Origin: Dehalococcoidia bacterium
Lineage (GTDB): Bacteria; Chloroflexota; Dehalococcoidia; Lucifugimonadales; CATQGZ01
DNA length: 64,000 bases
Reading direction: 5' to 3'
Assembly (NCBI GenBank): GCA_965223945.1
Contig: CBDCXW010000001.1
Coordinates: 320,207 to 384,206 of the forward strand
The position numbers were made by a program, and so were the translations under genes. Each line of letters starts with the position of its first letter. The stretch's first letter is position 1. Below are positions 1 to 64,000 of the stretch, one piece after another. The notes under the pieces are model-generated. The model made no database searches. It worked only from the letters and a program-made list of their open reading frames with translations, and was not told the origin of the DNA.

Positions 1-215
1 ATGCGGGGACTGACTCCGTCACCCTCACCTCAGCCCTCCCGTCGAGGGAGAGGCGGGAAGAGATACCGCGTCGAATGCGGGGACTGACTCCGTCACCCCC
101 ACCCCAGCCCTCTCCCGTCGAGGGAGAGGGGGGAAGAGATACCGCGTGGAGCGCGGGGACTGACTCCGTCACCCTCACCCCAGCCCTCTACCGTCAAGGG
201 AGAGGGGGCAAGAGG
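1..215. repeat. Tandem array of three ~75-bp units (starting ~1, 75, 151). Each carries a hairpin of the type CCCTCTCCC-GTCGA-GGGAGAGGG. The array abuts the stop codon of the permease gene at 216.
   Basis: Direct reading: the three units align with only a few mismatches. ORFs 75..413(+), 175..738(-) and 194..394(-) are translations of the repeat. Confidence 0.85.
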
Positions 216-1112
216 TCAGGCGCGGCGTTGCCTCGGGTCGAGGGCTTCGCGCAGGCCGTCGCCGATAAAGTTGAAGGCGATAACTGTGACGAATATGGCG
301 AGGCCGGGGAAGGTGGTAACCCACCAGGCGCGGCTGATGTACTCGCGGCCCTCGCCCAGCATGGAGCCCCACGCGGGAGTGGGGGGCTGCACACCCAAGC
401 CGAGGAAGCTTAGCCCCGCCTCGACGAGGATAGCGACGCTCATTGCCAGGGAGAGCTGGACGATCACGGTCGACATCAGGTTCGGTATAACCGCTCTGAT
501 CATGATGCGCCAGTCGGTCGCTCCGACGGCCTGAGCGCTCATGACGTACTCCGTCTCTCGGATGGCAAGCGTGTTGGCGCGCGTGAGCCTGGCGAATCCG
601 GGGACGAAGGTCACGGAGATCGCGAGCATCGCGTTCCTGATCGATGGGCCGAGAACCCCGACCAGGAATATGGCGAAGAGCAGGCCGGGGAAGGCGAGGA
701 TGGCGTCGACGATGCGCATGATTACCGAGTCCACCCATCTGCCATAGTAGCCGGCGGCGACTCCGCCAAGAATGCCGACCACGGCGGCGATGAGCACCGC
801 GAAGATGCCGACCTGAAGAGAGACCCTTGCTCCGTAGATCACGCGGGTGAGTATGTCGCGTCCGATGTTGTCCGTGCCGAACAGGTACTGCAGGGAGGGA
901 GGCGAGAGCGCGTCATCCGTATTAGGGAAGGTGGGGTCGTAGGGGGCGTACAGGGGCGCCAGGATGGTCAGTACCGTGAAGCTGATGACGATGCCCAGGC
1001 CGAACACCGCCGTCCGGTTGCGCCTGTAGCTCCGCCAGATCTGCAGCCACCTGTACCACCAGGGCCTGCCCTCTCCGAGCGCGACCGGATCCCTCCGCGC
1101 GGTGTCGATCAT
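216..1112 (-). CDS. ABC transporter permease, DppC/OppC type (peptide/nickel family)
   Basis: 298 aa and multi-TM. N-terminal LFGTDNIGRDILTRVIYGAR and C-terminal FNFIGDGLREALDPR are typical of DppC/OppC permeases. The start overlaps the upstream permease stop (ATGA at 1109-1112). Confidence 0.9.
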   Translation of the reverse strand: MIDTARRDPVALGEGRPWWYRWLQIWRSYRRNRTAVFGLGIVISFTVLTILAPLYAPYDPTFPNTDDALSPPSLQYLFGTDNIGRDILTRVIYGARVSLQVGIFAVLIAAVVGILGGVAAGYYGRWVDSVIMRIVDAILAFPGLLFAIFLVGVLGPSIRNAMLAISVTFVPGFARLTRANTLAIRETEYVMSAQAVGATDWRIMIRAVIPNLMSTVIVQLSLAMSVAILVEAGLSFLGLGVQPPTPAWGSMLGEGREYISRAWWVTTFPGLAIFVTVIAFNFIGDGLREALDPRQRRA

Positions 1113-2068
1113 TCGTAGCGTATCCGGGGATCGAGGTAGCCGTACGTGATGTCGACGGCCAAGTTAACCAGGACATAAACTGTGGCGATGACCAGCGTGA
1201 GTACCTGAAGGACATTGTAGTCGCGGAGCGCGACGGCGTTTCTGAGCATCAGACCCAGACCCGGCCACTGGAAGACCGTCTCGGTCACGATGGAGCCACC
1301 CAGGACGCCCGCGAACTCCAGGCCGATAATGGTGACGACGACGAGCAGCGCGTTCTTGAAGGCGTGTCTGAGGATGACCACGCGGTTGTCCATGCCCTTG
1401 GCTCGGGCTGTCCGTATGTAGTCGCTGGTCATGACGTCGAGCATGCCCGAGCGCATGTACCTGGTCAGGCTCCCGACGAGGCCGATGGCTATGGTGAAGC
1501 CCGGCAGGACGAGGTGTTTGATGTTGATGGAGTCATACCCGATCGGCGCGTACCCCCGGGTGGGGAACCAGCCGAGCCATACGGCGAAGAACAAGATCAG
1601 CAGCAGGCCGACCCAGAAGCTGGGCGCGGCGATGCCGAACAGCGACATGGCGCTTATGCCATTGTCCATCCACGTGAACGGACGTGTGCCCGCGATCACC
1701 CCCAGCGTGACGCCCAGAGAGACTCCTATGATGACGCCGGTCAGCGCGAGCGGAAGGCTCTTCTGGAACTTCTGCCAGACGAGGGGACCGACCGGCTTCT
1801 GGGACTGCATGGCGACTCCCAAGTCGCGTTTTATCAAAGTCGAGTACATCCAGCGGTAGTACTGGACCGGGATGGGCTTGTCGAGTCCAAGCTCCGCGCG
1901 CAGGGCGTCGATGGTGGCCTGGCTCGGATAGTCGCTCTTGAAACCGTACCCCAGCCGCGCTAGCACAGGGTCTCCCGGCGCCAGGCGGGCCAGCCAGAAG
2001 ACCACGACGGACAGGACGAGCAGAACGTAGACGGTCTGCAGGAGTCTGCGGAGGATGTAAGCCTGAAT
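1109..2068 (-). CDS. ABC transporter permease, DppB/OppB type. The start is probably upstream of the track's GTG at 2005.
   Basis: C-terminal NLAVDITYGYLDPRIRYE is typical of DppB/OppB. The in-frame upstream sequence reads IQAYILRRLLQTVYVLLVLSVV, which aligns with MKKYIGRRLLLAVPTVFGVTVI of the paralogue at 14806. There is no ATG/GTG/TTG in that stretch. An ATT at 2068 lies 7 nt after GGAGGA. Confidence 0.8.
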   Translation of the reverse strand: MQAYILRRLLQTVYVLLVLSVVVFWLARLAPGDPVLARLGYGFKSDYPSQATIDALRAELGLDKPIPVQYYRWMYSTLIKRDLGVAMQSQKPVGPLVWQKFQKSLPLALTGVIIGVSLGVTLGVIAGTRPFTWMDNGISAMSLFGIAAPSFWVGLLLILFFAVWLGWFPTRGYAPIGYDSINIKHLVLPGFTIAIGLVGSLTRYMRSGMLDVMTSDYIRTARAKGMDNRVVILRHAFKNALLVVVTIIGLEFAGVLGGSIVTETVFQWPGLGLMLRNAVALRDYNVLQVLTLVIATVYVLVNLAVDITYGYLDPRIRYE

Positions 2069-2143
2069 GGGGTAGTCCTCCGTCCCGTACCTTCCGGTGA
2101 AGATACCCGGTTTTCTCCCAGTCAGGGAGGTGTGAGAACGGCT

Positions 2144-2181
2144 ATTCCCCCGCCGCCATTTCGTTCAGGCGGCGGGGGAAT
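2144..2181 (-). promoter_or_regulatory. Intercistronic stem-loop between the SBP gene and the permease genes
   Basis: Perfect 14-bp inverted repeat ATTCCCCCGCCGCC / GGCGGCGGGGGAAT with a 10-nt loop. No U-tract follows on the minus strand. Confidence 0.6.
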
Positions 2182-2214
2182 ATGCCGGTTGCTCAACTCG
2201 ACTGAGCGGAACGG

Positions 2215-3828
2215 TTACTCGTCGTCGCCCGGATTCCAGGTCCAGTCCAGGGTATGCCAGTGGCCCGCGGGGAGGTTTGTGGCCCCCTCGACCTTGTCGC
2301 TAGCGGCGTTGAAGCGCAGCCGCGAGCTCGACTTGATCAGTGCAAGGTCGTCGATGAGGACCTTCTGGACGATCTTGTTGTAGATGGCCTTTCGAGTGGC
2401 CTGATCGGAGGTGGACTTGCCCTCGTCGAACCAAGCCTCCACCTGCGGGTCGTGGTACCCCATGACGTTGTTACCGCCCCACGAAGGCGGATCGCCACTG
2501 GGATTGGAGCGGAAGACGCTCTGCATGAGGCCATCGGGATCGGGCTCTCTGAGGTACGAGGCGGTGGCGAGGTCGAAGAAGCCATCCTGCCAGACTTCCT
2601 TGCCCCAGGACTCGACGATGACGATCTCGACATCGATGCCAATGTCCTTCAGCTGCTCCTTAGTGAGGTTAGCGACGGCCTTAGTCTCATCGCTGCCTTC
2701 GGGCATGAACCTCACCTTGAAGCCGTCGGCGTAGCCCGCCTCGGCCAGCAACGCCTTGGCCTTTTCGATGTCACGCTTCGGGCAGTCGAGCTCCTCGTAG
2801 GCCCAGTGGCCCTCGGGGACGATGTTGCAGTTGGTATCGCCGTAGCCGAAGAAGGCGGTCTTGTTGATGGCATCGAGGTCCAGCGCGTGGGCGATGGCCC
2901 TGCGCACACGCACGTCCGCCATCGGTCCGGTCTTCTCGGAGTCGGCCACGAAGTCGTGGCGCGTATGCGGCTGGTGCAGGTTGAACACGATGGTCGAGTA
3001 GGACGCAGAGCCCGCCTGCTGCTTCACGACGTAGACGCCCGGCGCATCCTCGATCTCCTGAGCGTTATTGAGGCCCAGGTGGAAGATGAAGTCCACCTCG
3101 CCGGTCTTGAGGGCCGCGATCCGCGTCGTGGCCTCAGTGATCGGGCTCATGATGATCCGGTCTGGGCGGATGTCCAGCAGATCCTGGTCATAGTAGTCGA
3201 CGTACTTGGCCATGGTCAAGCGGTCGTCGGGGACGTAGTCCACAAACGTGTAAGGCCCGGTGCCGACGACCTCGGTTTCGATGGTACTGAATCCCTCTTT
3301 GTCGGCTACGCCAAACGCCCAGTGGGTCTGGTTGGGGAGGAAGACCGGGCTGTCTCCCTTGATCGTGACAGTCCACTCGTAGTCGCCGGTGGCCTCGTAG
3401 CCATTGTCTTCGACCTCACTGAGGAGGCCCAGGCCGCGGCCCTTGTCGCCTACGTCGTTGAGTATCCGGTCCCAGTTAGCCGTCAAATCCGCGGAGTCGA
3501 ACTTGCGCCCGGTGTGGAACTCGACATCTTCGCGCAGGGTGAATGTGTACTTCGTGCCGCCCGACTCCACCGTCCAGCTTTCGGCCAAGTCGGCTTGGGG
3601 GTCGGCCAGGGTGACGTCTCGGGCTACCAGACGGCTGTGCACGAGGTCGTGCAGGGTCGTGTCCGAGAACCCAAGTTGGTTCTTGGCGGGATCAAGAGTA
3701 CCGGGGTTCCCGTTGGTCCCGATTCTCATGTCTCCCAGCGCGGGCGCGTCTTCACCGCATGCGGCTACGACGAGCAACGGTACAATCAGGAGCGGTATTA
3801 GCCAGATTCTCGATGGTTTCAAACTCAC
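2215..3828 (-). CDS. ABC transporter substrate-binding lipoprotein, family 5 (DppA/OppA-like)
   Basis: 537 aa with signal peptide and lipobox LLVVAAC. The length and overall pattern match peptide/nickel SBPs, and it sits directly upstream of two Dpp-type permeases. The exact start is uncertain (GTG 3828 or TTG 3822). Confidence 0.85.
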   Translation of the reverse strand: MSLKPSRIWLIPLLIVPLLVVAACGEDAPALGDMRIGTNGNPGTLDPAKNQLGFSDTTLHDLVHSRLVARDVTLADPQADLAESWTVESGGTKYTFTLREDVEFHTGRKFDSADLTANWDRILNDVGDKGRGLGLLSEVEDNGYEATGDYEWTVTIKGDSPVFLPNQTHWAFGVADKEGFSTIETEVVGTGPYTFVDYVPDDRLTMAKYVDYYDQDLLDIRPDRIIMSPITEATTRIAALKTGEVDFIFHLGLNNAQEIEDAPGVYVVKQQAGSASYSTIVFNLHQPHTRHDFVADSEKTGPMADVRVRRAIAHALDLDAINKTAFFGYGDTNCNIVPEGHWAYEELDCPKRDIEKAKALLAEAGYADGFKVRFMPEGSDETKAVANLTKEQLKDIGIDVEIVIVESWGKEVWQDGFFDLATASYLREPDPDGLMQSVFRSNPSGDPPSWGGNNVMGYHDPQVEAWFDEGKSTSDQATRKAIYNKIVQKVLIDDLALIKSSSRLRFNAASDKVEGATNLPAGHWHTLDWTWNPGDDE

Positions 3829-3960
3829 ACCTCCAGAAACTACGGTCTACTACTCTTACGGACGCGCGGTAATCTAGCACGGTCGTGTTCCAGTGTCAAA
3901 CCAGAGAGCCTCTCGATTTCACGAAATGCCCAACCTGAATCAAGACGGACCAGGCTCCGT

Positions 3961-4437
3961 CTACTGGCAGGGATGTACCTCTCCCGACCACTCGCCCGCC
4001 TGGGGGGCCGACGACACTATCCTGGCGGAGGTGAGATTCCCGAAGTTATGCAGCGGCCGCCTCTCGTGGACCTGCTCGCCGGTCACACCCGACGGAGCGG
4101 AGCCGCCGAGATCATCGAACGCGAAATCCGAGGCAACGGTGAAGGGCTGGGCAGCCTGGACGCTCTCGGGCGGAAACGACTCAACTTCGTGGGTGTATTC
4201 GAGGTCACCCTTGACAACCGTGATGCCCGCGCTCTTCCAGTCGAAGTCGTCCAGGTTGCGAACGAACAGCACGGTACCTCGAGCTTCTCCTTCGGTGCAG
4301 ACCTGGGCATCGAGGGCCAGCATTGGCTGCTCGTCGGCCGCTTCCTCGGAGCCGCAACCCGACAGCAACGCAAACGCCGCCAACACGGCTATCACGGCGG
4401 CGCTCAGGCGGTATCCGTATGTAGTCCTGCTATGCAC
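3961..4437 (-). CDS. Hypothetical lipoprotein
   Basis: 158 aa. The N-terminal signal carries lipobox ALLSGC. The rest has no recognisable domain. Confidence 0.55.
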   Translation of the reverse strand: MHSRTTYGYRLSAAVIAVLAAFALLSGCGSEEAADEQPMLALDAQVCTEGEARGTVLFVRNLDDFDWKSAGITVVKGDLEYTHEVESFPPESVQAAQPFTVASDFAFDDLGGSAPSGVTGEQVHERRPLHNFGNLTSARIVSSAPQAGEWSGEVHPCQ

Positions 4438-4495
4438 GCTCCCTATCCTAACGCATCGAGATTCGTCCGAGGGCGCGCCGCCACAGTCAGATCAC

Positions 4496-6574
4496 CTAAC
4501 GCTCAGGCTCCTCTATCAGCAGGACCTGATCGACCGAAATATCGTGGAGCACCTGCTTTCTACCACTGGGCCACAGGATGGTTATCTCCTCGACCTCGGT
4601 AGCTCTCCCAACGCCGAACTCGAGGTCCACGCTGTCCATGGACAGGTAGCTGGAGCCGGCGCGGACCTCCTGTATCTGGACTCTGAGCACGCCGGGTCTG
4701 GGTAGGGTCTCCACAAGCACGCGCGCGCCTACGCCGTCCGCGTTGCTTCCGGTGCCGTCGACAGCCATGCGGCCTTTGAGGCGCAGTTTGATCCAGTGAT
4801 TGTCTCCGCCGCCGTTCAGCCACACGAACACCGGCCCGGGGGCTACCTCCTCGTACCCTTCGATGACGGTGATCGGCCCGCTGCTGTTGGTGCCCACAAG
4901 GTCGACATACCCGTCGCCGTTCAGGTCTCCGTGGGCCAGTCCCTTGCCGTTCTCGTGGAATTGCGTGGCGATCCGCCGCGCCTCGGCGTCGAAATCGGGG
5001 CTGGGGCTCAGGGAAGAGTAGTCGACCTTCAGGATATCGAGCAGGCGGGCCCGGACGGTGACATCCTCGAAAGAGCCGGCGCCGTCTCCTCGCAGCATCC
5101 TGCCTGCGCCCTGGAAGATATGGCCTCGCAACGATTCGCCCCGGCCGAGCGTAGAGCCGAGCCAGTACAGGTCCTGGTCCCCGTCGTTGTCGGCGTCGAA
5201 GAAGGTTGCCCCGAAGCCGAAGTCGTACGCGGCAAGGCCGGTGGGGACATCCCATGAGGAGTCCAGGGTGTCGGGATCAAGAGATGTGGGCGGCATGAAT
5301 GGGCTGGGCGCTACCTCCGTCACAGAGGCGACGTTCTCGAATGTCCCAACAGGGCCGACGCCGGGCACATCCTGTAGTACGCCACCGTTGCGAAGCAGGA
5401 GGTGAAGGCACGTACCCCAAGGGAAAGCGTCGTGGTACCCGCAGGAGCCTCCGGGCCTCTCCTGGCGAGGCCAGCGGCGCAGGTGGTGTCCGACGTTCGC
5501 GACGAAGACGTCGATGTCTCCATCTTCATCGTAGTCAGCCACGGCAAAGCCCATCCAGGAGCCGACCTTATCGATCCCCATGGCGCCGGCGACTGGCGTG
5601 AACCTTATGTCGCCGGGCGACGAGTCGTTGCGGTAGACGTGAAGCCGGTCGCCGTCGTTGGCGACCCAGAGGTCCGGGTCTCCATCTTCGTCGTAGTCGA
5701 AGAAGAGGACGGAGTGGGTCTGGCCCGTGGGCTCGCCCACGCGGTTGCCCATGCTGTCCCTGTACGTCGGGTCGTACCCCTGGTACTTCTCGCCCGTGTC
5801 AGGGTCTTCAAAGAGGACCGGTTCACCGTCGGGGTCCAGCATCAGTATCTGGGGGCCGCGTACGCCCGCACGTTCGGAGACATCCGTGAATGTGAGGTCT
5901 CCGTTGTTCCGGTAGAGCACGTTGTAGTGGCCGGGGTGGTTCGGGGTCGTGAACACGCGAAAGTCCTCGGCGCCCAGGTTGCCCACGTAGATGTCCAGCC
6001 ACCCGTCGCCGTCCACGTCGGCGCACGCGGCGCTGGCGGCCGAGCGGACGTTTACGGCCTCGCCGAATGCCGAGTCCGTGATGTCCTCGAACGTCCCGTC
6101 GCCCTTGTTGCGAAACAGCCTGTCGGCGTTTCCCTGAACGTCGCTCGGAGAGCGGAAGTCGAGGCCATCCTCGGGATTGCCCCACGAACCCACATAGAGG
6201 TCCTGAAAGCCGTCGTTGTCAAAGTCGCAGGCGACCGCCCCGGTGCTGTGGTACTCCCTCGCCTCTACCCCAGCCTCCTCGGCAACGTCGGTGAAAACGC
6301 CGTCGTCGCCGTTTTGGTAGAGGCGGTTCTCATACGCCCCCTGCTGGGTAACGTACATGTCCATGTCGCCGTCGCGGTCATAGTCGAAGATGACGACGCC
6401 GGGACGATCGTTCCAGACCTGGAAGATTCTCGGCGGGTAGGGATCGAGTCGGGCGATGTCGGTGAACGGGGTAACGGGGGCCTGTCCGCTCGCATCGGGC
6501 GTCGGCGTTGCGTCTTCGTCGCCGCAGGCCACTGCCATCGACGCGAGGAGCGCAAGCAGGAAGACGACCGGCAT
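4496..6574 (-). CDS. FG-GAP/VCBS-repeat protein with C-terminal ASPIC/UnbV-like domain (CRTAC1-family), lipoprotein
   Basis: Repeated Ca-binding-type motifs are present: FDYDRDGDMDMYV, DFDNDGFQDLYV, DVDGDGWLDIYV, FDYDEDGDPDLWV, ADYDEDGDIDVFV, FDADNDGDQDLYW, GDLNGDGYVDLV. The C-terminus reads GVGARVLVET...VRAGSSYLSMDS. The likely start is MPVVFLLALLASMAVAC at 6574; the track ORF extends to 6700. Confidence 0.8.
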   Translation of the reverse strand: MPVVFLLALLASMAVACGDEDATPTPDASGQAPVTPFTDIARLDPYPPRIFQVWNDRPGVVIFDYDRDGDMDMYVTQQGAYENRLYQNGDDGVFTDVAEEAGVEAREYHSTGAVACDFDNDGFQDLYVGSWGNPEDGLDFRSPSDVQGNADRLFRNKGDGTFEDITDSAFGEAVNVRSAASAACADVDGDGWLDIYVGNLGAEDFRVFTTPNHPGHYNVLYRNNGDLTFTDVSERAGVRGPQILMLDPDGEPVLFEDPDTGEKYQGYDPTYRDSMGNRVGEPTGQTHSVLFFDYDEDGDPDLWVANDGDRLHVYRNDSSPGDIRFTPVAGAMGIDKVGSWMGFAVADYDEDGDIDVFVANVGHHLRRWPRQERPGGSCGYHDAFPWGTCLHLLLRNGGVLQDVPGVGPVGTFENVASVTEVAPSPFMPPTSLDPDTLDSSWDVPTGLAAYDFGFGATFFDADNDGDQDLYWLGSTLGRGESLRGHIFQGAGRMLRGDGAGSFEDVTVRARLLDILKVDYSSLSPSPDFDAEARRIATQFHENGKGLAHGDLNGDGYVDLVGTNSSGPITVIEGYEEVAPGPVFVWLNGGGDNHWIKLRLKGRMAVDGTGSNADGVGARVLVETLPRPGVLRVQIQEVRAGSSYLSMDSVDLEFGVGRATEVEEITILWPSGRKQVLHDISVDQVLLIEEPER

Positions 6575-6689
6575 CCTCAATGGGGAGAGGGCGGGCCCTC
6601 CGACACCCCCCGTCCTGGTCTTTTCCCATCGTGGCAGGAAGCGTACCCAGCGTTGTCTCAGGGGCTCACCCTGCCGCACTGCGCCCTGC

Positions 6690-7823
6690 TCATGCCTCAT
6701 CTATGCCCATGAGCCGAGCCATGTTGCCGCCGAGTATCAGATCGATCTCGTCTCGGCTGAGGATATCCTCGCAGTACCGGCTGATGGCCTCATGGGACTG
6801 CCTGAATGTGTAGTGCCGGAGGTTCTGGGGTATGTCCGTGCCCCACATCAGGCGGTCCGCGCCTATCTGACGGGCCATCTGCTCGAGCACGGGCTTGGTC
6901 TGCGGAGCCGGGAAGTCGTAGTCGCCGCCAAGGGAGTTCACGAAGAGTATCTGTACGTTGTAGCTCGGGTTGTCGGCGGGTATGGCGTCCATGAGGGCCT
7001 GAGGCATCTCCACCTTGTCTTCCGTCATGAACTCGCGGAACGGCAGCCCGTGGGTGACGACCACCTTTACGTCGGGATACCTCTCCATCCAGCGCCGCAA
7101 GGTCTTCTGGTCCTCTATGAAGTTCTCAAGGCTGGACCCCGTGGTCACGGAAGCGTCCGAACCCGGGCTGGACGTGAAGAATACGGGAATACCGAGGTCG
7201 GCGACCGCGTCCCAGAACGGGAGAAACCTCTCCGAGTCCCCCGCCTCCGTCTGGCCGTGAGACCTTATGCCGCTGCAGAGCCACTGTATCCCGTGGAGGC
7301 CGAGCTCCTTGACCGCCCTCTCTATCTTGGCGACCGACTCGTCGGGCTGGCACTGGACCAGCCACTCCTCGACGTGGGCGAGCCCGTGGAGCCGGTCGGG
7401 GAACCGGCGAACGCAGTCGGCGACCCACTCGTTTCCTATGCCCAGGTAAGTGCTCCGGTGGACCATCCCCCATTCCACGTCGGCGTGGTCCATCTCGGCC
7501 ACGAGCTGCTCGGCGGTGTAGCCGTTGATGATGTTCGTCGGAGGCATGACCTGTCTGGTGTATGTCTCGCCGTCGACTTCCCACTCGTAGCGGCCGTACC
7601 CCGCCGGGCGAAAGTCGCAGTCCTTGAGCGCCGCGAAACCCGGGCCGGCGGAGGGGTCATACACGCCCGAGCCGTCGTCAGGCGCTCCGTCGCGAGCACG
7701 CCAGGCGGGCTGGAAGTTCACGCCCATCCCGTACTGGAGATGTCTCATGAACTCTTCCCGTGTCTCATATCCCATGCGCCCTCTCTGGTCGGGGACGCAG
7801 TAGACGTGTCCGTCGTAGATCAT
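6690..7823 (-). CDS. Metal-dependent TIM-barrel hydrolase, amidohydrolase-2 family (paralogue 1)
   Basis: 377 aa. It begins MIYDGHVYCVPDQRG and contains VVVTHG and LMWGTDIPQNLRHYTFRQS. It is a clear paralogue of the next gene. Confidence 0.7.
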   Translation of the reverse strand: MIYDGHVYCVPDQRGRMGYETREEFMRHLQYGMGVNFQPAWRARDGAPDDGSGVYDPSAGPGFAALKDCDFRPAGYGRYEWEVDGETYTRQVMPPTNIINGYTAEQLVAEMDHADVEWGMVHRSTYLGIGNEWVADCVRRFPDRLHGLAHVEEWLVQCQPDESVAKIERAVKELGLHGIQWLCSGIRSHGQTEAGDSERFLPFWDAVADLGIPVFFTSSPGSDASVTTGSSLENFIEDQKTLRRWMERYPDVKVVVTHGLPFREFMTEDKVEMPQALMDAIPADNPSYNVQILFVNSLGGDYDFPAPQTKPVLEQMARQIGADRLMWGTDIPQNLRHYTFRQSHEAISRYCEDILSRDEIDLILGGNMARLMGIDEA

Positions 7824-7876
7824 GACGGGCCTCCCTTATCTGTGAGACTGAATCAGCGACGCCTTCGGGTCCGGCG

Positions 7877-9064
7877 TCATGAGCCCTCGATGCCCATTAT
7901 TCGGGCCATGTTCCCGCCCAGAATCAGGGCCATCTCATCCGGCAGGTCGTGCGACTTCTCGTAGCGCGGCCGTGCGCGGCGCATGTCGCCGTGGCGTATC
8001 GGTGGAAGCTCCTGCGGGCCCAGGAAGTCCCAGTGCAGGCGGGTGAAGTCGAGGCTCTGGCGATATGTGTAGTGCCGAATGCACATCGGGAGATCGGTGC
8101 CCCATATCAGACGGTCGGCGCCGATTCTCCTCACCAGCATCTCGGCGGTTGGGCGGATCTGCGGCATCGGGTAGTCCCAATCCCGGCCAAAGAAGTTCGC
8201 GAACAGAATCTGGAGGTTCAGCCTGGGATTGTCCAAAGGCGCGGCCTTGAACACCTCGTCGGGGATGTCCAGCCCGTCGTCCGTCATGAACATGCGCCAC
8301 GAGAGGCCGTGGGTCAGGACGACCGTAACGTCCGGGTAGGCCTCCATCCAGCGGCCGAGGGTCCTCAGCTCTTCGAGGTACGACTCGTAACGCGGCTCCG
8401 GCCGGCCCGCCAGCGTAAAGAACACGGGCACGCCGAGCCGGGCGACCTCGTTCCAGAAGGGGCGGAAGCCCTCCGAGTCCCAGGGCTGGGTCTGCCCATA
8501 GAGATCGAGGTGATGGGGAAGCCACTGGAGTCCGTGAAGCTCCAGCTCGCCGATGGCTCGACGGAGGCGCCATATGGCCTCGTCGGGTTGGGTCTGGACG
8601 AGCCACTCCTCGACGTGCGCCAGTCCCTGAAGCCTGTCGGGGAAGCGCTTGACGCAGTCCGCGACGTAGTCGTTGCCGACCCCGAGGTAAGGGGTACGGT
8701 GGAGAAGGCCCATGTCCACGCCGGCGAAGTCCAACTGCGCCACGAGGCTCTCGGCGGAGAAGGACATGTCAAGAAGACCCGGCGGCATCATCTGCTTGTA
8801 GAAGGTCTCGCCATCGACTTCCCACTCGTAGCGGCCGTACCCGGCGGGGCGGAAGTTCACATCCTTCAGGGCGTCGAAGTTCCAGCCCATGGACAGGTCG
8901 GCCAGTGTGTTGCTATCGACCGGATCGCGCCCGCGGGCGCGAAAGGCCGGTTGAAAGTGATGCGCCGTCGCCAGCTGGAGATTCCGCATGAACTCGTCCC
9001 TGTCGGCCCAGCCGGCGTTTCCCCGCAGATCAGGGAAACAGTACACGTGTCCGTCGTAGATCAT
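7877..9064 (-). CDS. Metal-dependent TIM-barrel hydrolase, amidohydrolase-2 family (paralogue 2)
   Basis: 395 aa. It begins MIYDGHVYCFPDLRG and contains VVLTHG and LIWGTDLPMCIRHYTYRQS. It is collinear with 6690..7823 along the whole length. Confidence 0.7.
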   Translation of the reverse strand: MIYDGHVYCFPDLRGNAGWADRDEFMRNLQLATAHHFQPAFRARGRDPVDSNTLADLSMGWNFDALKDVNFRPAGYGRYEWEVDGETFYKQMMPPGLLDMSFSAESLVAQLDFAGVDMGLLHRTPYLGVGNDYVADCVKRFPDRLQGLAHVEEWLVQTQPDEAIWRLRRAIGELELHGLQWLPHHLDLYGQTQPWDSEGFRPFWNEVARLGVPVFFTLAGRPEPRYESYLEELRTLGRWMEAYPDVTVVLTHGLSWRMFMTDDGLDIPDEVFKAAPLDNPRLNLQILFANFFGRDWDYPMPQIRPTAEMLVRRIGADRLIWGTDLPMCIRHYTYRQSLDFTRLHWDFLGPQELPPIRHGDMRRARPRYEKSHDLPDEMALILGGNMARIMGIEGS

Positions 9065-9210
9065 CTCGGGCTCCTCACCGTCCTCTTCGTCAGGCGCTCA
9101 GGATTGCGCCATTCTAGTGGCGGCATAGTCGGGCGTCAATTCGTGGTGGTGGATCTGAGCAGGAACTGCAGGGGCTGAAGGCGAGGACGATTCCCCCTTA
9201 TCAACGAATT

Positions 9211-9235
9211 CTTAATAGGCGCGAAGCTTATTAAG
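9211..9235. promoter_or_regulatory. Palindrome CTTAATA-N11-TATTAAG in an AT-rich patch of the 256-bp gap upstream of the amidohydrolase pair
   Basis: Read directly. It sits between two minus-strand genes where a promoter/operator for 9064..6690 would be expected. Confidence 0.3.
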
Positions 9236-9320
9236 ACTTACGGGCCTAAATGCTAATAAGCCCCACGGAAGCGGTCAAGGACAGGAGCGCTCACGGGGAT
9301 GACTGGAGCCTTGTGCCCGA

Positions 9321-10463
9321 TCAACCCAACGAGCCTAGCACCTGGGCCACTCTTTGGGCGACGATTCGCTCTTCTCCGTCTTGCAGCGTGTGCGGCGAGA
9401 TGGTCAGGCCTTCCTCGTCGGCCCCCACCTTTATGCTGGTGCTGCCCTCGTAGAGGTCCTGAGCGGCCTCATCGGGGGTGATCGGTATGATCGAGGCCTC
9501 CCACCGGACCTGGGTAACGGGAATGCCCTCCGGCGTTACTCCGCTGCGTCCGGGCAGATAGGTGGGACCGACGACCTCTGTGTACGCTCGAACGCCGGGG
9601 ACGCGGGATATCTCCGAGGACATGTGGGCGCACCGCTCGTCCCAACTTGTCCGCTCCTCCCGCTGGACGCTCTCGGTCGCGTACAGTTCCAGGGCCTTGA
9701 CAAGGCCGACTATCTCCTCCTTCCCGACCTTGGTCGGACGTCCCACTCCATGGTTGGGACTGGCCTGGACTGCGCATGCCTCTATGAGGTCCTTGCGGCC
9801 AAGTACCAGGCCGGTGCACTGAGGCCCGCGGAGCCCCTTCCCGCCGCTGAAGATCGCCAGGTCCGCCCCCATATCGATGAAGCGGCGCAGAACCGGGTAC
9901 AGCGGGAACTCGGCCGCGGCGTCCACGATTACCGGAACTCCGCGCTCGTGGGCGGTCTCGATGACGTGCTCCAGCGGCACGTCGCCTGATGAGGCGTAAG
10001 CGAAGAAGTGGACCAAGGCCACAGTCTTCTCGCTGAAGGCGGCCTCCAGCTGCTCCAGGTCCGTCCCGTGTTCGTCCCCGACAGCCACAACCTTCCCGCC
10101 TGCAATCTCGATCATGTTGTCGTAGCCGCCGATCTGCGACGCCTGGACGATCACCTCGTCCTTCATGCCCCTGGTGTCGGGGAGCTGGAGCATCTTGTCG
10201 TGGTCGGTCCCCGCCATGCAGGCGGCCACCGAGATCGCTATCCCGGCCGCCGCGCCGGAGGTGATATAGGCAGCCTCTACGCCAGCCAACTCCGCGACTC
10301 GACTCCCTGCTTTCTCCAGCAGCTCGGGCAGCCAAACGTACGAGCGGCTGGCCTCGTCCATCGACGCGAGCACCTCCGGGCGCATAATCGAGCCGCCGGT
10401 CAGCGTGGCGTTGCCCCAGCCGTTGATGATCGTCCTGACTCCCAGGTCTTCATAGACTCCCAT
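9321..10463 (-). CDS. PLP-dependent SelA-like enzyme (DgaE / seryl-tRNA selenium transferase-related family)
   Basis: Motifs IINGWGNATLTGGS and FSGGKGLRGPQ (candidate PLP lysine). The likely start MGVYEDLG at 10463 has AGAGAGG 9 nt upstream; the track ORF extends to 10535. Confidence 0.7.
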   Translation of the reverse strand: MGVYEDLGVRTIINGWGNATLTGGSIMRPEVLASMDEASRSYVWLPELLEKAGSRVAELAGVEAAYITSGAAAGIAISVAACMAGTDHDKMLQLPDTRGMKDEVIVQASQIGGYDNMIEIAGGKVVAVGDEHGTDLEQLEAAFSEKTVALVHFFAYASSGDVPLEHVIETAHERGVPVIVDAAAEFPLYPVLRRFIDMGADLAIFSGGKGLRGPQCTGLVLGRKDLIEACAVQASPNHGVGRPTKVGKEEIVGLVKALELYATESVQREERTSWDERCAHMSSEISRVPGVRAYTEVVGPTYLPGRSGVTPEGIPVTQVRWEASIIPITPDEAAQDLYEGSTSIKVGADEEGLTISPHTLQDGEERIVAQRVAQVLGSLG

Positions 10464-10590
10464 GTATCGTGACCTCTCTGCTAAGTAGGTGCTGCTTTCT
10501 ATGGGCAAACCCTGTGGTTGCCTCTGTTTGCGCACCCCTATCCGGGCGCCCTCAAGGGAGCGCCCCTACCCGTCAAACTGATTCTCTGTG

Positions 10591-11625
10591 TTACCAGTGG
10601 ATTCTATACTTCAGTACCTGGTGGCCGCATTGGAAGTAGACGAGGCCTTCGTCTGCCTTGCTGACGGTGACCGCGTGATGTCGACCGCCCGCGTGGTCGA
10701 ACTGTCCCTCCGGCTCGCCTATCTCGCGGGCCAGAGCGTCCGCCTCCCCCGCGCCGACCTTCACCAGCAGCCTGCCCTCGCTGTCCAGCACCCACAGGAA
10801 CCGGTTCTCCGGCGTCGTGCCCCAGGTACCCAGCGGCTCGACGCCTACAACTCCTCGCATGGACGGAGGCATGTGGAAGCCCGCGACGTAGATGTTCTCA
10901 CGGCTGTCCAGACATATCTGGCGCGGCTGGAAGATCACGCCCTCGCCCACCGACCTCACGAAGCCGCCGTCCCTGTCGAACACCTGGACGCGGTCATTGT
11001 AGGTATCGGCGACGTATAGGAGGCCGCTGAGGGCACCGATGTCGATGCCGTAAGGCCCTTCGGGTCCAGCCACCACGGGAGTCTTCCCGGCAAACCGGCC
11101 GGGCACCGTTCCGTGCCCGCCGAACGAGAAGAGGAAGCGCCCTCTCTGGTCGAACTTGAGCATCCGGTTGTTGCCGCCCAGTACCGTGTGCGTATCCGTC
11201 ACGTAGATGAAGCCGTTCGAATCGACGGCCACACCGTCCAGGCCGGACATTTGCCCCGGGCCGTTGCCCTCGCTGCCGAACAGGAAGCGGAAGCATCCGT
11301 TCGAGTCGAACGCCTGGACACGAGAGTTCTGCGTATCGCCGACGTAGACGTTGTCGTGGTCGTCGACGGCCACACCCCGAATCATCCAGAACTGACCGGG
11401 CGCGGTGCCGCCCCTCGGCCGGCCGTTCCGTCCGACGGCTCCGATCTTGCGCAGCATCCGGCCTTCCGGGCTGAGCAGCTGTATCCTATAGTTAGTTTCG
11501 TCGCACACCCAGATGTTGCCGTCGCTGTCCGAGGCCAGGCCTTCGGGGTTGTGGAACTCTCCATCTCGCCAACCGCCCTCGTACGGTCCAAACGCGGCCA
11601 GCATCTCCACCCTCGGGCCGCTCAT
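10591..11625 (-). CDS. NHL-repeat beta-propeller protein, no signal peptide
   Basis: Repeated units of the type GxFxxPxGVAVDxxxNVYVxDxxNxRVQxF. The start ATG 11625 overlaps the upstream stop (ATGA at 11622-11625) and has AAGGAGG 7 nt upstream. Confidence 0.8.
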   Translation of the reverse strand: MSGPRVEMLAAFGPYEGGWRDGEFHNPEGLASDSDGNIWVCDETNYRIQLLSPEGRMLRKIGAVGRNGRPRGGTAPGQFWMIRGVAVDDHDNVYVGDTQNSRVQAFDSNGCFRFLFGSEGNGPGQMSGLDGVAVDSNGFIYVTDTHTVLGGNNRMLKFDQRGRFLFSFGGHGTVPGRFAGKTPVVAGPEGPYGIDIGALSGLLYVADTYNDRVQVFDRDGGFVRSVGEGVIFQPRQICLDSRENIYVAGFHMPPSMRGVVGVEPLGTWGTTPENRFLWVLDSEGRLLVKVGAGEADALAREIGEPEGQFDHAGGRHHAVTVSKADEGLVYFQCGHQVLKYRIHW

Positions 11626-12782
11626 CGTACTGCCTCCTTGCTTTCCCATTCGACCCTGAACGTGAATATCCTGTTTCCTCCCTGTACGTACACGATGCCG
11701 TCGTCTACTTTTCCGACCGCCAGGCCGTAGCCGTGCGAGTGAAGGTTGCCGTCCAGCTCGTGATCGAGGGAGTCGTGCGTCTCGGGTGTCCCCAGGCCGC
11801 CCAGCACGGTCCCGAATGGGCCGAACATGCCCCTAGTGTCCAGAATCCAGACCCAGCAGTACCCTGGCTCGACTCTCCACTTCATCGGATCGTTGATGTG
11901 GTGGGAGGAGACCGCCGGCTCGTGCCTGTGTACCCCTGAGACGTACAGCCTGTCCTGACTGTCCAGGTCGACCTGGCGCGGACGGTAGACGGTCCCGATC
12001 CCCAGAGCGGCGAGTGGCTTCTCCGACCCCTGGAAATAGTTGACTCGATCGTTGTCGCAGTCCGCGACGAAGATGTCACCGTAGCGGTTGTTGCGCTCCA
12101 GGAGCAGCTCTGTGCTGGTGTTGACCACTATGCCCGCCGGGCCAATCGGCCCCGGGCCGATTCCCGGCCCGAAGTCGAACCCGTACTGCCGTACGGGCAT
12201 GGCGCCGCCGAACTGGCCCGGCCCCGTGCCGTAGCTGCCGAACTGGCCTATATAGTCGCCGTCGGGGTCGAACCGCAGCACTCGATGGTTCCCACCTGTG
12301 GCCGTATGGGTGTCGCTTACGAGGACCTCGCCGTGATCGTCCACCGTAACGCCCATTGGCCCCTCACCGCCGAACTGGCCTTGTTCGATGCCCCAGGCAC
12401 CGAACACCGTGATCAGGTCGCCATCGGGCGAGAGCTTCTGCACTCGCGAGTTCTGCGTGTCCGCGACGTAGATGTTGTCCTCCCGATCGGTGCAGACGGC
12501 CTGAGGGCTGCGGAACTCTCCCTGGGCGGTTCCTGCTTGGGGAAGGTTATTGGAGTCCGTGCCGCCGACGACCCACAGGGTCTTGCCGTTGCCGTCCAGC
12601 TTCATTACTCGGTGGTTGCCCGTGTCGGCGACGATCACGTTACCCGAGTAGTCACAGGCTATGGCGGAGGGATTGTCGAACTCCGACTCGCCGGCGCCGC
12701 CCGCCTCGGAGCCCCAGGTGGCGAGGAGAGTGACATCCTTCACCTTGGGATTGGGTTCACCTGAACTGTACTGTCTGCTCAC
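11622..12782 (-). CDS. NHL-repeat beta-propeller protein, no signal peptide
   Basis: 386 aa. Examples of the repeats are FDNPSAIACDYSGNVIVADTGNHRVMKL, FRSPQAVCTDREDNIYVADTQNSRVQKL and GPMGVTVDDHGEVLVSDTH. GTG start with GGAGGGAG upstream. Confidence 0.8.
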   Translation of the reverse strand: MSRQYSSGEPNPKVKDVTLLATWGSEAGGAGESEFDNPSAIACDYSGNVIVADTGNHRVMKLDGNGKTLWVVGGTDSNNLPQAGTAQGEFRSPQAVCTDREDNIYVADTQNSRVQKLSPDGDLITVFGAWGIEQGQFGGEGPMGVTVDDHGEVLVSDTHTATGGNHRVLRFDPDGDYIGQFGSYGTGPGQFGGAMPVRQYGFDFGPGIGPGPIGPAGIVVNTSTELLLERNNRYGDIFVADCDNDRVNYFQGSEKPLAALGIGTVYRPRQVDLDSQDRLYVSGVHRHEPAVSSHHINDPMKWRVEPGYCWVWILDTRGMFGPFGTVLGGLGTPETHDSLDHELDGNLHSHGYGLAVGKVDDGIVYVQGGNRIFTFRVEWESKEAVR

Positions 12783-12874
12783 CTTGTATTACTCCCTCCA
12801 AGCCAGCCTTCAGCCCGCTCTTCAGCTACGTTTCCGGAAGACAGGCGTCCCGATCGTCGATAAGGCAGCGATCA

Positions 12875-13768
12875 TCAGGTGGTGGCGCCTCGGAGGCGAG
12901 GGTCAAGTGCGTCCCGCACCCCGTCCCCCACCAAGTTGAGTCCCAGTATGGCGAGGGTAATGGCCATTCCTGGGAAGAAGACCAAGAACCACGGCGGCTG
13001 GAGCCGCGACGAGGCCTCGCCCAACATATTGCCCCAGGTTGGAGTGGGCGGCGGCACGCCAATGCCGAGAAAGCCCAGGAGCGCCTCCATAGCAATGGCT
13101 ATGCCGAGGTAGACCGTGAGAAGCACGATGAAGGAGGCAAAGCATTGAGGGGCTATGTGCTTCGCCATGATGCGCAGCGGCCTGGCGCCTATGGCACGGG
13201 CCGCCTCGACGTACGGCATCTCCTTCACTCCCATCGCCTGCGCCCGTATTATTCGCGTACCGTAGGATATCCTCGTAGCGGCGATTACGGCAATGACCGT
13301 CCATAGCCCCGCGCCGAATGCCGTGGCGAAGACCAGAGCCAGCAGGACGGGAGGGAACGACTGAAAGACCTCCACCACCCGTTGGCTGAGCAGGTCGAAC
13401 TTGCCCCCGATGTAGCCGGTCGCCACGCCCCACACGCTGCCCGCGGTCGTTCCAAGCAGCACGGACACGAACGCCACGAACAGAGAGATGCGGGTCCCTC
13501 TCATGATCCTGCTCAGGATATCTCTCCCGAGGAAGTCTGTTCCGAGCAGGTTGGCGGAGGTGGGCGCGCTCAGTCTGTTCGCCACCTCCGTCTTCTGGGG
13601 GTCTCTGGGCTCGATGAACGGGGTTGTGAGGCCTACGAAGATGAGAAGCGCGACGATGATTGCCCCCACCGCGGTAGGGGGGTGACGCCGGGCGAAGCCC
13701 CAGACCTGCCGGGGCCTGCGACGCAGGTCGGCGCGAAAGGCTTCCTGCCGGGCGGCCTGTTCCTTCAT
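12875..13768 (-). CDS. ABC transporter permease, DppC/OppC type
   Basis: Contains LLGTDFLGRDILSRIMRGTR and C-terminal GLNLVGDGVRDALDPR. The ATG at 13768 (MKEQAARQ) is preferred over the track's TTG at 13840. Confidence 0.85.
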   Translation of the reverse strand: MKEQAARQEAFRADLRRRPRQVWGFARRHPPTAVGAIIVALLIFVGLTTPFIEPRDPQKTEVANRLSAPTSANLLGTDFLGRDILSRIMRGTRISLFVAFVSVLLGTTAGSVWGVATGYIGGKFDLLSQRVVEVFQSFPPVLLALVFATAFGAGLWTVIAVIAATRISYGTRIIRAQAMGVKEMPYVEAARAIGARPLRIMAKHIAPQCFASFIVLLTVYLGIAIAMEALLGFLGIGVPPPTPTWGNMLGEASSRLQPPWFLVFFPGMAITLAILGLNLVGDGVRDALDPRLRGATT

Positions 13769-13849
13769 TCGATTCCCTTCGGTCCGACGACGTGCCTCTG
13801 GTATGCCTTCGCGGGGCTGTCCTCGCCAGCCGTATGGCAACGAGCACAG

Positions 13850-14806
13850 TTACGCATATCGTATCCTCGGGTCCAGCCAGGCGTAGCTGAGGTCGATGGC
13901 AAGGTTCACGATCACGAATATCAGGACGTACAGCAGGACGATGTTCTGGACGACCGGGATGTCCCGCTCCACTGCGGCGCGCAGCAACGTGACGCCCAGG
14001 CCTGGCACGCTGAAGGCCTGCTCGATGGCCACTGAGCCGCCGACCGCGGCTGCCAGTAGCACTCCGCTCAGGGTTACGACGGGCAGCAGGGAGTTGCGGA
14101 AGGCATGGCGCGCTATCACGATCCGCTCCGCGAGTCCCTTGGCCCTGGCCGTACGTACGTAGTCGTCCCTGAGCACCTCGAACAGGGACGAGCGCGACAA
14201 CCGGGCGATGAACGCCGACATTCCAAGCCCGATGATTATCCCGGGGCCGAACACCATCTGAAGGTTCTGCCAGGGGTCTTGCCATATCTGCATGGGCAGA
14301 ATCGGCGGGTGATAGTTGAGCCAGGTGATCGAGGTAACGATGATCATCGTACCAAGCCAGAATCCGGGCATGGCGAGGAAGAAGATAGAGAAGGTCCTTG
14401 CGCCGAAGTCTAGCCACGAATCGGGCCTTACCGCGCTGATGATGCCGATGGGCAGTCCCACGAGCAGGGCCACGACGATACCGAGTATCCCAATCTCGGC
14501 CGTTACCGGGCCGCGGCGAAAGACCATCTCAGACACGGCGTCGCCTCGCAGCATGCTCTCGCCCAGCGAGCCGGAGGCGATGTCCCTCATCCAGTTCGCG
14601 TATTGAACGACATAGGGGTCCGCCAGGCCCAGGTCTTCGATGTACCTGTTGCGGGTGGCCTCCGTCAGATTCTGGAACCCCTCCATACCGAAGACGATGG
14701 CCACGGGGTCTCCAGGAATGACCCGCATGACCAGGAAGATTATGACGGTGACACCAAAGACGGTCGGCACCGCCAGCAGAAGCCGTCTTCCGATGTATTT
14801 CTTCAA
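13850..14806 (-). CDS. ABC transporter permease, DppB/OppB type
   Basis: 318 aa. It begins MKKYIGRRLLLAVPTVFGVTVIIFLVMRVIPGDP and ends NLAIDLSYAWLDPRIRYA. Confidence 0.9.
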   Translation of the reverse strand: MKKYIGRRLLLAVPTVFGVTVIIFLVMRVIPGDPVAIVFGMEGFQNLTEATRNRYIEDLGLADPYVVQYANWMRDIASGSLGESMLRGDAVSEMVFRRGPVTAEIGILGIVVALLVGLPIGIISAVRPDSWLDFGARTFSIFFLAMPGFWLGTMIIVTSITWLNYHPPILPMQIWQDPWQNLQMVFGPGIIIGLGMSAFIARLSRSSLFEVLRDDYVRTARAKGLAERIVIARHAFRNSLLPVVTLSGVLLAAAVGGSVAIEQAFSVPGLGVTLLRAAVERDIPVVQNIVLLYVLIFVIVNLAIDLSYAWLDPRIRYA

Positions 14807-14932
14807 CCTACTTGTCCTGCGTCAGAAGCCACTGAACAGCCGGTGCCGACCTTCGACGCCAATTCGGCGTTCAGGCGAATGACAGAACCCACTTCTGTCT
14901 GTCACGAATACAGGCAGGACAGTGCAAGCCAC

Positions 14933-14969
14933 GACGGCCTCAGAGCGCTCCTAGCGCTCTGAGGCCGTC
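14933..14969 (-). promoter_or_regulatory. Intercistronic stem-loop between the SBP gene and the permease genes
   Basis: Perfect 17-nt inverted repeat GACGGCCTCAGAGCGCT / AGCGCTCTGAGGCCGTC separated by 3 nt. No U-tract follows on the minus strand. Confidence 0.6.
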
Positions 14970-14989
14970 GCTTCTCTCCCAGCGGCGAG

Positions 14990-16912
14990 CTACCTGTCCA
15001 GCCAGGCGTAGTCCCACTGGTACACGTCGTAGCCCGAAGTGCCACCATTCACTGGCATGCCTCGCAGATGGTTGTACCAGCCCCAGTGGTACTGCCCGTA
15101 GCCTATGAGGGTGAAGGGCCTCTCTCTGTCCAGTATCTCCGCAAGCTGGACGGACATCTCGATGCGCTTCTGCGGGTCGGCCTCTCTTTCGAACTTGACC
15201 AACAGCGCATTGAACTCATCGTTCACCCACTTGACCACGTTCCCGTCAGAGGGCGTACCGTCCTGCTTGGTGCTGTAGCACTTCCTGAAGTAGTCTGCCG
15301 GGTCTGGCACCGTCGGCTGACAGCCCGCGCCGGCGATGTCGAACTCGCCTCTCTGGACCGTCTCGAATATCTCCGCGACCTGGAAGATCTTGATATCGAG
15401 GTCGAGCCCGATCTCGGCAAGCTCCTCTTTCAACAGGGCCGCCTGCAGCTGGTCCGTCGTCGACTCCCTCGTGGGGTAGAGCAAGGGCTCCGGATACCCG
15501 TTCGCATAGCCAGCCTGCGCCATGAGCTTTTTCGCCTCGGCAATCGCTTCGTCCCTCCTGTTGGGGGCATAGCCGAGCTCCTGGAGGAGGAGCGCCCTGG
15601 GCTTAGCGTACGGAGTTCCGTCCGCGTACCACGAGCCGTACTGACTGGGATTGAACTCGTTCCCGATGGCGTGGTGGGCCTGCTTGTTGGTAGCGAGGTG
15701 CACGGCCTGGCGCACTCTGACGTCGCTGAACGGGGCCTTCTGCAGGTTGAAGCCAAGGACCTGGTTGGGAGCGCCAAAGCTCCACGTCAGGCCGCTCATG
15801 TTCGAGCGTTCGAGCACCCGCTTGTAGGTGTCGGGTGGGATGAACATCCCGAAGTCCACGAGCCCGCCCAGCAGAGCCGCGGATAGCTGAGTGCTGAACG
15901 CCCCCAGCCAGATCATCTCGATCTCGTTGACGTAGGGAGCATTGGGGTTCCAGTAGTCCGGGTTCTTCTCCAGGGACCAGCTCTCAGACGTCCTGTTGAG
16001 ATACTTGAACGGCCCGGTGCCCGGTGCGTCGTCGGCCTGCTTCAAATCGCCGTCATTGGCGTCCAGGGTCTCCCTCTGGTGAATGATGTTCCACCCGCTG
16101 GCGAACCCCTGCATCATGAATGCTTCGGCCCGGGGCTCGGAGAGCTCGAACGCGATGGTGTAGTCGTCCTCGACGTTGATATTGCTCACGACTCCGAAGG
16201 TGGCCTGCCTGTGGCTGACCAGCCCCTCCGGCGGGTTGATGATGCGGTTGTAGCTGGCCTCCACGTCTTCCGACGTGAAGTCTGTCCCGTCGTGCCACTT
16301 CACCCCTTCCCTCAGGAAGAAGGTGTAGATGCTTCCGTCCGCGGATATCTCCCAGCGGTGCGCGAGGTCCGGGATGACGGGAAGACGGCTCGCATCCCTC
16401 AGGTCGCGCCGCAGCAGGCGCTCGTACATGGTGCTCTGAGCGAAGGCGTTGGCTATGGTGACGGAGGCATACATGTCGAAGTGGGCCGGGGGGCCGTGGG
16501 CCGCCAGCTTCAGCTTGCCGCCGTACTTGGGAAAGGCGTCCAGGGTTCGGAAGAAGAACTGCTGCTCCCCTGCTGGGACGGGGGTAGCCACAACCACAAC
16601 CGTCTCGCCAGGTACCCGCACCTCCTTCACTACCTCCCTCTCCACCACAACCGTCTCGCCAGGTACCCGCACCTCCTTCACCACCTCCTTCTCCACCTCG
16701 ACGACCCTGTCCACCTCCACGGTCTTGACGACCTCTTTCTCCACCTCGACGATCTTCTCGACAGGAATCTCTTTGACAACCTCCCTCGTCACCACCTTCT
16801 CAACGGGGACCTCCTTCACCACCTCCCTTGTACAGGCCGCCAGGACGGTCACCGTGAGGATGAAAACCAACAGAGCCAGGAACTTTGCAGTACTTCCCAT
16901 TTTGCCCTCCAC
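14990..16912 (-). CDS. ABC transporter substrate-binding lipoprotein, family 5, with a long repetitive EVVKEV-type linker
   Basis: 640 aa with lipobox VLAAC. About 90 aa of V/E/K-rich repeats precede a DppA/OppA-like body. It lies upstream of two Dpp-type permeases. Confidence 0.85.
   Translation of the reverse strand: MEGKMGSTAKFLALLVFILTVTVLAACTREVVKEVPVEKVVTREVVKEIPVEKIVEVEKEVVKTVEVDRVVEVEKEVVKEVRVPGETVVVEREVVKEVRVPGETVVVVATPVPAGEQQFFFRTLDAFPKYGGKLKLAAHGPPAHFDMYASVTIANAFAQSTMYERLLRRDLRDASRLPVIPDLAHRWEISADGSIYTFFLREGVKWHDGTDFTSEDVEASYNRIINPPEGLVSHRQATFGVVSNINVEDDYTIAFELSEPRAEAFMMQGFASGWNIIHQRETLDANDGDLKQADDAPGTGPFKYLNRTSESWSLEKNPDYWNPNAPYVNEIEMIWLGAFSTQLSAALLGGLVDFGMFIPPDTYKRVLERSNMSGLTWSFGAPNQVLGFNLQKAPFSDVRVRQAVHLATNKQAHHAIGNEFNPSQYGSWYADGTPYAKPRALLLQELGYAPNRRDEAIAEAKKLMAQAGYANGYPEPLLYPTRESTTDQLQAALLKEELAEIGLDLDIKIFQVAEIFETVQRGEFDIAGAGCQPTVPDPADYFRKCYSTKQDGTPSDGNVVKWVNDEFNALLVKFEREADPQKRIEMSVQLAEILDRERPFTLIGYGQYHWGWYNHLRGMPVNGGTSGYDVYQWDYAWLDR
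16595..16696. repeat. 51-bp tandem duplication (x2, 3 mismatches) inside the SBP linker
   Basis: CACAACCGTCTCGCCAGGTACCCGCACCTCCTTCAC... occurs at 16595 and again at 16646. It encodes EVVKEVRVPGETVVV(E/V)(R/A) twice. Confidence 0.9.
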
Positions 16913-17075
16913 GTTGCACTGATTCGACGCTGATTAAGCGAGCCGGAACTCGTATCGGATGTTGGAATAAGGCGGCGTAGCACAAGCGCTCGGAGACATC
17001 GCCTGTCGCGTCGGTAATCGGTATCACAAGCGTGCCAGAGTGTCAAGCTGGACGAGATGACGCGGGCTGGGGACT

Positions 17076-17095
17076 GGATTCCGGCCTGCGCCGGA
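17076..17095. repeat. ATTCCGGC-N4-GCCGGAAT hairpin (interspersed family, copy 1 of 4)
   Basis: Read directly. Related copies lie at 22370-22389, 31059-31078 and 40666-40685, all intergenic or at gene ends. Confidence 0.75.
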
Positions 17096-17138
17096 ATTAC
17101 GGAGGTGGTGGATTTGGGGATCACGCGGGCCGGTGCGG

Positions 17139-18414
17139 TCAGACCCCCGTTCGGAGGCGGATCGGCGCGTGGTCGTACGGTTTGTACGCCACCTTGAGAT
17201 GGGGTGTCTCCACCCGGACATGTCCCCGGTATCGCGACTCCATGAGGGCGTCGAGCGCCCCGCTGACCAGAAGCGTGCGCTCCACCGGGTACTGCGGCCG
17301 GCCGGTGACGAACATCTCCTGTATGTTCAGGCCCTGGTAGATGAAGGGCTGGTCCTGTTCTCCGGTTCGAATGAATCCCGTACTCTCCACCCGGCCGTTC
17401 ACTCTTGCGGCGTACCCGAACGCTCGCAGGTGTCCCGGGAGCAGCAGCGTGGCGGCGCGAAGGCCGTCGGAGTATTCCAGGATGAAGACGACCGGGTTCT
17501 GGCAGTTGTCCTCCATGCGCCCATCCGCCTTGAGCGGGACCGGGCCGTCAGCCGTTCCCACGGGTACGCCGAACAGCCGCAGCGGGGGAAGCTGCCCCAC
17601 GCGGGCCTCGGCGGCCTCGGCAAGCTCGCGCGACCAGAGCCCCTGCTCGCCGGCCTCCCACACGGCGTTGCCCTCCAGGCACTGGACGGCCGCGATGCCG
17701 CTCTCGCCCCCGCTCCTGCGTTCCACCATGCACTGCAGTCCCTCCAGAGCGTGGAACCCGTACGAGTCCAGTCCGAAGAGGAAGGGGTGGATATAGCCTA
17801 TCGACAGCGCCTCCTCTATCGGCGTGCCCGGCTCGTGCTCCAGCTCGGGACCGCGGGAACACAGGGGCAGCGCCGAGCCCGCCATGAACGGCACATCCAG
17901 CTCCCGGGCGCGCTCGTACATCCACAGGGCATCGCGCCAGTCGTACGCCAGGTGCTTGTCGTTGAATACGGGCACTGAGCGTCCCGACATCGCAAAGACG
18001 CCGCAGACCTGCTCGAAGAAGTAGCGTCTCGGGTACAGGTGCCTCTGCCGCTCGTTGCCGGCGTAGTCCCCGTGCTCAGCGACGATCAGGACTCCATCCA
18101 CCGCCAGCTCTCCGGGGCGTGTGTCGTCCTCGGGCGTCCAGTGACCCGGCCTTCCCTGCGGCGTCATGGTCAGGGCGCCACGGATGCTCTGGTGAATCTC
18201 GATGCCGTACTCGCGCGCCCAGCTCCGTCTCCATGCCTGTCCAGTGAGGCTGGTCGACGTACATCGACACCAGGTCCACCTCAGGCTCGACGATGCGGCC
18301 GTCGCTCGTGGGGAACCCTCTGGCGAACTTGGACACGACCAGGTCAGCGTGGGAGCCATGGGGGGCTGGGAAGAAGGCTGTAACGATTGCGGCTATTCTC
18401 TTACGCTCTGCCAT
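17139..18414 (-). pseudogene. Conserved hypothetical protein split by an apparent 1-nt frameshift near 18215-18250
   Basis: ORF 18076..18414 gives a plausible N-terminus (MAERKRIAAIVTAFFPAPHGSHADLVVSKF...VSMYVDQP) and then degenerates. ORF 17139..18359 is junk for its first ~45 aa and then becomes protein-like (WAREYGIEIHQSIRGAL...LAVDGVLIVAEHGDYAGNE...VPVFNDKHLAYDW). The two frames differ by 1. Confidence 0.6.
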
Positions 18415-18513
18415 TTGGGCATTCTCCCTTTCATCGTGGGCGACGCTCGCGAGCCGTAGAGGCTGCGATCGAACGACGATGCTGGTCGCCCATGCTACAG
18501 TTAGCGCGGGTGC

Positions 18514-20787
18514 TTGTCCTGGGATGGAGTCACGGACATGAAGGGAAGGCGTCGAATCGCCATTGGTGCCGGATTGGCTGCCGCAGCGTTGCTCGCCTCG
18601 CTCACTGCCTATCTCGTCCTCTCATCACGCCAACCCTCTCCAACGAGTCCTGAGATAGCGCTTCTGAACGCCGCGAAGACCGAGGACCTTGCGACCCTCT
18701 GCCCCACCCTGGCCGCCGGCGACGACCCGTACTACGGCACCCGCCAGCGCGCGAAGCTGCGGAAGCAGCTGGAGGACGCCGCCTCCATGGGCTACCCGTG
18801 GCTGGTCGGCGCGCACATAGCCGTGGCCCGCGACCATCTCCGCTTCGGAGAAACCGACGAGGCCGTCAACGTCCTGAAACAGGCCCTGGAGGCCGATCCG
18901 GGGGAGGACACGCGCGGGATATACAGGCCTCAGCTGCTGGAGGAGCTGGGCGTCGTCTACCTGAAGATGGGTGAGCTCGACAACTGCCTCAGCCCAGAGG
19001 GAGTCCTCATATGCATGCTGCCCCTCGACTCATCCGTGGCGCAGACGGACACCGAGGGCTCCCAGAGCGCGGTCGCGGTCCTCACGGAGCTCCTGGAGAT
19101 GCAGCCGGACAACATCAGGGCCAGGTGGCTGCTGAACATAGCCCACATGACGCTGGGGACCTATCCGTCCGACGTGCCGGAAGACTACCTGGTCCCGCCC
19201 TCGCGGCTCAGGGGTGACTACGACATAGGAAGATTCGAGGATATATCGGCCAGGGCAGGCCTATACTCCGTGACCCTGGCCGGGGGCAGCATCGTAGATG
19301 ACTTCGACAACGACGGCCTGCTGGACATCATGACCTCAACCTGGGACCCCTGCGGGTCGATGGCCTACCACCACAACGACGGCAACGGCTCGTTCTCGGA
19401 CCACACCGCGCGCGCGGGGCTTTCGGGGCAGCTTGGCGGCCTCAACATGGTCCAGGCCGACTACGACAACGACGGCTGGATGGACGCGCTGGTCATGCGT
19501 GGAGGATGGATGCGTGAAAACGGCCGCATCCGGATGTCTCTGCTGCGGAACAACGCCGATGGGACGTTCTCCGATGTGACCGTAGAAGCGGGCCTCTCTC
19601 GCCCGTCGTACCCGAGTCAGAGCGCCGCCTGGGCCGACTACGATAATGACGGAGACCTCGACCTCTTCTCCTGCAACGAGTCCGAGCCCGTGCGCGGCTA
19701 TGACCTCGTCACCTTCGACGTCAAGTTCCCGAGCCAGCTCTTCCGCAACAACGGGGACGGCACTTTCACGGACGTTGCCAAGGAGGCGGGCGTCACCAAC
19801 CTGCGGTACTGCAAGGGAAGCGCCTGGGGCGACTTCGACGGCGACGGCGACCCCGATCTCTACGTGTCCAACTACGCCGCCGAGAATAGGCTGTACCGCA
19901 ACGACGGACAGGGAGTCTTCACCGACGTGGCGGCGGACCTTAGAGTCACCGAGCCGCGCCGAAGCTTCGCGACGTGGTTCTGGGACTACGACAACGACGG
20001 CCTGCTCGACCTGTTCGTCGCCGGGTACGGCCCTGAGATAGGCGAGGTGGCGGCGGACTACCTGGGCCTGCCGAACCAGGGCCCCCGGCCGCGTCTGTAC
20101 AGGAACGCCGGCGACGCCGGGTTCGTCGACGTCACCCGCTCGGTGGGTCTGTACAGGGTCCACATGCCAATGGGCGCGAACTTCGGCGACCTCGATAACG
20201 ACGGGTACCCGGACTTCTATCTGGGGACCGGATACCCAACCTTCGACGCCATCGGGCCGAACGTCATGTACCGGAACGAAGGAGGGGAGTCGTTCTCGGA
20301 CGTCACCTTCTCCGGGGGTTTCGGCCACATTCAGAAGGGCCACGGCGTTGCGTTCGGAGACCTCGACCGCGACGGGGACCAGGACATCTTCGTGCAGATG
20401 GGCGGCTTCTATCCTGGAGATGGGTTCCCCAACGCACTGTTTGAGAACCCCGGCCACGGCGGCCGGTGGCTCTCCGTCCGCCTGGAGGGCACGGAGTCGA
20501 ACCGCGCGGGAATCGGGGCGAGGATTCGGATAGACGTGGAGGAGGACGGCAGGATGCGGACGGTCTACGCTCACGTGGGCAGCGGAGGAAGCTTCGGGGC
20601 CTCGAGCATCGAGCAGGAGATCGGCCTGGGCCGGGCGAGTCGCATAGTGTCCCTTGAGGTCTACTGGCCGACCAGCAGGCTACGGCAGTCATTCGACCGC
20701 GTTCCGCTCGACTCCAACGTCCTGGTGCGAGAGGGCGACGACAGGCTCAGGCTTCGGGAAGACATACGGCGCTTCAGCTTCCGCTGA
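18514..20787 (+). CDS. TPR + FG-GAP/VCBS-repeat protein with ASPIC/UnbV-like C-terminus (CRTAC1-family)
   Basis: 757 aa with an N-terminal signal/anchor. Motifs DDFDNDGLLDIM, ADYDNDGWMDALV, ADYDNDGDLDLF, GDFDGDGDPDLYV, WDYDNDGLLDLFV, GDLDNDGYPDFY and GDLDRDGDQDIFV. The C-terminus reads GIGARIRIDV...HVGSGGSFGASS. Confidence 0.85.
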   Translation: MSWDGVTDMKGRRRIAIGAGLAAAALLASLTAYLVLSSRQPSPTSPEIALLNAAKTEDLATLCPTLAAGDDPYYGTRQRAKLRKQLEDAASMGYPWLVGAHIAVARDHLRFGETDEAVNVLKQALEADPGEDTRGIYRPQLLEELGVVYLKMGELDNCLSPEGVLICMLPLDSSVAQTDTEGSQSAVAVLTELLEMQPDNIRARWLLNIAHMTLGTYPSDVPEDYLVPPSRLRGDYDIGRFEDISARAGLYSVTLAGGSIVDDFDNDGLLDIMTSTWDPCGSMAYHHNDGNGSFSDHTARAGLSGQLGGLNMVQADYDNDGWMDALVMRGGWMRENGRIRMSLLRNNADGTFSDVTVEAGLSRPSYPSQSAAWADYDNDGDLDLFSCNESEPVRGYDLVTFDVKFPSQLFRNNGDGTFTDVAKEAGVTNLRYCKGSAWGDFDGDGDPDLYVSNYAAENRLYRNDGQGVFTDVAADLRVTEPRRSFATWFWDYDNDGLLDLFVAGYGPEIGEVAADYLGLPNQGPRPRLYRNAGDAGFVDVTRSVGLYRVHMPMGANFGDLDNDGYPDFYLGTGYPTFDAIGPNVMYRNEGGESFSDVTFSGGFGHIQKGHGVAFGDLDRDGDQDIFVQMGGFYPGDGFPNALFENPGHGGRWLSVRLEGTESNRAGIGARIRIDVEEDGRMRTVYAHVGSGGSFGASSIEQEIGLGRASRIVSLEVYWPTSRLRQSFDRVPLDSNVLVREGDDRLRLREDIRRFSFR

Positions 20788-20891
20788 AGCCGCCTGCGCG
20801 ATGCGCCCGGTGGCTGACGCTAGGCGGGCTGGTGTAGAATCATCGTCGTCCTGCGATACCGAGCCTTCAGGAGAGGGCCATAGACCCCCAG

Positions 20892-21149
20892 ATTGCAGAA
20901 GAGGCGGCAGTCCTCACCGGAATCGGCGTCGGCACCGCCTTCGCCCTACTCGCGCTGATGATCACGATGGTCACGGCCTTCAGGATGTTCTCCGACGGCG
21001 TACTGGACAGACTTGCGGAGAGGGCCGAGGATCGCCGGACGGCTGCGGCCGCGGAGACACGGCTCAAGGCGCTCGCCGCCGTTGCCGCCATAACCGCCCT
21101 TCGCCGGAGCGCCCGATCCAACGAATCTTCCGATGACGCCGATGCCTAA
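20892..21149 (+). CDS. Small single-TM subunit of a Na+-translocating decarboxylase (OadG-like). The start is uncertain and possibly non-canonical.
   Basis: The in-frame reading upstream of the track's ATG (20958) gives IAEEAAVLTGIGVGTAFALLALMITMVTAF, a complete N-terminal TM helix as in the OadG family. Starting at 20958 would truncate the helix. No ATG/GTG/TTG occurs between the stop at 20835 and 20958. It lies directly upstream of the beta subunit gene. Confidence 0.45.
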   Translation: MAEEAAVLTGIGVGTAFALLALMITMVTAFRMFSDGVLDRLAERAEDRRTAAAAETRLKALAAVAAITALRRSARSNESSDDADA

Positions 21150-21180
21150 TACACCGACCGCGCACGGCGGATAGACTACC

Positions 21181-22353
21181 TTGTCAGAATTCGTCGACTT
21201 CCTGCGCGATACCGGCCTCTACCAGATCGACCCAGGCCAGGGCATCATGCTCCTGGTGGGCCTCGGCTTCATATACCTCGCCATCACGCGGGACCTCGAG
21301 CCCTACGAGCTTCTGCCGATAGGACTCGGCATCCTGATAGCCAATCTGGTCCCCGACCTGACGCGGCTCACGCTGTTCCAGGAAGGCGCGACAGGCTACC
21401 AGGAGTCGGGAATATTCGGGATCATCTTCCACTACGGGCTCTCGTTCTGGAACCTGCTGCCCCCGATCATCTTCCTCGGCCTCGGCGCCATGACCGACTT
21501 CGGGCCGCTCATCGCCAACCCGCGCCTGATGCTCCTGGGGGCCGCCGCCCAGATAGGCATATTCGCCGCTCTATGGGGCGCGTTGGCGATAGGCTCCCTC
21601 GGACTCAACATCGACTTCACCCTCGCGCAGGCGGCGGCCATATCTATCATTGGCGGAGCCGACGGCCCCACAGCGATCTTCCTCTCGGCGAGGCTCGCCC
21701 CGGAGATACTGGGCATCACGGCGGTCATCGCCTACTCGTACATGGCCGCCATTGCATTCATCCAGCCGCCGATCATGAAGCTTCTGACGACCGAGAATGA
21801 GCGGAAGATCGAGATGAAGCCTCCGCGGGAGGTCTCCCAGCGCGAGAAGCTGGTCTTCCCGGCCCTCGCGATGATCGTCATCATACTCATCGTTCCCCAG
21901 TCGGCGCCGCTCGTGTCGATGTTCATGATCGGCAACCTCTTCAGGGAGAGCGGCGTGGTGCCGAGACTGACCTCCGCGGCGTCCAACTCCCTGCTGAACA
22001 TCGCCACGATCTTCCTGATGGTCACCGTGGGAGCGCAGCTCTCGGCAGATGTCGTGTTCGACAGGACCACGCTCGCAATACTCGCACTCGGACTGGTCGC
22101 CTTCTGCCTGGGGACCGCCGGGGGCATTCTCTTCGCCAAGCTCATGAACCTCTTCACCAAGGAGAAGATCAACCCGCTCGTTGGGTCCGCGGGCGTGTCG
22201 GCGGTGCCGATGGCCGCCCGGATGTCGCACCACATGGGACAGCAGGCCAACCCGAAGTCCTACCTGCTGGGTCACGCGATGGCGCCAAACGTCGCCGGCG
22301 TGATCGGGTCCGCCGTAGTTGCCGGCGTCTTCATCTCCAGGTTGGGAACGTGA
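21181..22353 (+). CDS. Na+-translocating decarboxylase beta subunit (OadB/GcdB/MmdB family)
   Basis: 390 aa polytopic membrane protein. Its N-terminus and overall pattern (LLPIGLGILIANL..., GGADGPTAIF, VGSAGVSAVPMAAR) are characteristic of the family. TTG start. Confidence 0.85.
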   Translation: MSEFVDFLRDTGLYQIDPGQGIMLLVGLGFIYLAITRDLEPYELLPIGLGILIANLVPDLTRLTLFQEGATGYQESGIFGIIFHYGLSFWNLLPPIIFLGLGAMTDFGPLIANPRLMLLGAAAQIGIFAALWGALAIGSLGLNIDFTLAQAAAISIIGGADGPTAIFLSARLAPEILGITAVIAYSYMAAIAFIQPPIMKLLTTENERKIEMKPPREVSQREKLVFPALAMIVIILIVPQSAPLVSMFMIGNLFRESGVVPRLTSAASNSLLNIATIFLMVTVGAQLSADVVFDRTTLAILALGLVAFCLGTAGGILFAKLMNLFTKEKINPLVGSAGVSAVPMAARMSHHMGQQANPKSYLLGHAMAPNVAGVIGSAVVAGVFISRLGT

Positions 22354-22366
22354 ATGCCCCATCCCA

Positions 22367-22397
22367 GTCATTCCGGCGAGGGCCGGAATCCATCCCC
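22367..22397. repeat. GTCATTCCGGC-GAGG-GCCGGAATCCATCCCC hairpin (interspersed family, copy 2)
   Basis: Read directly, 14 nt after the stop of the beta subunit gene. Confidence 0.75.
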
Positions 22398-22434
22398 GTC
22401 ATCGACATGAGCGCCATATCCCCATAGCGACACC

Positions 22435-22842
22435 ATGCCGAAGCTGAGAGTGAGAGTCGAAGACAGGTGGTTCGACGTCGAGGTGGACGACCTCGACGGC
22501 AACCCCGTCCGCGTCCGCGTCGACGGCGAGATCGTCGACGTCGAAATCGACGCCGGAGAGACTCGAGAGGCACCGGTCGCCGCGGCTCCGCAGCAACCGG
22601 TGCGGACGCCCTCCCCCGGGCCCTCGCCCGTCAGGACATTCCGCTCTCCGATGCCGGGCTCGATCATCTCCGTGTCCGTCAAGGAAGGAGACCAGATCGT
22701 CACGGGAGACGAGGTGTGCCTGCTGGAGTCGATGAAGATGCGCCAGAGCCTCCGGGCCGACTGGTCGGGCATCGTCAAGACGGTGCACGTCAAGGCAGGC
22801 GACCAGGTGCCGCACGGCCACCCGATCGTCGACCTGGAGTAG
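22435..22842 (+). CDS. Biotin carboxyl carrier (biotinyl/lipoyl domain) subunit of the decarboxylase
   Basis: 135 aa. A Pro/Ala linker is followed by SPMPGSIISVSVKEGDQIVTGDEVCLLESMKMRQSLRADWSGIVKTVHVKAGD, which contains the biotinylation motif E(S/A)MKM. Confidence 0.85.
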   Translation: MPKLRVRVEDRWFDVEVDDLDGNPVRVRVDGEIVDVEIDAGETREAPVAAAPQQPVRTPSPGPSPVRTFRSPMPGSIISVSVKEGDQIVTGDEVCLLESMKMRQSLRADWSGIVKTVHVKAGDQVPHGHPIVDLE

Positions 22843-23057
22843 GCGTCCTCCCCAGGGCAATCGCATTATGTTCGTGACGATTGCCTCCAGTGAGCGAGTC
22901 GGACACCGCAAGGCGAGGCAGGGTCTCGCGCTGCTCAATGGAAAATTTTTCTCCCGAATGTGTCAAAGATCTGTCGATTCCATAGCTGGGCGTGTTGATT
23001 TGCTGGACACTTTTTCGACACCCACTGGGACGCCCACGGCTCCAGCAGGTACGGGGT

Positions 23058-23094
23058 GGTCTAACCGCAGAGTACACGGAGAGCGCAGAGAGAG
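23058..23094. repeat. Interspersed repeat GGTCTAACCGC(AGAGTACAC)GGAGAGCGCAGAGAG
   Basis: An inverted copy lacking the 9-nt insert lies at 40692-40717. Confidence 0.7.
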
Positions 23095-23278
23095 TCGGTC
23101 GTTGGCATAGGGGAAGAGTAGCACATCTGTGCGGGCGAGTCAAGCGCTGGTGGGACTAGACTCAGTCTTCAAGGTCGTCCCGAAGCTGAATTTGACATAT
23201 ATCTTGCTACCTCTGTTCCCATCCCGTATCCTTCCGCGAACACAGGCTCGAAACGCGCAATCCCCAGAGGAGGACACC

Positions 23279-24193
23279 ATGGGAAAGAGACTTGGCTTCG
23301 GTGACTATCAGTACGAGGCGGTCGAGAACTGGGCCGGAATCGACATCCCCGGCGTGGCCTCGGACGTGGCGACCGACTCCGCACGCCGTGTCTACGTCGC
23401 CACCCGTACGAACCAGGCCTTCGACAACAACACCGGCGTGGTCCTGGTGTTCGACGAGAACGGCAGGTTCCTGAGCGCATTCGGCGGGGACAGGCTCCGC
23501 ACGCCTCACCACATCACGGTGGGCCCCGAGGAGGAGATATACCTCACGGACTGTTTCGACCACGTCGTCCGCAAGTACTCGACCGACGGCGAGCTTCTGC
23601 AGGTAATCGGCACTCCCGGTCAGCCCGGACTGCCGGGCGGTCCGTTCAACCAGCCGACCTGCGCGGTGCGCTCGCACAAGTCCGGCGACATCTTCATCTC
23701 CGACGGATACCGGCAGAGCCGCATCCACCGTTTCACCGGCGAAGGCGAGCTGGTGCTCTCCTGGGGCAAGGGCGAGCAGAACCTGTACGACCTGGAGGTC
23801 TGGAAGGACGACTCGCCAGCGGGCACCGGACCCGGCGAGTTCAACTGCCCCCACGGCCTTGGGGTCGACAGCGAGGACCGCGTCTACGTCCAGGACCGCA
23901 GCAACAACCGTATCCAGGTCTTCGACAACCAGGGGACATACCTCTTCGAGTGGGAGATCCCCGGCTCGAACCAGGCCGTATTCGACGACGATGGCATGGT
24001 GCACTCGGCTTCCAATGGGCAGGTGTGGGTCTCTACCCCGGACGGAAAGAACCTCGGCTCGTGGGGGGAGAGGGGCCCCGAGCCCTGGCAGTTCACCGGC
24101 GGCGCGCACGGCATCTGGATAGACAACGCGGGAGCGGTGTACGTCGGCCAGGTGGGAGCGGAGAACGGCCTGAACAAGTTCGCCCGGGTGTAA
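23279..24193 (+). CDS. NHL-repeat beta-propeller protein (third paralogue type), no signal peptide
   Basis: The start ATG 23279 has GAGGAGGA upstream; the track ORF from 23129 is an extension. Repeats include PHHITVGPEEEIYLTDCFDHVVRKY, FNQPTCAVRSHKSGDIFISDGYRQSRIHRF and FNCPHGLGVDSEDRVYVQDRSNNRIQVF. Confidence 0.8.
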   Translation: MGKRLGFGDYQYEAVENWAGIDIPGVASDVATDSARRVYVATRTNQAFDNNTGVVLVFDENGRFLSAFGGDRLRTPHHITVGPEEEIYLTDCFDHVVRKYSTDGELLQVIGTPGQPGLPGGPFNQPTCAVRSHKSGDIFISDGYRQSRIHRFTGEGELVLSWGKGEQNLYDLEVWKDDSPAGTGPGEFNCPHGLGVDSEDRVYVQDRSNNRIQVFDNQGTYLFEWEIPGSNQAVFDDDGMVHSASNGQVWVSTPDGKNLGSWGERGPEPWQFTGGAHGIWIDNAGAVYVGQVGAENGLNKFARV

Positions 24194-24299
24194 GGGGCCT
24201 CCTGCTGTACAACGCGATGTAGTCGTGGAATAGGCCCAGGACTAGCGCCAGCGCGGCCAGCGCCACATTGACGGGCTCCAGTGCTGCCGGTCAGCCCTA

Positions 24300-24370
24300 C
24301 TAGCATGTTGGCCTGCACTGGAGCGCCTCTGGTACGTGGGCCACAACTATGGTCTCGGCCCCGGTGGCAG
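24300..24370 (-). pseudogene. Orphan remnant of the last ~24 codons plus stop of a comM/yifB-type gene
   Basis: The minus-strand translation ...ATGAETIVVAHVPEALQCRPTC* parallels ...LAGSETIGVSHVAEALQYRPTR* of the intact gene that ends at 27728. I aligned about 56 of 72 nt by hand, including an identical 13-mer TGGAGCGCCTCTG (24319-24331 and 27747-27759). Confidence 0.65.
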
Positions 24371-24492
24371 TGAATCTCCGCAAGTGGCATGCACCATCGA
24401 GGCACCCCGTCGACGAACGCCGGGCCGCAGTTTAGCCATCGGCCTCTTGGGGAAAGGGTGTACTAGCGGTACTCGGATTTCGGGTCAGTGTC

Positions 24493-25446
24493 TCATCGCT
24501 CCGGCAGCCTCTGGAGGTATTCCAGCCAACCGTCCAGCTCCTCTTCGACTGTTCCGTGTCCAAGTTGAAAGATCGGGTATCGGTTGCGAAGCAAGTCTCC
24601 AATGTGCCACATCGGCCAGAGGTTGACGAAGTCGGCAATCGATTCTCTTTCTGCATCGGACATCGGCCGGACAGAGTCGTAGGCATCGAGAAAGGCGGCC
24701 CAGTGTAGATCGTCGAACTGGAGTCTCACCAGGGCCAGATCGAATGCGCGCCAACCGTACCCGCAGAGATCGAAGTCGAACAGCTTAATGCCCGAGTCCG
24801 GATGGTAGTGGATGTTGTGCCAACCCAGATCACAGTGGACCAGCCCGTAAGCCCCTCCCTCCGTTGGGGCCCGGCTCAGACTCGCTCGCAGGTCGTCGGC
24901 AAACTCGCGAAGGAACATTGGGCTCGCCCTGTTCCGGCTGACCATGCGAGCCTCCAACAGGCGCAGCGGCTCATCCAGCAGGAAGTCCAGGTCCAGATGG
25001 TACCGGCCGTATTCGCTGGTGAACCGGTCCATCGCCTGGTGGAGCCCTGCAACAGTGCTCCCCAACTCTCTTGCGTGTGTGCTCTCCATCGTCTCCCAGA
25101 TTCCCTTTCCCTCAGCGAACTCGAACAGCACAGCCGAGCGAGTCTCCTCGCCGGATTCGAAGTCAGCGAGAGTCTGGCCGCCGGTGTCCGGGATCGGGGC
25201 CGCCACCGGTAGCCCCTGCGCCTTCAGGAAGTCAAGCAGGTCCAATTCGAAGCGCAATTCATCTGCGGTCCCTATGTAGTATTTCCCATTGAGGTAGAGC
25301 CTCAGGACGTACCTTCTGTCGCCATCTTCGACGAGATAGTGATCGTTGCCACCGCGTCGGATGAACGAACAGCGCGCAGAGGGCGACAGACCGTACCTCT
25401 GGGTCAGGAACGGGACCAGCGCTTTCGGCTCAACGCGGGTGTTCAC
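24493..25446 (-). CDS. Kinase-fold phosphotransferase (aminoglycoside phosphotransferase / homoserine kinase type II family)
   Basis: 317 aa with catalytic loop LVHCDLGWHNIHY followed by KLFDFDLCGYG (HxDxxxxN ... DFD). Confidence 0.8.
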   Translation of the reverse strand: MNTRVEPKALVPFLTQRYGLSPSARCSFIRRGGNDHYLVEDGDRRYVLRLYLNGKYYIGTADELRFELDLLDFLKAQGLPVAAPIPDTGGQTLADFESGEETRSAVLFEFAEGKGIWETMESTHARELGSTVAGLHQAMDRFTSEYGRYHLDLDFLLDEPLRLLEARMVSRNRASPMFLREFADDLRASLSRAPTEGGAYGLVHCDLGWHNIHYHPDSGIKLFDFDLCGYGWRAFDLALVRLQFDDLHWAAFLDAYDSVRPMSDAERESIADFVNLWPMWHIGDLLRNRYPIFQLGHGTVEEELDGWLEYLQRLPER

Positions 25447-25451
25447 CAGGG

Positions 25452-26342
25452 TTACTCCGCAACGAAAGCGTACGTGGGCAGCGATTCTGCCCCCGCATCT
25501 TCAACGAGCATATTCAGCAGGGCGTACTCCGCGGCAACTGCCCCTAGCGCGGACTCCGAGACCGATGGCGGCTTCGACGCCATGAAGACCTCGGCCAGAT
25601 GCTTCGCGTTTTCTATCTCCCAGTCCCTGCCATCTTCCAGGCCAACGGAGGAGTCGGTCACCCGCTCGTCAGTCACGTTCCAGCCCGCAGCCTGTGCCAT
25701 CGAGCGGGCCTGATCGCGTGTGACCAACGAGTGCACGTTCCCCATGCTGTGCTCCGGCCAATATGAGCGAATGTGGGCTTGGGAAAGAATCGCAACGAGG
25801 TGAGGGACCTGGCTGACGCTCTGCGGCGCCGGGTGCCACTCCGCGTAGCCAAGTCGCTTGGACCACGGCCTTACGCGGGCAAACAGGTCCTCTAGCTCCT
25901 TAAGGGAGGCCATGTACCAGGAGCTGTGGGCGAACACCGCAAGGTCAAAGTACTCGTCGGGGAAGTCCCACTTGGGATCGAGCAGGTTGGCGCGGGTGTG
26001 AAACTCGATCCGATTTCCGAAGTCGGAGGACTTCACGAACCCGTGTGCGTCGCCCTGGGACACGGGCGCACCATAGGTGTCTGGCTCGATGTCCGCCGCA
26101 ACGACTTTGCCGCCTTCGCCTACCGCATAGGCGAGGACCGCGGTGCAGTCCCCTTGTCCGCAGCCGACCTCCAGCACGCGATTACCAGGAGCGGGCGCCC
26201 AGAACTCCACGAGCGCCATGCGGTGTCTCAACTGGGCCACGGTCGTGTAGTTGACACTGCTCGCTATTTCACTAAGTTGCCGGGCGACGTCCGTCCAGTA
26301 GCTGGCTTGCGACTGTTGTCCCCGGTTCGACTCTCTCATCAA
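25452..26342 (-). CDS. Class I SAM-dependent methyltransferase
   Basis: SAM-binding motif I VLEVGCGQGDCT, then VVAADIEPD. The stop lies 5 nt before the phosphotransferase start. Confidence 0.75.
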   Translation of the reverse strand: MMRESNRGQQSQASYWTDVARQLSEIASSVNYTTVAQLRHRMALVEFWAPAPGNRVLEVGCGQGDCTAVLAYAVGEGGKVVAADIEPDTYGAPVSQGDAHGFVKSSDFGNRIEFHTRANLLDPKWDFPDEYFDLAVFAHSSWYMASLKELEDLFARVRPWSKRLGYAEWHPAPQSVSQVPHLVAILSQAHIRSYWPEHSMGNVHSLVTRDQARSMAQAAGWNVTDERVTDSSVGLEDGRDWEIENAKHLAEVFMASKPPSVSESALGAVAAEYALLNMLVEDAGAESLPTYAFVAE

Positions 26343-26521
26343 CTCCTCTCCCCTTGAATTGCAGTGCCAGACCGATCAGATCCCCCATCAGGGCACCACC
26401 CTCTACGTGCGACCATTCGTGCGGACGCCAGGTTCCTGTCCGCGTCCACGGACAGCTTCCCGGCCTCTTGCTCGGTGCACGGCCCATCCTCCATCGACGC
26501 GTCGAATCACCCAGGGCGCAT

Positions 26522-27703
26522 CTACTCAGGAAGCGTCACCCGGATCGCTCGGTAGGAGTGGTAGCGACTTGCAGGCACGATGCCACTCTCCCACTCGGTT
26601 CTCACTGCGCACCCTGGCTCCTCGAGATGGGCGCAGTCGCTGAAGCGGCATCCGGGGGCGAGGGATGCGATCTCAGGGTAGAAGGCAGCGAGCTGGGCCC
26701 GTCGAAGTCCAGCCAGGCCGAACTCACGCACACCGGGCGTGTCCACCACGAACCCGCCGCCATCGAGGCCCAGCATTGTGGCTTGCGTCGTCGTATGCCG
26801 ACCCTCTCCAGAGTCGGCTACCTCGGCGACACGCAGGTCCAGCCCAGGCTGAACAGCTGATATCAGGGACGACTTGCCGGTCCCGGACATACCCGCCAAC
26901 GCGGTCGTGCTGCCCTGCAGGGTCTCTCGCAGGGCATCGATGCCCTCCCCGGTAGCGGCGCTGGTCTTGACGACGGCGTGTCCGAGCATCTCGTAGGGTC
27001 GGAGGGCCTCTTGGAGTTCTCTCGCCTCTTCTACGAGGTCGATCTTGTTGACGCACACCACAGCCATCAGGCCACTGCGCTGTGCGGCTATCACGCACCG
27101 GTCAACCAGCTCCGGCCAGAAAGGGGGCTCGCGCCAGGAGGAGACAATGAGCAGCTGATCGACGTTCACGGCTATCACCTGCCGGCGATGTCCGTAGAAG
27201 ACATCCGGGCGCGCCAGGATGCTCGATCGTGGCAGCACCTGTTCGATGATGCCTCCTCCAGAACCGTCGTCACTCAGGATGACCTGATCGCCAACGGCCA
27301 CCACGTTGGTGAAGGAGGTCTCCGCAGCCGTCAGCTTGCTCCTAAGCCGACACTGGAGCCTGACTCCGTCGATCTCCACGACGCAGAGCCCGCTGCTCAC
27401 CGAGACCACCTTGCCAGCACCATCAACTGTGGTCTGTCCAGGTCTGTCCGTACTTGGCTGAGTGGCGGCAGTCCTGAAGGCGGCCTGCTTCAGGGCCCGC
27501 CGACGGTCCCGCTCGTCAATGGGCATGATCCGCTCGCGAAGCTGGTGATCGTGTTGCTCCCAGTCCCCGTGCTGCTCCAGGGTCCAGTTCTTGCTTCGAG
27601 GCGGCTTGGGCTTCAGGTTGCGCCTCAGCCTTGACGGGTCCTGTTTTCCGGGAGATGTCACGTAGTCAACCTGTTGTACTCGTCCAGTCGATCCCGAACA
27701 CAT
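26522..27703 (-). CDS. rsgA: Ribosome small-subunit-dependent GTPase A, with a basic N-terminal extension
   Basis: Circularly permuted GTPase order: VNKIDLV (G4) precedes GMSGTGKSSLIS (G1). C-terminal zinc knuckle CRFSDCAHLEEPGCAV. The true start is uncertain. Confidence 0.85.
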   Translation of the reverse strand: MCSGSTGRVQQVDYVTSPGKQDPSRLRRNLKPKPPRSKNWTLEQHGDWEQHDHQLRERIMPIDERDRRRALKQAAFRTAATQPSTDRPGQTTVDGAGKVVSVSSGLCVVEIDGVRLQCRLRSKLTAAETSFTNVVAVGDQVILSDDGSGGGIIEQVLPRSSILARPDVFYGHRRQVIAVNVDQLLIVSSWREPPFWPELVDRCVIAAQRSGLMAVVCVNKIDLVEEARELQEALRPYEMLGHAVVKTSAATGEGIDALRETLQGSTTALAGMSGTGKSSLISAVQPGLDLRVAEVADSGEGRHTTTQATMLGLDGGGFVVDTPGVREFGLAGLRRAQLAAFYPEIASLAPGCRFSDCAHLEEPGCAVRTEWESGIVPASRYHSYRAIRVTLPE

Positions 27704-27727
27704 CGCCTCCTCAATCGCGAAAACCTG

Positions 27728-29251
27728 CTACCTTGTGGGCCTGTATTGGAGCGCCTCTGCCACGTGGGACACGCCTATCGTCTCGGACCCGGCGAGATCG
27801 GCGATCGTGCGCGACAGCTTCAACACCCTATGGTAGCCACGCGCCGACAGGTGCATTTGCTTCATCGCGGCCTGCATCAGGCCCGTGGCCGGCTCCTCCA
27901 CCTGGCAGAACTGCCACACCTCCACCGGGCCCATCTCCGCGTTGGCGATCAGGCCCGACTCCGCGAACCGCTCGCCCTGAATCCCACGCGCCCGCTCGAT
28001 GCGGGACCGGACCTGAGCCGAGCTCTCGGCCCCCGGAGGGGTCGCCAGCTTCTCGTACTCGACTCGCGGCACGTCCACGAACACGTCGATGCGGTCCAGA
28101 AGAGGCCCGCTGATGCGCTTCCCGTACCGGGAGATCGCGCTCGGAGTGCACGTGCACTCCTTCACCGGGTCCGTCGCGAACCCGCACGGACACGGATTCA
28201 TGGCGGCGACAAGCATGAAGTTGGCCGGAAAGGTCAGGGAGCCCTGGGCCCTCGATATAGTGACCGTCTTGTCCTCGATCGGCTGCCGCAACACCTCAAG
28301 CACCGTGTGGCCGAATTCCGGCAGCTCGTCGAGGAACAGCACGCCCCGGTGACTCAGCGTAATCTCGCCGGGGCGAGGCATCCTGCCGCCCCCGACCAGC
28401 CCGGCATTGGAGATGGTGTAGTGCGGTGCTCTGAAGGGCCTCTCCCTTATCAGGGGCGACGAGGCGGGCAGCAGGCCGCTGACGCTGTATATCTTTGTGA
28501 CCTCCAGCGCCTCCCGCTGGGCCATGGTGGGAATGAGAGAGGGCAGCACCCGCGCGAGCAGGGTCTTGCCGCTCCCCGGCGGCCCGGTCATGAGCAGGTT
28601 GTGCGCCCCCGCTGCGGCCACTTCCAGCGCCCGCTTCACGTGCTCCTGGCCACGGATGTCCGCCAGGTCCACACCGCCACTCGCCTTGGAGTCCGGATCG
28701 ACTCTCCGGAGCACTCCGTCCGAGGTTACCGGGGATATGGCCATCTCCCCTCTGAGGTGCCCGGCAACCTGGGCGAGGCTGGTGGCGGGCAGCACCTCGA
28801 CGCCATCTACGAGGGCCGCCTCCTCAGCGTCTGGAGTCGGCACGAAGACCGACTTGAACCCCTCGTCGCGGGCAACGGCCACCATCGGCAGGATGCCGTT
28901 GGTGTGGCGGACGGCGCCGTCCAGCGACAGCTCGCCCAGGAAGACGGCCGACGCCGGGGACTCCGGTATCTGGCCCGTGCTGAGGAGCACCGCGACCGCG
29001 ATCGGCAGATCGTAGGCCGGGCCCGCCTTGCGCAGGTCGGCGGGGGCAAGGCTCACGGTGACCCGACGCATCGGAAACTCGTGGCCCGAGTTGCGAATGG
29101 CTGCCCTCACCCTCTCTCGCGACTCCTGGACAGCGGTGTCCGGAAGCCCAACGATGGTGAACGACGGTAGCCCCGGCGAGATGTCGACCTCGACCTCGAC
29201 GACGAATCCGTCGAGGCCGATCACGGCGCATGTCCTGGACTTCGCGAGCAT
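27728..29251 (-). CDS. comM: YifB/ComM-family Mg-chelatase-like AAA+ ATPase
   Basis: Begins MLAKSRTCAVIGLDGFVVEVEVD. Walker A is GPPGSGKT and Walker B is VLFLDELPEF. The C-terminus reads SARGYHRVLKLSRTIADL. The start at 29251 has GGGAGG 9 nt upstream. Confidence 0.9.
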   Translation of the reverse strand: MLAKSRTCAVIGLDGFVVEVEVDISPGLPSFTIVGLPDTAVQESRERVRAAIRNSGHEFPMRRVTVSLAPADLRKAGPAYDLPIAVAVLLSTGQIPESPASAVFLGELSLDGAVRHTNGILPMVAVARDEGFKSVFVPTPDAEEAALVDGVEVLPATSLAQVAGHLRGEMAISPVTSDGVLRRVDPDSKASGGVDLADIRGQEHVKRALEVAAAGAHNLLMTGPPGSGKTLLARVLPSLIPTMAQREALEVTKIYSVSGLLPASSPLIRERPFRAPHYTISNAGLVGGGRMPRPGEITLSHRGVLFLDELPEFGHTVLEVLRQPIEDKTVTISRAQGSLTFPANFMLVAAMNPCPCGFATDPVKECTCTPSAISRYGKRISGPLLDRIDVFVDVPRVEYEKLATPPGAESSAQVRSRIERARGIQGERFAESGLIANAEMGPVEVWQFCQVEEPATGLMQAAMKQMHLSARGYHRVLKLSRTIADLAGSETIGVSHVAEALQYRPTR

Positions 29252-29395
29252 TAAGTACGGCCTCCCTGCCCGGAACGGGCAACGCCTAATACTAAGAGGC
29301 CCCTCGATACGCGTCAAACTGAATCCCGGTCAACACGGCTCCGGCTTGAACGGCGCTCGTCGTTGCGCGACAATGCCCTCGCAAGGCTCTTGGAT

Positions 29396-31030
29396 ATGAA
29401 GGAGGCGCGGTTGCGCGGCGCTGATCTGCTCGTAAGGACCCTGTCGGCACTCGGCGTCGGACGTATCTTCACGCTGTCCGGCAACCAGATCATGCCTGTA
29501 TTCGACGCGGCCCTGGACGCCGGGACCGACCTGGTCCACTTCCGGCACGAGGCGGCCGCGGTGCACGCCGCCGACGCGTGGGGCAGGTTGACCGGGGAGC
29601 CCGGAGTGGCCCTCGTCACCGCCGGCCCGGGATTCGCCAACACGCTCACGGCGCTGTACGTGGCTATGGCCGCAGAGTCACCGGTCGTCCTGCTCAGCGG
29701 GCACACCCCGCTCTCCGACCTCGGACGCGGCGGCTTCCAGGAGATGCCACAGGCCGACATGGCCGGACACGTCGCCAAGGCATCCTGGACCGCCGGTAGT
29801 CCCGAGCGGATCGGGCAGGACGTCGCCCGCGCCTTCAGTATCGCCCGCTCCGGGAGGCCGGGGCCGGTCCACATCGCACTGCCTTTCGACGTACTGGAGG
29901 CGTCGCTTCCTGACAATGAGGAGCCGCCCGTCGGCGAGGCTGAGGCGATCGACACCGGACCGCCCACGGAGTACGACATCAACGGGATACTCGACGCGCT
30001 TCGGTCAGCCAGGAGGCCAATAGTGCTGCCCGGACAGGCGATCAGCCGGACCGGCGGCGGCACGCTTCGCGAGCTCTCGGAAAGAAGCGGCCTGCCTGTC
30101 GTCGGAATGGAGAGCCCCAGGGGCATCAAGGACCCAAGTCTCGGCGCCTTCGCCGAGACGCTGGCCGAGGCCGATCTGCTCGTGCTGCTGGGCAAGAGGC
30201 TCGATTACGGCCTCAAGTTCGGAGAAAGCCCGGCCCTAGACCCCGACTGCAGGATCGTCCACGTCGATCACGAACCGGCCGCTCTGGAGCAGACCCGCCA
30301 AGCCCTCGAAGGCTCCGACAGGCTGGCGGCCGCCGTTCATGCCGATCCGGTCTCGACGGCTGCGGCGCTGGCGTCTGCCGCGACAGCGAGCGGCGACGGC
30401 GCCTGGCTGGAGGAGGTACAGTCGGCCCTCTCCTACGTGCCCCCGGACTGGGCGGCCCTCGAGTCGCCGGGCGACGGCCCGCTGCATCCGGCGGCGGTCT
30501 GCCGGGCCGTCCAGGACCTTCTCGCCGGTGGAGACCCTGTCTTCGTTCTGGACGGAGGTGAGTTCGGACAGTGGACCCAGGCCTGCATGTCGTCGCCGAG
30601 GCTCATCATTAACGGGCCGGGCGGCTCCATAGGCACCGGGATTCCGGGGGCGATTGCGGCGCGGCTGCCCTTCCCCGACTCGACCGTCGTGACGATGCTC
30701 GGCGACGGCACCTTCGGGTTCCACGGGATGGAGCTCGACACCGCTGTAAGACACGACATACCGTTCGTCGCCATCGTCGGCAACGACGCCAAATGGAACG
30801 CAGAGTACCAAATCCAGATGCGTGAGTACGGGCCCGCAAGGGCGCGCGGCTGCGAACTCCTGCCGTCGCGCTACGACCTGCTGGCCGAGTCGCTCGGCGC
30901 TCATGGTGAGCACGTCTCCACCGGCAGCGAGCTAGTACCGGCGCTTCGGCGGGCACTGGAATCGGGCCGCCCCGCCTGCGTCAACGTCCTGATCCAGCCC
31001 GCTCCGGCTCCCGTCGTAAGGCGCGGGTAG
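29396..31030 (+). CDS. Thiamine-diphosphate-dependent enzyme, acetolactate synthase large subunit-like family
   Basis: N-terminus [34 protein letters not shown]-binding motif [29 protein letters not shown]. Substrate specificity is not assignable. Confidence 0.8.
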
Positions 31031-31036
31031 AAACCA

Positions 31037-32029
31037 CTACGCCCCCGCCGCCTCCGTCATTCCGGCGGATGCTGGAATCCATCCCCATCCGCGCCGGAGA
31101 GGCACACTTCTACAGCCTCTCGATGAAGTCCAGCTCCTCTTCCAGGTCCTCGACAGAGTAGAAATCAGGTCCTCGACAGAGTAGAAATGCTCTATGACGA
31201 TGGTCGCGTCGAGCGACTTGATGGCGCGGTGCATGTCCAGCGGCAGCGTCCCTCTGCCCAGCACGGCGTGTGAGTCGTTGCGGCCACGCGTGTCGTAGAG
31301 GTAGTTGTCGTTCCAGTGCACGTGCCTGATCAGCTCCGGCCTGGAAACAAAGGCCATGACGACCTCTCTGCGCCGCTCGTGGTCCGCGAAGGTGTGAGCG
31401 TAGGTGCAGGTGTGGCTGGAGTCCAGGCAGAGCCCCACGTTCGGCCGATCTACGTCCAGGCCGATCTGGATCCACTCCTCCGGCGACGCGCCGAAGGTCA
31501 GGTTCCGTTCCGACCAGTCGATATCGTCCGCCGCGACTTCGTCGGGGACGCCGTCGAAGTAGGCGTTGGTGTTCTCGATTACCAGCTCCAGGCCTCTCGC
31601 CTCGGCGTAGTCGGCGACGCGCCGGATTCCGTCGATCTGCAGACCGTACTCACCGTAGCGGCCTCTCGTCTGCCCCGGGTCGAGCCGCTGTTTCGCGCCG
31701 GGGTGCATATTCACCTTCTTGACGCGCGGGAACCGCCGGACCGTCTCAATGAACTGGAGCGTCTCCGCGATGGACTCTTCACGGAACTCGGCGTCCGTCG
31801 CACCGACGTTCAGCCTGAGGTCGTCCTTCTGCGTGGGCGCGTGGGCGCTGGACATGAGATCGGACAGCGCCCGCATGTCCTCTATGCTCTGGCCGATCTT
31901 CGACTCGGTCGTCAGGCCGAGGCGCGTGATGGTCTCGCGCCCCGTCTCCATCGGAACGCCGAGCGGGTACCTGGTGCCTATCATATCGCCTCCGGCATCA
32001 ATTGTAGGGTCGCGGCGACGAGGGGTCAA
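31037..32029 (-). CDS. Xylose-isomerase-like TIM-barrel protein (sugar phosphate isomerase/epimerase family). The C-terminus is altered by a 23-bp tandem duplication.
   Basis: Motifs KKVNMHPG, VIENTN, LCLDSSHT and IRHVHWNDN. After ...IEHFYSVEDL the frame changes. Without the duplication the protein would end ...HFYSVEDLEEELDFIERL* at 31111, as seen in ORF 31110..31475. Confidence 0.65.
   Translation of the reverse strand: MTPRRRDPTIDAGGDMIGTRYPLGVPMETGRETITRLGLTTESKIGQSIEDMRALSDLMSSAHAPTQKDDLRLNVGATDAEFREESIAETLQFIETVRRFPRVKKVNMHPGAKQRLDPGQTRGRYGEYGLQIDGIRRVADYAEARGLELVIENTNAYFDGVPDEVAADDIDWSERNLTFGASPEEWIQIGLDVDRPNVGLCLDSSHTCTYAHTFADHERRREVVMAFVSRPELIRHVHWNDNYLYDTRGRNDSHAVLGRGTLPLDMHRAIKSLDATIVIEHFYSVEDLISTLSRTWKRSWTSSRGCRSVPLRRGWGWIPASAGMTEAAGA
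31059..31078. repeat. ATTCCGGC-GGAT-GCTGGAAT hairpin (interspersed family, copy 3, one mismatch)
   Basis: Read directly. It lies between two convergent genes and is read through by the frameshifted tail of 31037..32029. Confidence 0.7.
31143..31188. repeat. Perfect 23-bp tandem duplication CAGGTCCTCGACAGAGTAGAAAT x2
   Basis: Copies at 31143-31165 and 31166-31188 are identical base for base. Confidence 0.95.
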
Positions 32030-32104
32030 CAGCGGCGTTCGATGTTTGACAGCCTCCGGGCGGCCTCATATCATCCGGCCGTAGAAGCCCCGGAGGAGCA
32101 GAGC

Positions 32105-33163
<1,059 letters not shown>

Positions 33164-33172
33164 GAGGAGCAC

Positions 33173-34252
33173 ATGAAAGCCGCGGTGCTGCATGAGCCCG
33201 GGCCTCTGCTGCCCGTAGAAGAGGTCGACCTGGAGGCGCCAAAGCACGGCGAGGTTCTCGTAGACATGGTCGGCGCGGGCGTCTGCCACTCCGACTACCA
33301 CATGCTCTCCGGAAAGCTGAACCTGCCCATGCCGCTCGTCATGGGCCACGAAGGTGCGGGCATCGTGAGCGAGACCGGGCCGGGCGTCACCGGCTTCTCG
33401 CCCGGCGACAAGGTCATCTTCTCGATGGACAAGATGTGCGGACAGTGCCGGAACTGCACCCTCGGCAGCCCGACCCTGTGCCTCACCTACGGCCGGATAT
33501 TCACAATGGGCGACGGCACCACCCGCTTCAGCGGAAAGGGCGGGGACTACTACCACATGGTCGGCACCTTCTCCGAGCAGAGCGTCGTGCCGGCCGACCA
33601 GCTTGTCAGGGTGCGAGACGACACCCCGCTGGAGAAGGCATCCATCATCGGGTGCGCCGTCATCACCGGCGTCGGCTCGGTGGTGAACCGAGCCAAGGTC
33701 GAGAAGGGCTCCTCAGTAGCAATCTTCGGATGCGGAGGCGTCGGGCTCAACGTGGTGCAGGGGGCCGTGCTCGCGGGCGCGACTCGCATAATCGCCGTCG
33801 ACCCGGTGCCCTTCAAGCTCGCCAAGTCCGAAGAGCTCGGCGCGACGCACCTCGTCAACGCGGCCCGGGAAGACCCCGTCAAGCGAATCGTGGAGATAAC
33901 TGGAGGAGGGGCCGACTACGCCTTCGAGGTCGTCGGACTTCCCCACCTGGTGCGCCAGGCGTTCGAGTCGGTCCGAACGGGCGGAGTCGCCGTCATGGTC
34001 GGAGTGCAGCCGCCAGGCGCGGAGATCGCGGTGGACGCCAACCAGCTCATGATGCAGAGGTCTCTCATCGGTGCGTACCACGGCGACGCCAGGGCCAGGG
34101 TCGACTTCCCGTGGCTGGTCGACCTCTACATGGACGGGCGGCTCAAGCTGGACGAGCTCATCACCCGGTACAGGCCCCTGGACGAGGTCAACGAGGGCTT
34201 CGCCGACATGAACGCGGGCATCACGGCCCGGACCGTGCTGACCTTCGACTAG
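33173..34252 (+). CDS. Zinc-dependent alcohol dehydrogenase (MDR family)
   Basis: Contains GVCHSDYH, GHEGAGIV, the structural-zinc cysteine cluster CGQCRNCTLGSPTLC and the GCGGVG NAD fold. Confidence 0.9.
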   Translation: MKAAVLHEPGPLLPVEEVDLEAPKHGEVLVDMVGAGVCHSDYHMLSGKLNLPMPLVMGHEGAGIVSETGPGVTGFSPGDKVIFSMDKMCGQCRNCTLGSPTLCLTYGRIFTMGDGTTRFSGKGGDYYHMVGTFSEQSVVPADQLVRVRDDTPLEKASIIGCAVITGVGSVVNRAKVEKGSSVAIFGCGGVGLNVVQGAVLAGATRIIAVDPVPFKLAKSEELGATHLVNAAREDPVKRIVEITGGGADYAFEVVGLPHLVRQAFESVRTGGVAVMVGVQPPGAEIAVDANQLMMQRSLIGAYHGDARARVDFPWLVDLYMDGRLKLDELITRYRPLDEVNEGFADMNAGITARTVLTFD

Positions 34253-34297
34253 CGCAGCCTGATATACTCCCGCTCACCCCAGATAGAGAGGCGGGAT

Positions 34298-35215
34298 TTG
34301 CCTGAGCTCAAGTGGTTCAAGGGTAACATTCACACCCACACCACCGAGTCCGACGGCGATGACACCCCCGAAAACGTCGTCCGCTGGTACCGGCGGCACG
34401 GCTATGACTTCCTCGTCCTCAGCGACCACAACCACCTCACACTGTTCGAGTACGCGGCGGGCAGGCGCAGGTTCAAGAGGCCGCTGATGGTCCCCGGCGA
34501 GGAGGTCACGCTCTCCATCCACGAGGGCCGCACGCCCATACACATCAACGCCATCGGCATCTCGCGCGTCGTCGAGCCCATAGACGCAAGAGAGATCGTC
34601 CCGACCATGCAGGCCAACGTGGACGCGATCATCGGCGCGGGCGGCATCGCGTCCATCAACCACCCCAACTCTCGCTGGTCGTTCGACCACGGTCACATCA
34701 AGGAGGTAACGGGCGCCACTCTGCTGGAGATATACAACGGCCACCCCGCCTCGAACGTTCACGGCGCGCCCGGCAAGGCGAGCTACGAGGAGATATGGGA
34801 CGGCGTACTGAGCGCCGGGCGAACGATATTTGGCGTCGCCACTGACGACTCCCACCACTACAAGGACTTCCACCCCGCCAGGTCCAACCCCGGACGCGGC
34901 TGGATCGTCGTCCGGGCCGAGGCCCTTGAAGTCGAGGCCATCCTGGACGGCCTGTCCCACGGCAGGTTCTACTCGTCCACGGGAGTCGAGCTCGACGACC
35001 TCGATCAGTCCGCCGAGGCAGTCTCCCTGAGCGTCAGGACCGAGAGGGACTTCATCTACACCACCGCCTTCATCGGACGCGGCGGCAAGGTCCTGCACGA
35101 ATCGACCGGCCCCGAGGCCTCATACGAGCCCAGCGGGGAAGAGGGGTACGTCCGCGCCGTCGTCAGAAGCTCCTCGGGCACGAAGGCCTGGACCCAGCCA
35201 GTCCTGATTCCCTGA
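34298..35215 (+). CDS. PHP-domain metal-dependent phosphoesterase
   Basis: N-terminus WFKGNIHTHTTESDGDDTPENVVRWYRRHGYDFLVLSDHN, and later FGVATDDSHH. Confidence 0.75.
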   Translation: MPELKWFKGNIHTHTTESDGDDTPENVVRWYRRHGYDFLVLSDHNHLTLFEYAAGRRRFKRPLMVPGEEVTLSIHEGRTPIHINAIGISRVVEPIDAREIVPTMQANVDAIIGAGGIASINHPNSRWSFDHGHIKEVTGATLLEIYNGHPASNVHGAPGKASYEEIWDGVLSAGRTIFGVATDDSHHYKDFHPARSNPGRGWIVVRAEALEVEAILDGLSHGRFYSSTGVELDDLDQSAEAVSLSVRTERDFIYTTAFIGRGGKVLHESTGPEASYEPSGEEGYVRAVVRSSSGTKAWTQPVLIP

Positions 35216-35355
35216 AGGACCGGGGGCCCGACCCACTCCGAAACCCACAGGGTTAACTTCAGGATTCCCCCAGTGGCAGCGCTGCACGCGTAGTTGTACG
35301 ATAAGCCATAGTCAGCGAAGATGGGCGTGGACGAAGCCTTGCCAGGGGAGAGGGC

Positions 35356-35877
35356 ATGACCGCCGTGGTGTTCCAAGTCGAGACGCCGCCCGGAGCGGCT
35401 GTGCACGGTGCTTCCGTGCTGGCAGCCTATCCAGACGGGAGATTCCTCACGGGCCAAACTGACGGCCAGGGTTCATGCAGGCTTGACCTGTACCGCACCG
35501 ATCAGGAAATGAAGATTCTGGTGGCTTCAGAGAGCCACCTTCCCTTCCATAACACCGTTGTGCCTAGGAGATTGGAAACCATCCAGGTGAAGGTGGAGCC
35601 ATCCACAAAGGGACGGAAGTCGATCCTGTTCACGCAGAACACAGGGTACCTCCCAGGAGTTTCAGGGCGGCTCAACCCCCACGCTGACGGATATGTCTAC
35701 GGTGACAACATCGCTATCAATGGGCGACTTGCGTATCCCGCCGCACATTTCGAGATCGGTGAGCCCCTTCATCTGATCGACGTTTACGGCGTCGAGACCA
35801 CCATCCGGTTCCTGGTGGTAGAGGGCCAGTTCTCCCTTATCGAGTACACCGAGCCCAAGTCCTTCGGAGGGGAATGA
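35356..35877 (+). CDS. Hypothetical protein. The N-terminus resembles a carboxypeptidase-regulatory/prealbumin-like fold; the C-terminal domain is unknown.
   Basis: 173 aa, beginning VVFQVETPPGAAVHGASVLAAYPDGRFLTGQTDGQGSCRLDL. AT-richer than the flanks (my count is 53-55% GC for 35521-35640). The stop overlaps the next start (ATGA at 35874-35877). Confidence 0.55.
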   Translation: MTAVVFQVETPPGAAVHGASVLAAYPDGRFLTGQTDGQGSCRLDLYRTDQEMKILVASESHLPFHNTVVPRRLETIQVKVEPSTKGRKSILFTQNTGYLPGVSGRLNPHADGYVYGDNIAINGRLAYPAAHFEIGEPLHLIDVYGVETTIRFLVVEGQFSLIEYTEPKSFGGE

Positions 35878-36248
35878 GGGTGGTCACCGCGGAGCAACAC
35901 CGGGAGATTAGCGCTCAGTTCCTCGACCACGCGGAGGACGAGTTCCGTAAAGGCGATCTGCTCCAAGCCTCCGAGAAAGCATGGGGTGCGGTTTCCCATC
36001 ACGTGAACTCGGTTGCACGCCAGCGGAAGTGGCCTCTGGGGTCCCATAAGCAACTGATCGGTAACGCCAACAGGCTGATCAGTCGGGACCCTGATCGCGC
36101 TAGCCACAGGCGGAGGCTGATGAGATCAGTCGAAGCCCTTCACGCCAACTTCTACCAGGCATCCCTAGACGAGGACTCGGTGCGGGAGGGCATTGAGGAC
36201 GCCAAGGAGTTAATTGAGGCGCTGGAAGACCTCAACAAGGACACATAG
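35874..36248 (+). CDS. All-helical protein resembling the archaeal PaREP1 family
   Basis: 124 aa. KGDLLQASEKAWGAVSHHV...RKWPLGSHKQL...SVEALHANFYQASL matches my recollection of the PaREP1 consensus (GDLxQASEKxWGA...H..L...LHxNFYE). It also contains an R-x6-H spacing. Confidence 0.5.
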   Translation: MRVVTAEQHREISAQFLDHAEDEFRKGDLLQASEKAWGAVSHHVNSVARQRKWPLGSHKQLIGNANRLISRDPDRASHRRRLMRSVEALHANFYQASLDEDSVREGIEDAKELIEALEDLNKDT

Positions 36249-36286
36249 AGCTGCCGAGAAGATGGTCTCCGCGGCGGGAGACTGGC

Positions 36287-36868
36287 CTACTCCACCTCCT
36301 CGGAAAACGTAATCTTCCACTCCCCACCCACCTCTCGGAAGGCCATCCGGATTCGTCGCGTTCCCAGAGGCTCCTTCATCGTCAGGTACATCTCCCATTC
36401 GTCCTCGTCGACTATCGACGGAGGGCTCTCCTCAGTCACACCCAGCTGTACGCTGAACAGCTTGAGCCTTCCTATGTCGCCGCGGATTTTCTCTTCCCGC
36501 TCCTGGCCGTAGCCTTCCTCCAGGAACTCCAACACCCTATCGGCATCGTAGGCATTGAAGGCCTCCCAGTAGTCGAAGACCATCTGTCTGAGGACGTCTG
36601 CCTCCTCGGCCTCTTCCGCAGGGACGGAGGTCGGCTGGGGGTCGTCTGCAAGAACGGGGGTCGGCTCGGGGTCGGCCGCAGGGACGGAGGTCGGCTGGGG
36701 GTCGCCTGCATGGACGAGGGTCGGCGCGGGGTCGGCCGCAGGGATAGTAGTCGGCTTGGGGTCCTCGACAGGGGCGGGGGTCGGCTCGGCGGGCGTCGAG
36801 CTCCCGCAGGCAACTCCGACGACGGCCACCGCTACCAACGCGCAAGGGGCTATCCATCGTCTCAGCAT
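36287..36868 (-). CDS. Lipoprotein with a Pro-rich repeat linker and a small C-terminal alpha+beta (NTF2/SnoaL-like?) domain
   Basis: Likely start MLRRWIAPCALVAVAVVGVAC (lipobox). The linker has repeats of the type DPxPT..PA. The C-terminus reads MVFDYWEAFNAYDADRVLEFLEEGYG. Confidence 0.6.
   Translation of the reverse strand: MLRRWIAPCALVAVAVVGVACGSSTPAEPTPAPVEDPKPTTIPAADPAPTLVHAGDPQPTSVPAADPEPTPVLADDPQPTSVPAEEAEEADVLRQMVFDYWEAFNAYDADRVLEFLEEGYGQEREEKIRGDIGRLKLFSVQLGVTEESPPSIVDEDEWEMYLTMKEPLGTRRIRMAFREVGGEWKITFSEEVE
36616..36770. repeat. 60-bp tandem repeat, about 2.5 copies, encoding the Pro-rich linker
   Basis: CCGCAGGGACGGAGGTCGGCTGGGGGTCG... recurs at 36616 and 36676, with a diverged partial copy at 36736. 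Confidence 0.8.
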
Positions 36869-37075
36869 CGTCCTAACACACCCTCCCAAGGAGCCCGCCC
36901 AACGGGTCCGGCCTCTTTCGATCAAGCATGTCCGGCGACTACGCGGAGCATAGTCATGAGCCCGGAACCTGTCAACAAGCCCGGAAACAACCCCAACGTG
37001 TCAGTCCGGTGGTAGAGTAGCGAGGCGGCATGGACAGGAGATCAGAGGAAAGAAGGCGGCAGGAAACCTTTCGCG

Positions 37076-38012
37076 GTGGACGCATTGAAGGCTTTTCTCA
37101 CGGCCCTCGCCATGACGGCGTTGGCTCTCGCGTGCGGTACGGACGGTGGAACGCAGCCGGTGGAGCGCGGCGATTCCACGCCGATAGTCAGGCGGGTGTG
37201 GCCGGACAGTTGGCCGGTGCCCCCGCTGCCGGTCATGGCCCTGGAGCATCCGGGCGGGCTGGTATGGGGCTCCCCCCACTCGTACTGCTGGCACCTCGAG
37301 GACGAGTCCCGACCGAGTCTGCCACGAGTACTCTCCCTGGACGGGGCTGGATGCCTACCCGGAGGGCGTCCAGGACAGGCAGATCCCCGTCAGGGTCGAC
37401 TCCGAGACGAGGCCGGACAAGATGTTCGCCCAAGTGCACACCCGTCACGGCAACATCATGGTCGACTTCATCCAGATGGGGACGACGTACCCCGTGCTCG
37501 ATCTGGATTTGGACCCCGGAGACTACCACGTCCGCCTGATCGGGCAGTGGCAGTACAACGAGACGACGGACTACGTCGAACGACAGTATGACAACGTCGC
37601 CTACGAGTTCGGCCTGAGTGTCCCCGGCGCGGTCGATCTGCTGGCCGAGTGCGCAAGCACGCTGATCGGGGGAGACTTGAACATCGTGTTGAGCTCGCTC
37701 GACGACCGGATACGCACGGCGGTTGACAGCGCCAACAGTGCCGGATGCAGGTTCAACAAGCCCATCGCCCGAATCTCGCTGACGCTGGACAGCGAGAACT
37801 CCTCCCCCTATACGGAGACCTTCCACGTTGACCCGCCTTCACTCACTGTCGGTTTCCCGTTGCCCGAAGACATGGTCTCGGAGAAGACGGATGGCCCGCT
37901 GCCGCCCGGCGAGTACTCACGTCGTATAGTCGCGGTCTCAGAGGATGGGGATGAGTGGGATGTCACGGGCGCCGACTCCTTCCTGGACACCTTGACCATA
38001 GCGGAGCGCTGA
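37076..38012 (+). pseudogene. Hypothetical lipoprotein split by an apparent 1-nt frameshift near 37296-37320
   Basis: ORF 37076 starts with a good lipoprotein signal (MDALKAFLTALAMTALALAC) and is protein-like up to ...SYCWHLEDE, then becomes Arg/Pro junk. The frame of ORF 37422..38012 is already protein-like from ...RVCHEYSPWTGLDAYPEGVQDRQIPVRVDSE upstream of its ATG. Confidence 0.55.
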
Positions 38013-38071
38013 CTCCAAACATGGGAGTCCCTGGTATCCGGCGCTAGCCCCTGGGCATGACTGGAGCCGGC

Positions 38072-38551
38072 TCAGCACACAGTTGAAAAGGCATCCCCTT
38101 CAAAGATGCCGTCGGCGCGCTGCATCTCGCGGACGTAGCAGATGATCTTCTCCACGTCATCCGATGAGACGCCGGCGACGGGGGCCATATCGCCGAAGGC
38201 CCAGTGGTGCTGCTCCACTCCCTGACGCACGGCGTTGCGAATGCTGAAGTCCGCGTGATGGCCGGGGTGGTAGATTCTATCGACCAGAGGCGGACCTTGA
38301 TTGGTCCCAGCAGCACCATCCCCGTGACAGACCGAGCAGTTAGCATCGAACAGGTCCTCGCCCGCACGGGCCGTTTCCGACAAGGCAGACCCTGCTGCCG
38401 GAACCTGTTCAGCACCCTTAGATTCTGTAGTGGCGCGTCCTGGTTCACTCTCTCCGCCGCATCCAATCATCGAGAGCAGGACAAAGGTCGCGACTACGGT
38501 GTAGACAAACAGCCTACCTGTAGAGTTTCCCGCTCTGGCCACGGCTGGCAT
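38072..38551 (-). CDS. Class I c-type cytochrome, lipoprotein
   Basis: Lipobox LLSMIGC, haem-binding motif CSVCHG and a distal Met candidate (FGDMAPV). Confidence 0.8.
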   Translation of the reverse strand: MPAVARAGNSTGRLFVYTVVATFVLLSMIGCGGESEPGRATTESKGAEQVPAAGSALSETARAGEDLFDANCSVCHGDGAAGTNQGPPLVDRIYHPGHHADFSIRNAVRQGVEQHHWAFGDMAPVAGVSSDDVEKIICYVREMQRADGIFEGDAFSTVC

Positions 38552-39056
38552 TCCTCTCCATGACTCCCGTCCGACCCAGGGTCGGCAGGGTCAACCGATC
38601 TTGGATAATGCTGGGATGAGCGTTGTATCCACCATGACCTATCTCCATAATCGTGATGAGTGAGACGTAGGCAGGTTCACATAGACATCCACATCTTGAG
38701 GATTGTATCAAGCACAGCGGCTCCTCGCGTGCTCTGTGCGCAAGTGGGTGATAGCTGAGTCCGATTGAGTTGCCAGGTCGCTCCACGACTACCCTCATAG
38801 TGAGGGACCCAAGTGGTTGGCCACTCTAGGAGCCTGTCCGAGGATTCGTTCCGGGAGACGAAACCCGCCACGCAATAACCTGCTTACAGCAATCTGGACC
38901 TTGTCGTGGAGTAATTAGCATCTTTACACTCCACTAATGACGCATATCGTTTAGAACATTGTTTCTCGGACAGACTCCTAGAGACGACCTTGGGGACACG
39001 GGACTGGAAACCGTGTACCGACAGCAACCAGCAATGCGGCACCAAGGAGCTGGCTT

Positions 39057-40469
39057 ATGAACATAGACCCCCACAACCCTGAGAGTGTGCAGGGCCTCGA
39101 AGGCGACATTCAACAGCCTCAGGCGATCTCATTGGACGAGGCGGCCGAAATCGCCAGTGAGGTCCAGGAGCTGGTCAGGGCGGGTAGAGAGCGCTCCGCC
39201 TGGGAGTTGATCCGGCACCTGCACCCGGCCGATATGGGGAGCATCGTAGCGAGTCTTCCCCGCGCAAGCATGGAAGCCATGGTCCGCGTCATGTCGCCGG
39301 AAACGGTCGCATGGATGCTGAGGCAGATGAATCCCGTTGTGGCCGGGCGAGTGGGGACTCGCCTCGGTGTGCAGATGCTCAAGTTCGTACTTGGCCAGGT
39401 CCATCCCAATCAGGCGCTGGCTACGTTGCGACGGATTCCAATTCTGCGGCCTCAGGAGGTAGCGGAGTCTCTGGAACAACCCCAAGTCGTAGAAGAGCTT
39501 CTTGCACATGAGCCGGACACGGCTGGTTCCCTCATGGTCACCCAGCTGCCGATGGTCGATGTCGACGGTCCAGCCGAAGGGGCTCGGGAGAATCTAAGGG
39601 CACTGAAGGAGATACGACACAAGCTCACACACATATACGTAGCCGGAGACGGCGGCACCCTTTTCGGCCAGATCAGCATGGTAGACCTCGCTCTGGCGGA
39701 CGATGCGACGCCCATTCGGACGATAGCCTCGTCAATCGTGGCCACCGTGACAGCCGAAACGCCCGCCGATGAGTGCGCCCGGCTTCAGCGCCACTACAAT
39801 CTGATGCAGATACCGGTGGTCGACGATGATCGGATGATAGGAGTGATCCTGGCGGAATCGCTGCTGGGCGCCACAGTAGAGCAGGACACGCGCCAGATGC
39901 AGCAGGTGGGCAACGTGGCCGGCGAGACGGTGGACGGTCCTCTGGCCAGCTCGGTCCGTACACGCCTCCCCTGGCTAACGGTCAACCTGGCCACGACGTT
40001 CCTTGCCGCGGCAACTATTGCGCTGTTTGAATCGACCCTGACTCAAGTGGTCGTGCTTGCCGCATTTCTACCTGTGGTGGCTGGCCAGGGAGGGATTGGC
40101 GGAACCCAGACCTTGACCCTCATAGTACGAGCGATCGCGCTTGGAGAGCTCGTCGGTGTCGGTGCTCAGCGGCTCCTTATTCGGGAAGCCTTCCTCGGCT
40201 TGGTTCACGGGATTTGGCTGGGCGTCCTAGTCGCGATCATCGCCGTCCTATGGAAGCAGAACGTTGGCCTGGGGCTCGTGTTGGGAATCGCTATGCTCGG
40301 CAACATGCTAATTGCCGGTTCGGTCGGAGCGGCGGTGCCGCTGTTCCTGCGGCGAATGGGACTGGACCCGGCGGTCGCATCCGCTGTGGTCGTCACCACC
40401 GTTACGGACGTGTTCGGCTTTCTGCTGTTCCTGGGTATCGCGAGCGCCTTCATCAGTCTAATCACATAG
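39057..40469 (+). CDS. mgtE: Magnesium transporter MgtE
   Basis: 470 aa with an N-domain, a CBS pair and a C-terminal 5-TM domain (AGQGGIGGTQTLTLIVRAIALGE, VVTTVTDVFGFLLFLGIA). Confidence 0.9.
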   Translation: MNIDPHNPESVQGLEGDIQQPQAISLDEAAEIASEVQELVRAGRERSAWELIRHLHPADMGSIVASLPRASMEAMVRVMSPETVAWMLRQMNPVVAGRVGTRLGVQMLKFVLGQVHPNQALATLRRIPILRPQEVAESLEQPQVVEELLAHEPDTAGSLMVTQLPMVDVDGPAEGARENLRALKEIRHKLTHIYVAGDGGTLFGQISMVDLALADDATPIRTIASSIVATVTAETPADECARLQRHYNLMQIPVVDDDRMIGVILAESLLGATVEQDTRQMQQVGNVAGETVDGPLASSVRTRLPWLTVNLATTFLAAATIALFESTLTQVVVLAAFLPVVAGQGGIGGTQTLTLIVRAIALGELVGVGAQRLLIREAFLGLVHGIWLGVLVAIIAVLWKQNVGLGLVLGIAMLGNMLIAGSVGAAVPLFLRRMGLDPAVASAVVVTTVTDVFGFLLFLGIASAFISLIT

Positions 40470-40665
40470 GCCGGCCAAGCATCTCTCCTTCCTTCTTCCC
40501 AGCCCTCCACTGACTGATCGGGAGATTGCATGCAGCCTTTCGTCTCATGATGTGGGAAGGCGCTGAGTCCGGAGCACTGTGGTTGAGGTCATGCGCGTCA
40601 TTGATTTGCCAGCACGCATGTGCTATCATATTCCCGTGGCCAAGACTGAATCCCACGGTTACACC

Positions 40666-40717
40666 ATTCCGGCGGCGCCCGGAATCAACCGCTCTCTGCG
40701 CTCTCCGCGGTTAGACC
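40666..40717. repeat. Two adjacent interspersed repeats: ATTCCGGC-GGCGC-CCGGAAT hairpin (copy 4) and CTCTCTGCGCTCTCCGCGGTTAGACC
   Basis: Read directly. The second is the reverse complement of the element at 23058-23094. Confidence 0.7.
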
Positions 40718-40877
40718 ATCTCCCCTGTCACATTCGTGTAACATTCACGTCACATCTGGGCACTTTCGGGCAACTTCCTGCCACATCTTGTAACCGGGCC
40801 CAAAGCTGAAAGTGACACGATGTGACAAAAGGTTACTGATTTACGGCGGAGCCCATCATCCGCCCTTGGTCCGGTGA

Positions 40878-42944
<2,067 letters not shown>

Positions 42945-42984
42945 CTACGGGGAGACCAGAGGGTGCAGAGATGAACGTGGAGAG

Positions 42985-43045
42985 GGAGGCTCTTACCCCC
43001 TCTCCCCTTGTGGGAGAAGGCTGGGATGAGGGGGATGACGGCAGA
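42985..43045. repeat. Single inverted copy of the hairpin element that forms the 1-215 array
   Basis: The reverse complement CGTCATCCCCCTCATCCCAGCCTTCTCCCACAAGGGGAGAGGGGGTAAGAG parallels CGTCACCCCCACCCCAGCCCTCTCCCGTCGAGGGAGAGGGGGGAAGAG of the array units. Confidence 0.75.
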
Positions 43046-43151
43046 GGCCGTCACCTTTCCGGCACCCGGCTGCTCGCAGGCCAGCACCCTCCTTCCTCCC
43101 CCTTTGCGGGCAAGATACCCGCGCTCCCAGTGCGTGGTCGAGGAGGCTAGC

Positions 43152-44327
43152 ATCCACGTCGCGCACCTGAGCCTGGTCAACTTCCGCAACTACCCGACGC
43201 TGAGCCTCGATCTCCGGCCCGGGACCGTGATTGTCTACGGCGACAATGGCCAGGGCAAGAGCAACCTGCTCGAGTCCATCTACATGCTCGCCATCGCGAA
43301 GTCGCCCAGAGCGTCCGCCGACCGGGAGCTCGTGCGGCGCCAGGCCTCCGACGCGATCGTCTACTCGCGAGTGGCCGCCGTGATCAGGGAGGGAGCGGAC
43401 GACCTAAAGCTCCAGATAGACATAGGCACCGCCGGAACGGAGGTGCCCGGCGCCGAACGAGGGGAGGGGCAACCGTCCCTGATGAAGCGCTTCCGCGTCA
43501 ACGGCGCGCCGAGGCGGGCGGCTGACCTAGTGGGTTACCTCAACGCGGTCATGTTCAGCGCCCACGACATGGAGGTCGTCTACGGCCCTCCGGCCGTACG
43601 CAGGCGATACCTCGATATCCTCATCTCGCAGATCGACCGGCACTACCTGGGGGCACTACAGCGGTACCAGCGGGTCCTATACCAGCGCAACCACCTCCTG
43701 AAACGATTGCGGGAAGGCCCCTCCGCGCCCGAAGAGTTGGAAGTCTGGAACGAGAGGTTGATTGACGAAGCGAAGTACGTCATGGCCAGGCGCGCCGAGA
43801 CGATAGCCGCCCTCTCGGAGCTTGCCAGGCCTATACACCTCGAGCTGGCCGGAAGCGACGAGCGCCTGCGGCTGGTCTACAGGCCGTCCGTGCCGGTCGA
43901 TTCCGACGGCTCCGATGAGATGATCGCCGAGCACCTCCGCGGAGCCCTGGAGGAGAGACGATCCAGAGAGATCGCCGGTGGCGTGACTGTCAGCGGGCCT
44001 CACCGAGACGACTTCGAGGTACTCATAGACAGGATGGACGCCGCGGCCTACGCTTCGCGCGGGCAGTCGCGGACGGCAGTCCTGGCCCTGCGGCTCGCCG
44101 AGGCGCGGCACCTCACAGACAGACGGCGCCGGGAGCCCGTCCTGCTGCTGGACGACGTCCTGTCGGAGCTGGACGCCAACCGCCGGCGATGCGTGCTGCG
44201 CAGGGCAGCCCTATATGAGCAGTGCTTCGTCACCACGTCCGACCCGGCTGCCATCGACGACGACCTCCTCTCGGACGCGGCGCGGCTCAGGGTGCGGAGC
44301 GGTGACATCGAGGCCGTCGACGGCTGA
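43152..44327 (+). CDS. recF: DNA replication and repair protein RecF
   Basis: Begins (I)HVAHLSLVNFRNY. Walker A is GDNGQGKSNLLE and Walker B is VLLLDDVLSELD. The start is ambiguous: ATC 43152 lies 5 nt after GAGGAGG, GTG 43134 has no SD, and the track's 43008 start lies inside the repeat. Confidence 0.85.
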   Translation: MHVAHLSLVNFRNYPTLSLDLRPGTVIVYGDNGQGKSNLLESIYMLAIAKSPRASADRELVRRQASDAIVYSRVAAVIREGADDLKLQIDIGTAGTEVPGAERGEGQPSLMKRFRVNGAPRRAADLVGYLNAVMFSAHDMEVVYGPPAVRRRYLDILISQIDRHYLGALQRYQRVLYQRNHLLKRLREGPSAPEELEVWNERLIDEAKYVMARRAETIAALSELARPIHLELAGSDERLRLVYRPSVPVDSDGSDEMIAEHLRGALEERRSREIAGGVTVSGPHRDDFEVLIDRMDAAAYASRGQSRTAVLALRLAEARHLTDRRRREPVLLLDDVLSELDANRRRCVLRRAALYEQCFVTTSDPAAIDDDLLSDAARLRVRSGDIEAVDG

Positions 44328-44349
44328 CGCGCCCCCTGTGCGAGGGAGC

Positions 44350-45408
44350 CTACCTGCCCGGCTGCAGCACCTCGGCCAAGCCGTCGATGGGGATCCCGTA
44401 ACGAGTGTTCCCGTCCCGGCCCACCAGCGTCTCGGCGCGGAGGATCGAGTTGATAATCGCCTCCTCGGTAGCCTCGACGCAGCACCGGAACAGGGGCGTC
44501 AGATGCGAATCGTGGACATCCGGCCTGACCTCCGAGTTCGAGAACGCGATGATGAAGTCGCCGCTGCTATGGCTGGCTATTCCGCCCACCCTGGCCAGGC
44601 CGAAAGTAGCCCGACGCGCGATTCGCCCCAGCTGGCGAGCCGTTACGGGGGCGTCCGTAGCCACCACGATCATGATCGAACCGTAGGCATCCTCACTGGC
44701 ACCTGAAGGCATCAGGTGTCGACCGACCTGCACGCCGTCGATACGAAGCTCGTGCGGGTCACCTGTGTTGGTCAGGACGAGCACGCCGACCGTGTACTCG
44801 TTGGACGGCAGCTCGCACACCCTGGAGGACGTGCCGATCCCACCCTTCCAACCGAAGCCGGTCATCCCCGTGCCCGCGCCCACGTTGCCCTCCTCCGTGC
44901 TGGGACTCTTCGCGGCCTCGATCGCCCCTGCCACGTGGTATGGCCGTACGTGCCGTCCAACGATGTCGTTGAGGAAGCCGTCGTTGCACTCCCCGACCAC
45001 AGGGTTGAACGAGAGGACGCCCGGATTGGCGCGCGACAGGTAGTCGACCATCCCGTCGGCGGCGCGCCAGGTGCTCAGCGTGCTCGTCAGAGCGATCGGA
45101 CTCTCGATGACCCCGAGCTCGGCCACCTGGGGAAACCCGACCGACTTCCCGAAGCCGTTGACGACGTGAACGGCCCCCGTGACCTCCTGACGGAACACGT
45201 TGCCCTGATGCGGCAGTATCACCGTAACCCCGCTGCGCACCGGGCCCTGGCCCGTGAGCAGAGCGCCGTGGCCCTCCATGAGGGTCAGGTGTCCGACGGT
45301 CACTCCTGCCACGTCTGTGATGGAGTTGTGCGGCCCATGGGGCAGAAGTCCGATACGAAGACCGAGGTCTGTAGCTCTGGGACGACTCGATTCCGACACC
45401 CTACTCAA
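44350..45408 (-). CDS. DmpA/ornithine acetyltransferase-fold aminopeptidase (peptidase S58 family)
   Basis: 352 aa. Contains NSITDVAGVTVGH, SGVTVILP and GAGTGMTGFGWKGGIGTSSR (self-processing nucleophile region). Confidence 0.8.
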   Translation of the reverse strand: MSRVSESSRPRATDLGLRIGLLPHGPHNSITDVAGVTVGHLTLMEGHGALLTGQGPVRSGVTVILPHQGNVFRQEVTGAVHVVNGFGKSVGFPQVAELGVIESPIALTSTLSTWRAADGMVDYLSRANPGVLSFNPVVGECNDGFLNDIVGRHVRPYHVAGAIEAAKSPSTEEGNVGAGTGMTGFGWKGGIGTSSRVCELPSNEYTVGVLVLTNTGDPHELRIDGVQVGRHLMPSGASEDAYGSIMIVVATDAPVTARQLGRIARRATFGLARVGGIASHSSGDFIIAFSNSEVRPDVHDSHLTPLFRCCVEATEEAIINSILRAETLVGRDGNTRYGIPIDGLAEVLQPGR

Positions 45409-45454
45409 AGTGCCTCTCTTACAGCGTTCTGGTAAACCTCAGAGACCACCGGCT

Positions 45455-46555
45455 TCACAGGCCCATCGAGACGCCTATCAGCCTGCCCACGCCGAACGTC
45501 ACGGTTGCCGCCAAGCCGCCGGCCAGGAACATTCTCAGGGCCCCCCAGGCTACATTACGGCCCGCCGCCGCCGCAAGAACGCCGCCGACGACGACCAGCG
45601 CCAGCCCGCCAACCACGGCGCTGGCAACCACGGCGCCGCTTTCGGCAGCAAACAGAAACGGAATGATCGGCAGGGCAGCTCCGGCCACGAAGGCGAAGAA
45701 CGAGCTAATGGCGGCGCCCCACGGAGCCCCGAGCTGAGATGGGTCAAGCCCCAGCTCCTCTCTGGCCATCGTCTCCAGAGCGACGTCTGGTCTACTCATG
45801 ATCCGCTTCGCTACGGACCGCGCCTCGGCTTCGGGGATGCCCTTCGCCCGGTATATCAGCACGAGCTCCTCCTCTTCCTCTTCCGGCCACTCCTCCAGCT
45901 CCGCCTTCTCCATCCGGATCCGGTGCTCGTATGTGTCGCGCTGCGACCGCATCGAGATGTACTCGCCGGCGGCCATGGAGAACGCCCCCGCCAGCAGTCC
46001 AGCAGTGCCGGCAAGCAGCACGAACTCGTGGTTGCCGGTACCTCCCGCCACGCCCATAACGAGGCTGAAGTTCGATACGAGGCCGTCGTTCATCCCCAGA
46101 ACGGCCGCCCTGAGACGTCCCCCGTCCCCTATGCCAGCCTCCGTGGCCGGCCGAATGCCCGCCAGAGGGTCGTCGCCGCTGGCAAGCGCGCTCAGCACTT
46201 GAGAGTGCCTGCGCTCTTCTTCCACGAGGTCAACGGCCTCCGGGTCCGCAGCATAGGCGGCCATCTCCTTGGCCTCGAACCGCACCAGCCACGGCACCAC
46301 ACGCTTGGTGCCGAACAGCCTGGCGGCTAGGGCGTACGACCTTAGCTTCATCGCAGACGCGCGCGGCTCTACCTCGGCGGCGTTCATGCCGAGCTTCTCA
46401 GCCCACCTGCCCGCGTGCCTCATCTCGGACGCACGCAGCTCTTCGAAGATCTCACGACGGCCCTCATCCTCCTCGGCGTCGGCCAGAACCCTGTAGACGG
46501 CCGCCGCTTCCAGCTCCGCCTCGAGGTACTCTTTGTAGCGGGCCTCGTCCCTCAT
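45455..46555 (-). CDS. VIT1/CCC1-family iron/manganese transporter with an N-terminal ferritin-like domain
   Basis: The N-terminus EAELEAAAVYRVLA...ELRASEMRHAGRW is rubrerythrin-like. It is followed by LRAAVLGMNDGLVSNFSLVMGVAG and C-terminal TM helices. Confidence 0.8.
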   Translation of the reverse strand: MRDEARYKEYLEAELEAAAVYRVLADAEEDEGRREIFEELRASEMRHAGRWAEKLGMNAAEVEPRASAMKLRSYALAARLFGTKRVVPWLVRFEAKEMAAYAADPEAVDLVEEERRHSQVLSALASGDDPLAGIRPATEAGIGDGGRLRAAVLGMNDGLVSNFSLVMGVAGGTGNHEFVLLAGTAGLLAGAFSMAAGEYISMRSQRDTYEHRIRMEKAELEEWPEEEEEELVLIYRAKGIPEAEARSVAKRIMSRPDVALETMAREELGLDPSQLGAPWGAAISSFFAFVAGAALPIIPFLFAAESGAVVASAVVGGLALVVVGGVLAAAAGRNVAWGALRMFLAGGLAATVTFGVGRLIGVSMGL

Positions 46556-47403
46556 TCGATGCGGAGGCCCTCTCGGACACCCTTGATGCGGTCCATGTTC
46601 TCCTTGTCAGGCCCCTTCTTGTCCATGCCGGGGACCTCCAGGATGAAGGGCACTTCCCTGAATGCCGGGTGGCCCAGGATCACCTCAAAGCCCGCGATGC
46701 CGATGTGCCCCTCCCCGATGTTCTCGTGGCGGTCCACCCCAGAGCCGAACTCCACCTTGGCATCGTTGGCGTGAACCACGACCAGCTTATCCAGGCCTAT
46801 CGCCCTGTCGAACTCGTCCATGACGCCGTCGATGGCGTCCGGGTCGGCCAGATTGTACCCGGCTGCGAACGTATGCTCGGTATCCAGGCACACTTTGACG
46901 CGCGGATCGTCGACCGCCTCGATCATCCGGGCGATCTCAGTAAACGACGATCCGATGTGCGAGCCCATACCGGCGCTGTTCTCAATGATCAGCCACACGT
47001 CCTCCGGGCTCTCAGCCAGCGCCTCTCGAAGGGCCACCGAGGCCTGGTCGAGCACTCCGTCGAATCCAACGCCCCCATGGCTGCCGCCATGGAATATCAC
47101 CCCGGCCGCTCCGATACGACCCGCTGCGTTCATGTGAGAGGTCAGCGAGCCGACCGACTTGACCACCAGGTCCGGTTTGCCGCCCACGTTGATCAGGTAG
47201 CTGGCGTGAATGAAAACGGGCGATATGCCGGTCTCGTCCTGCCTGGCCCGGAAGGCCTCCACCTGGGTCTCTGGAGCATCCCGGAACTTCCAGGCCCTCG
47301 GCGACGTGGCGAAAATCTGGACCGCCTCCGCCCCGATCTCCAAGGCCCGGTCGAACGCCTTGTCTATCCCTCCCGATGTCGAAACGTGTGCTCCCAGCTT
47401 CAT
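46552..47403 (-). CDS. nfo: Endonuclease IV (deoxyribonuclease IV)
   Basis: 283 aa. Contains MKLGAHVSTSGGIDKAFDRALEIGAEAVQIF, IFHGGSH, ENSAG, VCLDTEH and DRHENIGEGHIG. Confidence 0.9.
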   Translation of the reverse strand: MKLGAHVSTSGGIDKAFDRALEIGAEAVQIFATSPRAWKFRDAPETQVEAFRARQDETGISPVFIHASYLINVGGKPDLVVKSVGSLTSHMNAAGRIGAAGVIFHGGSHGGVGFDGVLDQASVALREALAESPEDVWLIIENSAGMGSHIGSSFTEIARMIEAVDDPRVKVCLDTEHTFAAGYNLADPDAIDGVMDEFDRAIGLDKLVVVHANDAKVEFGSGVDRHENIGEGHIGIAGFEVILGHPAFREVPFILEVPGMDKKGPDKENMDRIKGVREGLRIE

Positions 47404-47431
47404 CTACCGCTCCTGTCGTCTATTTCGACCT

Positions 47432-48601
47432 CTACTCTACCAATCTTCCCGCCTGGGTTGTAGACACAGTCTGTGCGAACCCGGTCGGGCACTCCCGATT
47501 CTTGCAGAAAAATACGCGGAACTCGGTCAGAGGGAGGTCGCGGCTGGCCGCTCTGGCAACACGATACACAGTGGTTCCGACCAACAGCACCCCACCACCG
47601 ACTGCAACCGGGATTCCAAAAGGTCCCATCGATAGTCCCGCACCAACGGCAACTTTCGCTCCAACAGCGGCGGCTGCGCCGAAGCCGGCGGCAGTTGCCG
47701 TGCTCTTCGTGGTATCTATTGCAGCCTTCCTCCCGGTCTTCCGTCCGCGCCTGCAGTGGAGAACGTTTTCCAGCGCGGCAACAGGCGCTTCGATAGCCGC
47801 AGCTATAACCCCACCTTTGGCCGCACTCTTGAGTGTCGCATTGGCCACTACTCGGGTCGCCGCAATGCGGCCCGATGACTTTGCGGCAGCAACTTCAGCG
47901 GCGGTCATGTTCCGGCTGCCCCGCGAGAGGTTCCTGCTGGCATCCTCGAATACCATGTTGCTGGGCCATTTGGATCGACCGGGCGCGGCGACCACCGACT
48001 TGATGTGGCTGCCTTGCCTCCCCTTCAGGTACTCCTTGACGGCGCCTTCTCCCCTGTTGCGGACTATCGTAGGAATCTTCTCGTATACCCGCCGTGCCAT
48101 TGCCTGGGTGCGGACTCCGCGGGAGCCTCCAAGTCCGGTAGATCGGAAATGTCTTTTCATAGCAACGCTAAGGCCGTCCCATCCTCCGGCTGGTGACCTG
48201 GCTGCCGCCGTTCCTACGGTAGCGGCTGCGACGGCAGGTCCACCGGTTTGAGGGCCCATCCGATCGGAAGCCGGTTCCGGTCCATCCTCGACCGATGCGT
48301 AGATTCTCTGCGCGACGGTCCGCGTGCCCTCGGGTATGGTCCGGTTGCAGTGACCGCAAGAGACTTCGTCCTCGGTTGTCTCCTTGTGGGTGTACCCGTG
48401 ACAAAGCCGTCGGACGTAACAGGATTGCTCATATCCCTTCTTTCCGCACTTCGGGCAGTTGATGCAATAATTCTCGTACTTCCCTCGCCGGAATCCATCC
48501 GGCATCTCCACTGGCATCTGCGACAGGCACCTCGAGCCGGGCGGGATCCTGTGGAGACACTGTGAACAAAGCATCTTCTCTTCAGCAATTACATGCCACA
48601 T
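47432..48601 (-). CDS. Uncharacterised protein: N-terminal Cys-rich zinc ribbons, a central HNH-like (H-N-N) motif and a C-terminal Gly/Ala-rich hydrophobic segment
   Basis: The start MWHV at 48601 has GGAAGGGAG 8 nt upstream. Cys pairs are CSQC..., CINCPKC and SCGHC. The central motif is GSHIKSVVAAPGRSKWPSNMVFEDASRNLSRG. The C-terminal part reads AAGFGAAAAVGAKVAVGAGLSMGPFGIPVAVGGGVLLVG. AT-richer than the flanks. Confidence 0.6.
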   Translation of the reverse strand: MWHVIAEEKMLCSQCLHRIPPGSRCLSQMPVEMPDGFRRGKYENYCINCPKCGKKGYEQSCYVRRLCHGYTHKETTEDEVSCGHCNRTIPEGTRTVAQRIYASVEDGPEPASDRMGPQTGGPAVAAATVGTAAARSPAGGWDGLSVAMKRHFRSTGLGGSRGVRTQAMARRVYEKIPTIVRNRGEGAVKEYLKGRQGSHIKSVVAAPGRSKWPSNMVFEDASRNLSRGSRNMTAAEVAAAKSSGRIAATRVVANATLKSAAKGGVIAAAIEAPVAALENVLHCRRGRKTGRKAAIDTTKSTATAAGFGAAAAVGAKVAVGAGLSMGPFGIPVAVGGGVLLVGTTVYRVARAASRDLPLTEFRVFFCKNRECPTGFAQTVSTTQAGRLVE

Positions 48602-48691
48602 ATAGAAAGCTCCCTTCCGTGCCTTCTTGTTCATTCCTGTTGCGAGCCTCAGTTACCGCAACGCACTCGGCGACGGCCGAATTGTGCGGCT

Positions 48692-49093
48692 TCAGCCCTT
48701 TGTCTCACCGGGGGCGGTGTCTGGCTCCTCGTCAAGCAGACGGCTCATCTGCTCACGGGCCTTTCGAATGACCTCGGACTGTTCGGCAATCTTGTCGTAC
48801 AGGTCAGCCCTTGCCTTGGCTCCCTCAGCGATCAGGAAGGCAGCGGTTTCAGACCTGCTGCTGGTCAGACCGCAGTTCACAAGGTCATCAAGCTTTCGTA
48901 GGCTCTCCTTGTTAAGCCTGACCATAACCTGAAAGTCCCGCTCCGTCCGGACTGCCCTGAGTGTCTCCCTGATGGATCCGCTCGCGCCCAACACGGCGTC
49001 ACCTAGGCCTTCGGCGATTCTCCTGCCTCTCGTCCTGCCCTTTGACTGAGCGTCCTCAAACTCGTGTTCATCGTCATTACCGCCGCTGTTCAT
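48692..49093 (-). CDS. Ribbon-helix-helix (CopG/Arc-like) DNA-binding protein
   Basis: 133 aa. DFQVMVRLNKESLRKLDDLVNCGLTSSRSETAAFLIAEG fits a beta-strand/helix/helix RHH pattern. The tails are acidic and disordered. Confidence 0.65.
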   Translation of the reverse strand: MNSGGNDDEHEFEDAQSKGRTRGRRIAEGLGDAVLGASGSIRETLRAVRTERDFQVMVRLNKESLRKLDDLVNCGLTSSRSETAAFLIAEGAKARADLYDKIAEQSEVIRKAREQMSRLLDEEPDTAPGETKG

Positions 49094-49133
49094 ATGTTTC
49101 GGCCTTTCACCATAACACCATTCTACGTAAGTG

Positions 49134-49163
49134 TATAATGGCTATACTCATTATCTTTGTCAA
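49134..49163. promoter_or_regulatory. Divergent overlapping promoters with an embedded palindrome
   Basis: Minus strand: TTGACA (49163-49158), 17 nt, CATTAT (49140-49135), upstream of the RHH gene. Plus strand: perfect TATAAT at 49134-49139, upstream of 49229. Inverted repeat ATAATG (49135-49140) / CATTAT (49149-49154). Confidence 0.5.
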
Positions 49164-49228
49164 CCCCAATTTTCCGAAATCCCTAACCCGTCCTTGTCCA
49201 CCCTGAGACGCGCGCCTATACTCGGGAC

Positions 49229-50254
49229 ATGAGAGCCTTGGTATTGGAGTCGCCGGGAGACCCGCCCTCGTTGGCTGTCCACGAGCGGGACGCGCCAGCC
49301 GTCGGGCCGGGCGATGTCCTGGTCAGGGTAGCGGCGGCCGGGCTCTGCGGCCACGATGTCGCGGTGATGCGGGGGACGCTGCGAAGAGGCGTGAGACCCG
49401 GCGTCATCCTCGGTCATGAGATATCGGGCACAGTCGTCGAGACTGGCGGCGAAGTCAGGTCGGTCCGCGTGGGCGACGCAGTCGTTTCGACCCTGACCAC
49501 GTTCTGCGGCGACTGCGAGCGCTGCCTGTCCGGCGACGACTACCGCTGTCTCTACGCCCGCGGCATCGGCCACGGGGTCGGCGGCGGCTTCGCAGAGCTT
49601 GTGGCCCTGCCCGAAGGCAGCGTCATTCCGGTATCTAACGGCATTGACCTGGAGTGGGCGTGCCTCCTGTCCTGCCCAATGGGTGTAGCAGTCCAGGCCG
49701 CCCGGGACGTAGCAGGGGTGAGGGCCGGAGAGACCGTGGTCGTTACCGGCGCGGGCGGCGGGCTCGGAGTGCACGCCGCGCTTGCGGCGGCCGCCCTGGG
49801 GGCGCGGGTACTGGCCCTCACCACATCCGTAGGCAAGATCGCCCCACTCGAAGGCCTCGGCCTGGAAGTGGTCCACTCCGACGAGCTGCCGTTCTCCGAG
49901 CTCGTCCTCGCTCTGACCGAAGACCGCGGAGCGGACGTGGTGCTGGACGCCGTGGGGTCGGCGGTATTCGAGCAGTCTCTGCGCAGCCTGTCTCAGGGGG
50001 GAAGGCTGGTGCTGATCGGCGAGGTCGCAGGCTCCAAGGTAGAGGTGAGCCCGGCGGAGATCATGTTCCGCAACGCCACTATCGCGGGGGCTACCGGCGC
50101 ATCGAGGAGGCATGCCGCCGACGCGCTGGCTATGCTGAGGTCCGGAGCGATGGACTGCGTAGTATCGCGCCGCTTCCCCTTTGAGGAGGCGCGCGAGGCC
50201 TACAGGCTCATGCGGAACGGCGAGTCCTTCGGCAGACTGCTGTTGATTCCCTAG
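49229..50254 (+). CDS. MDR-family zinc-binding dehydrogenase / quinone oxidoreductase-like
   Basis: Contains AAGLCGHDVAVMRG, GHEISGTV, CGDCERC and VTGAGGGLG. Confidence 0.85.
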   Translation: MRALVLESPGDPPSLAVHERDAPAVGPGDVLVRVAAAGLCGHDVAVMRGTLRRGVRPGVILGHEISGTVVETGGEVRSVRVGDAVVSTLTTFCGDCERCLSGDDYRCLYARGIGHGVGGGFAELVALPEGSVIPVSNGIDLEWACLLSCPMGVAVQAARDVAGVRAGETVVVTGAGGGLGVHAALAAAALGARVLALTTSVGKIAPLEGLGLEVVHSDELPFSELVLALTEDRGADVVLDAVGSAVFEQSLRSLSQGGRLVLIGEVAGSKVEVSPAEIMFRNATIAGATGASRRHAADALAMLRSGAMDCVVSRRFPFEEAREAYRLMRNGESFGRLLLIP

Positions 50255-51402
50255 GTTGGGCGGCGGAACAGTCTGCGGAAGTCGCCCTGATCCCAGGACA
50301 CGAGCATCTGGCTGGCTATTCCGACCGAGCTGTACGTTCCCACGACCACGCCTATGAGGAGGACCAGAAGGAACTCCCTGATGGTCGAGCCCCCAAGCAG
50401 CAGCAGGGCCAGCAGGGTGAATAGAAGCGTCAGGCTCGTGTTCAGAGAACGGCTGATGGTCTCGGATATGCTGACGTTAACGTTGTCGGTCAGCGTCCGG
50501 TTGGGATAGTTCAGAACGTTCTCTCTCAGCCGGTCGAACACCACGATCGTATCGTTGACGCTGTAGCCGATCACCGTCAACAGGGCGATCATGAACATGA
50601 GGTTGACTTCGACATCCAACAGCTCTCCAAGAATGGCGAATATCCCTACTACGATGGCCGTGTCGTGCAGGAGGGCGACGATTGCGGCGGCGCTGTACCT
50701 GAACGGGCTCGGAACGTTCCTGAAGGCCCACCAGACGTACAAGAATATGCCCACCGCGGCAAGCAGCACCGCAAAGAAGGCGTTACGCACCGTCTCCTCG
50801 GCTACCGAGGGCGATACGCCGTCGAAGGCGATCACCTCGACGCCGCCGATCGTAACCAGCACGTTCGCCACAGGCGCCCCGTCGCCGACTGCCAGCACCA
50901 CCTCGCTTTCGTTGGGGCCCGGCTCCAGCGACATGACCAGTTCGCCGGACGGTGTGACATCGTCCGTATCCACGATAAGGCGGCCCGTTCTCTCACCCGA
51001 CTCCGCCCTTATCGAGACTCCGCCCGGTTCCGACGGTATGGTAAGGGCCACGCGGCCGTCGGCGTCGGTGCGTCCCACGGAGGCGAAAGACGGCTCCAGA
51101 GCCTCGTTCACGCCGGCGACTACGACATTCTTTTCCTCTGTGCTCAGCTCTTTGGTACGAATGAAGTACGTGTTGTCGCCGAGCCCCTGGACGATGGCGT
51201 CGGGGTGTCCAAGATCGGCCATCACCGTCCGAACGTCCTCCTGGTCGACACTCTCAGAGAACAGCAGCGTTATGCTCGATCCGCCCGTGAAGTCGAGGCC
51301 CGCCTTCAGTCCGTCTATCGGGGGGGCCAGGAAGACCATCCCCGGCAGGATTACCAGCAGGGATATGAGAAAGAACCACTTCCTCTTTCCAGCGAAGTCC
51401 AT
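50251..51402 (-). CDS. secF: Protein translocase subunit SecF
   Basis: The likely start MDFAGKRKWFFLISLLVILPG at 51402 follows the secD stop directly. Contains GLDFTGGS and C-terminal TM helices. The track ORF's 88-aa extension overlaps secD. Confidence 0.9.
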   Translation of the reverse strand: MDFAGKRKWFFLISLLVILPGMVFLAPPIDGLKAGLDFTGGSSITLLFSESVDQEDVRTVMADLGHPDAIVQGLGDNTYFIRTKELSTEEKNVVVAGVNEALEPSFASVGRTDADGRVALTIPSEPGGVSIRAESGERTGRLIVDTDDVTPSGELVMSLEPGPNESEVVLAVGDGAPVANVLVTIGGVEVIAFDGVSPSVAEETVRNAFFAVLLAAVGIFLYVWWAFRNVPSPFRYSAAAIVALLHDTAIVVGIFAILGELLDVEVNLMFMIALLTVIGYSVNDTIVVFDRLRENVLNYPNRTLTDNVNVSISETISRSLNTSLTLLFTLLALLLLGGSTIREFLLVLLIGVVVGTYSSVGIASQMLVSWDQGDFRRLFRRPT

Positions 51403-51404
51403 AT

Positions 51405-53198
51405 CTAGCTCCCTGCCGCCCTCTGCGGCAGCTCGGAGCCGCCCGCGGGTACGAACATCTCGGGCCGGCGCGCCAGTCTCGTGAGCGCGATCGTCCTCAG
51501 GAAGGTCCGGCTCACCACGACGGCGGTGAACAGGCTGATCAGCACACCGACGGCGAGTGCCACCGCGAACCCCTGAACGACGGTAGTGCCGAGCTGGTTC
51601 GAGAAGTAGAAGAGGATGCCGCACGTGATCAGGGTCGACACATTCCCGTCCCTGATCGCGGGCCAAGCGCGGCTGAACCCGATATTTACCGCCGACAGCA
51701 TGGTGCGGCCCGCCCTGAGCTCCTCCTTCATCCGCTCGAATATCAGAATGTTGGCGTCGACGGCCATGCCTATCGAGAGAATCACAGCGGCCACGCCCGA
51801 GAGCGTGAGGGTTATAGGAATCAGCTTGAAGAGGGACAGAACGACCGCAGCGTAGATGAGCAGGGCTACAGCGGAAACCACTCCCGGGACCCTGTAGTAC
51901 AGCACCATGAACAGCAGCACAAGGACAAAGCCTATCACGCCCGCAACCACGCTCTTGTTGAGGGAGTCGGCGCCGAGGATGGCGTCGACGTCGCGCCGCT
52001 GTATGCGCTTGATGGTGAGCGGAAGGGCGCCCGACTGCAACTGAAGCGCCAAGTCCTGAGAGGACTCGATGGTAAATCTGCCGCCCTCGATGATGGTCGT
52101 ACCAGTCGTTATCGGCGCATTCACGACCGGAGCGATCAGCTCGTCGCCGTCGAGGATGATGGCTATCCGGTCGGTATCCTGCTTCAGGTAGAGGTCACTG
52201 GTAAGCTGCCCCCATATCCGAGTCCCCCTGGACTTGAACTCCAGGACGACGATCGGCTGCCCAGTCGAGGCGTGCTGGTCGGGATAGGCCCTGTCCAGGT
52301 CGTCGCCGGTGAGTGCGCCGTACTCGGGCACCTTGTCGACGAAGGTCAGTATCTCCGTCAGGTCCCGGACGACCGCCGCATCGCCCAGCAGCAGCTCCGC
52401 CTCCGCGAGGGCGGGCTCACTGGTTTCCGGGAATGGGAACGGGAAGGCGAAGCTGTTGGTGCCCTCGATCCTCTGGATTGCAAATCCGGGGACGATGTCC
52501 TTGAGGGGAGCATTCCCTTCTATCGCTATCTCCAGGGCGATTGCGGTCGAGGCTTCCAAAGTAGGCTGGGACAGGTTCCCCAGCAGCTGGTCTACTACGC
52601 CTTCAAACTTCGACGCACCCTCGTCCGTGAACTCGACGATCAGGACAGGCGGCGTCTCGGATGCTGCGGACTCCGGCGTCGGCTCGGGCGTGAGCGTCTC
52701 GCTCTCGCCTTCTTCAGACTCTGGCTCGGGAAACGGCCCAGCGCTCACGGAGACGACATCGTCCTCAATAGATATCGCCTCCAGCGGACGAGCGACGTTG
52801 AGCTCCCTGTGCTTGAATTCCAGCTGCGCCGTTTGTCCCATCAGCCTCTCGGCCCTGTCCGGGTCACGCACGCCCGGAAGCTGCACGAGCAGTCTGTCTT
52901 CACCGAGTATCTGTATGTTGGGCTCGCCGATTCCCGACGCGTTGACACGGTCGTTTATGGAGCGCTCGAGCGCCTGCATCTGACTGGGCTCGGGTATGAT
53001 CGGAAGTTCCGTCTCCCTGTCCACAGCCTGGTAGACAAGGTGGGTGCCTCCCTGCAGATCGAGGCCGAGCCGCAGACCCAGCAGGGTGTCGTCACCACGC
53101 TCGAAGCCGCCTACTGAAAAGGTCTGGAAGCCGAGTACGAGGACAGCCACTACAGTGACTATCAGGACCATTGTCAGCGACCGGTAGTACCTACGCAC
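51405..53198 (-). CDS. secD: Protein translocase subunit SecD
   Basis: 597 aa. Contains LGLDLQGGTHLVYQA and the C-terminal RND-like TM bundle (LSGVAAVILSIGMAVDANILIFERMKEE). Confidence 0.9.
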   Translation of the reverse strand: MRRYYRSLTMVLIVTVVAVLVLGFQTFSVGGFERGDDTLLGLRLGLDLQGGTHLVYQAVDRETELPIIPEPSQMQALERSINDRVNASGIGEPNIQILGEDRLLVQLPGVRDPDRAERLMGQTAQLEFKHRELNVARPLEAISIEDDVVSVSAGPFPEPESEEGESETLTPEPTPESAASETPPVLIVEFTDEGASKFEGVVDQLLGNLSQPTLEASTAIALEIAIEGNAPLKDIVPGFAIQRIEGTNSFAFPFPFPETSEPALAEAELLLGDAAVVRDLTEILTFVDKVPEYGALTGDDLDRAYPDQHASTGQPIVVLEFKSRGTRIWGQLTSDLYLKQDTDRIAIILDGDELIAPVVNAPITTGTTIIEGGRFTIESSQDLALQLQSGALPLTIKRIQRRDVDAILGADSLNKSVVAGVIGFVLVLLFMVLYYRVPGVVSAVALLIYAAVVLSLFKLIPITLTLSGVAAVILSIGMAVDANILIFERMKEELRAGRTMLSAVNIGFSRAWPAIRDGNVSTLITCGILFYFSNQLGTTVVQGFAVALAVGVLISLFTAVVVSRTFLRTIALTRLARRPEMFVPAGGSELPQRAAGS

Positions 53199-54735
53199 TC
53201 CGACCCCCGGCGTTCAGATGCATGCGAATCAAGTCCAGGGCCTCCGCTTTCGTCTCAACCTCTCCGCCGGCCTGGGCCTCCGTGGCGACATCAAGGAGTG
53301 CGCCTATCTGAGGGCCTGGTGCGATGGCGAAGGCATCCATTATATCCCGACCGTCCACGAGGTTTGGTAGGGCCTGCGGGGCCTTCTCGGTGAGACCCTC
53401 CTCCAGGATAAACCGAATCAGCTCGCAATAGTCCGCCCACTCGTCCTCCTGGAGATCAGTACCGCGAGCCGCGATGTAATCAGCCAGGTTGAGGTAGAGC
53501 GTCGGAATGGCGGCCTCTCCGAGATCTCTGTAGAACCGGTAGACGGCCCTTCCAGAGGGCATCTCCCCTTTGGGAGCCATCTGAGCGGGCCGCAGGTGGT
53601 TCTGGACCATCGTGCCGAGCAGATCGGTCCCCCGGCGGCTCAATCGCAGCCGCTCCAGGATTCCCCGCACCATTTCGGCGCCTACGGAGTGATGGCCCAG
53701 GAACCGTATGCGACCAGACTCCTCAACCGTCCTGGTCGCCGGCTTCGCCACGTCGTGGAGGAGTCCCCCCAGCTTCATCAGCGTTGCCAGTGTATGTCCG
53801 TCGCTGCCCTCCTGTTGGAAGTAGCCAGCGAGGGACTCGGGCCGTGGGACCGCGCGACTGACGAAGTCGTCTCCGTCGGGATCATCGCCCAAGACGGTCT
53901 CCACCTGACCGGCGGTTTCCACCAGGTGGTTGAAGACATCCCAGTAGTGCTCCTTGGGCTGCGTTACGTTACGGGCCTCCTCGATCTCTGGGATGACCCT
54001 GCACAGCAGGTGGAGGCGGTCGAGAAGTCGGACCGCCTTAGTTGCACCGGGCTGCGCCAGTAGCAGGAGCAGCTCGTCGCGGACACGCTCAGACGCCACG
54101 GTGCTCACGAGAGCGGCCTCGCAGCGCACCATCTGCTCCGTCGCAGGCTCGATGTCGAAGCCCAGCTGCACCGCGAGTCTGGCGGCCCGCATGAGGCGCG
54201 CCGGGTCCGCCCTGAAGGTATCGTCGCTGACCGCCCGAATGACACGAGCGCGCAGATCGGCGAGTCCACCGGTAGGGTCCATGAGACCGCGAGGCTCGAC
54301 ATGAAGGCCGACCCCTGGCAGCGGGACCGCCATGGCGTCGACGGTAAAGTCGCGGCCCAGGAGGAGGTCAACAATTCCGTCACTCGCGCCGGCGAGGTCG
54401 ACTTGCCAGTGCTCGTCACCGCGGACATGTACGCGGCAGATGTCCCTGGCGTCATCAAGGACCACCAGGCGTCCATCCATCGCCGAGGCGATCTCTCGCC
54501 CAGCCGAGACGGCGTCACCCTCCACCGCAAGGTCCAGGTCGCTAATCGGCCTGCGCAGCATCGCGTCGCGAAGAGTTCCCCCCACGAGAAAGACCGCGAC
54601 GCCACGGGCTGCGAAGAGGTCGCGCAGCCTCTGCACAAGCGGCGGAAACACGAGGCAGTCTACCTCGATGGACGTCCTAGATGCGACCGTATAAGGGCTC
54701 AATGATGTCCGACTTCCAGGCGGCGATAGCAACAC
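53191..54735 (-). CDS. CCA tRNA nucleotidyltransferase / poly(A) polymerase family protein with HD domain
   Basis: Contains FLVGGTLRDAMLRRPISDLDLAV (GGxxRD...DxD) and LLHDVAKP...FLGHH (HD domain). The true start is uncertain. Confidence 0.8.
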   Translation of the reverse strand: MLLSPPGSRTSLSPYTVASRTSIEVDCLVFPPLVQRLRDLFAARGVAVFLVGGTLRDAMLRRPISDLDLAVEGDAVSAGREIASAMDGRLVVLDDARDICRVHVRGDEHWQVDLAGASDGIVDLLLGRDFTVDAMAVPLPGVGLHVEPRGLMDPTGGLADLRARVIRAVSDDTFRADPARLMRAARLAVQLGFDIEPATEQMVRCEAALVSTVASERVRDELLLLLAQPGATKAVRLLDRLHLLCRVIPEIEEARNVTQPKEHYWDVFNHLVETAGQVETVLGDDPDGDDFVSRAVPRPESLAGYFQQEGSDGHTLATLMKLGGLLHDVAKPATRTVEESGRIRFLGHHSVGAEMVRGILERLRLSRRGTDLLGTMVQNHLRPAQMAPKGEMPSGRAVYRFYRDLGEAAIPTLYLNLADYIAARGTDLQEDEWADYCELIRFILEEGLTEKAPQALPNLVDGRDIMDAFAIAPGPQIGALLDVATEAQAGGEVETKAEALDLIRMHLNAGGRSA

Positions 54736-54792
54736 GATAGACAGAGTTGAAAATACGGTGGGGTGGTCTTCCTGGCCGGAAGCAGCCGGGGG

Positions 54793-55380
54793 CTACTTGA
54801 CCTTTACCGTCGCCGGAGTCTCTCTTGAGTCGAGATGACCATTACCCGGCGTGACGACCGCCGGCTCCTGAACTGGCCTCGTCCCGTTCTCAGGCCCGGC
54901 GGCCTCGAATTCGCTTATAGGTATGAGACGTTCGTGCTCCTTGAGGTGGTCCACGTAGAGGATCCCGTCCAGATGATCGACCTCATGCTCGACGGCAAGC
55001 GACAGCAGGTCGTCCGCCCTGAGCTTCACCACTCTGGCGGTCTCATCCAAAGCCTTGAACTTGATCCATACCGAGCGAGTAATCAAGCCCCTATACCCGG
55101 GTATGCTCAGGCACCCGTCGTATTGGTCTCGTTCACCCTCCCGGTGGACGATTTCGGGGTTGATGTATATACGGGCCTCCTCTTCCTCGGGAAGTTGGAT
55201 TACGATCACCCTCTTCAGCACTCCGACCTGGTTTGCCGCCAGCCCGACACCATCCGCGCCCCTCATGGTATCGACCATGTCTTCGGCGAGCTTGAGCACG
55301 GAAGCGTCTATCTTCCTGACCTTTCTGGCTCGCTGCCTGAGGGCGGGATCGGGCAGCTTAAGTATCGGCAGGACGGCCAT
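54793..55380 (-). CDS. def: Peptide deformylase
   Basis: The start MAVLPILKLPDP at 55380 has GGAGAC 8 nt upstream. The three signature motifs are GVGLAANQVG, DGCLSIPG and HEVDHLDG. There is a C-terminal extension of about 40 aa. Confidence 0.9.
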   Translation of the reverse strand: MAVLPILKLPDPALRQRARKVRKIDASVLKLAEDMVDTMRGADGVGLAANQVGVLKRVIVIQLPEEEEARIYINPEIVHREGERDQYDGCLSIPGYRGLITRSVWIKFKALDETARVVKLRADDLLSLAVEHEVDHLDGILYVDHLKEHERLIPISEFEAAGPENGTRPVQEPAVVTPGNGHLDSRETPATVKVK

Positions 55381-55553
55381 CTCGAACTGTCTCCAAACAC
55401 ACACATGCGCCATGTTATGCTATGGCGCACAGCGCGATTATATATGGCGTGGACTCGTCTGTAAACCGATGGACGCCCATCCTGGGATGGAGGCCTCGGC
55501 GTTGAAGACCCTCAGCCCCTCACCGACAAGGGCGGCGTGAAGGAGCCCACGAC

Positions 55554-56453
55554 ATGAACATCCTCGTTTCAGGCTCCACAGGCTTCATCGGCTCATCTCT
55601 CGTCCCGTATCTCGTCTCCTCGGGCCACGACGTTACGCGTCTGGTCAGGCGCGAGCTCGGAAGTGAGGAACCGGAGGTCCGCTGGGACCCGGCGGCGGGA
55701 ACCATTGAATCCTCTGCCTTAAGGGGGACCGATGGCGTAGTCCACCTTGCGGGTGAGAGCGCGGTAGGCCGGTGGACCGCCCGCAAGAAGGCGCGCATTC
55801 TGGAAAGCCGGGCGAACGGGACGAGGATGCTCTGTCAGGCACTTGGAGACCTCAATCCGCCTCCCAGAGTACTTATCTGCGCCTCCGGGCTTGACTTCTA
55901 CGGGGACAGAGGAGACACGCTGGTGTCGGAGGACACAGATCCCGGCAGCGGATTCCTCGCGGAGGTGACGGCGGCATGGGAGGCCGCGACGAAGCCCGCC
56001 ACCGACGCTGGCATCAGGGTGGTGAGGGCCCGATTGGGCATGGTCGTGGGCAATGGCGGCGGCGCACTCTCCAGGATGCTGCCAGCGTTCAGACTTGGAC
56101 TGGGCGGACGATTCGGAGGAGGCCGCCAACACGTCAGCTGGCTCTCACTCACGGACCTCGTCCGCGTGGTTCACCACATCCTGGTGACGGACTCACTCGA
56201 TGGGCCGGTAAACGTCTCCACGCCGATGCCGGTCACGAACGCGGAGTTCGCCAAGACCCTCGGCCGCGTCCTGTCCAGGCCTGCCGTTCTCCCAGTTCCG
56301 GCTTTCGGACTGCGGCTGGCCCTAGGAGAGATGGCCAGCATGGTACTGGCCAGCGTCAGGCTGGACCCCTCGAAGCTGGTCAGGTCCGGCTTCGAGTTCC
56401 GTTATCCGGAGCTCGAAGATGCGCTGCGTACCGAGTTGGGATACCTGAGGTAG
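55554..56453 (+). CDS. NAD-dependent epimerase/dehydratase family protein (YfcH/TIGR01777-like)
   Basis: Begins MNILVSGSTGFIGSSL (Rossmann fold). The C-terminal region is typical of the DUF1731-containing subgroup. Confidence 0.8.
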   Translation: MNILVSGSTGFIGSSLVPYLVSSGHDVTRLVRRELGSEEPEVRWDPAAGTIESSALRGTDGVVHLAGESAVGRWTARKKARILESRANGTRMLCQALGDLNPPPRVLICASGLDFYGDRGDTLVSEDTDPGSGFLAEVTAAWEAATKPATDAGIRVVRARLGMVVGNGGGALSRMLPAFRLGLGGRFGGGRQHVSWLSLTDLVRVVHHILVTDSLDGPVNVSTPMPVTNAEFAKTLGRVLSRPAVLPVPAFGLRLALGEMASMVLASVRLDPSKLVRSGFEFRYPELEDALRTELGYLR

Positions 56454-56467
56454 AAGTGGCTTAAGGC

Positions 56468-57523
56468 CTACGCACCCAGCCGGGCGTGGGCCCTCCTGAC
56501 AAGCTCCACGGTTTCAGGCCAGCCGATGCAGGCATCCGTGATCGACACTCCGTAGTCCAGCTCTGCCGGGTCTCCCAGCGACTGGCTACCCTCGTTGATG
56601 TTGCCCTCAAGCATGAGGCCGACTACGCCGGGGTTGGACACGCGCTGCTCCATGACGTCATTGAAGACGACGGGCTGCATCCTGTGGTCCTTGTTCGAAT
56701 TGGCGTGTGAGCAGTCCACGATCAGGTTCGGGGCGAGACCGCGCTCCTCCAACAGCCTCTGCGCAGCGGCCACAGACTCAGCGTCGTAGTTGGGGCCTCT
56801 CTTCCCGCCCCGGAGGATCAGGTGAGCCCCCGGATTGCCCGTGGTCTTGACGACGGACGCGACGCCATCGTCATCGATGCCGAGAAAAACGTGCTCAGAC
56901 ATTGCGGCCACGATGCCGTCGAGCGCGATGTCCACGCTCCCGCCCGTGCCGTTCTTGAAGCCGATTGGCATGCTGAGGCCGCTCGCCATGAGCCTGTGTG
57001 GCTGACTCTCCGTGGTCCTCGCGCCAATCGCGCCCCACGAGATCATGTCCCCCAGATATTGGGGCGTGAACGCTTCTAGGAACTCCGTCGCGGCCGGCAG
57101 ACCCCGGGAGCAGACATCTATCAGAAACTGGCGAGCCCGCGCCATGCCTCCCTGCACATCGTAGGTCCCGTTCAGATTGGGGTCATTGATGAGCCCCTTC
57201 CACCCGACGGTCGTGCGCGGCTTCTCGAAGTAGACCCTCATGACGATCAGGATCCGGTCCTCGACATCTCTGGCGAGGGACGCCAAGCGCTCGGCGTAGT
57301 CAAGGCCCACCTCTGTGTCGTGAATAGAGCACGGGCCGACGATCATCAGCATCCGGCTGTCATGGCCGCTCAGTATCTCTTCGATCTGGCGGCGATGCCC
57401 GGCGACCTGGTCACTTAGAGCGTCCGGCAGAGCGTAGCGCTTCCAGTACTCGGACGGTGGGTCGAGTCGGGTTATGCTCTCGACTCTGACATTGTGTATC
57501 GCTGACTTCTCGATCTGGACCAT
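56468..57523 (-). CDS. 3-deoxy-7-phosphoheptulonate (DAHP) synthase, class I
   Basis: Contains IVGPCSIHD, EKPRTTVGWKGLINDP, GARTTESQ and DCSHANS. The start ATG 57523 (MVQIEK) has GAGAGGAG upstream. The track's TTG at 57541 would lie inside the terminator U-tract. Confidence 0.9.
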   Translation of the reverse strand: MVQIEKSAIHNVRVESITRLDPPSEYWKRYALPDALSDQVAGHRRQIEEILSGHDSRMLMIVGPCSIHDTEVGLDYAERLASLARDVEDRILIVMRVYFEKPRTTVGWKGLINDPNLNGTYDVQGGMARARQFLIDVCSRGLPAATEFLEAFTPQYLGDMISWGAIGARTTESQPHRLMASGLSMPIGFKNGTGGSVDIALDGIVAAMSEHVFLGIDDDGVASVVKTTGNPGAHLILRGGKRGPNYDAESVAAAQRLLEERGLAPNLIVDCSHANSNKDHRMQPVVFNDVMEQRVSNPGVVGLMLEGNINEGSQSLGDPAELDYGVSITDACIGWPETVELVRRAHARLGA

Positions 57524-57539
57524 CTCTTCTCCTCTCAAC

Positions 57540-57570
57540 AAAAAAACCCCAACCGCTGCCGGTCGGGGTC
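57540..57570 (-). terminator. Rho-independent terminator 16 nt upstream of the DAHP synthase start codon
   Basis: Minus-strand RNA is GACCCCGACCG-GCAG-CGGUUGGGG-UUUUUUU: a 9-bp stem including one G-U pair, a 4-nt loop and a 7-U tract. Confidence 0.8.
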
Positions 57571-57870
57571 TCGATCGTTCCGTTTTCTTTAGCTGTTACA
57601 TTTGAACGCGGAGCGTCAAGACCTCGCCGGCGCGCAACTGCGCGCCACTGACGTAGAAATAGTACCCACTGAAGGTATCCCCGTTGCTCATCGTCAATAG
57701 AGCGTACCCATATGGGCGCCTCAATGTCAACTTCAACGGGGTATCCCATTCTACTACTATGCCACTGGTCAGAGCCTTGCAGCAGTTCTTCGCGCTACCC
57801 GCAGATGTCAGAGGGGTCAGCGTGTGTTGGTATAATGCGGCTACAGTCCAGGGGTGAGGTCGACTCAGCA
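57571..57870 (-). promoter_or_regulatory. Candidate leader/attenuator region of the DAHP synthase gene
   Basis: AT-richer non-GC3-biased sequence. An ORF ends at 57596 and contains the codon run TAC TAT TTC TAC (57664-57653). It is followed by hairpin GGCGCGC-AGTT-GCGCGCC (57646-57629), then a segment CGGCGAGGTC (57629-57620) complementary to the 5' arm of the terminator. Confidence 0.45.
57828..57836 (+). promoter_or_regulatory. Extended -10 promoter element TGGTATAAT for the ABM gene
   Basis: Perfect TATAAT at 57831-57836 preceded by TGn, 33 nt upstream of the ATG at 57870. Confidence 0.5.
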
Positions 57871-58211
57871 TGATTTCGATTTTCGTGAGCATCAGGGTCA
57901 AGCCAGGGATGCGAGACCAGTTCGTGGAGGCGTCGAAGGGTGACGCCGTGGGCTCGGTCCGGGACGAACCCGGGTGCTTCCGGTTCGACGTGTTGACGGA
58001 CGATTCGGACCCAGACCTGGTCCATCTGTACGAAGTCTACGAGGACCAGGCTGGCTTCGACGTACATCGGACAATGCCTCACTTCACCGAGTGGGCAGAC
58101 AAGGTGGCCGACTGGCGTACCGGGGACGTGACGGTCGTGAGTATGACCACCGCGTTCCCGTCGGATGCCGGCTGGAGGCACCAGAAGCCTCACCTGGTTG
58201 ACGCCGGCTAA
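57870..58211 (+). CDS. Antibiotic-biosynthesis-monooxygenase (ABM) domain protein
   Basis: 113 aa with a ferredoxin-like pattern: ISIFVSIRVKPGMRDQFVEA...EPGCFRFDVLTD...LVHLYEVYEDQAGFDVHRTMPHF. Confidence 0.75.
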   Translation: MISIFVSIRVKPGMRDQFVEASKGDAVGSVRDEPGCFRFDVLTDDSDPDLVHLYEVYEDQAGFDVHRTMPHFTEWADKVADWRTGDVTVVSMTTAFPSDAGWRHQKPHLVDAG

Positions 58212-58386
58212 CGTCCTTTCCGATCAGCCACAGCTGGTCAGCCCCACGTCGACTCTGGCAGCGGGGCCGTGGGCTTGACCCCGAACTCCGCCGGAAGGAC
58301 GTCCGCCGTAAGTTGGCGGCAACTCCTCAATTGTCCGGTCATGCCGCCTGTGCTATTCTAGGCCATTCCCCAGCGAGGTCACCGCC

Positions 58387-60249
58387 GTGTTTGTAGTCGG
58401 CACCGCCGGCCATGTCGATCACGGTAAGTCCACACTCGTACAGGCGTTGACGGGCATAGACCCAGACCGCCTCAAGGCCGAGAAAGAGCGGGGGATGACC
58501 ATCGACCTCGGCTTCGCCTGGCTACAGCTGCCGAGCGGCAACGAGGTCAGCATCGTCGACGTTCCCGGTCACGAGCGGTTCGTAAACAACATGCTGGCCG
58601 GGGTCGGCGGCATCGACCTTGCGCTCCTGGTTGTGGCGGCAGACGAGGCTGTCATGCCCCAGACCCGGGAGCATCTGGCCATACTGGACCTTCTCCACGT
58701 GAACTGTGGAATCGTCGCGGTGACCAAGAGGGACCTCGTCGATGAAGACTGGCTGGAGCTCGTCATGGCGGACGTCGAGGAGCTGATGGAGGGGACGGCC
58801 CTCGAAGGCTCTCCCGTGATTGCGGTATCGGCCGTGACCCAGGAAGGGATCGACGATCTGGTCTCTACCATCGACTCTCTGCTTCAGCAGACGGAGCCCA
58901 AGCGCGACCTCGGCCGCCCGCGCTTGCCGATTGACCGCTCGTTCGCGATGTCCGGGTTCGGAACGGTTGTCACAGGCACGCTGATCGACGGCGCCCTTGA
59001 CGTCGGACAGGAGGCCGATCTCGTCCTGTCAGGTCGGAAGACCCGAGTCAGGGGCCTGCAGGCGCATCGAAAGAGGCTCGATCACGCCGAGCCCGGCCGC
59101 AGGGTGGCTGCGAACCTGGCAGGCGTGCCGCACGACGGCATTACAAGGGGCGAGGTGTTGACTACGCCCGGCTGGCTCTCGCCGACTATGGCTGTCGATG
59201 TACGCCTGCGAGTGCTCGACCAGGCTCCAGGGCACCTCAAACACAACATGCACGTCACGCTTCACACCGGGAGCAGCGAGGTCGTCGGCAGGCTCAGGCT
59301 CCTGGAGGGCGACCGGATAGAGCCCGGAGCGGCCACTTGGGCCCAGATCAAGCTCGGCTCACCTGTGGCGGCGGCCAGAGGCGACTACTTCGTAATCAGG
59401 TCCAACCAGACGACACTCGGCGGCGGCAGCATCGTCGAGACCCATGCGAAGCGCCACCGCCGCAGCTACGCACCCACCCTCAAGCGGCTGTCTATCATGG
59501 ATGAGGGTTCAGACAGGGAGGTGTTGCTAGCCACGATCGCCTCGTCCGAACCCGCCGAGTTCACGTCGGTCGTCAACCGTGCCAACCTCCAACCAGCGGC
59601 GGCCAGAACAGCGCTCAAGGCGATGGCCGGGGAGAGGCTGGTCGTGGTCGTGGGCGTGCGGCCGCCGGGGCCTGGTGTGCGGATGTACACTGGCGCGGGC
59701 TGGGCCGCCGCAGCCGCCCGGGCACGCGAGTTCCTGGACGATTATCACCGGCAATTCCCCCTAAGGACAGGGGCGCCCAAGGAGGAGCTCCGGAGCAGAA
59801 TGGGAATGACCCCTCATATCTTCAACGATGTGATGCCACGGCTAAGGGACGAGGGAGTGCTGGCCGAGGAGGGCACGCTCGTGCGCGCCGCGGATCACCA
59901 GCCCGGCCTTACCGAGGAAGACCAGAAGATCACCCAGGCATACATAGAACTGTTGGAGGCATCTCCCTATTCCCCTCCTTCGGACTCCGGTATCGATGCG
60001 GAGCTGCTGAACCTGCTGGCGGACCAGGGAAGGGTCGTGAAAGCAAGTGACAGCATCGTGTTCGCCGCCTCCGCATACAACGAAATGGCTGATAGAATAT
60101 CCGCGCACATCAAGGAGCGAGGCGAGATCACGGTCGCGGACGTCAGGGACATGTTCGGTACGAGCCGAAAGTACGCCCTCGCGATCATGGACTACCTCGA
60201 CCATCAGCGCATAACCCGCCGCGTGGGAGACGCCAGAGTCCTGCGTTAG
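58387..60249 (+). CDS. selB: Selenocysteine-specific translation elongation factor
   Basis: 620 aa. Motifs [13 protein letters not shown] (G1), DVPGHERF (G3) and TKRD (G4), with a long C-terminal winged-helix region ([39 protein letters not shown]). Confidence 0.9.
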
Positions 60250-60269
60250 GGTCTTGCCTGGAGCCCTGC

Positions 60270-60773
60270 ATGGTAAGCGACGGCGGGCCCGTCGAGGACG
60301 GGCATATATTGGAGATCGCGCTGGACGCGGGATACCTGTCCGTGTCCAACTTCTCATCCCTGTTGCGCGTCCTTCAGGCCGCCCTACGCGCCGCTGCCCA
60401 AGGCGTCGATCCAGCTTCGGACCCGTTCTCCGTGCCCCCCTACCCGGTGCTGCGAATGTTTGCCACAAGAGAAGACGACGGTCTAGTGCTGCGGCTCGCC
60501 TTCTTCGACCCGTTGGACTCCAGCACGCTGGACGACCTCTGTGAGAGGACTTTCGTTTTCTTCCTCGACAGGCTTTCGGAGTTGATAAAGAGACTCCCGC
60601 AGCGAGGTCTCTGGGGAGAGTCGGTCGCGAGTGCACAGGTCAGAATAGGTGATTCGGAGGTGACGAAGCGACTCGACCAGGTCCGCATCGAGCTGAGGCG
60701 CCTCGGCCGGGCGCGCGTGAGATTCGCGGGGCGGACGGTCACCTTCGACGGGGACAGGGTGGAGCTAGGCTAG
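60270..60773 (+). CDS. Hypothetical protein, first gene of the NurA/HerA-type operon
   Basis: 167 aa with no motif I recognise. It starts 20 nt after the selB stop, and its stop lies 1 nt before the next start. Confidence 0.55.
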   Translation: MVSDGGPVEDGHILEIALDAGYLSVSNFSSLLRVLQAALRAAAQGVDPASDPFSVPPYPVLRMFATREDDGLVLRLAFFDPLDSSTLDDLCERTFVFFLDRLSELIKRLPQRGLWGESVASAQVRIGDSEVTKRLDQVRIELRRLGRARVRFAGRTVTFDGDRVELG

Positions 60774-60774
60774 C

Positions 60775-61989
60775 GTGCCCCTAGACCTTGGCAACACGGC
60801 CATGCAGATAGACCGGATGGCCGCCGGTCTCAAGACCCGGGTGGATGAGAAGCGCCGCCGCCTGGAAAGGGCGCTCGAAACGGCCCGCGCCTTCGACTCG
60901 GACTCGTACGAGGACACGCGCCTCCACGACCGGAAGACAATGGCTTGGAGCCTCCCATCCGCGCGGGGCAGTCCCGGGGAGGCATATCCGGCCCCGCCTC
61001 CACCCGAAGATTACCGCGTGATAGCGACGGACGGCTCCGACATCGGCACGGACAGAAACATCCCGGCCCGGTGCTATGTAATTAACATCGGGGTCTCGTC
61101 CCTGACGTACGGCTCCGGCTCCCATGCGGAGCTAAGCAGCCGCGCCCGTCTGTACGCCCGCGATGAAGAGCTCTTTATCCGGGACGGAGACGCTCCCTTT
61201 CGACAGGTCGGCATCGAGGGCACCGTGCTGGCCGCAAAGCGCATGGCAGAGGAGGCCATGACGCTTGCAGAGACCGTTGCCTTGTCCCCCACGAGCCTGC
61301 CAACTCTCGCCATCATGGACGGCTCACTGATCATGCTCGGCGTGGCCAGTCACGGTTACGACGACTACGTGCGGCGGGAGCTGGTCGACAACGGCATAGT
61401 AAGGGCGCTTAACAGGCTCAGGAGGCTGTCGGACACCAGGCCATTGATGGTGGCTAGTTACGTGAGCATGCCCGGCGGTACGGACGTGGCCAACGCCCTG
61501 CGGCTGGCGGCGTGTCCATACGATACCGCCGATTGCGAACGGCACTGCGGTGGGACTGCACCCGGCGATCGGCCCTGCGACGCCGCAGCGATGGGGATAG
61601 TAGACCGGGATCTGTTCTGGGAAGTCCTGGAGCCGGGACAGCGGTCCGCCGTGTTCGGCAGCTCGTCGGCCCTGGTTGCCAACCACTACGCCGAACACGA
61701 GGTCCACTTCTTCTACGTCCACGCCGGAGTCGAGATCGGCCGCGTGGAGATACCTGTGTGGGTAGCGGACGACGAACGGCTTCTCGACCTGACCCACTCT
61801 CTTGTGCTCGATCAGTGCTCCCGCGGTCCTGGTTACCCTGTGGCCCTGATGGAGGCCCACGAGCAGGCGGTTATCACAGCCTCCGACCGGCGCCTGTTCG
61901 CCGAACAGCTAATGTCGGCCCTTGAAGAGCAGTCGCTGCCGGCCTACACATCGGAAAAGAGCCGTTCGAAGCGGCTGAGGTGGATCTGA
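60775..61989 (+). CDS. NurA-like nuclease
   Basis: 404 aa with YRVIATDGSDIG, LAIMDGSLIMLG and GPGYPVALMEAHEQAVIT, matching the NurA pattern (DGS acidic motifs and the C-terminal YP..L..AH..A). GTG start at 60775; ATG 60802 is an alternative. Confidence 0.7.
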   Translation: MPLDLGNTAMQIDRMAAGLKTRVDEKRRRLERALETARAFDSDSYEDTRLHDRKTMAWSLPSARGSPGEAYPAPPPPEDYRVIATDGSDIGTDRNIPARCYVINIGVSSLTYGSGSHAELSSRARLYARDEELFIRDGDAPFRQVGIEGTVLAAKRMAEEAMTLAETVALSPTSLPTLAIMDGSLIMLGVASHGYDDYVRRELVDNGIVRALNRLRRLSDTRPLMVASYVSMPGGTDVANALRLAACPYDTADCERHCGGTAPGDRPCDAAAMGIVDRDLFWEVLEPGQRSAVFGSSSALVANHYAEHEVHFFYVHAGVEIGRVEIPVWVADDERLLDLTHSLVLDQCSRGPGYPVALMEAHEQAVITASDRRLFAEQLMSALEEQSLPAYTSEKSRSKRLRWI

Positions 61990-62020
61990 TGCCTACACCG
62001 CAACCGACAGAGAGCCAGGG

Positions 62021-62614
62021 ATGAGCCCGGGCATGGGCAGCCGTCTCGGCGAGGTGGTGGAGGCATCGACAGACGGCTTCTCCGTCGAGTGCTACGGACT
62101 GTACGATGCGCCGCCGCTGGGCGCGCTCGTGCGCTGCAGCGAGGGCAGCCCTATCTACGGCGTCGTCGGCCAGGTGGCGACGACCAGCCTCGACCCCTCC
62201 CGCCGCCCAATCGCCCGCGGCCGACGCGAGGATACGGAGGAAGCCGTATACCGGAGCAACCCGCAGCTTGAGCGCCTGCTGCGCACCGAGTTTCGAGCGC
62301 TGGTCGTCGGTCATGCCCTGGGCGGCAGGACAATGCGGTTCCTGGCGCCCGCACCGCCCAGGATACACGCCTTCGTCTACCCCTGCGCCAGTGACGAGGT
62401 GCGAGCATTCACCTCCTCTCTTGAGTTCCTGCCGCTCCTTCTGTCCGCCCCGATAGGCTCACCCGATGACATCGTCGCTTCGTTCGTCAGGCAGGCGAGC
62501 GCACACCACCCGGAGCCCAGGGAGTTCCTGGTGGAAGCTGGGCAGGAGATCGCAACCCTCCTGGGACGTGACACGCAGCGCCTGAACGGACTGCTGAAGA
62601 GGCTCTCTCCATGA
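62021..62614 (+). CDS. Hypothetical protein with a possible stand-alone HAS-barrel-like N-terminus
   Basis: 197 aa. The N-terminus LGEVVEASTDGFSVECYGLYDAPPLGALVRCSEGSPIYGVVGQV resembles the N-terminal barrel of HerA-type ATPases. The stop overlaps the next start (ATGA at 62611-62614). Confidence 0.5.
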   Translation: MSPGMGSRLGEVVEASTDGFSVECYGLYDAPPLGALVRCSEGSPIYGVVGQVATTSLDPSRRPIARGRREDTEEAVYRSNPQLERLLRTEFRALVVGHALGGRTMRFLAPAPPRIHAFVYPCASDEVRAFTSSLEFLPLLLSAPIGSPDDIVASFVRQASAHHPEPREFLVEAGQEIATLLGRDTQRLNGLLKRLSP

Positions 62615-64000
62615 AAGACTCCCTGGCTGGGGACCGGCTCGGAATGGTGGTCAAGGGCTCACTGACGGACGGGTTGAAGGTCCGGCTGGACCGCAATGTC
62701 GAAATAGAGGACATCAAGGTCGGGAGGTACGTCACCATACAGGGCAAGCTGATGCGGTTCTTTGCCGTGGTCAGCGACGTATCGCTGGAGACTTCGGACC
62801 CATCCATGGGTTCCAGCCCACCCGACGTGTCCGACCCGTTCATCGCGGAGGTAGTCCAGGGAACGACCGCGTTTGGAGCCATGGACGTGGAGCCGATGCT
62901 GGCGCTGGGCAGCGATCCGCTAACAATGGGCGATGGGCCGCAGCCGGCCAAGACCGTCCCGCCCCACTTCTCGCCCGTCCAGCTCGCCTCGGAGGGCGAC
63001 GTGCAGCTGGTGTTCGGCGAGGAGGACGACCGCCACTTCTGGATAGGCAGCCCCCTCGACATGGAGACGAGGCTCTGTCTGGACATGCCGGAGCTCGTGA
63101 TGCGCAGCAACGGCGTCTTTGGGAAGAGCGGCACCGGCAAGACCTTCCTCACGAGGCTTCTGCTCGCCGGAATCCTCCAGAACGGAGCCGCATCCAACCT
63201 GGTCTTCGACATGCAGAGCGAGTATGGCTGGAAGGGGTACAGCGAGGACTCGCGCGAGGTGAAGGGCCTCAAGCAGCTCTTCCCGTCCAAGGTCTCGGTC
63301 TTCTCGCTGGACGAGGAGAGCTCCCGGCGGCGGGGGCTCACGCCGGACTACGTGGTGCGAATAGGCTTCGACGAGATCGAGCCGGAGGACATCCAGATGC
63401 TGAGGGAGAGCCTGAACCTCTCCGAGGTCGCTGCCGACGCGTCCTATTCGCTTCAGCGCCACTTCGGAAAGGAGTGGCTCTCCCGCTTCCTGGGACACCC
63501 CGCGGGAGACGAGTTCGGAGAGCTGGCGAAGGCGCTCAACGTGAACGAAGGTGCTCTCGGCACGCTCAAGAGGAGGCTGTCCAGGCTTGAGCGCTTCGGA
63601 TTCATGGACCGCGGAGCCGGAGGCCACGACTCAGTCGGTCAGGTGCTACAGCGCCTGGACAGGGGGATGCACGTGGTGCTGGAGTTTGGACGCTACGGCA
63701 GCGACATTGCTGCATACGTCCTCGTCGCCAACCTGCTGACCCGACGCATCTACGAGCGGTACCAGAGAGCGACCGAGATGGCGATGGGGGACGAGGGCAG
63801 GGAGCCCAGGCCCCTGGTGATAACTATCGAAGAGGCCCACAAGTTCCTGAACCCCGGCGTCGCCGGACAGACCAGCTTCGGGACCATTGCCAGAGAGATG
63901 CGCAAGTACAACGTCACCCTGCTAGTCGTCGACCAGCGGCCCAGCGGAATCGACGAGGAGGTGATGAGCCAACTCGGAACCAAGATTGCCTGCCTGCTGG
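62611..64000 (+). CDS. HerA/FtsK-class (DUF87-type) hexameric ATPase, 3'-truncated by the window end
   Basis: I translated 62611-64000 by hand and found 463 codons without a stop. It has an N-terminal barrel (LGMVVKGSLTDGLKVRLD...VGRYVTIQG), Walker A FGKSGTGKTFL (63118-63150), Walker B PLVITIEEAHKF and REMRKYNVTLLVVDQRPSGIDEEV. It is not in the supplied track because no stop is reached. Confidence 0.8.
   Translation, partial: MKDSLAGDRLGMVVKGSLTDGLKVRLDRNVEIEDIKVGRYVTIQGKLMRFFAVVSDVSLETSDPSMGSSPPDVSDPFIAEVVQGTTAFGAMDVEPMLALGSDPLTMGDGPQPAKTVPPHFSPVQLASEGDVQLVFGEEDDRHFWIGSPLDMETRLCLDMPELVMRSNGVFGKSGTGKTFLTRLLLAGILQNGAASNLVFDMQSEYGWKGYSEDSREVKGLKQLFPSKVSVFSLDEESSRRRGLTPDYVVRIGFDEIEPEDIQMLRESLNLSEVAADASYSLQRHFGKEWLSRFLGHPAGDEFGELAKALNVNEGALGTLKRRLSRLERFGFMDRGAGGHDSVGQVLQRLDRGMHVVLEFGRYGSDIAAYVLVANLLTRRIYERYQRATEMAMGDEGREPRPLVITIEEAHKFLNPGVAGQTSFGTIAREMRKYNVTLLVVDQRPSGIDEEVMSQLGTKIACLL

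Follow-up and report, generated by a model that had tools for sequence, protein, structure and literature searches.

A putative membrane-anchored, HNH-like nuclease family with a split zinc module, and its ribbon-helix-helix-like neighbour in a Dehalococcoidia lineage

Pneumococcal EndA and Bacillus NucA are outward-facing nucleases of competence pathways, held by a single N-terminal anchor and carrying a DRGH-type motif. The His-Me finger is defined by a catalytic His that hardly varies and stands at the C-terminus of β1, an Asn in the inter-strand loop and a metal-binding Asn or His at the start of the helix; an auxiliary metal ligand is either a D, E or H that precedes the His or a polar side chain at +4 or +8 in the helix (PMC5714182). 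The zinc-ribbon HNH endonucleases of phages and prophages combine an HNH core with extra zinc-ribbon domains (PMC3592412). Here we describe a 389-aa protein encoded in a Dehalococcoidia genome that resembles each of these in part (the window below is the whole stretch of 64,000 nucleotides that was analysed). The nearest members of the HNH superfamily are Pfam Tox-GHH (PF15636), HNH (PF01844) and HNH_5 (PF14279) by sequence, and phage HNH endonucleases, the Cas9 HNH domain and the teneurin Tox-GHH domain by structure. The protein shares with them a predicted β-β-α unit with His ending β1, Asn before β2 and Asn in the helix (H-x15-N-x8-N); R227-G228 recalls the Cas9 HNH domain, in which the helix Asn is followed by R-G (NRGK), and a cyanobacterial member reads SHIKPxSKGGxxxxxN as in classical HNH. 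Unlike the HNH families, its core lacks the zinc-knuckle Cys (W-E and x-N in place of L-C and C-N/H), has Ser instead of Asp or His before the catalytic His and an invariant Glu in β2, and lies between a four-helix subdomain and a set of amphipathic helices with a predicted membrane hairpin.

The locus was also set against other described systems. Compared with the Tox-GHH polymorphic toxins, the protein has S-H-I for GHH, a zinc-ribbon N-terminus and no secretion or toxin-delivery domains, and there is no adjacent immunity gene, the downstream gene being nfo. It joins an HNH-like core with zinc ribbons like the phage zinc-ribbon endonucleases, but its zinc module is split round the core, the core has no [CxxC]2 site, a membrane hairpin is added, the terminase/cos context is absent and phage relatives were not found. 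It is also predicted to tether a His-Me finger fold to the membrane like EndA and NucA, but by a C-terminal hairpin, in a cytoplasmic orientation and in another gene context. The two-TM or glycine-zipper membrane effectors of conflict systems, such as SLATT/DUF4231, similarly put a short hairpin rich in small residues on an enzymatic or sensor domain in variable, defence-like neighbourhoods, but no sequence match to them is significant and nucleotide-signalling partners are not nearby; pore formation by the hairpin of our protein would be pure conjecture. Finally, a small RHH-like gene upstream of a larger effector and a single sigma-70-like promoter bearing a palindromic sequence are reminiscent of type II toxin-antitoxin systems with RHH antitoxins (CopG/ParD/FitA), but here the pair is co-conserved in one clade only and the effector is a putatively membrane-anchored protein of 389 aa.

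Our preferred reading, to which we give a probability of roughly one half, is that the large protein belongs to an unannotated family of membrane-anchored, divergent HNH nucleases with a conflict or defence role, here equipped with a split zinc module and repressed by the RHH-like protein. The family core would consist of the four-helix subdomain and the β-β-α unit with its S-H…N…E…N..RG motif, a pair of amphipathic helices and a Gly/Ala hairpin as the tether, and in the subfamily of the window it would sit inside a zinc-binding module, whose halves would fold together on the cytoplasmic side. Such a protein might cut nucleic acid near the membrane and either exclude incoming DNA or kill infected cells. 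In the lineage of the window only, the large gene may have come to lie behind an RHH transcription factor that already existed and regulated itself, and the sigma-70-type promoter with a TTACGTA-type operator after the -10 element would keep it repressed. The conflict or defence role is suggested by the accessory behaviour of the gene, whose neighbours are often transposases, restriction or toxin-antitoxin genes.

Both minus-strand reading frames reported in the earlier note, of 133 and 389 aa, are in the sequence. Counted from its first ATG, the larger frame (47432..48634, minus strand) would encode 400 aa, but all 37 aligned homologues (37/37) begin with MWHVI or MWxVI, so that the ATG at 48601 is taken as the true start; the coding sequence then covers 47432..48601 on the minus strand including the stop codon, which fits the length of 389 aa. 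An identical protein (P0001) is present in the public collection. The RHH-like protein of 133 aa is encoded at 48692..49093 (minus strand) and has 49 homologues; its family matches are weak. Measured to the start at 48601, the gap between the genes is indeed 90 nt (48602..48691, minus strand); it carries GGAAGGGAG upstream of the ATG, and no terminator-like site was found when its coding strand was scanned. The nfo gene for endonuclease IV starts 28 nt downstream of the large gene on the same strand, and the RHH gene, the large gene, nfo, VIT1 and an S58 peptidase gene form a head-to-tail run with small gaps.

With regard to the central domain (aa 138-233, 47903..48190, minus strand), the evidence comes from an AlphaFold model of the domain, Foldseek and alignments. 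A conserved four-helix subdomain precedes the β-β-α core (aa 195-228, 47918..48019, minus strand), whose motif is GSHIKSVVAAPGRSKWPSNMVFEDASRNLSRG with the spacing H199-x15-N215-x8-N224 followed by R227-G228. The domain modelled alone reached pLDDT 93.9 and pTM 0.85, and the models place strands at 195-199 and 216-220 and a helix at 221-227, so that H199 closes β1, N215 directly precedes β2 and N224 lies within the helix. S198, H199, P207, N215, E219, N224, R227 and G228 are all invariant in the alignment of 37 sequences; down to about 25% identity, H199 and N224 stay invariant in every alignment including those of the wider family, and conservation of the other six is complete or at least 90%. 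Of the 271 family proteins collected, 235 carry the full S-H…N…E…N..R motif, and the remainder are mostly fragments. The β-β-α core of the predicted structure, the catalytic His and both Asn thus agree with the published definition of the His-Me finger (PMC5714182). On the other hand, the auxiliary ligand of that definition is not at its usual places, as Ser198 precedes the His and the +4 and +8 residues from N224 are G228 and M232. Metal binding may therefore be unusual, and the invariant E219 might stand in for the missing ligand.

For the central domain, the structure search proposed in the earlier note was dominated by HNH and other ββα-Me nucleases: against a viral structure library, HNH endonucleases were on top (the best from a phage, E 2e-3, probability 0.99) with many matches of 36-40 residues at an rmsd of about 1 Å, and the list against the PDB consisted almost wholly of the teneurin Tox-GHH domain, EXOG, the Cas9 HNH domain, VcaM4I, NucA and PtuB, though each of these PDB matches was non-significant on its own. 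The 389-aa protein itself had no HNH-family match in Pfam and no sequence match reaches a curated threshold; the family consensus matched Tox-GHH below threshold (E 0.0076, 16.6 bits against a cut-off of 25), and the homologue of Trichormus variabilis, which carries SHIKPHSKGGSNNPNNIKWENAKDNIARG, had HNH and HNH_5 as its top Pfam matches (E 0.08; 13.5 bits for HNH against a cut-off of 21.4). Neither Pfam, NCBIfam, PADLOC nor PHROG lays claim to the large protein, in line with the earlier note, which had recognised no family for it. The same note had read the central segment as HNH-like and made this depend on a ββα-metal model and on conserved H and N residues; the ββα unit was modelled and the H/N/N residues are conserved family-wide. 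The assignment to a divergent HNH-type (His-Me finger) fold thus holds on the predicted structure, and from it we infer a nuclease activity.

The core appears to interrupt a second module. The N-terminal part (aa 1-104, 48290..48601, minus strand) is rich in Cys with conserved Cys/His and modelled mostly as β-strand (pLDDT 77-93), and its residues C12, C15, H17, C25, C46, C49, C52, C61, C82 and C85 show complete or at least 90% conservation. This includes the Cys pairs pointed out previously, C12-x2-C15, C46-x2-C49-x2-C52 and C82-x2-C85, though Pfam zinc-ribbon matches were weak. It is followed by a low-complexity linker of Ala, Gly and Pro (aa 105-137, 48191..48289, minus strand) with pLDDT below 50 and poor alignment. 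At the other end of the protein, the C-terminal tail (aa 355-389, 47435..47539, minus strand) has the motif DLPL..EF.VFFCK...C with C366 and C371, and its model (pLDDT 84-86) shows a strand at 359-364 and a helix at 370-385. The ribbons and the tail occur together in 49 proteins and are both missing in 156, while 18 and 12 proteins have only one of them; moreover, in P0185 and at L004 the N-terminal module is fused straight to the tail without the core. The N-terminal ribbons and the FFCKxxxC tail, with twelve conserved Cys/His in total, therefore appear to be a single module that the core interrupts, and their Cys/His pattern would suit zinc binding. Most likely the module works as a clasp or a sensor, or else binds DNA.

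Downstream of the core, the amphipathic helical region (aa 234-302, 47696..47902, minus strand; E271, E278, N279, H282, R285, R287, K288, D296) keeps the pattern E..V...EN..H..G.K family-wide and is modelled as helices 234-261, 266-284 and 290-312, with pLDDT of 63-83 for 231-260 and below 50 for most of 260-302. The Gly/Ala-rich hydrophobic stretch that follows (aa 303-346, 47564..47695, minus strand) includes an LxxGPxGxP turn and the small residues G-A-G-A-G-G at every fourth position, and the structure model has low confidence there. The 19-residue Kyte-Doolittle mean is 1.5-1.75 across residues 317-348 of the 389, and all ten members tested (10/10) have such a stretch of 40-45 residues with means of 1.5-2.4. 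Hydropathy and alignment thus bear out the earlier description of this stretch and make it a conserved feature of the family; it is probably a two-helix membrane hairpin. Since its flanks are basic on either side (RRGRKTGRK before, YRVARAASR after), both ends are predicted to be inside.

This orientation bears on a very improbable alternative, in which the protein would be an extracytoplasmic, membrane-anchored nuclease like EndA or NucA acting on external DNA in uptake, scavenging or biofilm. Outward-facing, membrane-anchored ββα-Me nucleases exist, folds of the NucA and EXOG type are among the structural matches, and 3 of 31 diverse relatives (P0127, P0158, P0172) start with a hydrophobic segment like a signal peptide, which would place the domain outside the cell, so that topology may differ within the family. 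Against it, the protein of the window has no signal peptide and begins with a Cys-rich zinc module typical of the cytoplasm, the basic residues beside the hairpin predict both ends inside, and no competence or secretion genes are near the gene in the window or in L006.

A search of representatives recovered 632 relatives (cluster representatives, E <= 1e-3), none of them named in Pfam or NCBIfam, and PADLOC has no model for the large protein. Their common core is the HNH-like domain, the conserved amphipathic helices and the hydrophobic hairpin of 40-45 residues, while N-termini vary. Hosts are Dehalococcoidia, Candidatus Poribacteria, other uncultured bacteria and Trichormus variabilis ATCC 29413, where the gene sits on a conjugative plasmid; nothing resembling the large protein was found in the phage genomes and viral contigs searched. 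The Trichormus homologue also has a weak match to DUF4231 (E 0.16).

Some of these relatives raise the question of whether the fold cuts at all. In a relative of 1291 aa there are nine tandem copies of the domain and most lack the His, so that the HNH-like fold can take non-catalytic roles. A non-catalytic membrane protein, whose HNH-like fold would bind nucleic acid, metal or protein without cutting (for instance in DNA tethering or envelope-stress response), would also account for the missing acidic metal ligand that usually precedes the His, for the many genes that are solitary with long upstream regions, for the amphipathic-repeat N-termini with weak apolipoprotein matches in other subfamilies (P0136, E 0.0068) and for the weak PspA/IM30 matches in 11 of 71 members, which lie in a C-terminal extension in the five members whose positions were checked. 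However, the His, both Asn, the Glu and the Arg are nearly invariant over very distant relatives, as an active site would be expected to show, and in the tandem arrays with degenerate catalytic residues (P0061, P0071) the copy beside the membrane region retains the full motif. We consider this explanation quite unlikely, and a catalytic domain remains our preferred reading.

Neighbours of the large gene change in every distant genome examined, in agreement with the variable contexts that the earlier note had proposed to look for. Transposases (DDE, IS1595 and TnpB), McrBC fragments, a subunit of type I restriction, a fusion of methyltransferase and Mrr, HigBA, SocA and tRNA genes are among them, and one locus is on a conjugative plasmid, though plain housekeeping contexts are seen in the window and at L001, L002 and L014. 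From these contexts the gene looks like an accessory gene, often beside transposases, restriction or toxin-antitoxin genes. A GC content below that of its flanks and a divergence from the close relative L006 greater than that of its neighbours speak for the same behaviour. Linkage with nfo could suggest instead a housekeeping accessory of DNA repair that is co-expressed with endonuclease IV, since the minus-strand genes are head-to-tail with nfo with small gaps, the same order is repeated in the close relative L006, and genes for Fpg and an RmuC-domain protein neighbour the large gene at two distant loci. This is extremely improbable, because the linkage is seen in that one close relative and is missing from the other eleven distinct contexts (0/11), the large protein has 81% amino-acid identity between the window and L006 against 99% for the nfo product, and the GC content of the large gene is below that of nfo. 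The earlier note had held that membership in a conserved nfo synteny would speak against a separate module; the synteny is there in L006 and in no more distant genome, and being shared with one close relative alone it is trivial.

The small protein fits the RHH class by sequence pattern, as had been claimed, though all family matches are below threshold. Its putative RHH core (aa 55-92, QVMVRLNKESLRKLDDLVNCGLTSSRSETAAFLIAEGA; 48818..48931, minus strand) shows the pattern VMVRL-NKESLRKLDDLV-NCGLTSSRSE-TAAFLIAEG, invariant at key positions, with the layout of a β-strand, a helix, a G-x-T/S-x-S-R-S-E cap and a second helix as read from the pattern; V56, R59, L65, D69, L71, S79, R80, S81, A85, L87, I88 and G91 are invariant in 29 homologues. 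Two distant homologues matched RHH_1 below the cut-off (E 1.3e-3 and 1.3e-2), the other sub-threshold matches were a PHROG repressor (2.5e-3) and AbmR (4e-4), and PDB sequences gave no match.

Upstream of this gene, the promoter-like site TTGACA-17-CATTAT noted previously is present on the minus strand (49135..49163, read from 49163 to 49135) and agrees with the sigma-70 consensus at 10 of 12 positions; a consensus scan found three promoter-like sites in the region against 0.5 expected. L001, L002 and L015 have TTGACA-17-TATCNT promoters at the same place. The inverted repeat ATAATG-N8-CATTAT (49135..49154), proposed earlier as the operator of the RHH protein, exists as a single copy in the window and in none of 100 shuffles, but the promoters of RHH homologues lack it, even that of the closest homologue. 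On the other hand, the RHH start codon of L001, L002, L015 and L016 is preceded at a distance of about 27-30 nt by TTACACGTAA, with the counterparts TAACGTAA in L006 and TTACGTAG in the window. We therefore favour this TTAC(AC)GTA element, located just downstream of the -10 (49121..49134, minus strand; ACACTTACGTAGAA, a local TTAC(AC)GTAA version), as the better operator candidate on sequence grounds.

The earlier note had likened the gene pair to type II toxin-antitoxin modules. In that case the RHH protein would be a labile antitoxin that represses the operon and neutralises the large protein, a toxin harming DNA and/or the membrane. A small DNA-binding gene stands 90 nt before the effector under one promoter with no terminator between them, and another Dehalococcoidia genome has promoter, RHH gene and large gene twice, as a duplicated block that measures about 1.9 kb, or about 1.66 kb in the copy with the deletion. 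Moreover, seven cluster pairs of RHH and large protein lie on equally long contigs, and the Gly-rich segment GAVVGSVLGPGGAVVGGVLG of some RHH homologues could touch the effector hairpin. However, the RHH gene accompanies only relatives of at least 57% identity and most of the family is without it: it is missing upstream of homologues at 53% identity or less (L003, L005, L007-L011, L017, L018), at the wider-family loci L012-L014 and L019, and in all members without the zinc ribbon, and a different clade has another conserved partner gene, located downstream. Conversely, RHH homologues with the same promoter are solitary at L015 and L016 without any trace of the large gene, though these could represent orphan antitoxins. 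The large frame is intact at L001 despite deletion of the RHH domain, and in L006 although an element of about 860 bp has inserted into the RHH gene and split it; this is not decisive, because a second intact copy in the same genome as L001 (L002) could supply the RHH protein in trans and L006 keeps an RHH fragment of 88 aa. The size of the effector and its membrane anchoring would also be unusual for a type II toxin. Homologues are thus not always paired as a toxin-antitoxin layout would suggest, and we regard an addiction module as unlikely.

A wider view of the family, possible though doubtful, is that of single-protein, membrane-tethered HNH effectors that went unrecognised and that act in defence or abortive infection without partners, with N-terminal sensors or clasps that can be swapped. 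The glycine-zipper hairpin would hold a cytoplasm-facing nuclease, and in the protein of the window the two halves of the zinc domain would flank the effector; entering DNA, a damaged envelope or the disappearance of the RHH repressor could be the trigger, upon which DNA would be cut at the membrane and the membrane possibly perforated too. If the reading as a nuclease family is true, the HNH superfamily gains an unannotated branch of 632 cluster representatives with an unusual architecture, a nuclease and membrane hairpin inserted in a split zinc module, which suggests a means to confine nuclease activity at the inner membrane face. As a defence or addiction gene it would be one that is absent from current defence catalogues. 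The family should be approachable by experiment, because one member is on a conjugative plasmid of the cultivable Trichormus variabilis ATCC 29413. For annotation, the motif [SGTA]H-x12-20-N-x3-E-x4-N-x2-R followed by a hydrophobic hairpin can be used, and the pairing with an RHH gene should be treated as lineage-specific.

Divergence and base composition were also compared. The window and L006 share 92-95% nucleotide identity, and the large gene shows dS 0.27 and dN 0.098 against dS of 0.03-0.09 in neighbouring genes. The hydrophobic hairpin is the fastest-diverging part of the protein (67-77% identity) and the linker is among the most diverged segments (78-81%); as the extra divergence lies mostly in low-complexity segments, it may reflect slippage rather than selection. 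The lower GC content reported for the module is real (0.54-0.62 over 47200-49400 against about 0.64-0.70 in most flanking sequence) and is not unique to it, because dips of similar depth occur at 40400-41000, 50200-50800 and 54800-55400.

Two open reading frames lie on the minus strand, at 47432..48634 and 48692..49093. Because MW(H)VI is the N-terminus of all aligned homologues of the first product, the real start of this large gene is the ATG at 48601 and the large protein has 389 residues, as stated in an earlier note made from the sequence alone. The parts described there are also present, namely the Cys pairs (C12/C15, C46/C49/C52 and C82/C85), the central segment GSHIKSVVAAPGRSKWPSNMVFEDASRNLSRG with H199-x15-N215-x8-N224 and then R227-G228, and a Gly/Ala-rich hydrophobic stretch. 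No family had been recognised for this protein, and Pfam, NCBIfam, PADLOC and PHROGs likewise gave nothing meaningful. A word-indexed search found 57 full-length homologues, all unnamed, none with a Pfam domain and mostly from metagenome-assembled genomes (MAGs). The genome matches were four, all Dehalococcoidia MAGs, with two copies in one genome. When 1.84 billion cluster representatives were searched exhaustively with a profile, the family grew to 632 relatives at E ≤ 1e-3 (150 at E ≤ 1e-30), many of which align only at profile positions ~120-360 and have unrelated N-termini ahead. The named relatives are all 'hypothetical protein', one of them from Candidatus Poribacteria. Weak matches of some relatives to PspA/IM30, DUF3482, COMMD8 and apolipoprotein were rejected as coiled-coil or hydrophobic-segment noise outside the region common with the window protein. 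No relative was found in the JGI metagenome scan, in IMG/VR viral contigs or by tblastn against phage genomes, and no description of the family was found in the literature on membrane-anchored or glycine-zipper HNH proteins.

The family core opens with a helical region and the motif [S]H-I-x-S-x3-P-x7-N-x3-E-x4-N-x2-R-G-x3-M, continues with conserved amphipathic helices that bear E..V...EN..H..G.K, and closes with 40-45 hydrophobic residues that include a G-P-x-G-x-P turn. Relatives with only ~25% identity still have H199 and N224 without exception, and S198, P207, N215, E219, R227 and G228 either do not vary or are kept in at least 90% of the sequences. Of the 271 family proteins collected, 235 contain the full motif, the exceptions being mostly fragments (P-numbers below denote single proteins). 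The full-length AlphaFold model (pLDDT 68) is confident at residues 1-104, 140-250 and 355-385 and poor in the linker and hairpin; its Foldseek list was only helical-bundle noise, so that a domain-only model was needed. The model of residues 138-262, built from 71 sequences, reached pLDDT 93.9 and pTM 0.85. It starts with four short helices, after which come the strands β(195-199) and β(216-220), the helix α(221-227) and finally a long helix; the His ends β1, N215 stands directly ahead of β2 and N224 lies within the helix after β2. The His-Me finger is defined by just such a His at the end of β1, an Asn ahead of β2 and an Asn in the helix (PMC5714182).

Comparison of the domain model with PDB by Foldseek gave no individually significant match (best E 0.49), and the list consists nearly wholly of His-Me finger nucleases: the teneurin C-terminal Tox-GHH, EXOG, several Cas9 HNH domains, VcaM4I, NucA and PtuB. 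Among predicted viral structures, the top matches are annotated as HNH endonucleases (best E 2e-3, probability 0.99), and many matches extend over 36-40 residues with rmsd of ~1 Å. At the profile level, the family consensus matched Tox-GHH over the S-H region below threshold (E 0.0076), and two of the 71 members matched it singly. Sequence-profile searches of PDB gave only a hint of the S26e zinc ribbon for the whole family (E 0.18) and only spurious T4 lysozyme segments for the HNH-like domain (E ≥ 0.16). The motif closest to classical HNH is that of WP_011316605.1 (336 aa), a member from Trichormus variabilis ATCC 29413 (conjugative plasmid A); its sequence SHIKPHSKGGSNNPNNIKWENAKDNIARG follows the classical HIxPxSxGG…N…N pattern, except that W-E and D-N occupy the usual places of the zinc-knuckle cysteines. 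The two best Pfam matches of this protein are HNH and HNH_5 (E 0.08, sub-threshold). Four independent lines agree, from the conserved motif and the predicted topology to the structural neighbours and the weak profile matches, and the large protein very probably belongs to the HNH/His-Me finger superfamily, as the earlier note had guessed. No library match reaches the threshold for any named HNH family. The fold is known, and the searched libraries and papers describe neither the family nor its motif variant and architecture. A sizeable unannotated family of predicted nucleases with an odd architecture and a cultivable cyanobacterial representative should be of moderate interest.

Prediction and conservation suggest an active site in which H199 is likely the general base, N224 a metal ligand and N215 a structural residue, with E219 and R227 as auxiliaries. 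An acidic or His ligand usually precedes the catalytic His (PMC5714182); here, a Ser precedes it, and helix positions +4 and +8 have no polar residue. The helical plus HNH-like domain is also found in tandem, in six copies in P0071 (908 aa) and in nine in P0061 (1291 aa), where most copies are without the His and only the last, which adjoins the usual membrane segment, keeps the full motif. That the large protein is a non-catalytic membrane or stress protein appears unlikely beside the nuclease reading.

The subfamily conserves twelve Cys and His residues (C12, C15, H17, C25, C46, C49, C52, C61, C82, C85, C366 and C371), which would be enough for three four-ligand sites. The last two lie in the C-terminal tail (residues 355-389), which is confidently modelled as a strand and a helix despite the poorly modelled hairpin ahead of it. 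The N-terminal ribbons and this tail occur together in 49 proteins and are both absent from 156, while 18 and 12 proteins, mostly fragments, have only one of them. In P0185 (676 aa), the N-module runs straight into the tail (…LNEYRIYFCERRDCKTRFA…) without the HNH/hairpin core, and the joined zinc unit continues into another kind of Gly-zipper membrane protein, which has a GHGFAAE motif. Similarly, a 163-codon derivative at L004:6001-6490 (L-numbers denote loci from other genomes) retains only residues 1-78 and 346-382. In other subfamilies, represented by P0139 and P0124, both the Cys-rich N-terminus and the Cys tail that goes with it are of another kind. The tail model, the co-occurrence, the direct joins and these parallel pairings indicate that the ribbons and the tail belong together; the HNH-plus-hairpin core would then interrupt a domain that is predicted to bind zinc. 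The libraries and papers searched contain no such architecture, in which an HNH domain and a membrane hairpin would interrupt a zinc module and the N-termini are interchangeable.

The idea that the hydrophobic stretch inserts in the membrane gains support, since its 40-45 residues are part of the conserved core of the family. Both ends of the hairpin would be on the same, cytoplasmic side of the membrane, and the basic residues that flank it on both sides (RRGRKTGRK and YRVARAASR) fit this placing. A few relatives start with a signal-peptide-like segment, so that the topology may vary across the family; these starts would also favour an outward-facing nuclease, which we consider very unlikely for the window protein. 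The predictions and the conservation point to a His-Me finger domain that a small-residue hairpin likely anchors in the membrane and that the split zinc module likely clasps.

The second frame, at 48692..49093, encodes the 133-aa ribbon-helix-helix-like (RHH) protein, for which 49 homologues were found. Their invariant positions (V56, R59, L65, D69, L71, S79-R80-S81, A85, L87, I88 and G91) would fit the pattern of strand, helix, capping loop and helix. Two distant homologues match RHH_1 weakly (E 1.3e-3 and 1.3e-2), other weak matches are to a PHROG repressor (2.5e-3) and AbmR (4e-4), and PDB sequence-profile searches with the protein and with the RHH profile gave only coiled-coil noise. Three homologues (P0274, P0277 and P0278) have a Gly-zipper-like insert, GAVVGSVLGPGGAVVGGVLG, ahead of the RHH domain, with a weak C19orf12 match (E 5e-5); it is absent from the window protein.

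The two genes had been likened to a type II toxin-antitoxin or abortive-infection module. The pair is indeed a unit within the clade of at least 57% identity, in which seven RHH/large-protein cluster pairs are on same-sized contigs. Moreover, one Dehalococcoidia MAG (OY282458.1) has two cassettes of promoter, RHH gene and large gene at distant loci (L001:5516-7173 and L002:5223-7156), which are ~95.5% identical. The duplicated block ends ~40-50 bp past the stop codon and measures ~1.9 kb in L002, where the pair is complete, and ~1.66 kb in L001, where a 229-bp deletion removed the RHH domain and left the 376-aa large frame intact. Outside this clade the pair is not a unit: no upstream RHH gene is found in L003, L005, L007-L011, L017 and L018, whose large proteins are 35-53% identical, or in the wider family loci L012-L014 and L019, and in L015 and L016 RHH genes with the same promoter stand alone with no trace of a large gene. 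In L006, the closest relative, an element of ~860 bp (L006:4851-5711, corresponding to window 48895-48994) interrupts the RHH gene, and the 392-aa large frame stays intact; the terminal inverted repeats of the element are 11 bp long and perfect (GTGTGAGAAGT … ACTTCTCACAC). A 255-aa frame called inside this small element matches no family and looks spurious, so that the element may be a non-autonomous IS or a MITE. The RHH gene disruptions in L001 and L006 do not by themselves decide against an antitoxin, since each genome still has either a copy that could act in trans or a remaining fragment. Together with the missing co-conservation, they make a classical toxin-antitoxin pair the less likely reading, so that the comparative evidence does not support this framing and a true RHH antitoxin with its toxin is rather unlikely. 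A distant clade (P0047-P0057) has its own conserved downstream gene of 227-259 aa, 6-25 nt after the large gene, without a Pfam match and absent from the window; two copies (L005:9220-9903 and L017:6207-6986) are 39% identical. This could be a clade-specific partner or an immunity protein.

Over 46552-47434, the large gene of the window is followed on the same strand by nfo, which starts 28 nt past the stop codon of the large gene, and then by VIT1 and S58 peptidase genes that overlap or are closely spaced. No terminator-like site was found on this strand within the scanned 47200-49400, and read-through from the RHH promoter into nfo may be possible. Rfam and tRNA scans of the window gave no matches. 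The order SecD-SecF-ADH-[RHH]-large gene-nfo-VIT1-S58 is the same in L006, whose flanks are 92-95% identical in nucleotides, which would suit a repair accessory of an nfo operon. However, the neighbours differ in every genome more distant than L006, and against L006 the large gene is far more diverged (81% amino-acid identity, dS 0.27, dN 0.098) than nfo, VIT1, S58 and ADH (95-99%, dS 0.03-0.09, dN 0.005-0.022), so that such a role is most improbable. The divergence is mosaic, with 67-81% identity in the linker and hairpin and 95-97% in the HNH core and C-tail; on this ground, wholesale allelic replacement was rejected as the source of the high dS, and the excess may reflect fast change in low-complexity segments.

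In the distant genomes, frequent neighbours are DDE, IS1595 and TnpB transposases, resolvases, tRNA genes, McrBC fragments, a type I restriction subunit, a methyltransferase-Mrr fusion, HigBA and SocA. In one distant genome (L014:4739-4964), genes for tRNA-Phe and tRNA-Gly stand immediately upstream of the family member; such a site is a typical integration hotspot. A further setting is a conjugative plasmid backbone near a phosphorothioation-associated methyltransferase: the T. variabilis gene (L019:5923-6933, on the megaplasmid NC_007410.1) lies near ParM and a DNA-phosphorothioation-associated methyltransferase/DUF4007 pair. Judged from these lists of neighbours, the large gene behaves like an accessory, horizontally mobile gene with an apparent leaning to conflict and defence neighbourhoods. 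The large protein may then be a conflict or defence effector that cleaves nucleic acid on the inner side of the membrane. The lower GC ascribed to the module is real (0.54-0.62 over 47200-49400 against mostly 0.64-0.70 around) but not unique, since dips of similar depth occur elsewhere in the window (0.55-0.58 at 40400-41000, 50200-50800 and 54800-55400).

The promoter-like TTGACA-17-CATTAT proposed upstream of the RHH gene is present at 49163-49135, and a TTGACA-17-TATCNT arrangement is common to the promoters of RHH homologues. The palindrome ATAATG-N8-CATTAT, which had been taken for the operator, also exists (49135-49154); it is found nowhere else in the window, and shuffling yields none, but it is missing from all compared homologue promoters, even that of the closest relative. 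On the other hand, L001, L002, L015 and L016 have the element TTACACGTAA directly after the -10, ~27-30 nt ahead of the start codon, with counterparts TAACGTAA in L006 and TTACGTAG in the window at 49130-49123. This conserved ACGTA-centred element is thus the better candidate for the operator, and the palindrome may possibly serve as one in the window genome specifically. In the window lineage, expression would be held down by an autoregulated RHH repressor at such a TTACGTA-type site just downstream of the -10. For the composite mechanism, which joins the predicted active site, tether and zinc clasp with defence cutting and RHH repression, we estimate a probability of about 0.5.

A second exact TTACACGTAA lies near the solitary RHH gene of L016 (L016:3171-3180, minus strand), between two PaREP1-family genes and ~200 bp upstream of one, which hints at targets of the RHH protein beyond its own promoter. 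The window's intergenic region with the RHH promoter also has promoter-like sites on the plus strand, at 49194-49222 and 49112-49139. RHH binding could act in both directions, because one of these sites closely precedes the divergently oriented zinc-dependent alcohol dehydrogenase gene (49229..50254).

What the first reader, a model, noticed from the sequence alone, without database searches (positions are those of the whole stretch)
57523..57870. Probable transcription-attenuation leader with a Tyr/Phe codon run in front of DAHP synthase
A canonical intrinsic terminator lies on the coding strand only 16 nt upstream of the DAHP synthase ATG. It has a 9-bp GC-rich stem, a GCAG loop and a 7-U tract at 57570-57540. 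The aro gene can therefore only be transcribed by read-through.
Upstream, an ORF ending at 57596 contains the consecutive aromatic codons TAC TAT TTC TAC (Y-Y-F-Y, 57664-57653). An internal ATG would give a 31-aa peptide, MSNGDTFSGYYFYVSGAQLRAGEVLTLRVQM.
Right after that run come two elements. The first is a perfect 7-bp hairpin, GGCGCGC-AGTT-GCGCGCC (57646-57629). The second is a segment CGGCGAGGTC (57629-57620) that can pair with the 5' arm GACCCCGACCG of the terminator; I count 9 bp with one mismatch and one bulge.
A ribosome stalled at the Tyr/Phe codons would mask the first hairpin arm. This is the classical logic of amino-acid-responsive attenuation (trp, pheA, his leaders), applied here to the first enzyme of aromatic biosynthesis.
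The region is AT-richer and lacks the GC3 bias of real genes in this window, so the long 91-101-aa ORF is probably not a protein gene.
Weak points: there is no clear Shine-Dalgarno before the 31-aa ORF, and the promoter is not identified. TTGACA-18-TACGCT just upstream would give a nearly leaderless transcript.
Basis: partly seen in the sequence, partly recalled or inferred. Interest (0 to 1): 0.6.

Follow-up and report, generated by a model that had tools for sequence, protein, structure and literature searches.

The report
Tyr/Phe leader-peptide attenuator before DAHP synthase
A short upstream reading frame rich in tyrosine and phenylalanine codons, followed by switchable RNA hairpins and a terminator, most likely lets this Chloroflexota-like bacterium turn on the first enzyme of aromatic amino-acid synthesis only when those amino acids run short; this is a classical mechanism, seen here in a new lineage.

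Summary
On the minus strand, a TTGACA-18-TACGCT promoter sits 9 nt before an ATG. That ATG opens a 31-codon ORF with Tyr-Tyr-Phe-Tyr at codons 10-13. Next come a GC hairpin, a 74-nt antiterminator that takes in the terminator's 5' arm, and an intrinsic terminator with 7 U. This is the only canonical terminator in the 64 kb. A Shine-Dalgarno site and a class I-alpha DAHP synthase gene follow 16 nt later.

Ten distinct orthologous loci (51-91% enzyme identity) keep the same layout. They share the promoter-to-start spacing (5-9 nt, usually 9), an aromatic codon run at codons about 9-16, both strands of the antiterminator, and a terminator with compensatory changes. The peptide's length, frame and stop codon are not conserved. 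Folding with a ribosome placed on the mRNA gives read-through when it stalls at the last aromatic codon and termination when it reaches the stop codon.

Rfam, Pfam and NCBIfam hold no matching family. The closest described system is the Corynebacterium glutamicum aroR-aroF attenuator. Leader peptides on leaderless transcripts are known in Deinococcus, Streptomyces and mycobacteria. Verdict: real, and a new member of a known kind. Nothing was tested experimentally.

The parts
57725..57730 (-). -35 hexamer TTGACA of the leader promoter
   Evidence: Read. TTGAC is invariant in 11 aligned leaders.
57701..57706 (-). -10 hexamer TACGCT (TAnnnT), 18 nt after the -35 and 9 nt before the leader ATG. 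The predicted TSS is the purine at about 57694, giving a 0-3 nt 5' UTR.
   Evidence: T, A and the last T are invariant. The 9-nt spacing to ATG/GTG is seen in the window, L161-L167 and L170. The TSS is inferred, not mapped.
57596..57691 (-). Leader ORF, 31 codons plus TAA: MSNGDTFSGYYFYVSGAQLRAGEVLTLRVQM
   Evidence: No Pfam or NCBIfam family. Equivalent ORFs occur in all relatives, with variable length and stop codon.
57653..57664 (-). Regulatory codon run TAC TAT TTC TAC (Tyr10 Tyr11 Phe12 Tyr13). There is one more Phe codon at 57673-57671.
   Evidence: An aromatic run sits at the same codon positions in 10 distinct relatives, with TAC/TAT, TTC/TTT and Y/F interchanges.
57623..57656 (-). Anti-antiterminator (segment 1:2) hairpin. 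The core is GGCGCGC-AGUU-GCGCGCC at 57646-57629. A lower stem pairs the last aromatic codons with GGCGAG.
   Evidence: MFE fold. RNAalifold consensus on 11 leaders. 85.6% of cells are paired, against 25-51% for slid controls.
57558..57631 (-). Antiterminator (segment 2:3). The 5' strand CCGGCGAGGUCUUGACGCUCCG lies inside the leader ORF. The 3' strand CGGAACGAUCGAGACCCCGACCGG contains the terminator's 5' arm. The leader stop codon lies in the apical part.
   Evidence: Folds of RNA truncated before the terminator's 3' arm. RNAalifold predicts it independently. 90.9% of cells are paired, against 26-51% for slid controls, and 3 pairs carry double changes.
57540..57571 (-). Intrinsic terminator (segment 3:4): stem ACCCCGACCG / CGGUUGGGGU, loop GCAG, 7 U (57546-57540)
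   Evidence: 98.5% of cells are paired and 3 pairs carry compensatory changes across 11 leaders.
57524..57536 (-). Shine-Dalgarno region GAGAGGAGAAGAG of the DAHP synthase gene
   Evidence: Read. Purine-rich and conserved in relatives.
56468..57523 (-). Regulated gene: class I-alpha 3-deoxy-7-phosphoheptulonate (DAHP) synthase, 351 aa, monocistronic. The next gene downstream is convergent.
   Evidence: Pfam PF00793 and NCBIfam TIGR00034 aroFGH. ORF map.
57870..58211 (+). Context only: divergent ABM-domain gene with its own extended -10 promoter (TGGTATAAT, 57828-57836). It shows that no co-directional gene lies upstream of the terminator.
   Evidence: Promoter read.

Best explanation
This is a ribosome-mediated (leader-peptide) transcription attenuator that controls a class I-alpha DAHP synthase gene in response to charged tRNA-Tyr and tRNA-Phe.

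Transcription starts 0-3 nt before the leader start codon, so the 31-codon ORF is translated as a leaderless or near-leaderless message.

- When Tyr and Phe are plentiful, the ribosome runs through the 5' strand of the antiterminator (57631-57610) to the stop codon at 57598. The antiterminator cannot form, the terminator hairpin (57571-57544) forms, and RNA polymerase stops at the U-tract 16 nt before aroG.
- When Tyr-tRNA or Phe-tRNA is scarce, the ribosome stalls on Tyr10-Tyr11-Phe12-Tyr13. That holds open the anti-antiterminator hairpin (57656-57623). Its 3' strand then pairs with the terminator's 5' arm to form the 74-nt antiterminator, and polymerase reads into aroG.

Shown here: every sequence element, their conservation, the mutually exclusive pairings, and the dependence of the predicted folds on ribosome position. 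Inferred: the transcription start, translation of the ORF, termination in vivo, and which amino acid is sensed.
For: Anatomy and coordinates.

Rarity: there are only two runs of at least 4 aromatic codons in 128,000 six-frame codons, and shuffle P is about 0.005. This is the only canonical terminator in 64 kb.

Gene identity: the regulated gene is aroFGH-type DAHP synthase.

Conservation: relatives with 70-91% enzyme identity were fetched from their contigs. Together with L017 they all show:
- TTGACA-16/18-TAnnnT, then a start codon (ATG or GTG) 5-9 nt later, 9 nt in most;
- an aromatic run (GYYSYF, QYYYSYF, DFYYYS, RYYSYF, SYYFYF, GYYRHF, SYDPYF, AYFYF, FYGYYWLF);
- the conserved blocks GCCGGUGARGUCUUGA and UCGAGACCYCRACCGG;
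- a terminator.

RNA-level constraint: in L167 and L170 the ORF stops at UGA inside GCCGGUGA, and in L169 it stops before that block. The block is therefore conserved as RNA and not as peptide.

Structure support:
- terminator: 98.5% paired, 3 compensatory pairs;
- antiterminator: 90.9% paired against 26-51% for slid controls, and predicted independently by RNAalifold;
- extended 1:2 hairpin, which includes the last aromatic codons.

Ribosome-mask folding in the window gives P(terminator) of 0.74 with no ribosome, 0.00 with Tyr13 in the A site, and 0.96 at the stop codon. In all 11 leaders the truncated transcript forms the antiterminator when the ribosome sits on the aromatic codons. In ten of them it disappears when the ribosome is at the stop; in L169 only its outer stem is lost.

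Specificity: 23 of 162 aroG loci have an aromatic mini-ORF plus a terminator on the sense strand. None has one on the antisense control.

Precedent:
- C. glutamicum aroR (Phe-Tyr-Phe) upstream of aroF (PMC11802643, PMC4046766);
- leaderless leader peptides in Deinococcus deserti, Streptomyces lividans and mycobacteria (PMC4007540, PMC8079986, bioRxiv 10.1101/834739).
Against: - There is no Shine-Dalgarno site and no mapped transcription start. Translation of the ORF rests on conserved spacing alone.
- At equilibrium the terminator wins in most relatives wherever the ribosome is placed. The switch therefore has to be kinetic, as it is (from my own knowledge) in the E. coli trp leader.
- In the window, a stall at Tyr10 or Tyr11 with a 13-nt mask hardly changes the terminator probability (0.72). 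Only Phe12 and Tyr13 do.
- Covariation in the antiterminator is modest because both strands are highly conserved.
- Some relatives have weak runs (SYDPYF, GYYRHF).
- Intrinsic terminators are rare in this genome, and their efficiency with this polymerase is unknown.
Confidence: 0.8

Rival explanations
1. This is a transcription attenuator whose antiterminator/terminator choice is set by something other than a translating ribosome, such as an RNA-binding protein, a metabolite or an uncharged tRNA. The aromatic codons would be incidental, or part of a binding site.
For: There is no SD before the ORF. The conserved blocks are RNA-level. The last 'codons' UACUUUA are themselves one arm of a conserved hairpin. 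In L017 the untranslated RNA already favours the antiterminator.
Against: - No Rfam family, T-box included, matches even at E<=10.
- The aromatic triplets always lie in frame with a start codon at a near-fixed distance from the -10 box.
- They vary by synonymous TAC/TAT and TTC/TTT changes and by Y/F swaps.
- Unrelated leaders of other clades, with quite different RNA sequence, also encode aromatic runs before aroG.
- The stop codon is always placed so that a terminating ribosome covers the antiterminator's 5' strand.
Confidence: 0.08
2. The 31-codon ORF is an independent small-protein gene with its own terminator, and aroG is transcribed from a separate promoter.
For: GC3 of the 31-codon ORF (0.78) resembles that of real genes. 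The C-terminal AGEVLTL is conserved in seven leaders.
Against: - Only 16 nt, holding the SD, separate the U-tract from the aroG ATG.
- No promoter-like site was found on this strand between 57523 and 57700.
- The conserved 'AGEVLTL' DNA is read in another frame, or lies after a stop codon, in L167, L169 and L170.
- The peptide has no family.
Confidence: 0.04
3. The long 101-aa (or 112-aa) minus-strand ORF is a real gene, and the terminator simply ends it.
For: The ORFs are open.
Against: - The upstream part has GC3 0.59, against 0.72-0.82 in genes.
- There is no Pfam or NCBIfam hit.
- Its 5' end overlaps the divergent ABM gene, and the conserved -35/-10 promoter lies inside it.
- Sequence upstream of the leader ATG is not conserved in relatives.
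Confidence: 0.02
4. It is a chance co-occurrence of a hairpin plus T-run and a few AT-rich codons in an AT-richer intergenic region.
For: The intergenic region is AT-richer (GC about 0.54), which favours TTY/TAY triplets. A second aromatic run (FYYY, + strand, 57749) in the same region looks like chance.
Against: The whole architecture is conserved in ten distinct loci. The antisense control gave 0 of 162. Shuffle P is about 0.005.
Confidence: 0.01

Closest known systems
Corynebacterium glutamicum aroR-aroF attenuator (Neshat et al. 2014, as described in PMC11802643 and PMC4046766)
   Same: A leader peptide with adjacent Phe/Tyr codons (Phe-Tyr-Phe) lies directly upstream of a DAHP synthase gene. 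Expression rises when ribosomes stall at those codons.
   Different: It is in a different phylum (Actinomycetota, against a Chloroflexota-like genome). Homology could not be tested because no aroR sequence was available here. The run differs (Y-Y-F-Y; the family consensus is roughly YY(F/S)YF). The C. glutamicum element is reported to respond to Phe and not Tyr, whereas Tyr codons dominate here. One paper (PMC7356990) describes aroR control as translational.
Classical enterobacterial leader-peptide attenuators (trpL, pheL-pheA, pheM-pheST, hisL)
   Same: The logic of four segments is the same: regulatory codons in or next to segment 1, mutually exclusive 1:2, 2:3 and 3:4 pairings, an intrinsic terminator, and a stop codon placed so that a terminating ribosome blocks segment 2.
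   Different: There is no Shine-Dalgarno site; the start codon lies 0-3 nt from the predicted TSS. The antiterminator is unusually long (74 nt) and the stop codon lies in its apical part. The regulated gene is the pathway entry enzyme, which in E. coli is controlled by the TyrR/TrpR repressors (PMC11802643). No Rfam leader family matches.
Leaderless leader-peptide attenuators of Deinococcus deserti, Streptomyces lividans and mycobacteria (PMC4007540, PMC8079986, bioRxiv 10.1101/834739)
   Same: A short regulatory ORF begins at or within 0-3 nt of the transcript's 5' end, downstream of a TAnnnT -10 box. ATG or GTG starts are used. A terminator or hairpins follow.
   Different: Those examples control trp, leu, ilv, cys, thr and tRNA synthetase genes. 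None of the passages read describes one on a DAHP synthase gene or in Chloroflexota.
T-box leaders on aromatic amino-acid genes of Firmicutes
   Same: They also use an antiterminator/terminator choice that reports tRNA charging, upstream of amino-acid genes.
   Different: T-boxes bind uncharged tRNA directly and need no translation. No T-box match was found in the region at E<=10.

Membership tests
Ribosome-mediated (leader-peptide) transcription attenuator | A short ORF in the 5' leader with clustered codons for the end-product amino acid(s) | tested here: met
   The 31-codon ORF has YYFY at codons 10-13. The run is conserved at codons about 9-16 in ten distinct relatives.
Ribosome-mediated (leader-peptide) transcription attenuator | An intrinsic terminator between the leader ORF and the structural gene, on the same strand | tested here: met
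   57571-57540, with 7 U, lies 16 nt before the ATG. Compensatory changes occur in relatives.
Ribosome-mediated (leader-peptide) transcription attenuator | An antiterminator that is mutually exclusive with the terminator and whose 5' strand is covered by a ribosome at the stop codon | tested here: met
   In silico only. The 57631-57558 hairpin appears in truncated folds and in the consensus. It is abolished when the mask reaches the stop codon.
Ribosome-mediated (leader-peptide) transcription attenuator | An anti-antiterminator (1:2) that a ribosome stalled at the regulatory codons disrupts | tested here: met
   In silico only. The 57656-57623 hairpin includes the last aromatic codons. In the window the effect is seen only for stalls at Phe12 or Tyr13 with a 13-16 nt mask.
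Ribosome-mediated (leader-peptide) transcription attenuator | The leader ORF is actually translated (a functional initiation signal) | tested here: inconclusive
   There is no SD. The -10 box lies 9 nt before the ATG/GTG in the window and seven relatives, and 5-6 nt before it in the other three. A purine sits at the expected TSS, which suggests a 0-3 nt leader. This is consistent with leaderless leader peptides elsewhere (PMC8079986, PMC4007540). No TSS or ribosome data exist.
Ribosome-mediated (leader-peptide) transcription attenuator | Read-through rises when the cognate aminoacyl-tRNA is limiting | not testable with these tools
   This needs Term-seq, a reporter, or an in vitro coupled assay.
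Ribosome-mediated (leader-peptide) transcription attenuator | The regulated gene belongs to the biosynthesis of the amino acids encoded by the run | tested here: met
   Class I-alpha DAHP synthase: TIGR00034 at 454 bits, PF00793.
C. glutamicum aroR-type leader (homology) | Sequence or structure similarity to aroR and its attenuator RNA | not tested
Only the published description (F-Y-F peptide upstream of aroF) could be compared.
Rfam leader and T-box families (Trp_leader, His_leader, Leu_leader, Thr_leader, T-box and others) | A match to the covariance model | tested here: not met
   There were no gathering-score matches in the window or in 15 related loci. The sensitive scan of 57300-58100 gave only three sub-threshold matches to unrelated families (Methylosinus-1, mir-4887, P36), each far below its gathering score.

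The most novel reading that the evidence does not exclude
The element may be one representative of an undescribed, phylum-spanning habit. Class I-alpha DAHP synthase genes would commonly be controlled by Tyr/Phe(/Trp)-codon leader peptides, and not by TyrR-like repressors.

- Chloroflexota would carry a leaderless form.
- Desulfobacterota-like genomes would carry an SD-dependent form, often with tandem terminators.
- Acidobacteriota (Ca. Geothrix) may carry one too.

None of these is in Rfam. The Chloroflexota version would also be a rare case of a strong intrinsic terminator used purely for regulation in a genome that otherwise almost lacks such terminators.
Probability: 0.45. Interest if true: 0.5.

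Novelty: new member of a known kind. Interest (0 to 1): 0.4.

Why it matters
- It extends classical leader-peptide attenuation, in its leaderless form, to uncultured Chloroflexota/Dehalococcoidia-like bacteria. It also shows that the committed step of the shikimate pathway is under tRNA-charging control there.
- It supplies a defined RNA family not in Rfam: 11 aligned leaders and covariance model R1. This could be used to annotate MAGs.
- It indicates that analogous aromatic leaders precede aroG in several other phyla.
- It gives a ready test case for intrinsic termination and leaderless translation in a lineage with no genetic system.
- It does not reveal a new mechanism.

Tried and rejected
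- **Rfam.** Gathering thresholds on the window and on 15 loci, plus a sensitive scan of the region, found nothing relevant. T-box and known leader families are rejected.
- **Pfam and NCBIfam.** Searches with the 31-aa and 101-aa products and with two other leader peptides found nothing.
- **Contig scans.** The genome and metagenome scans with the enzyme returned only relatives of 64% identity or less. Their leaders are analogous but cannot be aligned. Closer relatives had to be reached through the protein database and contig look-ups. Three look-ups (P0011, P0017, P0026) were not on record.
- **Equilibrium folding.** Folding full leaders with a ribosome mask shows the switch clearly only in the window, L017 and partly L165. 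In other relatives the terminator always wins. I therefore used folds truncated before the terminator's 3' arm, which mimic co-transcriptional folding.
- **Window-specific antiterminator.** Its apical part is not conserved. Only the consensus core is claimed.
- **Covariance model R1.** It found no further members among 66 sources beyond its training set. The leaders of L009, L022, L037 and L084 are analogous but belong to other RNA families.
- **Second copy.** None was found in the window.
- **The FYYY run on the + strand.** Rejected as a leader: it has no start codon, lies upstream of that gene's promoter, and is not conserved.
- **The 58212-58386 region.** A tRNA-Sec or other structured RNA was looked for and not found.
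- **Literature.** Searches found no description of aroG leaders in Chloroflexota or delta-proteobacteria, but subscription journals are not covered.
Full report
**What is in the sequence.** On the minus strand the region reads as follows.

- -35 hexamer TTGACA (57730-57725), an 18-nt spacer, and -10 hexamer TACGCT (57706-57701).
- Nine nt later, ATG at 57691. It opens a 31-codon ORF, MSNGDTFSGYYFYVSGAQLRAGEVLTLRVQM, with stop TAA at 57598-57596.
- The consecutive codons TAC TAT TTC TAC at 57664-57653, which are codons 10-13.
- The perfect hairpin GGCGCGC-AGTT-GCGCGCC (57646-57629).
- A terminator with core stem ACCCCGACCG/CGGUUGGGGU, loop GCAG and seven U (57546-57540).
- Sixteen nt later, holding the Shine-Dalgarno GAGAGGAG, the ATG (57523) of a 351-aa protein.

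That protein is a class I-alpha DAHP synthase (PF00793; TIGR00034 aroFGH, 454 bits). The terminator scan finds the hairpin at 57572-57543.

**Surroundings.** The gene upstream is divergent: 57870-58211 on the + strand, an ABM-domain protein with its own TGGTATAAT promoter at 57828-57836. The gene downstream of aroG is convergent (an epimerase/DUF1731 protein, 55554-56453 +). So aroG is monocistronic, and the terminator has no co-directional gene to terminate.

The 101-aa ORF that contains the 31-codon ORF is not a gene:
- its upstream part has GC3 0.59, against 0.72-0.82 for neighbouring genes;
- it has no Pfam or NCBIfam family;
- it overlaps the ABM start;
- the conserved promoter lies inside it.

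**Is it more than chance?**
- In all six frames of the 64-kb window there are only two runs of four or more aromatic codons, against 0.8 expected. One is this YYFY. About 0.5% of shuffles of the 347-nt region contain such a run.
- With a strict definition (perfect stem of at least 6 bp, at least 4 G-C pairs, at least 5 T), this is the only intrinsic terminator in the window on either strand. It lies in a 5' leader and not at a gene end.
- The folding z-scores of the region are -2.6 and -2.9.

**Known families.** Rfam has no gathering-score match in the window or in 15 related loci. A sensitive scan of 57300-58100 gives nothing relevant, so this is not a T-box or a catalogued leader.

**Relatives.** Scans of genome and metagenome contigs with the enzyme gave relatives of at most 64% identity, mostly labelled Dehalococcoidia or Chloroflexota MAGs. 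The window's origin in that group is inferred from those labels alone.

Even these distant loci carry small ORFs with aromatic runs followed by terminators before aroG:

| Locus | Aromatic run |
|---|---|
| L009 | ...PFYFYAY... |
| L017 | ...RFYGYYWLF... |
| L022 | ...NYFTYYYYF... |
| L037 | ...RYFGYYFY... |
| L084 | MKKFFYTYYYFRL |

The protein database held closer enzymes at 70-91% identity. Their contigs all show the same leader as the window.

- **Promoter:** TTGACA, 16-18 nt, TAnnnT. In the window and seven of the relatives, exactly 9 nt then lead to ATG or GTG. In the other three a start codon lies 5-6 nt after the -10 box. The seventh base after the -10 box is a purine in nearly all of them.
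- **Aromatic run at codons about 9-16:** GYYSYF (L161), QYYYSYF (L162), DFYYYS (L163), RYYSYF (L164), SYYFYF (L165 and L169), GYYRHF (L166), SYDPYF (L167), AYFYF (L170).
- **Conserved RNA blocks:** GCCGGUGARGUCUUGAYGCUCC and GGAACNNUCGAGACCYCRACCGG.
- **Then:** the terminator, an SD, and aroG.

The codons vary by TAC/TAT, TTC/TTT and Tyr/Phe swaps in a fixed frame, which is what a coding constraint for aromatic residues predicts.

The rest of the peptide is not constrained. In L167 and L170 the ORF ends at UGA inside GCCGGUGA, and in L169 it ends before that block. In the window and six relatives the same DNA is read as AGEVLTL or a close variant. The block is therefore conserved as RNA.

**The three alternative structures.**
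- *Terminator.* Across 11 leaders, 98.5% of cells are paired and three pairs carry compensatory changes such as CCCC/GGGG to CCUC/GAGG. Slid controls give 25-62%.
- *Antiterminator.* When the RNA is truncated before the terminator's 3' arm, every one of the 11 leaders folds into the same long hairpin. It has an outer stem GCCGG/CCGGC and a middle stem GUCUUGA/UCGAGAC, and it contains the terminator's 5' arm. In the window this is 57631-57558. RNAalifold predicts the same consensus independently. Of its cells, 90.9% are paired, against 26-51% for slid controls, and three pairs carry double changes (7 of 500 shuffles reach that). The apical part of the window's version is not conserved.
- *Anti-antiterminator.* On full-length leaders RNAalifold predicts, besides the terminator, an extended hairpin. 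Its 5' arm includes the last aromatic codons (UACUUUA). Its 3' arm is GCGCC-GGUGARGU, the 5' strand of the antiterminator. It is 85.6% paired, against 25-51% for slid controls. In the window this hairpin spans 57656-57623.

**Ribosome-position modelling.** Bases up to 13 nt beyond the first base of the A-site codon were forced to stay unpaired.

| Ribosome position (window leader) | P(terminator) |
|---|---|
| No ribosome | 0.74 |
| Tyr10 or Tyr11 in the A site | 0.72 |
| Phe12 in the A site | 0.59 |
| Tyr13 in the A site | 0.00 |
| At the stop codon | 0.96 |

With a 16-nt mask, Phe12 also gives 0.00.

In most relatives the very stable terminator (-20 to -24 kcal/mol) wins at equilibrium whatever the mask. 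The decision must then be kinetic, as it is (from my own knowledge) for the E. coli trp leader.

The co-transcriptional proxy shows the expected behaviour in all 11 leaders. With the ribosome on the aromatic codons, the terminator's 5' arm is already sequestered in the antiterminator. With the ribosome at the stop codon, the antiterminator is gone; in the window its energy goes from -38.9 to -3.7 kcal/mol. L169 is a partial exception, where only the outer stem is lost. L167 and L170 add a clear 1:2 pairing between the aromatic codons and GCCGGUGA in the untranslated state.

**How it most likely works.**
- Transcription starts at about 57694-57691.
- A ribosome loads on the (near-)leaderless AUG.
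- With charged tRNA-Tyr and tRNA-Phe plentiful, the ribosome translates through the antiterminator's 5' strand to the stop codon. The terminator forms and polymerase stops 16 nt before aroG.
- With those tRNAs scarce, the ribosome stalls on codons 10-13. It opens the 1:2 hairpin and frees its 3' strand to capture the terminator's 5' arm, so polymerase reads through.

The elements, their conservation and the fold predictions are shown. The TSS, translation, in vivo termination and the identity of the sensed amino acid are inferred.

**The missing SD.** It is a conserved family trait.
- In S. lividans, leaderless transcripts are defined as having 0-3 nt leaders. They have TAnnnT boxes 4-9 nt before a purine TSS, use ATG or GTG, and include most leader peptides (PMC8079986).
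- D. deserti has 14 predicted leaderless leader peptides (PMC4007540).
- Mycobacteria use leaderless polycysteine ORFs as attenuators (bioRxiv 10.1101/834739).

**Comparison with what is known.**
- The closest described system is C. glutamicum aroR. It is a Phe-Tyr-Phe leader peptide upstream of the DAHP synthase gene aroF, induced by ribosome stalling under Phe limitation (PMC11802643, PMC4046766). One paper calls the control translational (PMC7356990).
- The logic is also that of trpL, pheL and hisL.
- I found no description of such a leader in Chloroflexota or on aroG outside Corynebacterium in the searchable library. That library omits most subscription journals.
- Homology to aroR could not be tested.

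**Wider distribution.** In a scan of 162 aroG loci, 23 have a start-codon-bearing mini-ORF (8-50 aa, at least 4 of 6 residues aromatic) followed by a terminator on the sense strand. None has one on the antisense control. Besides the Chloroflexota type, there are two others.
- A distinct SD-dependent type occurs in Desulfobacterota-labelled loci (L050, L062) and in unassigned metagenome contigs (L104, L119, L123, L140, L154). Its peptides end in ...GLP(A/V)(V/L)(C/R), and several have two tandem terminators.
- One case occurs in Ca. Geothrix (L078).

Covariance model R1, built from the window's family, matches only that family and L017. The other leaders are therefore analogous and do not belong to the same RNA family. 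The window holds no second copy.

**Verdict.** The element is a Tyr/Phe-codon, probably leaderless, leader-peptide attenuator of a DAHP synthase gene. That makes it a new member of a well-known kind, absent from Rfam, in a lineage where such control had not (to my knowledge) been described. It is of moderate interest and involves no new mechanism.

Noticed in passing
window 57749-57760 (+ strand): TTC TAC TAC TAT (FYYY) is the only other run of at least 4 aromatic codons in six frames of the 64 kb, and it lies in the same intergenic region. There is no in-frame ATG/GTG/TTG before it. It lies upstream of the ABM gene's promoter and is not conserved in L161, so it is probably chance in AT-richer DNA.
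   Followed up: partly
whole window, both strands: By a strict scan (perfect stem of at least 6 bp, at least 4 G-C pairs, at least 5 T), the aroG-leader terminator is the only canonical intrinsic terminator in 64 kb. Gene ends in this genome apparently do not use them.
   Followed up: partly
L050, L062, L104, L119, L123, L140, L154 (upstream of aroG, about -290 to -30): These loci carry a different, SD-dependent aromatic leader family. L050 and L062 are labelled Deltaproteobacteria/Desulfococcaceae; the rest are unassigned. Example peptide: MQYSAGRHSFYFGYYYFYAGLPAVC. The peptides end in GLP(A/V)(V/L)(C/R). In L062, L104, L140 and L154, two terminators lie in tandem, and the second hairpin is GGCCGTGG...CCACGGCC followed by a T-run. 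None is in Rfam.
   Followed up: partly
L078 (Ca. Geothrix odensensis), about -170 to -25 before aroG: A mini-ORF MSHRFTYPYWSPRADRAWRGQGPS, with Phe, Tyr and Trp codons, is followed by the strong terminator CCCCGATCC...GGATCGGGGTTTTT. This looks like an aromatic leader in Acidobacteriota.
   Followed up: no
L001-L003, L081-L083 and L004, L005, L007 (between an aroH-type chorismate mutase gene and aroG): These loci have aromatic-rich ORFs (...EYFGYTYTGGLFTYGRSYRS*, ...DNYRWFYICRRRA*) and structured RNA but no U-tract terminator. Control may be Rho-dependent or translational in these Dehalococcoidia.
   Followed up: no
window 58212-58386: The hairpin-rich intergenic region between the ABM gene and selB (58387-60249) includes a promoter-like GTGACC-16-TAGAAT on the minus strand (58382-58355). 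ARAGORN finds no tRNA (tRNA-Sec included) and Rfam finds nothing significant.
   Followed up: partly
L017 2712-2906 against window 57540-57730: L017's enzyme is only 51% identical to the window's, yet its terminator (ACCCCAACCGGCAGCGGTTGGGGT) and antiterminator layout are nearly the same. The leader is better conserved than the gene it controls, or the aroG genes are paralogues.
   Followed up: no

Follow-up and report, generated by a model that had tools for sequence, protein, structure and literature searches.

The region analysed forms the end of an operon, selB-gene (i)-nurA-gene (iii)-herA, that a Dehalococcoidia (SAR202-like) bacterium carries on its chromosome and inherits vertically. 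The operon probably encodes a NurA-HerA system for DNA-end processing in which gene (iii) supplies a third subunit that binds NurA and contacts HerA, with gene (i) as an accessory. What the locus encodes is the known NurA-HerA repair machine in a variant form with an extra subunit, not a new kind of system. From the original prediction of an uncharacterised nuclease-motor system, the extra barrel subunit stands, since our literature search found no description of gene (iii); the machine underneath it is a known one.

The window is the whole 64,000-nt stretch of DNA that was analysed, and the features discussed are collected in Table 1. The ORF listing and translation bear out the four tightly packed same-strand genes that had been proposed. 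Three of these are listed on the + strand (167, 404 and 197 aa). The ATPase is missing from the list because its frame runs off the window edge; translation from 62611 gives an open frame of 463 codons that continues past the edge, over which only antisense shadow ORFs (62487..63341 and 62920..63627) are listed, as had been noticed. The junctions were likewise confirmed by direct reading. The SelB stop at 60249 is followed by GGAG and the gene (i) ATG at 60270, which places the co-directional selB 20 nt upstream of gene (i). A single nucleotide separates gene (i) from nurA (TAG-C-GTG, 60771-60777), a 31-nt gap leads from nurA to the ATG of gene (iii) at 62021, and gene (iii) is coupled to herA by an ATGA overlap. 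The dN/dS values against a close relative (gene (i) 0.10, NurA 0.14, gene (iii) 0.18, HerA 0.06) lie between 0.06 and 0.18 for all four genes and mark the small ORFs as real genes.

Table 1. Features of the selB-gene (i)-nurA-gene (iii)-herA locus (window positions)
Feature	Position	Strand	Basis or remark
selB, selenocysteine elongation factor (context gene)	58387..60249	+	Pfam GTP_EFTU 3.9e-36; SelB wing and barrel domains
gene (i), 167-aa orphan alpha/beta protein	60270..60773	+	between selB and nurA
PQRGLWG loop motif, gene (i) aa 110-116, near-invariant	60597..60617	+	alignment
nurA, gene (ii), 404-aa NurA-family nuclease	60775..61989	+	Pfam NurA (PF09376) 8.6e-20; GTG start
Four-cysteine insertion in NurA (C247, C253, C257, C268)	61513..61578	+	NurA alignment
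gene (iii), 197-aa predicted stand-alone HAS-barrel (aa 10-121) with five-helix tail (aa 124-195)	62021..62614	+	AF2, fold search
ATGA stop/start overlap, gene (iii)/herA	62611..62614	+	direct sequence reading
herA, gene (iv), first 463 of 547 codons, HerA/FtsK-class hexameric ATPase	62611..64000	+	Pfam DUF87 1.1e-23
Walker A GKSGTGKT, HerA aa 171-178	63121-63144	+	motif search
Walker B VITIEEAH, HerA aa 403-410	63817-63840	+	motif search
VVDQRPS, HerA aa 439-445	63925-63945	+	motif search

The assignment of gene (ii) to the NurA family is borne out by a Pfam profile match well over the gathering cut-off (71.7 bits against 21), which covers model positions 2-254 of 254. The protein carries the motifs IATDGSD (aa 83-89), AIMDGSL (aa 179-185) and GYPVALMEAHEQAVIT (aa 353-368), and an alignment of 27 NurAs from several lineages shows D86 (in IATDGS), E160, D182 (in MDGS), H362 and E363 to be invariant. 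These residues are assigned to the catalytic positions of solved NurAs by motif and not by superposition; on this assignment the enzyme keeps the family's invariant acids and histidine that bind metal in the RNase H-like active site. The four-cysteine insertion is kept in 25 of the 27 sequences; NurAs without C253 show a replacement cysteine as PCxxC, and in two lineages all four cysteines are lost together. It is probably a structural metal site. We take GTG 60775 as the start codon because residues 1-14 are conserved, with M1, L3 and Q11 nearly invariant in the 27 sequences, and the TAG-C-GTG junction recurs in a 95%-identical contig. Public gene calls place the nurA start 14 codons downstream of this GTG.

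Gene (iv) also proved to be the HerA/FtsK-class ATPase that had been predicted, with a DUF87 (PF01935) score of 84.9 bits against a gathering cut-off of 23.2 and with the Walker A, Walker B and VVDQRPS motifs located (Table 1). GKSGTGKT, IEEAH and DQRP are invariant in 23 of 23 aligned HerAs; the protein is a catalytically intact ATPase of the ring-translocase type. An N-terminal barrel of its own had been claimed for this protein as well. A match to the HAS-barrel model PF09378 is found at residues 11-61 (5.2e-4), but its 20.5 bits stay under the cut-off of 25.2. Related HerAs behave likewise, the HerA of locus L089 scoring 24.2 bits and others being graded 'weak' in precomputed matches, so that the barrel would be consistently present, below threshold. 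The 3' end of the ATPase gene was recovered from the 95%-identical contig. Over 463 aa the window protein is 96.5% identical to the 547-aa HerA of locus L096, which supplies the missing 84 aa; a convergent gene then follows, making herA the last gene of the operon.

The HAS-barrel is the N-terminal domain of HerA and of the alpha and beta subunits of F1/V1 ATP synthases. In gene (iii), residues 10-121 are predicted to form a beta-barrel that superposes on the N-terminal region of HerA; here, however, it is part of a separate polypeptide with a 75-residue helical tail and not the N-terminal domain of an ATPase. The AF2 model has a pLDDT of 92 and a pTM of 0.87. The best 50 matches listed in a Foldseek search of the PDB were all HerA-family chains (best E 2e-6, prob 1.00), with query-normalised TM-scores of 0.37-0.46 over 122-151 aligned columns. 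As the fold search gave no residue ranges, the likeness to the N-terminal part of HerA is drawn from the barrel topology and from the hhalign register, in which residues 4-88 fall on HerA residues 5-83 in a weak match (E 0.035). No sequence-profile match was found in the PDB, and the window protein did not match PF09378 even at E <= 1; 25 of 47 family members match it below threshold (best E 4.9e-4; printed scores under 25.2 bits), and distant relatives carry the NCBI name 'HAS-barrel domain-containing protein'. Together with the model and the fold search, these matches and names speak for the original reading of gene (iii) as a free-standing HAS-barrel, here predicted to carry a helical tail. 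For this tail, of about 75 family-specific residues, no relative was identified.

The family of gene (iii) is large and uncharacterised: clustering at 50% identity gives at least 1,019 clusters from several phyla (695 of those at E <= 1e-10). A functionless, decaying N-terminal fragment of a duplicated herA would share the fold of the HerA N-terminus and stand immediately before herA, as gene (iii) does. Against this are its dN/dS of 0.18, a steady length of 190-216 aa in 64 loci, 21 invariant residues and the size of the family. Its model is compact and of high confidence with a family-specific helical domain, and the gene is also found with nurA where herA is lacking. We give the remnant explanation practically no credence; the conservation data rule it out.

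A survey of gene neighbourhoods in several lineages showed that gene (iii) keeps its place between nurA and herA in most loci, well outside the source genome. In Dehalococcoidia it stands directly upstream of herA, with no intervening gene, in all 62 loci that show both, and the gap is zero or negative (mostly -4) in 45 of these. Where the cluster is split, in one genome, SelB-gene (i)-NurA lie about 45 kb from gene (iii)-HerA. The order NurA-gene (iii)-HerA is found in 29 of 36 judgeable loci of the L089-like subfamily. The Dadabacteria/Thermodesulfobacteriota-like subfamily has overlapping NurA-gene (iii) pairs in all of its 27 loci and no HerA in any of the 18 judgeable ones, and four loci (L084, L146, L150, L151) hold a gene (iii) family member with neither nurA nor herA inside 10 kb. 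The conserved core consists of three genes, or of two (nurA and the barrel gene) in one large subfamily. In a mirror-tree test the distances of NurA, gene (iii) and HerA correlate beyond SelB (partial r 0.68-0.72); these distances are non-independent, and co-evolution of the three proteins is only suggestive.

The original prediction left the choice between repair and defence undecided. A role in repair is favoured, because the context is housekeeping, the locus is vertically inherited and selB synteny is class-wide, a SelB match lying upstream of NurA in most of 81 Dehalococcoidia loci. The flanking genes encode SecDF, CCA-adding enzyme, peptide deformylase, DAHP synthase and GlnA, and the GC content of the locus equals that of the rest of the window. 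One could nevertheless consider an anti-phage system that uses HerA as its motor, on the pattern of Sir2-HerA or DUF4297-HerA; NurA would then be the effector nuclease, and genes (i) and (iii) would have a sensing or regulatory part. HerA_antiphage is the top NCBIfam match of the full-length 547-aa HerA of locus L081 (75.9 bits), the best PDB sequence match of the ATPase is the HerA of a SIR2/HerA system (8wiv, 1.2e-19; Sso HerA also appears, at 1.9e-14), PADLOC HerA models match the ATPase, and some relatives carry toxin-antitoxin and GmrSD genes as insertions between nurA and gene (iii). Yet the defence-type HerA matches are all partial and far under their cut-offs (75.9 against 800). The L081 protein belongs to none of the NCBIfam equivalogs tested: it scores 66.3 and 59.9 bits with the DSB-repair HerAs NF040937 and NF040819, and 75.9 and 52.8 bits with the anti-phage HerAs NF042943 and NF042944, against cut-offs of 800-970, which points to a distinct clade outside every named equivalog tested. 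PADLOC gave no match for gene (i), NurA or gene (iii), there is no Sir2 or DUF4297 partner, and the inserted defence-type genes differ by genome and break up the cluster without being part of it. With selB synteny conserved and co-evolving over the whole class, the anti-phage explanation is very unlikely, and the defence half of the original prediction is disfavoured. Sir2-HerA/Nezha, DUF4297-HerA and TdpAB share with the present locus a HerA-class hexameric ATPase and an effector, and anti-phage HerAs appear among the fold matches of gene (iii) as well as among the sequence matches of the ATPase; but the effector here is NurA instead of Sir2, DUF4297 or TdpB, and the locus, unlike those systems, is stable and vertically inherited with housekeeping flanks.

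Gene (i) is a different matter. It matched no Pfam, NCBIfam or PADLOC family, its homologues form only 35 clusters, and its AF2 model (pLDDT 83) found no fold match in the PDB (best E 0.056). P110, Q111, L114, W115 and G116 of the PQRGLWG motif are invariant in the alignment; the motif opens a low-confidence loop (block-mean pLDDT 53-57 for residues 111-130, below 50 for residues 117-125) and is a candidate short docking motif. The idea of a conserved four-gene system did not survive the survey: only 32 of the 81 Dehalococcoidia loci carry gene (i), and the 80 loci from other lineages with NurA-gene (iii)(-HerA) all lack it. It is restricted to Dehalococcoidia and is probably an accessory, not a core subunit. 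With such a distribution it is quite possible, if somewhat short of an even chance, that gene (i) lies outside the nuclease system, as a selB-associated or independent small gene in a variable selB-nurA slot. This slot is elsewhere empty or, in L088, filled by a Zincin_2 gene, and insertions of 0.6-1.9 kb (L016, L029, L030, L035, L060) separate gene (i) from nurA, so that gene (i) stays beside selB. On the other hand, in about 27 of the 32 loci, distant ones (24-32% identity) included, gene (i) is within 0-70 nt of nurA or overlaps it; it lies between selB and nurA wherever the upstream region is visible, and it remains with NurA in the split genome where gene (iii)-HerA sit elsewhere.

By analogy with the Sulfolobus and Deinococcus complexes, the HerA hexamer would act as a pump that feeds duplex DNA to a NurA dimer bound at its barrel face, and the NurA dimer, judged by homology, would resect the 5' strand. 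The barrel of gene (iii) probably binds NurA, while HerA would be contacted probably via the helical tail, so that gene (iii) would be an adaptor or a gate that couples or restrains the nuclease. A function as NurA-binding adaptor or regulator is suggested by published work in which the HAS-barrel of HerA serves as the docking surface for NurA: NurA binding is lost when HerA lacks the HAS domain (PMC3326311), and the interaction of drHerA is mediated by its HAS-barrel (PMC9960219). HerA probably has its own barrel, and an extra one is not obviously needed for NurA docking.

How far this arrangement extends is a more tentative matter. Gene (iii) may be an obligatory third subunit across several bacterial phyla, positioned at the nuclease-motor interface as a second collar or adaptor, with NurA acting in the Dadabacteria/Thermodesulfobacteriota-like subfamily as a two-protein, motor-independent nuclease; we hold this possible, though doubtful in this full form. 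If true, it would be a previously unrecognised three-component NurA-barrel-HerA machine. Gene (iii) could instead be a decoy or inhibitor on the HerA-docking face of the NurA dimer, which bars the nuclease from joining the motor, or holds it inactive, until there is damage, and which is NurA's constitutive partner in lineages with only nurA and the barrel gene. The barrel is the NurA-binding module of known complexes, a second barrel could compete with the one that HerA probably retains, the pairs lacking herA described above would fit, and in a four-gene partial-correlation matrix gene (iii)-NurA (0.47) slightly exceeds gene (iii)-HerA (0.35). However, gene (iii) of Dehalococcoidia has its translation coupled to that of herA and, where the cluster is split, is found beside herA and not nurA; its conserved helical tail also suggests a second interface. 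We consider a decoy unlikely and retain the subunit that contacts both NurA and HerA as the preferred reading.

A close parallel is the NurA-HerA system of Deinococcus radiodurans (PDB 7wrw/7wrx/7f6d), an end-resection complex of the bacterial type and likewise a bacterial chromosomal nurA-herA operon, in which two genes were deleted 'as an operon' and which has no third barrel protein (PMC9960219), whereas a barrel gene is present here. There, HerA combines a HAS-barrel with a RecA-like ATPase and a helix bundle, and its barrel face is where NurA docks. Among the fold matches of the gene (iii) model are drHerA chains, with E-values of 3e-5 to 4e-4, but drHerA is not among the sequence-level PDB matches of the present HerA. 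The NurA described here differs by its four-cysteine insertion, and a PDB sequence search gave no sequence-level match to any solved NurA. Archaeal HerA-NurA (Sulfolobus, 4d2i; Thermococcus kodakarensis, 9x1l/9x1m) comprises the same two enzyme families. It is encoded with mre11-rad50, whereas the present operon lies beside selB and housekeeping genes and includes a separate barrel gene; neither mre11 nor rad50 occurs within 10 kb in L081, L096 and L097 or in the upstream region of the window. The archaeal HerA equivalogs of NCBIfam are missed widely by the present HerA (66 and 60 bits against 800 and 970), and the HerA-NurA complex of T. kodakarensis is the best fold match of gene (iii).

All four forward-strand reading frames of the original prediction were found where it had placed them, by ORF listing and translation (table). 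The junctions between them, read directly from the sequence, are as claimed: a 1-nt gap (TAG-C-GTG), a 31-nt gap and an ATGA overlap. Each of the four starts is preceded by a purine-rich Shine-Dalgarno-like run. The ATPase frame is indeed absent from the ORF track although open from its start to the window edge, for the sole reason that ORFs running off the window are not listed. Every motif quoted for the proteins was located in them. Comparison with one close relative gave dN/dS values of 0.06-0.18, indicating purifying selection on all four genes. The long antisense ORFs over the real genes (178-284 aa), among them the two that had been named as shadow frames, are typical of 64% GC DNA and are not genes. 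The GC content of the region is that of the rest of the window, and a promoter and terminator scan returned chance-level counts, with no internal signal on the + strand that would divide the operon.

The original prediction also called for extension of the contig. An exact-sequence look-up of the window NurA gave no record, and related contigs served for the extension. Gene order in a contig with 95.3% identity to the window over 8 kb (L096) is unchanged: SecDF, CCA-adding enzyme, peptide deformylase, epimerase, DAHP synthase, ABM, SelB, gene (i), NurA, gene (iii) and HerA. There, HerA measures 547 aa, and downstream of its gene lie a convergent NHL-repeat gene and glnA. The 3' end of the ATPase gene was thereby recovered; the window lacks only the final 84 codons of herA, and the operon terminates with this gene.

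Features of the nurA-herA locus in the window and of related loci (positions with a locus handle, L, refer to that locus)
Feature	Position	Strand	Remark
selB	58387-60249		selenocysteine elongation factor
gene (i)	60270-60773	+	167 aa
PQRGLWG motif of gene (i)	60597-60617		aa 110-116
gene (ii), nurA	60775-61989	+	404 aa, GTG start
four-cysteine insertion of NurA	61513-61578		aa 247-268, CPx5Cx3Cx10C
gene (iii)	62021-62614	+	197 aa
gene (iv), ATPase (herA)	62611 to window end	+	open frame, 463 codons
antisense ORF	59842-60636	-	
antisense ORF	61324-61860	-	
antisense ORF	62487-63341	-	
antisense ORF	62920-63627	-	
nurA-barrel spacer insertion	L037:9217-10805		
nurA-barrel spacer insertion	L048:6292-7974		
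nurA-barrel spacer insertion	L046:9409-9891		
nurA-barrel spacer insertion	L088:6788-9735		
HAS-barrel ORF and DUF87 ORF	L091:3682-5429		97-aa and 478-aa ORFs

The assignments of the two enzymes held. Gene (ii) matches the full Pfam NurA model (8.6e-20), and its residues D86, E160, D182, H362 and E363 are invariant in an alignment of 27 relatives; nearly all NurA relatives come from Chloroflexota/Dehalococcoidia and SAR202 MAGs. Public gene calls place the start at an internal ATG 14 codons downstream of the GTG (387-390 aa; L081:8806, L096:10548, L097:10548). Because residues 1-14 are conserved across lineages in the alignment and the GTG lies 1 nt past the preceding stop, the longer protein is the real form. 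A four-cysteine insertion marks this NurA subfamily, four cysteines being present in 25/27 sequences. If the second one is lost, a replacement is found three residues past the fourth (PCxxC), and in two lineages all four are lost together. From its sequence the insertion looks like a structural metal site; neither 'zinc' nor 'cysteine' occurs in the paper on Deinococcus NurA-HerA (PMC9960219).

Gene (iv) matches DUF87, the central domain of HerA (1.1e-23), has invariant Walker A, Walker B and DQRP motifs in the alignment, and at the sequence level is related to solved HerAs, including that of Sulfolobus (1.9e-14). A sub-threshold match to the HAS-barrel, the N-terminal HerA domain, covers residues 11-61. 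The full-length protein scores at most 75.9 bits against the curated NCBIfam HerA equivalogs, both repair-type and anti-phage, for which the cut-offs are 800 or more; since it falls far under every one of them, this HerA constitutes a distinct clade. In one relative (L091) a 97-aa ORF with a HAS-barrel match (3.5e-5) precedes a 478-aa DUF87 ORF. The contig has 2.2x coverage, and the pair is most likely a single herA that a frameshift interrupts rather than a natural split.

Gene (iii) matched no named family in any library searched, and a sequence-profile search against PDB sequences gave no match even at E <= 10. Its AlphaFold2 model, built from a 47-sequence alignment (pLDDT 92, pTM 0.87), has a beta-barrel at residues 10-121 followed by five helices at 124-195. 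The top 50 Foldseek matches listed from the PDB are all HerA-family chains (best E 2e-6, probability 1.00, 122-151 aligned columns); they include the T. kodakarensis HerA-NurA complex, Sulfolobus and Deinococcus HerA, and also the HerAs of DUF4297, Sir2 and Tdp systems. Alignment by hhalign with the clade's own HerA places residues 4-88 on HerA 5-83 in the correct register, with a weak score (E 0.035, probability 1.5%), and counts as no more than supporting evidence. The HAS-barrel model PF09378 is reached below threshold by 25 of 47 family members, and more distant relatives are named 'HAS-barrel domain-containing protein' by NCBI. The fold matches, the sub-threshold PF09378 hits and these names bear out the guess that gene (iii) is a free-standing HAS-barrel, to which the model adds a predicted family-specific helical tail. 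Fission of herA was rejected as its origin because HerA appears to retain its own barrel, and a pseudogene was rejected on the basis of dN/dS and family size. An exhaustive profile search found at least 1,019 clusters at 50% identity (695 at E <= 1e-10), and nearly all of the 150 clusters listed are stand-alone proteins of about 200 aa. The family is thus large and unnamed, with no Pfam family of its own. A few members (L084 and L085, both Armatimonadota, and L146, L150 and L151) lack both nurA and herA in the 7-10 kb to each side, so the family's link to the nuclease-motor pair is not a strict one.

Among 81 Dehalococcoidia loci, gene (iii) lies immediately upstream of herA in all 62 that show both, with no intervening gene; in 45 of these the two genes abut or overlap, mostly by 4 nt. 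Between nurA and gene (iii) the spacer measures anything from -10 to 2,083 nt. In relatives it is an insertion hot spot with cargo that is unrelated from genome to genome: GNAT with HepT/MNT toxin-antitoxin, a GmrSD restriction enzyme, DUF805, or MNT/HEPN with a CoA ligase. One genome has the cluster in two parts on the same contig: SelB, gene (i) and NurA form one, and about 45 kb away gene (iii) and HerA, still overlapping, form the other. Outside the class, the 80 loci of a metagenome survey with alignment A6 showed two patterns. In the subfamily represented by L089, 36 loci with enough flank comprised 29 with NurA-gene (iii)-HerA, two with gene (iii)-HerA, two with NurA-gene (iii) and three with gene (iii) alone. 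In the Dadabacteria/Thermodesulfobacteriota-like subfamily nurA overlaps gene (iii) in 27/27 loci, and no herA follows in any of the 18 loci where 2 kb or more is visible, eight of them with 10 kb. Pfam-annotated examples of the latter subfamily agree. The loci with nurA and barrel but no herA within up to 10 kb are L098-L125, L082, L083, L086 and L087; the pair adjoins groEL in L086 and groES-groEL in L087. The NurAs of all these groups form one subfamily, with 36-39% identity to the window NurA. Over 50 loci the pairwise distances of NurA, gene (iii) and HerA correlate beyond SelB (partial r 0.68-0.72), which is no more than suggestive of co-evolution.

In characterized complexes a HerA hexamer translocates duplex DNA while a NurA dimer on its HAS-barrel face degrades the 5' strand. 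Sulfolobus HerA no longer binds NurA once its HAS domain is removed (PMC3326311), and in Deinococcus the interaction is mediated by the HAS-barrel (PMC9960219). The window NurA and HerA would act similarly. The fold of gene (iii) is that of the module on which NurA docks, and the gene is linked genetically to each partner: it goes with herA in Dehalococcoidia and with nurA in Dadabacteria-like lineages. For these reasons it is probably a third subunit, which would contact NurA through its barrel and HerA through another surface and serve as an adaptor or gate. The main rival, equally built on a NurA-docking fold, is that gene (iii) is a decoy holding NurA off the motor, which we consider unlikely.

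In archaea NurA-HerA is the textbook machine for end resection; one bacterial example has been studied, and to our knowledge all mechanistic models assume two components, NurA being docked on the built-in barrel of HerA. The enzymes are already known; the extra conserved subunit and the nurA-barrel pairs appear to be new. In line with the claim of an undescribed architecture, a literature search found no account of a stand-alone HAS-barrel partner of NurA/HerA or of the three-gene order, although a mention is possible in the 2004 paper by Iyer et al., which reportedly defined the HAS-barrel. A separate barrel gene between nurA and herA in several lineages, together with a family of about a thousand clusters, implies that the bacterial machines are often three-part. 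Where nurA and the barrel gene are paired with no herA nearby, one may ask whether NurA functions in the absence of a motor. For SAR202/Dehalococcoidia, abundant uncultured ocean bacteria, the operon defines a candidate pathway of double-strand-break processing.

The original prediction had left repair or defence as options. The top-scoring HerA models and structures are defence-type, though far under cut-offs, and variable toxin-antitoxin or restriction cargo is inserted into the cluster in some relatives. These arguments are limited, and a defence system is very improbable: the locus keeps its position beside selB across the whole class, with SelB identity down to 47%, the operon is flanked by housekeeping genes, NurA and genes (i) and (iii) have no PADLOC model, and the locus contains no Sir2 or DUF4297 partner. 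Most of the Dehalococcoidia loci (L001-L081) have selB on the same strand as nurA and close against it, with gene (i) or nothing in between. Why a nuclease should share an operon with a selenocysteine elongation factor is not obvious from their functions.

The original prediction would have failed if the two extra genes were not conserved beside NurA/HerA in related genomes; gene (iii) is conserved there, whereas gene (i) is present in 32 of the 81 Dehalococcoidia loci and in 0/80 loci of other lineages. Gene (i) is an accessory and only a putative member of the nuclease system. Wherever the upstream region is visible it lies between selB and nurA, mostly packed tight on the latter; insertions part it from nurA, not from selB. 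Its family comprises 35 clusters, all of about 165 aa. The query matched no family, and none recurred in a Pfam scan of its approximately 35 relatives; a weak YbcJ/S4-like NCBIfam match (E 0.014) was rejected as it was not reproduced. A decent AlphaFold2 model (pLDDT 83) gave no fold match in the PDB. The most conserved feature is the near-invariant PQRGLWG, which opens a predicted disordered loop in an otherwise ordered protein. By its form (Q-x-x-L-aromatic) the motif might, speculatively, be likened to short docking peptides such as those that bind the beta-clamp.
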